This document shows, piece by piece, positions 1-14,511 of a stretch of 14,511 bases of DNA. Both the position numbers and the translations under genes were made by a program. How positions within the stretch are numbered: the stretch's first letter is position 1; each line of letters begins with the position of its first letter. The notes beneath the pieces were generated by a model. That model searched no databases. It was given only the letters and a program-made list of their open reading frames with translations, and was not told where the DNA came from. Location of the stretch: positions 1 through 14,511 of the IMG/VR virus record IMGVR_UViG_2579778535_000016. One strand, written 5' to 3'. The stretch comes from a virus (lineage: Duplodnaviria; Heunggongvirae; Uroviricota; Caudoviricetes).

Positions 1-7294: not shown

Positions 7295-7319
7295 AAAAAA
7301 ACCCGACGCTAAGGTCGGG
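7295..7319 (-). terminator. Rho-independent terminator (CCCGAC-CUUAGC-GUCGGG followed by a U7 tract on the minus strand)
   Basis: GC-rich 6-bp stem followed directly by seven T on the transcribed strand, between the stop of the 200-aa gene (7340) and the tailspike start (7283). Confidence 0.7.
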
Positions 7320-7339
7320 CTGTGGTGACGGGAATTGTG

Positions 7340-7942
7340 TTATGGGTAAATCAGATCGCTATACTCAGAAAGTGTTATTGCTGTACCACCTTGTCCATCA
7401 GGTTGTTTGGCGGTAATTGTCCATTGTCCTGCATCAAGTTCCTCTGATGTGGCAATCACATATCTTGATGGAGACTGCACATCGAAGCCGTCGTAAAAGT
7501 TGAGTGATATGTCAGGAATTGCGGCTGTAAAACCAAAAGCCGTATCTGTTCTCGCAGAGGCGGGATAACGCGCTGTTGTGGCACCCATTGAGTCCGTAAC
7601 CTGAACATACATCGAACCTGAAAAGTTAATCCTTTCACTGGTTTCGAAGTTGTTACCATTGCGGGAAACGATATACCCGGCCTGCTGATTGGTATCGTAG
7701 GTATCAGGAACCTGAACCATATCACCGATATCCATGGAGTTGGCATAACCAGCCAGTTCAGTGAACGCCGAGCCAGTTTTGGATGTACTCTGATCGAGGT
7801 TATCCATTCCCTTGCCTGACTGCTGGGCGGCAACGTCAAGTTTATCCAGAGCATCAATGGCCTGTTTCCCGCCCTGTAGCAGCGGCTCAACGTCGGCGCT
7901 GATTTCATAAACGATGCTACCGGCGTTCTTCTCACCTGCCAT
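7340..7942 (-). CDS. Phage tail-region structural protein, function unassigned, 200 aa
   Basis: ATG with GGAG RBS; protein-like composition, whereas the overlapping alternative-frame ORF 7456..7947 is R/W/P-rich junk. Position between tail genes and tailspike. Confidence 0.55.
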   Translation of the reverse strand: MAGEKNAGSIVYEISADVEPLLQGGKQAIDALDKLDVAAQQSGKGMDNLDQSTSKTGSAFTELAGYANSMDIGDMVQVPDTYDTNQQAGYIVSRNGNNFETSERINFSGSMYVQVTDSMGATTARYPASARTDTAFGFTAAIPDISLNFYDGFDVQSPSRYVIATSEELDAGQWTITAKQPDGQGGTAITLSEYSDLIYP

Positions 7943-7954
7943 GTCATTCTCCGT

Positions 7955-8626
7955 TTATTTCTTTGCTTTTGCTCTACGGGCAGCCTGTTTAGCCAGGTAT
8001 TCGTCGGCGATATTGTCGTACTCTTCTCGCGTGAAGCCTTTCTGGTCAGGGTATTTCGCCGCCAGCAGCATCTGGAACTCGGTCATCGTTAACTGAGATG
8101 CTTCGGCGCGGTTCATTTCAAAATGACTACGCGCGGCACTGATGTAATCGAATGCTTTAAATTCGTTCGTTTTCGCTCCGGTTTCATGGCGCTGCAACTG
8201 GCGAATCTTGGCCTTTCCGACAACGCCATGCTGCATTAGGTGCTGCGCCAGCACGATGATGTCGTTCTTCGGCATTTGCCCGGGTCGGTAAACGACACAA
8301 TGCTGCCACCCCTTCCACTCGCCGATCATTGGCGTCAGGTCCTCATCGCAGCACGCCTGCAGCACCAGCATGCACGTTGATAACAACTTCTCAGCGGCGC
8401 GATTTAATGATGGAGATAGCCAGACAGGAAAACGACCCAGCGTGCCTGCACACATCTCAATGAGCTGAGCGACATCATTTCCGTGGATGGTGGCGTACGC
8501 TTGCACAATCTCTTCCGGAGTGCCGATCTTGGTCATGGCCTCGAATGAAGGCCGTAGCAGGTAATCTTTGCCTCCCTCACGGCTGTCGCTGATAGAGAGT
8601 TCGCCAATATCGGTTAAAGCGGTCAT
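7955..8626 (-). CDS. Phage protein, possibly a tail assembly chaperone, 223 aa
   Basis: ATG with GGAAGG RBS, directly downstream of the major tail protein gene; lysine-rich C-terminus. Function inferred from position only. Confidence 0.5.
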   Translation of the reverse strand: MTALTDIGELSISDSREGGKDYLLRPSFEAMTKIGTPEEIVQAYATIHGNDVAQLIEMCAGTLGRFPVWLSPSLNRAAEKLLSTCMLVLQACCDEDLTPMIGEWKGWQHCVVYRPGQMPKNDIIVLAQHLMQHGVVGKAKIRQLQRHETGAKTNEFKAFDYISAARSHFEMNRAEASQLTMTEFQMLLAAKYPDQKGFTREEYDNIADEYLAKQAARRAKAKK

Positions 8627-8683
8627 AGGCCTTCCAGTGAACGGTCATTATCAAGGGCAGCACGCCGCCCTTTGGAATACCCG

Positions 8684-9427
8684 TTAGCTGACGGTAACCG
8701 TATGCACAGCTACGAAGTTGCCGTCTTCGGTATTGATGATGATCTGCGCACTGCCTGCTGCAACGCGGTTCACTGTGACAGTGGTGCCGGAAGCGGTAGC
8801 AGTGGCTTTTGTTGGATCGGTTGATGCGACGGTGAAGTCTTTATTAGTTGCGCCAGTAGGTGCGATATTCACAGTGAAGGTGCTGGTACCACCAGCCGCG
8901 CCAGTGCTGGTTGCCGGAGTTACCGTCACGCCAGTCACAGCAACTGCGGTGATTTCATTCACTTCAATAGTGCTCGCATCGCCGACTTTGAACTCGGTGG
9001 AGAACGTGACGATGTCGTTGGTACCACCGTCAGAGCTCAGCGCCGTGATGTTCATGTAGCCGATAAATTCGACAGGGCCGTAGTCCATGCGAACCCAGAT
9101 CCCGGGCTGGCGCTTGGCCTTCAGCTCATCAGCGAAATACTTGATGAACTTGCCGACACCGTACTGATCCAGCTTGTCCTTCTTGCGCACTTCGCCTTCA
9201 AAGCTCAGGGTGAAATCACTGTTGGTGATGATGGTCTCGACATAGCCGCCGCCGTCATCCGCATCAGAGGTAACCGAGTTCGGGTTGAAGTCGAAGCCTT
9301 TCGACGTACCAGCAGCCAGCGCCATCCACTCAGCTTCGAGTGGTTTGACGTCCGGGCAGCCATCGGCGACTTCCAGCACGACCGCACCGCCGAACAGGCG
9401 CTCGTTCGAGTTCTGGCAATTAGCCAT
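8684..9427 (-). CDS. Major tail (tube) protein, lambda gpV-like, with C-terminal Ig-like (Big_2) domain, 247 aa
   Basis: C-terminal VTPATSTGAAGGTSTFTVNIAPTGATNKDFTVASTDPTKATATASGTTVTVNRVAAGSAQIIINTEDGNFVAVHTVTVS resembles the lambda gpV Ig-like domain. Strong RBS AAGAGGAG 6 nt before the ATG. Confidence 0.7.
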   Translation of the reverse strand: MANCQNSNERLFGGAVVLEVADGCPDVKPLEAEWMALAAGTSKGFDFNPNSVTSDADDGGGYVETIITNSDFTLSFEGEVRKKDKLDQYGVGKFIKYFADELKAKRQPGIWVRMDYGPVEFIGYMNITALSSDGGTNDIVTFSTEFKVGDASTIEVNEITAVAVTGVTVTPATSTGAAGGTSTFTVNIAPTGATNKDFTVASTDPTKATATASGTTVTVNRVAAGSAQIIINTEDGNFVAVHTVTVS

Positions 9428-9456
9428 GTGAAACTCCTCTTTGACGTATAAAAGAA

Positions 9457-9474
9457 AACCCGCCGGAGCGGGTT
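9457..9474 (-). terminator. Intra-operon stem-loop terminator/attenuator upstream of the major tail protein gene
   Basis: AACCCGC-UCCG-GCGGGUU followed by UUCUUUUAU on the minus strand, between the upstream ORF stop (9491) and the gpV-like start (9427). Confidence 0.55.
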
Positions 9475-9490
9475 ATTTGGTTGGGAATGG

Positions 9491-10149
9491 CTATTCGCCG
9501 TAAGTGCAGGCGAACTGGAGTCTGAAGACTATTCGCCCTTCTTCTGTGAGAACCGGCGCGGGGATTGCGCCCATGTTCTGGATGTAGCCGACGCAATCGT
9601 CAGCCATTGGGTTAGCCTGGACGTAATCGACGATACGCTGCACAGCGTTGAGCGCGTCTTTGCGCTTACCGGGATAAGTTTTACCAGCGCTGACTCGCCA
9701 AGGGATTTCACCAGCTTGATATCTACTGGTTCGTTCCACGACTTATTATCTTTCACCTGCAGCAGCAGCGCGGAGTAACGCCCAACCATATTGCGGCGGT
9801 CGGCATCCTTCACCTTCGGCCACAGCTTCTTCATGAACTTGGTAACTTTCTTTTCCCAGGCGTTTGTTTTCTCCGCTTCCTGCGCTTCATCACCGTCGAC
9901 AATGACCGGATAGTCCTGCCAGCAACCATCCAGCAGACGATGCACCACAGCAAAGCCAGCGGCGTTACGGCGGTACATGTTGTAGAAGTCGTTGAAGGTG
10001 ATCTCGCGCGGGTAGCCAAATTCCTGGTAAAGCGTCGGTCGCTTCGTGTTGCCGCCACCGATACCGATGGCATTCAGGTAATTCGCTCGCCGCATTTCAG
10101 TGGCGAGATTGTTCACAGCCATCTGCAGGCCGTTATCTTGTTCGCTCAC
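9491..10149 (-). pseudogene. Frame-disrupted phage morphogenesis gene directly after TerL (possible portal-region remnant)
   Basis: GTG start with strong AAGGAG RBS at 10149. The first roughly 155 codons look like protein, then the frame degenerates into S/T/R-rich sequence, while an overlapping frame (to 9491) becomes protein-like (..PWRVSAGKTYPGKRKDALNAVQRIVDYVQANPMADDCVGYIQNMGAIPAPVLTEEGRIVFRLQFACTYGE). Total length is far short of a portal. Confidence 0.45.
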
Positions 10150-10161
10150 TGGCGATGCTCC

Positions 10162-11634
10162 TTAGAAGAATACTGTGCCGACCTGCTTACGGTTGTTCTT
10201 CGTCACTGCGAAGTAACGGAAGCTGTCAGCACCATGCGAGGTGGCGTCATGGAGAGGTTTGTCTTTCCAGCAGCCGCGCTTGTCGTCCCATTCCTTCCGG
10301 TAGCCCTCAAGGTGAGAGATACCTTCCGAGCATTTATCCTCATCGAATACGCATTTCGGAAGGATTTCACGCGCCGACTCAATGCCAGTATAGATGCCAG
10401 CTTTCGGCACCACTTTGAAATTCAGTGAGTACATCTGACCGTCAATCTCGTAACCCTCGCGCGCCAGCTCTTTGCGTGACTTAGCATCAGCAGCGAACTC
10501 GCGGTTTTCGATGTCGTGCGGCCCCCAGTGCTCGCCATACTCATAGCCGCGGTCTTTCAGCACTTTCATGTAATGCCTCAGGCCCTCACCGGAGTTTTCG
10601 TAGTAGTCGATGATGTGGAACTCTTCGCCAACCTCGCGAACGAACCAGATCGCCGTGGAGTCACCCACACCGATATCCCAGAACGTGTGCACCGGGAGAT
10701 GCGAGTTATCCGGGATTTGGCCGATCCGCTTATTGGTGTAGAGCCAGCGGAACTGTTTGGCGTAATACGCGCCCTCGACAGATTGCTGGAACGCCTCGGC
10801 CGGAATGGTCGGGTATTCGCGCTTCATGTCGTCGCCGAGCGTTTTCTCTTTGGCGTAGTACCAGGCTTTCTGGCGATCGTTGACTACTACGCCGTGCTTC
10901 GCCTCCATCTCAGCGAAGTATTCCAGCAGGCGCACCGGCAGAGACTCGACCGGGTCGATTGCGTACTGCGGATTCTTCCACCAGGAGAAGAAGAAAAACT
11001 TCCAGTCCAGCGCGGATAACGGCTTGCCCTGCAGCAACGCCTTCTCTGCCGTCTGGCAGTAATCGAAGAAGTAACCCGCTCGGCCCTCTGCTGTGCTCTC
11101 GATGGTGGCGAAGCATCCGGTAGATACCGCCTCAAACGCACCAGTGACGATTTCACGGGCTTTGTCTGGATACTTGGCACATATCTTCCCGAACTCGGAA
11201 ACGTGCAGGTAACGCAACGTTCCGCCACGAAACGACGTACTGACGTATAGCGATCCGCCCTTCTTGAATACGAGCTCACCAGACGAATCATTGCTGGCCG
11301 GGTTGGCCGCCTTTATCTCTGCGGGCAACTTGTCGTATGCGTACTTTACCTTCTCGCGGAACAGACGTTTTGCGTCGTTCAGCGTGTGGGCGATCAGCGC
11401 GCACTTTGCTGACTCGAACAGGGCCGCGTCGAGCTGGATGATGCACACCTCGGTAGTGAATCCGAGCTGGCGTGCTTTCAGGATGATGTTGCGGGTGTGG
11501 ATCCCCTCGAAGTATTCCCGCTGCTCAGGCGTCATCCTGAAGCGCGTGGGCTTACCTTCTTTGTCGGTGATCCAGTAGAGATTGTTCAGCCGCCAGTCTT
11601 TATCGGACAGCAGCTTGATGTGCTCAGGTTTCAT
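10162..11634 (-). CDS. terL: Terminase large subunit, 490 aa
   Basis: N-terminal ATPase motif region (NIILKARQLGFTTEV), length and position after TerS; start ATG overlaps the TerS stop (TAATG). Confidence 0.9.
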   Translation of the reverse strand: MKPEHIKLLSDKDWRLNNLYWITDKEGKPTRFRMTPEQREYFEGIHTRNIILKARQLGFTTEVCIIQLDAALFESAKCALIAHTLNDAKRLFREKVKYAYDKLPAEIKAANPASNDSSGELVFKKGGSLYVSTSFRGGTLRYLHVSEFGKICAKYPDKAREIVTGAFEAVSTGCFATIESTAEGRAGYFFDYCQTAEKALLQGKPLSALDWKFFFFSWWKNPQYAIDPVESLPVRLLEYFAEMEAKHGVVVNDRQKAWYYAKEKTLGDDMKREYPTIPAEAFQQSVEGAYYAKQFRWLYTNKRIGQIPDNSHLPVHTFWDIGVGDSTAIWFVREVGEEFHIIDYYENSGEGLRHYMKVLKDRGYEYGEHWGPHDIENREFAADAKSRKELAREGYEIDGQMYSLNFKVVPKAGIYTGIESAREILPKCVFDEDKCSEGISHLEGYRKEWDDKRGCWKDKPLHDATSHGADSFRYFAVTKNNRKQVGTVFF

Positions 11635-12236
11635 TACGCCCCCTGAGACAGTGAATCCATCAGGTCAGACAGTTGCTTAACAGAGTTGTCACCTTCCGGC
11701 CCGTCGATATCGTAGGCCTGGCGCTCAAGACCAATCAGATTCTTCAGAGCGTCGCTCAGTGCCTTAACCGACTTAACGCGCTCCGGCATGCTGATGACCT
11801 TGTGGTAAATCTCGTTGAGCTTATCCTGACCTTTGTCGTCAGGGTCGAACATCAACTCTCCGAGCCTCTCCAGTGCGGCCACATCTGCGCACTCTGCGCC
11901 CAACTCATCAAACAGGGCGTTCGTTATCTGCCGGGCGCGCTTAATATCGCCGCGATGCTCCATGCGGACGTTGGCAATTACCTCAGCCGTCGCCTCGATG
12001 AGTACGCGTTCGTTAAAAGTGACTTCACTGCGTACCTGTTTGCGTACCTCGGCTTTGCGTACCAGATCGTCAGCGCGTTCTTTCACCTTCGCATTCAGGT
12101 CACGCGACCAGTCGTCACGCTTTGCGCGCTTACGGATAGCGCCTTCACTGATACCGTGTTGTGATGCTATTTCTCGGAGGGACATCACTCCGGCCCGGTA
12201 CGCCGTCTCGATGGCCTCCCAGTCCGGTTTGCTCAT
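11634..12236 (-). CDS. terS: Terminase small subunit, 200 aa
   Basis: N-terminal HTH-like segment (AGVMSLREIASQHGISEGAIRKRAKR), acidic C-terminus, translationally coupled to TerL; GGAG RBS. Confidence 0.75.
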   Translation of the reverse strand: MSKPDWEAIETAYRAGVMSLREIASQHGISEGAIRKRAKRDDWSRDLNAKVKERADDLVRKAEVRKQVRSEVTFNERVLIEATAEVIANVRMEHRGDIKRARQITNALFDELGAECADVAALERLGELMFDPDDKGQDKLNEIYHKVISMPERVKSVKALSDALKNLIGLERQAYDIDGPEGDNSVKQLSDLMDSLSQGA

Positions 12237-12239
12237 TCG

Positions 12240-12458
12240 TTACTCCGTTGTTTGTTCTTCTGGCTGTTCGGTCTGCTCTGCTGGTACTGGCGTGAACTCC
12301 ACGCGCTTAACGTCGGCAGGAGCAAAGTAAAGCCACTCGCCCGTCTCGGTCGCCAGCGGCACAAAGCCGTTAACCAGCTCAGGCTGACGTCGTGACATCT
12401 TGCCCGTGAAGGTTTCGCCTGTTTGGGTGGTTAACGTGATTTGGTAGATGTTGGACAT
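12240..12458 (-). CDS. Small hypothetical phage protein, 72 aa, acidic C-terminus
   Basis: ATG with AAGGG RBS; stop 1 bp from the TerS RBS region. No recognisable domain. Confidence 0.55.
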   Translation of the reverse strand: MSNIYQITLTTQTGETFTGKMSRRQPELVNGFVPLATETGEWLYFAPADVKRVEFTPVPAEQTEQPEEQTTE

Positions 12459-12778
12459 TGAGAATCCCTTTATCCGCTTGTGGGGATATCAGTTAAGTTA
12501 TCCCGTGTAGGGTATAAGCCATTGTCGAGACCATTCATTGAATGGCCTCTGCAATAACCGATGTCTTCATCAGTCCGCCACCACAAAGAATCTTTTTTGC
12601 CATAAGGCAAGAGATTCATCTTTCAGTGGCTGCCAGTGTTATTTCCCCACTTACTGGCTTGGGTTGTTTCGCGGTACTGCCGTAACTGGTGGTGCACAGA
12701 TTTAGTTAAATCCGTTCTCGCATGATCCAGCTTTTACATACCTGGATTGTGAGGGATGTAAATCACGGTTTCATTATC

Positions 12779-12800
12779 AAGCCCACCCGTAGATGGGCTT
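12779..12800 (-). terminator. Stem-loop (AAGCCCA-N8-UGGGCUU) 8 nt downstream of the Rha-family gene stop
   Basis: 7-bp stem read from the sequence; followed by A/T-rich sequence but no clean U-tract. Confidence 0.4.
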
Positions 12801-12808
12801 TGGAATGG

Positions 12809-13327
12809 TCACTTTGGCAGTCCGGGGATCGATATTTGCGCCTGCTGCTCAAGCCTTTCGATTCTTGCTATGAGTTGCGGTTTTTTGATCCTGCCCCAGC
12901 GGTTCAGCAAGCGTCCTGACATACTGGCAACATCCTTTTCCTTCATGAACTCCAGCATTAACTCGTTGTGCTCTCTTTGGTATGAGTGAGCCATCTCCAT
13001 CAGCCTGTCACGCATCCAATTAAATGCTTTGATAAACGCCTCTTTGATGGCGGCAGCTTTTTTGCCGGTAAACGACATGATGATGTACATCGCGCCGTCT
13101 TTGGAAATTTCATATTCAACATACTGATTACCCTTGTGTTCATAGGTAACCCGCGAAAAGTTGCTGGTTAGAAATTCATCCGAACAGTCTAGCTTTTCGA
13201 TTTTCTGAATGATGTGGTGATGCTGCTTGTCGAAGTAAGCTGCTACCTTGCGGGAGGTTGTGATCACGCGATCACCAGAAACAACCACCATGTCCCGGAA
13301 ATCGAGATTAGCCAATTGATGATTCAT
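12809..13327 (-). CDS. Rha-family phage regulatory protein, about 172 aa
   Basis: MNHQLANLDFRDMVVVSGDRVITTSRKVAAYFDKQHHHIIQKIEKL matches the Rha N-terminal domain. The track ORF extends to 13570, but the first 81 codons are non-protein-like; start placed at ATG 13325..13327 (AAAGG RBS). Confidence 0.7.
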   Translation of the reverse strand: MNHQLANLDFRDMVVVSGDRVITTSRKVAAYFDKQHHHIIQKIEKLDCSDEFLTSNFSRVTYEHKGNQYVEYEISKDGAMYIIMSFTGKKAAAIKEAFIKAFNWMRDRLMEMAHSYQREHNELMLEFMKEKDVASMSGRLLNRWGRIKKPQLIARIERLEQQAQISIPGLPK

Positions 13328-13669
13328 AGCGTCTTTACCTTTTAGAAAGTGAGCCTGTCTCACAGAAAAGCCGCCCGAGAGAGGTCGCCACCTATAACGG
13401 CATTTCTCAGGCTCGCTTACTGAAAGGCTCTCGTTAATATGCGCGTGAGATGCGCTGTGAAATTCAGATATAAAAAGCCCCGCGAATGCGAGGCTAAATC
13501 CTGGTATTTGTAATGAACTGGCTCTTATCTCAACGCAGCCCCTTACTGCGCGCCAGATGCTCAATATCAAGCATCAGCAATGAGATGTTTAATCTGGATT
13601 TACTCCAGAAGTGATCACCACCCTGTCTACAGAGCCAGATGTGAAGGATGATGAGTAAAATTATCGCTA

Positions 13670-14137
13670 TCATCGAAGGCATTGCGTCCTGATGTATTCC
13701 TGAAGCGTTCTCAGTGCTGTTTGGTCGCGGATAATTCCGTCCCGGACACCGAGAACGTTTCGTCCAGCAACTGGAGAGAGTTCGACGGTGGCATCATTGC
13801 CCATGCCGGAGGCGCCGGAGGTTTCGGCTGAGGATGGCACAGGGCATTTTCCTTTGACGAGCACCCTGCCACCATTATCAAGCTTGCGCCGAAGAGCATC
13901 ATTTTCAGCTTTCGCATCAGCTAACTCCTTCGTGTATTTAGCATCAAGTGCATCAGCAGTACGCTGGCGCTGCTGCATGTCAGTAATGGTGGCGGTCGCC
14001 TGCTTCAGTTCACTGGCCTTGTTATCGCGCTGTTCTTTATAGGTAATGGCGTTATCTCGGTAATGATTAACCGCCCATGACAGACAGACGATGATGCAGA
14101 TAATCAGAGCGGAGATAATCGCGGTTACTCTGCTCAT
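13670..14137 (-). CDS. Rz: Rz i-spanin (inner-membrane spanin), 155 aa
   Basis: [34 protein letters not shown]... is near-identical in pattern to lambda Rz; ATG overlaps the lysozyme stop (ATGA). Confidence 0.9.
13711..13917 (-). CDS. Rz1: Rz1 o-spanin lipoprotein embedded in the +1 frame of Rz, 68 aa
   Basis: [21 protein letters not shown]... with a lipobox (VAGC) and proline-rich stretch PKPPAPPAW, matching lambda Rz1 (MLKLKMML...VVGCTSK...PPPPPAW). Confidence 0.8.
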
Positions 14138-14511
14138 TGCTGCCCCCACAAACAGACTTCACGCTCAATCTCACGACGGGTCATCAGCCCTTTCCATTGC
14201 TTACCGCCAGCGTATGCCCAGCGACGTAGCTGGTCACATGCGCCCTTGATATCGCCCTGGTTGATTTTGCGAAGAAGCGTCGATGTTCTGAAATTGCCTG
14301 CGCCCACGTTATAGACGAACGAATAAAGAGCGCCGCGCGTTGTTTCCGGTATATCGACTTTGATGTACGGGTTAATTTGTCTGGCGACCGTGGCAAGGTC
14401 TTTATTCAGGAGGGCTTTGCATTCTGCTTCGGTATACGTTTTACCGGGAATGATGTCTTTTCCGGTGTGTCCGTGACATACAGTCCATACACCAACAATA
14501 TCTTTGTATGG
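14134..14511 (-). CDS. Phage lysozyme (T4-lysozyme family, RrrD/P21 R-like), 3' portion only; N-terminus lies beyond the window edge
   Basis: Minus-strand translation from the window edge reads [20 protein letters not shown]...LWGQQ and ends at TGA 14134..14136, overlapping the Rz start. Not in the ORF track because its start codon is outside the window. Confidence 0.85.

What the first reader, a model, noticed from the sequence alone, without database searches (positions are those of the whole stretch)
7340..12236. Late operon too short for a virion: terminase runs almost directly into tail genes
TerS and TerL are followed within 13 bp by a frame-disrupted ORF of about 660 bp, then a gpV-like major tail protein, two proteins of about 200 aa, and the tailspike. 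No portal, protease/scaffold, major capsid, head-tail connector or full-length tape-measure gene is present in the roughly 4.8 kb between TerL and the tailspike. This points to a deletion-scarred defective prophage, or less likely a satellite-like element that borrows a helper's capsid.
Basis: inference. Interest (0 to 1): 0.45.

Follow-up and report, generated by a model that had tools for sequence, protein, structure and literature searches.

The report
Prophage crippled by two recent deletions
This is an ordinary E. coli prophage that recently lost its head genes and most of its tail-tip genes through two clean deletions, so it almost certainly cannot build virus particles by itself.

Summary
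The window comes from an E. coli draft genome (GCA_000503395.1, contig AYQQ01000026.1). It holds a prophage integrated at tRNA-Arg(CCT), argW.

Intact copies of the same prophage in other E. coli assemblies are 100 % identical to the window over window 7729-14511. The window differs only by two missing blocks:
- **Deletion 1:** 7,118 bp. It joins portal codon 161 to tail-terminator codon 70, out of frame, at a 2-bp TA microhomology (window 9667/9668). It removes the rest of the portal gene, the Mu-F-like head morphogenesis gene, a DUF2213-like gene, the head decoration gene, the major capsid gene and five neck or connector-position genes.
- **Deletion 2:** 6,177 bp. It joins tape-measure codon 71 to TipJ codon 705, in frame, at a 3-bp ATA microhomology (window 7729-7731). 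It removes nearly all of the tape measure gene, three minor tail genes and 85 % of TipJ. The product is the "200-aa protein".

The fusion protein is a singleton among about 15 billion proteins. Neither junction occurs in 5,426 complete E. coli genomes.

Nothing suggests a satellite: the gene fragments are broken, the layout does not recur, and no hijacking genes were found. This is routine prophage decay, caught very early. Interest is low.

The parts
12240..12458 (-). Small conserved 72-aa gene just upstream of TerS. It is intact.
   Evidence: phrog_6581, E 5e-38. The same gene is present in the intact siblings.
11634..12236 (-). Terminase small subunit (TerS). It is intact.
   Evidence: phrog_1206, E 5e-95. 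It lies in the block that is 100 % identical to the intact sibling L006.
10162..11634 (-). Terminase large subunit (TerL), 490 aa. It is intact.
   Evidence: phrog_2, E 5e-41. The identical protein is found on 19 contigs, and it sits next to a full head operon on every contig long enough to show one, apart from the window's own.
9667..10149 (-). 5' fragment of the portal gene: codons 1-161 of 489.
   Evidence: phrog_146 portal, profile positions 15-159 of 587. The match to L006 ends at L006 position 11968, which is portal codon 161.
9667..9668 (.). Junction of deletion 1. 7,118 bp are missing. The microhomology is TA, and the join is out of frame.
   Evidence: The two megablast arms overlap by 2 bases. 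The junction sequences were read directly and the deletion length leaves a remainder of 2 when divided by 3.
9529..9666 (-). Out-of-frame read-through tail of the truncated portal ORF: 45 nonsense codons running to a stop.
   Evidence: The translation changes to SAKTRSTLCS... directly after portal codon 161.
9491..9666 (-). 3' fragment of the tail-terminator gene: codons 70-127 of 127. It has no start codon of its own.
   Evidence: PF23842 Phage_tail_terminator_3, positions 69-125 of 125, E 7e-21. It maps to L006 19087-19262.
8684..9427 (-). Major tail (tube) protein with a C-terminal Ig-like domain. It is intact.
   Evidence: phrog_853, E 2e-103, and Big_2. NF047353 tail tube. 100 % identical to the siblings.
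7955..8626 (-). DUF6246 protein, 223 aa. It is intact and occupies the tail-assembly-chaperone position between the tube and tape-measure genes.
   Evidence: PF19759, E 1.5e-71. The identical protein is found on 21 contigs. There is no PDB relative by sequence. The chaperone role is inferred from gene position only.
7729..7942 (-). 5' fragment of the tape-measure gene: codons 1-71 of 980.
   Evidence: phrog_1538 and phrog_1107 tape measure protein match only the N-terminal ~70 residues of the 200-aa ORF. tblastn gives 96 % identity to the tape measure N-termini of L002 and L003. It maps to L014 3165-3378.
7729..7731 (.). Junction of deletion 2. 6,177 bp are missing. The exact microhomology is ATA (5 of 6 bases if extended), and the join is in frame.
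   Evidence: 6177 is divisible by 3.
7340..7728 (-). 3' fragment of the TipJ-family tail-tip (host specificity) gene: codons 705-833 of 833. It is fused in frame to the tape-measure fragment.
   Evidence: phrog_469, positions 758-892 of 903. NF040662 TipJ, positions 345-476 of 477. It maps to L014 9556-9944.
5049..7283 (-). Tailspike or tail fibre with an SGNH/GDSL esterase domain. It is intact.
   Evidence: PF18668 Tail_spike_N and PF00657. Window 4132-7734, which includes this gene, is 99.94 % identical to the intact sibling L020 (2 mismatches in 3,603 nt).
4022..5035 (+). Low-GC acyltransferase, probably an O-antigen acetylase. It is lysogenic-conversion cargo convergent with the tailspike gene.
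   Evidence: PF01757, E 7e-25. GC is 34-35 % against about 54 % in the late genes.
1..1158 (+). IntS-type integrase at the argW end of the prophage.
   Evidence: The matching regions in RefSeq E. coli genomes are annotated intS. tRNA-Arg(CCT) lies about 160 bp beyond the integrase start on the source contig.

Best explanation
The region is the late operon of a temperate, lambdoid siphovirus-type prophage integrated at argW in one E. coli strain. It has suffered two independent and very recent internal deletions by illegitimate, microhomology-mediated recombination.

Deletion 1 (7,118 bp) runs from portal codon 161 to tail-terminator codon 70. It removes the remainder of the portal gene, the Mu-F-like head morphogenesis gene, a 462-aa DUF2213-like protein (possibly scaffold or protease), the head decoration protein, the major capsid protein, four small genes in connector position, the Neck1/tail-completion gene and the first half of the tail terminator. 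The join is out of frame, which produces the 'frame-disrupted ORF'.

Deletion 2 (6,177 bp) runs from tape-measure codon 71 to TipJ codon 705. It removes the tape measure body, three minor tail or tail-tip genes including the NlpC/P60 one, and 85 % of TipJ. The join is in frame and creates a 200-aa chimeric ORF.

The genes left behind are byte-identical leftovers, not a designed minimal set. They are TerS, TerL, the tube protein, DUF6246, the tailspike, the acyltransferase, the integrase and the lysis genes.

What is shown: the identity of the parent, the exact breakpoints and the list of lost genes. What is inferred: the deletion mechanism (slippage or illegitimate recombination at 2-3 bp repeats), and the consequence that the element cannot assemble capsids or tails on its own. 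It may still be able to excise, replicate, lyse the cell and express its O-antigen-modifying cargo.
For: 1. The source contig and genomic context were identified, with tRNA-Arg(CCT) next to the integrase.
2. The identical TerL is found on 19 contigs. In all of those long enough to show the neighbourhood, except the window's own contig, it is followed by portal (489 aa), Mu_F, 462-aa, 142-aa and 364-aa (capsid) genes, five small genes, the terminator, the tube gene, DUF6246 and a 980-aa tape measure gene. The operon continues through 164-, 156-, 139- and 833-aa (TipJ) genes to the same 744-aa tailspike and acyltransferase.
3. By megablast, window 9667-14511 equals L006 at 100 % over 4,845 nt, window 7729-9668 equals L006 at 100 % over 1,940 nt, and window 1-7734 equals L014 at 99.8 %. 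The arms abut with overlaps of 2 and 6 bases.
4. The junction sequences, deletion sizes and reading frames were read directly.
5. Profile matches cover only fragments: portal positions 15-159 of 587, terminator 69-125 of 125, the tape measure N-terminus, and TipJ 758-892 of 903.
6. The lost genes were named by PHROG. Their order matches an isolated, virion-forming phage (Enterobacter phage CobraSix) and an annotated E. coli prophage.
7. The fusion protein is a one-member cluster found on one contig. Neither junction exists in any of 5,426 complete E. coli genomes, and every match stops exactly at the breakpoint.
Against: There are no reads or experiments, so a chimeric assembly join cannot be formally excluded.

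The early region of this copy lies on another contig, so the overall state of the prophage is unknown.

Two deletions without a single substitution in the 6.8 kb that includes both junctions is a slightly unusual coincidence. It could hint at one complex event, or at selection, rather than two independent accidents.
Confidence: 0.9

Rival explanations
1. The element is a satellite-like or helper-dependent element. It keeps its own terminase, and therefore its own packaging specificity, together with its tube protein and tailspike, and it borrows capsids and tail tips from a co-resident related phage.
For: TerS and TerL are intact and identical to those of functional siblings. The tailspike is also intact. 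In principle, a related helper phage with a compatible portal could complement the missing genes.
Against: - The breakpoints lie inside genes and leave a frame-shifted portal stub, a start-less terminator stub and a tape-measure/TipJ chimera. Known satellites have intact, dedicated genes.
- The layout is seen in one assembly only.
- There are no sequence changes relative to the parent, so there has been no time for adaptation.
- No capsid-size-redirection, helper-interference or satellite-type replication genes turned up among the ten proteins that were profile-searched, namely those encoded between window 4022 and 12458.
Confidence: 0.03
2. The two gaps are assembly artefacts, that is, chimeric joins in a draft assembly, and the real prophage is intact.
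For: The source is a draft contig. The window sits at the end of that contig. No reads were available for checking.
Against: - Assemblers collapse sequence at repeats of k-mer length or longer. Here the shared sequence at the joins is only 2 and 3 bp.
- Both joins lie in unique sequence.
- The gene caller and NCBI record the fusion protein as WP_029392964.1, taken from that assembly.
- Two such artefacts within 2 kb would be very unusual.
Confidence: 0.05
3. This is adaptive domestication. The deletions were selected because they disarm the phage while keeping useful cargo (the O-antigen acetyltransferase, the esterase tailspike and immunity functions). This concerns why the deletions persisted and is compatible with the deletion mechanism.
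For: The same prophage has been truncated independently by IS1 in at least 20 other assemblies. Those copies also retain the TipJ stub, tailspike, acyltransferase and integrase end. The K-12 remnant KplE1/CPS-53 at the same argW site is likewise a 10.2-kb leftover that keeps its integrase (PMC2951348).
Against: - Loss of head and tail genes does not stop induction from killing the cell, because the spanin genes and the visible part of the lysozyme gene are unchanged from the siblings. That gives no obvious benefit.
- Retention of the att-proximal end is expected anyway when deletions start elsewhere.
- A single strain cannot show selection.
Confidence: 0.1

Closest known systems
Intact sibling prophage at argW in other E. 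coli assemblies (for example GCA_018160195.1 contig DADZFN010000002.1, loci L006 and L014; Logan SRR32877974 contig, L020)
   Same: It uses the same integration site. It has the same integrase, acyltransferase, tailspike, tube protein, DUF6246 protein, TerL, TerS, Rha and lysis genes. Nucleotide identity over everything the window retains is 99.8-100 %.
   Different: The sibling has 13,295 bp more: the complete portal-to-terminator and tape-measure-to-TipJ blocks.
Enterobacter phage vB_EclS_CobraSix (Cobrasixvirus, NC_071003) and Enterobacter phage ENT1. Both are isolated temperate siphoviruses.
   Same: The tail module has the same order: terminator, Ig-domain tube protein, DUF6246-like protein, tape measure, two minor tail proteins, NlpC/P60 protein, TipJ-like protein, tailspike. 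Window 7854-9667 is 89 % identical in nucleotides to CobraSix. The terminase and portal region is 84-87 % identical to ENT1.
   Different: These are complete, virion-forming phages. Their TipJ C-terminus is only 56-58 % identical in amino acids, and their tailspike bodies differ from the window's.
KplE1 / CPS-53, the defective prophage at argW in E. coli K-12
   Same: It has the same attachment tRNA (argW) and an IntS-type integrase. It is a prophage reduced by deletion that still keeps its att-proximal end (PMC2951348; intS annotation). From my own knowledge, not tested here, that retained end includes O-antigen-modification-type genes.
   Different: KplE1 is an old 10.2-kb remnant with almost no late genes. 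The window's element is a fresh double deletion that still carries the terminase, tube, tailspike and lysis genes.
Phage satellites (PICIs, capsid-forming PICIs, P4-like elements)
   Same: The only shared feature is superficial: a phage-like island with packaging genes but without a full structural gene set.
   Different: Satellites are conserved, recurrent elements with intact dedicated genes. This element is unique to one strain and is made of truncated fragments of a normal phage operon.

Membership tests
Deletion-derived defective (cryptic) prophage | Integrated at a phage attachment site next to a phage integrase | tested here: met
   tRNA-Arg(CCT) lies about 160 bp from the start of the IntS-type integrase on the source contig. 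The matching regions in RefSeq E. coli are annotated intS.
Deletion-derived defective (cryptic) prophage | Collinear with an intact phage or prophage except for missing internal segments | tested here: met
   There are three collinear blocks, two at 100 % and one at 99.8 % identity to the siblings L006, L014 and L020. They are separated by gaps of 7,118 bp and 6,177 bp.
Deletion-derived defective (cryptic) prophage | Essential morphogenesis genes are absent or truncated, with breakpoints inside coding sequences | tested here: met
   The remaining fragments are portal codons 1-161 of 489, terminator codons 70-127 of 127, tape measure codons 1-71 of 980 and TipJ codons 705-833 of 833. The capsid, Mu-F, decoration and neck genes are absent.
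Deletion-derived defective (cryptic) prophage | Unable to produce infectious particles on its own | not testable with these tools
   This needs induction and plaque assays or electron microscopy. It is inferred from the loss of the capsid, portal and tape measure genes.
Phage satellite (PICI, cf-PICI or P4-like) | A reduced architecture that is conserved and recurs across many genomes | tested here: not met
   The fusion protein forms a one-member cluster on one contig. Neither junction is present in any of 5,426 complete E. coli genomes.
Phage satellite (PICI, cf-PICI or P4-like) | Intact dedicated genes for helper exploitation (capsid-size redirection, helper interference, its own primase or replication module) rather than gene fragments | tested here: not met
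   No such families were found among the ten proteins searched against Pfam and PHROGs, which are those encoded between window 4022 and 12458. What is present are broken pieces of ordinary structural genes. The proteins encoded at window 1-3921 were not profile-searched, and the early region lies outside the window and was not examined.
Phage satellite (PICI, cf-PICI or P4-like) | Helper-dependent packaging and transfer | not testable with these tools
   This requires an experiment.
Cobrasixvirus-like / ENT1-like temperate siphovirus late operon (parent type) | The gene order runs TerS, TerL, DUF1073-type portal, Mu-F, DUF2213, decoration, capsid, connectors, terminator, Ig-domain tube, DUF6246, tape measure, minor tail proteins, TipJ, tailspike | tested here: met
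   The feature is met by the intact siblings and by the annotated relatives. The window itself retains only the ends of each block.

The most novel reading that the evidence does not exclude
The doubly deleted prophage could be a newborn helper-dependent element. With its own intact TerS and TerL (and hence its pac recognition), tube protein and tailspike, it could be packaged and spread by a co-resident or superinfecting sibling phage that supplies procapsids and tail tips. That would be a snapshot of the first step from phage to satellite.
Probability: 0.03. Interest if true: 0.5.

Novelty: already known. Interest (0 to 1): 0.1.

Why it matters
This matters little beyond annotation.

It is a clean, base-resolved example of the earliest stage of prophage decay. 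Two microhomology-mediated deletions have occurred, and there are no substitutions at all relative to the intact siblings in the 6.8 kb (window 7729-14511) that includes both junctions. Alongside it, the same prophage has been truncated independently by IS1 in other strains.

Practical consequences for annotation:
- The 206-aa and 82-aa ORFs should be marked as pseudogene fragments of the portal and tail-terminator genes.
- The 200-aa ORF (WP_029392964.1, annotated 'hypothetical protein') should be marked as a tape-measure/TipJ pseudogene chimera.
- Prophage-finding tools should score this element as defective despite its intact terminase.

Tried and rejected
- **Satellite reading:** rejected. 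The breakpoints fall inside genes, the layout is a singleton, and the sequence is identical to the intact parent.
- **P22-like podovirus late region:** considered because of the P22-type int, ant and arc neighbourhood. Rejected, because the late genes are siphovirus-type (tube, tape measure, TipJ) and the tailspike N-terminus matches the tail fibres of the siphovirus relatives.
- **Solved structures:** sequence searches of the PDB with DUF6246 and with TerL gave nothing usable.
- **NCBIfam:** it added only the tube and TipJ names.
- **Literature:** a search for the WGS accession AYQQ00000000 found no paper.
- **Second copy in the same strain:** I tried to look up the sibling's capsid protein, to see whether the same assembly holds a second intact copy or a helper.
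- **Not run:** the large protein searches, structure prediction and the metagenome and genome scans. Exact-identity look-ups had already identified the parent prophage.


Full report
**What is in the window**

All genes of the finding lie on the minus strand.
- TerS (12236-11634; phrog_1206, E 5e-95) and TerL (11634-10162; phrog_2, E 5e-41) are full length.
- Thirteen bases after the TerL stop, the stretch 10149-9491 holds two overlapping ORFs in different frames.
  - The 206-aa ORF matches only positions 15-159 of a 587-position portal profile (phrog_146).
  - The 82-aa ORF matches only positions 69-125 of the 125-position tail-terminator family PF23842.
- Next come an intact major tail (tube) protein with a Big_2 domain (9427-8684) and an intact DUF6246 protein (8626-7955).
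- The 200-aa ORF (7942-7340) is a chimera. Its first ~70 residues match tape-measure N-termini. Residues 68-199 match the last ~130 positions of TipJ-family tail-tip proteins.
- The 744-aa protein (7283-5049) has a Tail_spike_N domain and a GDSL/SGNH esterase domain.
- The tailspike gene is convergent with a low-GC Acyl_transf_3 gene (4022-5035).

TerL and the tailspike are about 2.9 kb apart, not 4.8 kb.

**Where it comes from**

An exact-sequence look-up of the 200-aa chimera finds one contig: E. coli GCA_000503395.1, AYQQ01000026.1. The prophage there is flanked by a Form_Nir_trans-family gene and a MlaA-family gene. A tRNA-Arg(CCT) gene lies about 160 bp beyond the integrase start. This is the argW site, which is also used by the K-12 remnant KplE1/CPS-53 (PMC2951348). 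The integrase region matches regions annotated intS in RefSeq E. coli genomes.

**The intact parent**

The window's TerL protein occurs, residue for residue, on 19 contigs. On every one long enough to show the neighbourhood, other than the window's own contig, TerL is followed by these genes:
- a 489-aa portal (PF06381)
- a Mu-F-like head morphogenesis protein
- a 462-aa protein, the counterpart of the gene annotated DUF2213 in the relatives
- a 142-aa head decoration protein
- a 364-aa capsid protein
- four small proteins in connector position
- a Neck1/tail-completion protein
- a 127-aa tail terminator
- the tube protein, the DUF6246 protein and a 980-aa tape measure protein

Look-ups with the DUF6246 protein and with a near-identical tailspike extend the operon further. 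It continues through 164-, 156- and 139-aa (NlpC/P60) minor tail proteins and an 833-aa TipJ protein. It then reaches the same 744-aa tailspike, acyltransferase, Arc-family gene and integrase at the same chromosomal site. PHROG names for the genes are given.

The same gene order is found in an annotated E. coli prophage (30EVA1; 92 % nucleotide identity). The tail module has the same order in the isolated phage CobraSix.

**The breakpoints**

The window aligns with the intact siblings as three blocks:
- Window 9667-14511 equals L006 11968-7124 at 100 % over 4,845 nt.
- Window 7729-9668 equals L006 21024-19085 at 100 % over 1,940 nt.
- Window 1-7734 equals L014 17295-9550 at 99.8 %. The differences are 2 mismatches and one 12-nt indel in a hexanucleotide repeat.

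The junctions were then read directly.
- Deletion 1 is 7,118 bp. That is not a multiple of 3. The shared dinucleotide is TA. It joins portal codon 161 to position 2 of terminator codon 70.
- Deletion 2 is 6,177 bp, which equals 3 × 2,059. The shared trinucleotide is ATA, or 5 of 6 bases if extended. It joins the first base of tape-measure codon 72 to the last two bases of TipJ codon 705. This makes a 200-codon in-frame chimera.

In total 13,295 bp are missing. The parent has about 18.2 kb between the TerS start and the tailspike start, and the window has about 5.0 kb.

**How unique and how recent**

- The chimera is a one-member cluster among about 15 billion proteins.
- Queries of 200 nt centred on each junction find no spanning match in 5,426 complete E. 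coli genomes. Every match stops exactly at the breakpoint.
- There are no substitutions at all in the 6.8 kb (window 7729-14511) that includes both junctions, and only two in the remaining 7.7 kb. The deletions are therefore very recent on an evolutionary scale.

**Interpretation**

The best explanation is routine prophage decay by two illegitimate-recombination events at 2-3 bp microhomologies. The retained genes are leftovers. Without portal, capsid, connector, tape-measure and tail-tip genes, the element cannot build particles by itself. That consequence is inferred, not tested.

The element may still excise, replicate, lyse the cell and express its conversion genes. This cannot be judged here, because the early region lies on another contig.

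The rivals are weaker:
- The satellite reading fails on recurrence and on gene integrity.
- An assembly artefact is unlikely, because the joins share only 2-3 bp, but it cannot be excluded without reads.
- An 'adaptive disarming' gloss is possible but unsupported, because the spanin genes and the visible part of the lysozyme gene are unchanged from the siblings.

**Comparison with what is known**

This is the same kind of object as the classical cryptic prophages of E. coli, for example KplE1/CPS-53 at the same tRNA gene. It has simply been caught much earlier in its decay. It is not a new kind of element.

**Side observations**

- A perfect (CAGAGG)8.5 array lies 50 nt upstream of the acyltransferase start. 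Its unit number varies between 3, 7, 8 and 10 among otherwise near-identical copies. That is the signature of a possible contingency repeat.
- At least 20 other assemblies carry a different remnant of the same prophage. In those, IS1 abuts TipJ near codon 290, next to dsdC.

Noticed in passing
window 3922-3972: A perfect hexanucleotide array, (CAGAGG)8.5, lies between the stop of the Arc-family gene (3921) and the start of the acyltransferase gene (4022). The unit number differs among otherwise near-identical prophage copies: 3 (L016), 7 (L015, L018, L019), 8 (window, L017) and 10 (L014). This could be a contingency or phase-variation repeat controlling O-antigen acetylation.
   Followed up: partly
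L015 7369-8319; the starts of L017-L019: The same prophage is truncated in a different way in at least 20 other E. coli assemblies. An IS1 element (InsA and InsB ORFs) sits between dsdC and a 541-aa TipJ fragment, and everything from TipJ codon ~290 to the far end of the prophage is gone. The draft contigs break at exactly this point.
   Followed up: partly
window 4022-7283: An SGNH/GDSL-esterase tailspike is convergent with a low-GC (34-35 %) Acyl_transf_3 gene. This looks like a de-acetylase/acetylase pair of the kind typical of O-antigen seroconversion and superinfection exclusion. The acyltransferase looks like foreign cargo, since the late genes have about 54 % GC.
   Followed up: no
window 1-3921: The integrase-proximal region is a P22/HK620-like module: an IntS-type integrase, a 129-aa Peptidase_S24 protein, a 134-aa protein with only the P22_AR_C domain (possibly a truncated antirepressor) and an Arc-family repressor. 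It is joined to a siphovirus late operon, so the parent phage is a mosaic.
   Followed up: no
window 7340-7728 and 5049-7283, compared with L001-L004: The TipJ C-terminus is only 56-58 % identical in amino acids to the Enterobacter and E. coli relatives, whereas the neighbouring tube and DUF6246 genes are about 89 % identical in nucleotides. The tailspike matches the relatives only at its N-terminal ~120 nt. This indicates a host-range cassette swap at the tail tip.
   Followed up: no
window 12809-13570 (-): The mechanical ORF of 253 aa starting at TTG overstates the Rha-family gene. The gene called on the source contig is 172 aa (PF09669 Phage_pRha plus ORF11CD3).
   Followed up: no

What the first reader, a model, noticed from the sequence alone, without database searches (positions are those of the whole stretch)
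9491..10149. Candidate deletion junction: protein-like sequence switches reading frame at about 9700..9745
From a strongly initiated GTG at 10149 the first roughly 155 codons are protein-like; thereafter that frame turns low-complexity and a different frame becomes protein-like through to 9491. The second frame has tandem stop codons just upstream of its start. This is the pattern expected where an internal deletion fused the 5' end of one gene to the 3' end of another out of frame.
Basis: seen in the sequence. Interest (0 to 1): 0.4.

Follow-up and report, generated by a model that had tools for sequence, protein, structure and literature searches.

The report
Deletion scar in a decayed prophage
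A roughly 7-kb deletion in a decaying E. coli prophage joined the first 161 codons of the portal gene, out of frame, to the last 58 codons of the tail-terminator gene; this is ordinary decay, but at least four unrelated prophage remnants break within a few bases of the same portal position.

Summary
The window is the end of an E. coli draft contig (AYQQ01000026.1) and carries a prophage remnant at argW/yfdC.

**The junction.** The ORF from GTG 10149 is portal codons 1-161, 95.7% identical to an intact E. coli prophage portal. At window 9667/9668 the sequence jumps to codon 70 of the tail-terminator gene. The two parental sequences share only the dinucleotide TA there.

**What is missing.** Relative to the intact relative, 7,002 bp are gone: the rest of the portal, the head genes, the connector genes and the terminator's N-terminus.

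**The reading frames.** The portal frame runs on for 45 junk codons. The true terminator frame survives as the last 58 codons of ORF 9491-9739. The first 24 codons of that ORF, and the tandem TAA stops upstream, are out-of-frame portal sequence.

**Further decay.** A second, in-frame deletion (ORF 7340-7942, tape measure fused to tail-tip protein) and a split antirepressor gene show multi-hit decay. As such it is ordinary.

**Unexplained.** One other E. coli remnant breaks at exactly the same portal nucleotide. Three more (an unidentified Logan assembly, Actinobacillus ureae, Enterobacter hormaechei) break within 0-9 bases of it. Each has a different partner.

The parts
9667..10149 (-). Portal gene remnant, codons 1-161 (GTG start, AAGGAG ribosome-binding site 8 nt upstream)
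   Evidence: 95.7% aa identity to residues 1-161 of the L001 portal. PHROG 146 portal, E 2e-39, profile positions 15-159 of 587. The full-length relative matches the solved Sf11 portal, PDB 9yin, E 6e-93.
9667..9668 (.). Deletion junction: the dinucleotide TA shared by both parental sequences (portal ...CCGGTA|TGGGAG; terminator ...AAGATA|AGCGCA)
   Evidence: The blastn alignments to L001 overlap by exactly these 2 bases. Base-level view.
9529..9666 (-). Out-of-frame read-through: 45 junk codons plus stop appended to the portal fragment
   Evidence: It translates the terminator DNA one base out of register (residues 161-206 against L001 7001-6864). The product is low-complexity and S/T/R-rich.
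9491..9667 (-). Tail-terminator gene remnant: codons 70-127 plus stop, in their native frame, with no start codon of their own
   Evidence: Pfam PF23842 positions 69-125 of 125, E 7e-21. 96.6% identity to L001 residues 70-127.
9669..9748 (-). Spurious 5' part of ORF 9491-9739 (24 codons from GTG 9739) and the tandem TAA TAA at 9748-9743. Both are alternative-frame readings of portal codons
   Evidence: Sequence read directly. No family match before residue 25.
9457..9474 (-). GC-rich hairpin followed by a T run, between the terminator remnant and the tail-tube gene
   Evidence: Terminator-like site found by the consensus scan.
10162..11634 (-). Large terminase subunit, apparently intact, immediately upstream
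   Evidence: PHROG 2 and 2472. 92.8% DNA identity to L001.
11634..12236 (-). Small terminase subunit
   Evidence: PHROG 1206, E 5e-95.
8684..9427 (-). Tail tube (major tail) protein with an Ig-like domain, immediately downstream
   Evidence: PHROG 853, E 2e-103; Pfam Big_2.
7340..7942 (-). Second deletion scar in the same prophage: in-frame fusion of the tape-measure N-terminus (residues 1-57) to the C-terminus of the tail-tip (TipJ-like) protein. The junction lies at about 7735-7771
   Evidence: BLASTP against CobraSix gp20 residues 1-57 and gp24 residues 695-824 of 825. PHROG 1538 and 469.
1..1158 (+). Prophage integrase at the argW/yfdC end of the element
   Evidence: Pfam Phage_integrase and Arm-DNA-bind_3. 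The flank in L002 is 100% identical to E. coli yfdC and tRNA-Arg.

Best explanation
This is the scar of an internal deletion of about 7 kb in a lambdoid siphovirus prophage integrated at argW in E. coli.

**What happened.** Illegitimate joining at a 2-bp overlap (TA) connected the last base of portal codon 161 to the middle of tail-terminator codon 70. The deletion removed the following:
- the remaining 328 portal codons;
- the minor head protein;
- the DUF2213 protein, which is probably the scaffold or protease;
- the major capsid protein;
- the head-tail connector genes;
- the first 69 terminator codons.

**Consequences for the ORFs.** The terminator DNA is entered one base out of register. 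The portal start therefore now drives a 206-codon ORF of 161 portal residues plus 45 meaningless residues. The terminator's real C-terminal frame remains only as a start-less fragment. Neither piece can do its original job. The element cannot make heads and is a defective prophage.

**Shown versus inferred.** Shown: the two homologies, the exact junction, the frame offset, the gene content of intact relatives, and further decay elsewhere in the element. Inferred: that the event was a single deletion by microhomology-mediated illegitimate recombination, and that the fusion product has no function.
For: - Collinear alignments to the intact E. coli 30EVA1 prophage, with 7,002 bp missing and a 2-bp overlap.
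- Protein-level mapping of each half, and of the junk tail.
- The same nucleotide boundary against independent phage genomes, and the gene order in the infectious phage CobraSix.
- A second deletion fusion in the same element, plus a split antirepressor gene and a truncated one.
- The window is 100% identical to a contig whose flank is E. coli yfdC/argW.
- All 25 complete E. coli genomes that match this portal gene at the DNA level carry portal-annotated sequence with no truncation at the junction position; 10 match over the full length and the weaker matches are partial only because of divergence.
- 37 of the 38 assessable species-representative genomes and 117 of 120 viral contigs have the portal gene intact through this position, so the truncation is derived.
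Against: - The junction is known from one draft assembly only, and no reads were available to exclude a misjoin.
- The true ancestor is unknown. The best references are 90-93% identical, so the deletion could in principle have occurred in more than one step.
- The portal-side endpoint recurs in other remnants. A purely random illegitimate recombination does not predict this.
Confidence: 0.9

Rival explanations
1. The junction is an assembly chimera in a short-read draft genome. No deletion exists in the strain.
For: The exact fusion protein is on record in one contig only. The junction 24-mer was not found in 185,579 representative genomes. The contig ends inside the same prophage.
Against: - Only 2 bases are shared at the join, and graph assemblers do not join on 2 bases.
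- The order and orientation are exactly those of a collinear deletion.
- The same element carries a second, independent deletion scar and a frameshifted gene.
- Equivalent junctions in other species are seen in several independent assemblies: A. ureae in two assemblies, E. hormaechei in at least 9 contigs.
Confidence: 0.04
2. The portal N-terminal fragment of about 161 residues is kept because it is useful to the host, for example as a dominant-negative decoy that poisons portal or terminase assembly of related superinfecting phages. The junction position would then reflect selection for that fragment.
For: - Five remnants retain portal sequence up to the same codon.
- A close relative has a nonsense codon at position 163, giving a 162-residue product.
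- The native start and ribosome-binding site are intact.
Against: - Selection cannot fix a breakpoint to the nucleotide when 45-68 arbitrary residues are tolerated after it.
- The L004 remnant keeps only residues 80-161 behind a junk N-terminus.
- The E. hormaechei case is an in-frame internal deletion, not a truncation.
- The fusion protein in the window is a singleton.
- No expression or phenotype data exist.
Confidence: 0.05
3. It is one gene with a simple frameshift, or a programmed frameshift, or two genuine small genes.
For: Two overlapping ORFs in different frames, one with a good start.
Against: - The halves belong to genes 7 kb apart in relatives.
- The Pfam match to the terminator begins at profile position 69.
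- No database protein covers both halves.
- The first 24 codons of the second ORF match nothing.
Confidence: 0.01

Closest known systems
Cryptic (defective) prophages of E. coli, for example CPS-53/KpLE1 at argW, and DLP12, Rac and Qin. Their general decay by deletion is reviewed in PMC6379469
   Same: It is integrated next to yfdC/tRNA-Arg (argW) with an integrase at the end. Essential morphogenesis genes are lost by internal deletions. Truncated and fused ORFs are left behind. Accessory genes (acyltransferase, tailspike) are kept.
   Different: The phage lineage is different: Sf11-like portal and terminase with a CobraSix-like tail. This remnant is not present in any of 5,426 complete E. coli genomes. 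That CPS-53 sits at argW is from my own knowledge, not tested here.
Intact relatives: the prophage of E. coli 30EVA1 (NZ_CP138423.1, 2.60-2.63 Mb); Klebsiella phage KO-TP1 (terminase and portal); Enterobacter phage vB_EclS_CobraSix (tail module); Shigella phage Sf11 portal (PDB 9yin)
   Same: 90-93% DNA identity on both sides of the junction, with the same gene order. The portal family has a solved structure.
   Different: They carry the 7 kb of portal C-terminus, head and connector genes, and the roughly 6.3 kb from tape measure to tail tip, that the window lacks.
Deletion families with one fixed endpoint: Int-promoted deletions of phage lambda ending at att; IS-promoted adjacent deletions; deletions ending at rolling-circle nick sites (my own knowledge; offered as an analogy for the recurrent portal endpoint)
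   Same: One endpoint is fixed to the nucleotide, or to a few bases, while the other varies: +0.4 kb, +7 kb, +12.6 kb and beyond the tail genes.
   Different: There is no IS, att site, recombinase site or nick-site motif at the fixed endpoint. There is no synonymous-site conservation there in 40 intact genes. No element remains at the junction.

Membership tests
Phage portal protein, Sf11-like / DUF1073 (PF06381, PHROG 146) | Sequence homology to the family | tested here: met
   Residues 3-164 match PHROG 146, E 2e-39. 95.7% identity to an annotated DUF1073 portal. That portal matches PDB 9yin 'Sf11 portal', E 6e-93.
Phage portal protein, Sf11-like / DUF1073 (PF06381, PHROG 146) | Full-length protein of about 450-490 residues, including the PF06381 core | tested here: not met
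   Only profile positions 15-159 of 587 are present. There is no Pfam hit for the 206-aa ORF. Residues 162-489 are absent from the window. It is a gene fragment, not a functional member.
Phage tail terminator (Pfam Phage_tail_terminator_3, PF23842) | Homology across the whole 125-position domain, with its own start codon | tested here: not met
   Only positions 69-125 are present. Codons 1-69 and the start are deleted. The C-terminal homology itself is strong (E 7e-21).
Defective (cryptic) prophage | Integrase at a tRNA attachment site, with phage modules in canonical order | tested here: met
   Integrase at 1-1158. yfdC/tRNA-Arg flank in L002. The order is lysis, terminase, portal', tail tube, tailspike, conversion genes, integrase.
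Defective (cryptic) prophage | Loss or disruption of genes essential for particle production | tested here: met
   Missing or truncated: portal, capsid, scaffold, connectors, tape measure and distal tail genes. The antirepressor gene is split.
Defective (cryptic) prophage | Inability to produce infectious particles on induction | not testable with these tools
   This needs induction of the strain.
Programmed translational frameshift (tail chaperone G/GT type) | Both frames are contiguous parts of one conserved locus in relatives, with a slippery site | tested here: not met
   The two frames derive from genes 7 kb apart. The true chaperone region lies elsewhere.

The most novel reading that the evidence does not exclude
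The portal gene of this family (Sf11-like, DUF1073) may contain a site-specific fragile point at the invariant ...I-P-V|W-E... codons (GTA|TGGGA). DNA would be broken there repeatedly and independently, with the upstream end preserved to the nucleotide and the downstream side lost to a variable extent. One possible cause is an endonuclease from a competing phage, satellite or host defence that recognises protein-constrained bases. This would generate head-less prophage remnants in several genera.

The window's junction would be one product of that process. A second recurrent point may exist at portal codon 80/81.
Probability: 0.3. Interest if true: 0.65.

Novelty: new member of a known kind. 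Interest (0 to 1): 0.3.

Why it matters
As a deletion scar it matters mainly for annotation.
- ORFs 9529-10149 and 9491-9739 should be marked as fragments of a portal gene and a tail-terminator gene, not as hypothetical proteins.
- The element should be classed as a defective prophage that cannot form heads.

The wider point is the recurrent portal breakpoint. If independent remnants in E. coli, Enterobacter and Actinobacillus really break at the same few bases, prophage disarmament in this family is not purely random decay. The site would then be a handle for finding whatever cuts or recombines there.

Tried and rejected
- **Junction 24-mer in representative genomes.** An exact search in 185,579 genomes found nothing. 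The junction is strain- or lineage-specific.
- **Complete E. coli genomes.** None holds the junction. All 25 that match this portal gene carry portal-annotated sequence with no truncation at the site.
- **Mistyped pattern.** A pattern meant to find portal genes whose codon 162 does not start with T had a spacer of 99 N instead of 97. That scan was wasted. The corrected pattern was validated on the window, L004 and L005 and found nothing in JGI metagenome contigs or IMG/VR.
- **Conserved cis-element at the site (pac, cos or a nuclease site).** Third-codon positions around the site are as variable as elsewhere in 40 intact genes. Not supported.
- **Portal split by an intron or homing-endonuclease gene at the site.** 349 phage records carry the family. 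All but one of the 60 rows listed are single pieces of normal span, and the exception (Streptomyces phage SF3, 2 pieces) also has normal span. No support. The short metagenome contig L006 remains ambiguous.
- **Chi-like octamers.** They lie 14-45 nt upstream of the site. The spacing does not fit RecBCD cutting, so this was not pursued.
- **Frameshifted terminator proteins P0024 and P0025.** At first they looked like relatives of the junk tail. They are terminator genes with a 1-nt loss in an A4 run. They are unrelated to the junction.
- **Strain identity.** A search for the assembly accession in the paper library found nothing.

Full report
**What the window is.** The window is 100% identical to the last 14.5 kb of E. 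coli draft contig AYQQ01000026.1 of assembly GCA_000503395.1. The DNA just beyond window position 1 is 100% identical to E. coli yfdC and tRNA-Arg.

The window holds a prophage on the minus strand. Its content, in coordinate order, is listed below.

| Window coordinates | Strand | Content |
|---|---|---|
| 1-1158 | + | Integrase |
| 1232-1621 | - | UmuD-like gene |
| 2029-3921 | mixed | Antirepressor and Arc-like genes |
| 4022-5035 | + | Acyltransferase |
| 5049-7283 | - | Tailspike with a GDSL esterase region |
| 7340-7942 | - | 200-aa ORF (second fusion, see below) |
| 7955-8626 | - | DUF6246 gene |
| 8684-9427 | - | Tail tube gene |
| 9491-10149 | - | The region in question |
| 10162-11634 | - | Large terminase |
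| 11634-12236 | - | Small terminase |
| 12809-13570 | - | Rha-like regulator |
| 13670-14149 | - | Rz-like spanin |

The contig ends in the lysozyme gene.

**Checking the observation.** The 206-codon ORF 9529-10149 starts at a GTG preceded by AAGGAG at an 8-nt spacing.
- Residues 1-161 are 95.7% identical to residues 1-161 of the 489-residue DUF1073 portal of an intact prophage in E. coli 30EVA1, locus L001.
- They match the portal family PHROG 146 at profile positions 15-159 of 587.
- That full-length portal matches the solved Sf11 portal, PDB 9yin, at E 6e-93. The family is annotated as portal in 349 phage records.

After residue 161 the frame gives 45 serine/threonine/arginine-rich residues.

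In a different frame, residues 25-82 of ORF 9491-9739 match Pfam Phage_tail_terminator_3 positions 69-125 of 125 (E 7e-21). They are 96.6% identical to residues 70-127 of the L001 tail terminator. The first 24 codons of that ORF match nothing. The tandem TAA TAA at 9748-9743 is the out-of-frame reading of portal codons GAT AAT AAG.

**The junction.** blastn against L001 gives two collinear blocks:
- window 7854-9668 aligns to L001 5187-7000;
- window 9667-12230 aligns to L001 14001-16564.

The blocks overlap by the two bases TA at 9667-9668, and 7,002 bp of L001 are absent. In gene orientation:
- window: CCCGGTA|AGCGCAAAG;
- intact portal: TCCGGTA|TGGGAGCC;
- intact terminator: AAAGATA|AGCGCAAAG.

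Portal codon 161 (GTA, 9669-9667) is followed by the second base of terminator codon 70. The terminator is therefore read one base out of register, which explains the junk tail.

The same boundary appears against independent references. Klebsiella phages KO-TP1 and ST11-VIM1phi8.1 align from window 9667 rightwards. Enterobacter phage CobraSix aligns up to 9667.

In L001 the missing stretch encodes the following:
- the rest of the portal;
- a minor head protein;
- a DUF2213 protein;
- the major capsid protein;
- a series of small proteins;
- the first 69 terminator codons.

CobraSix, an isolated infectious phage, shows the same order from portal to terminator to tail tube.

Its estimate of the switch point (9700-9745) is 30-80 bases too far upstream.

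**More decay in the same element.**
- ORF 7340-7942 is an in-frame fusion. Tape-measure residues 1-57 (CobraSix gp20) are joined to residues 695-824 of the 825-residue tail-tip protein gp24 (56% identity). That is a second deletion of about 6.3 kb in CobraSix coordinates.
- An Ant-type antirepressor gene is split into two overlapping ORFs (2932-3270 and 2561-2965). Another antirepressor (2029-2523) covers only the first 166 of 264 profile positions.

The element has lost roughly 13 kb of morphogenesis genes. It cannot build heads or complete tails.

**How common the junction is.**
- The exact 206-residue product is on record in one contig.
- The junction 24-mer is absent from 185,579 representative genomes.
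- No complete E. coli genome has the junction.
- All 25 complete E. coli genomes that match this portal gene carry portal-annotated sequence with no truncation at the site.
- 37 of the 38 assessable species-representative genomes and 117 of 120 IMG/VR contigs have the portal gene intact through this position.

The truncation is therefore a derived and rare state. I could not check reads, so a misjoin is not formally excluded. A 2-base overlap, perfect collinearity and the other scars make it unlikely.

**Mechanism.** The simplest account is a single illegitimate recombination at a 2-bp microhomology, of the kind that erodes prophages generally (review: PMC6379469). The fusion ORF keeps the portal start, so it may be translated whenever the late operon is read. 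Nothing suggests it has a function.

**An unexpected recurrence.** The protein searches returned other fusions that leave portal homology at the same place. The table lists all of them, with the window first.

| Case | Source | Sequence at the break | Partner | Position relative to the window's break |
|---|---|---|---|---|
| Window | E. coli, prophage at argW | CCCGGTA\|AGCGC | Tail terminator codon 70 (...GATA\|AGCGC) | reference |
| L004 (P0019) | E. coli GCA_963506735.1; prophage at a different chromosomal site; portal fragment only 87% identical to the window's | CCCGGTA\|ACGGCTATC | Minor tail gene 12.6 kb away in L001; partner again carries TA (...GCTA\|ACCGC) | same nucleotide |
| L005 (P0004) | Logan assembly, organism not identified | CCAGTA\|ATGGGC | Start codon of an accessory gene that sits in an unrelated, IS-disrupted prophage remnant in E. 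coli 98232 | within 0-5 bases |
| L008 and L042 (P0028) | Actinobacillus ureae, two independent assemblies; portal 49% identical | LVKFIFV\|TPHRW | A non-phage pseudogene near recF-dnaN-dnaA | within 0-6 bases |
| L171 and L172 (P0016, P0182) | Enterobacter hormaechei, at least 9 contigs | CCGGTA\|TCCGAAGCG | In-frame internal deletion to about 123 codons downstream in the same gene | within 0-9 bases |

Three further observations bear on this.
- The closest relative of the window's fragment, metagenome contig L173, has GAG changed to TAG at codon 163.
- Two remnants, L004 and L174, also share a left-hand break at portal codon 80/81.
- Breaks elsewhere in the portal exist but are few: L174's right end at about residues 195-250, and P0006 at residue 111.

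If breakpoints were uniform over a 1.4-kb gene, four further events falling within 10 bases of the first would have a probability of the order of 1e-8.

I tested two explanations for the recurrence.
- A conserved DNA element. Synonymous positions around the site are not conserved in 40 intact genes. Only TGGGA, which the Trp-Glu codons force, is invariant.
- An intervening element at the site. Portal genes in isolated phages are uninterrupted.

Selection for the N-terminal fragment does not explain nucleotide-level precision, because 45-68 arbitrary residues are tolerated after the break.

The recurrence therefore remains unexplained. A site-specific break at protein-constrained bases is my preferred speculation, at about 0.3.

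**Verdict.** The recurrent portal endpoint raises its interest modestly and deserves a systematic survey.

Noticed in passing
window 9667-9669; L004 10286-10290; L005 2874-2880; L008 10436-10445; L171 8475-8490: Independent prophage remnants leave portal homology at the same codon (161 in the window's numbering), each joined to a different partner. They come from E. coli (two, at the identical nucleotide), an unidentified Logan sample, Actinobacillus ureae and Enterobacter hormaechei (each within 0-9 bases). There is no conserved DNA motif, IS or att site there.
   Followed up: partly
L173 1112-1120: The closest relative of the window's portal fragment (a metagenome contig) has a nonsense mutation at portal codon 163: CCGGTATGGTAGCCG against the intact CCGGTATGGGAGCCG. 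This splits the portal into 162-residue and 305-residue ORFs, 2-3 bases from the recurrent breakpoint.
   Followed up: partly
L004 10040-10046; L174 6280-6286: A second recurrent breakpoint. Two unrelated remnants have unrelated upstream sequence joined to the portal just before codon 80/81 (Y|PVIVDGDE). In L001 both recurrent sites carry TCCGGTA.
   Followed up: partly
window 7340-7942 (-): An in-frame fusion ORF joins tape-measure residues 1-57 to the last 130 residues of the TipJ-like tail-tip protein. It is a second deletion of about 6.3 kb in the same prophage, with the junction at about 7735-7771.
   Followed up: yes
window 2029-3270 (-): An Ant-type antirepressor gene is split into two overlapping ORFs (2932-3270 and 2561-2965), which suggests a frameshift. 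A second antirepressor ORF (2029-2523) covers only the first 166 of 264 profile positions.
   Followed up: partly
window 4022-7283: A tailspike with a CBA120-type N-terminal domain and a GDSL esterase region (5049-7283, -) lies next to a divergently oriented membrane acyltransferase (4022-5035, +). This looks like an O-antigen modification (lysogenic conversion) module, and it has survived the decay. L004 and L171 keep a similar tailspike with an acyltransferase or glucosyltransferase end.
   Followed up: no
window 9457-9474 (-): A GC-rich hairpin followed by a T run lies between the tail-terminator remnant and the tail-tube start. It is a terminator-like site inside the late operon.
   Followed up: partly
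proteins P0024 and P0025 (Logan assemblies): These are tail-terminator genes with a 1-nt loss in an A4 run, 3-6 nt upstream of the window's tail-side breakpoint. They produce the same out-of-frame C-terminus as the window's fusion ORF. They are probably sequencing errors or independent pseudogenes.
   Followed up: partly
hit H60, NZ_CP028760.1 2102970-2103742: One member of this portal family is named 'anti-CBASS protein Acb1 family protein' in RefSeq, although the family matches the solved Sf11 portal (PDB 9yin). The name is probably misleading.
   Followed up: no
L171 6995-10008: The E. hormaechei remnant also has a large terminase reduced to its C-terminal 230 residues. It has no small terminase between that gene and the upstream 72-residue gene. 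This is a multi-deletion architecture like the window's.
   Followed up: no
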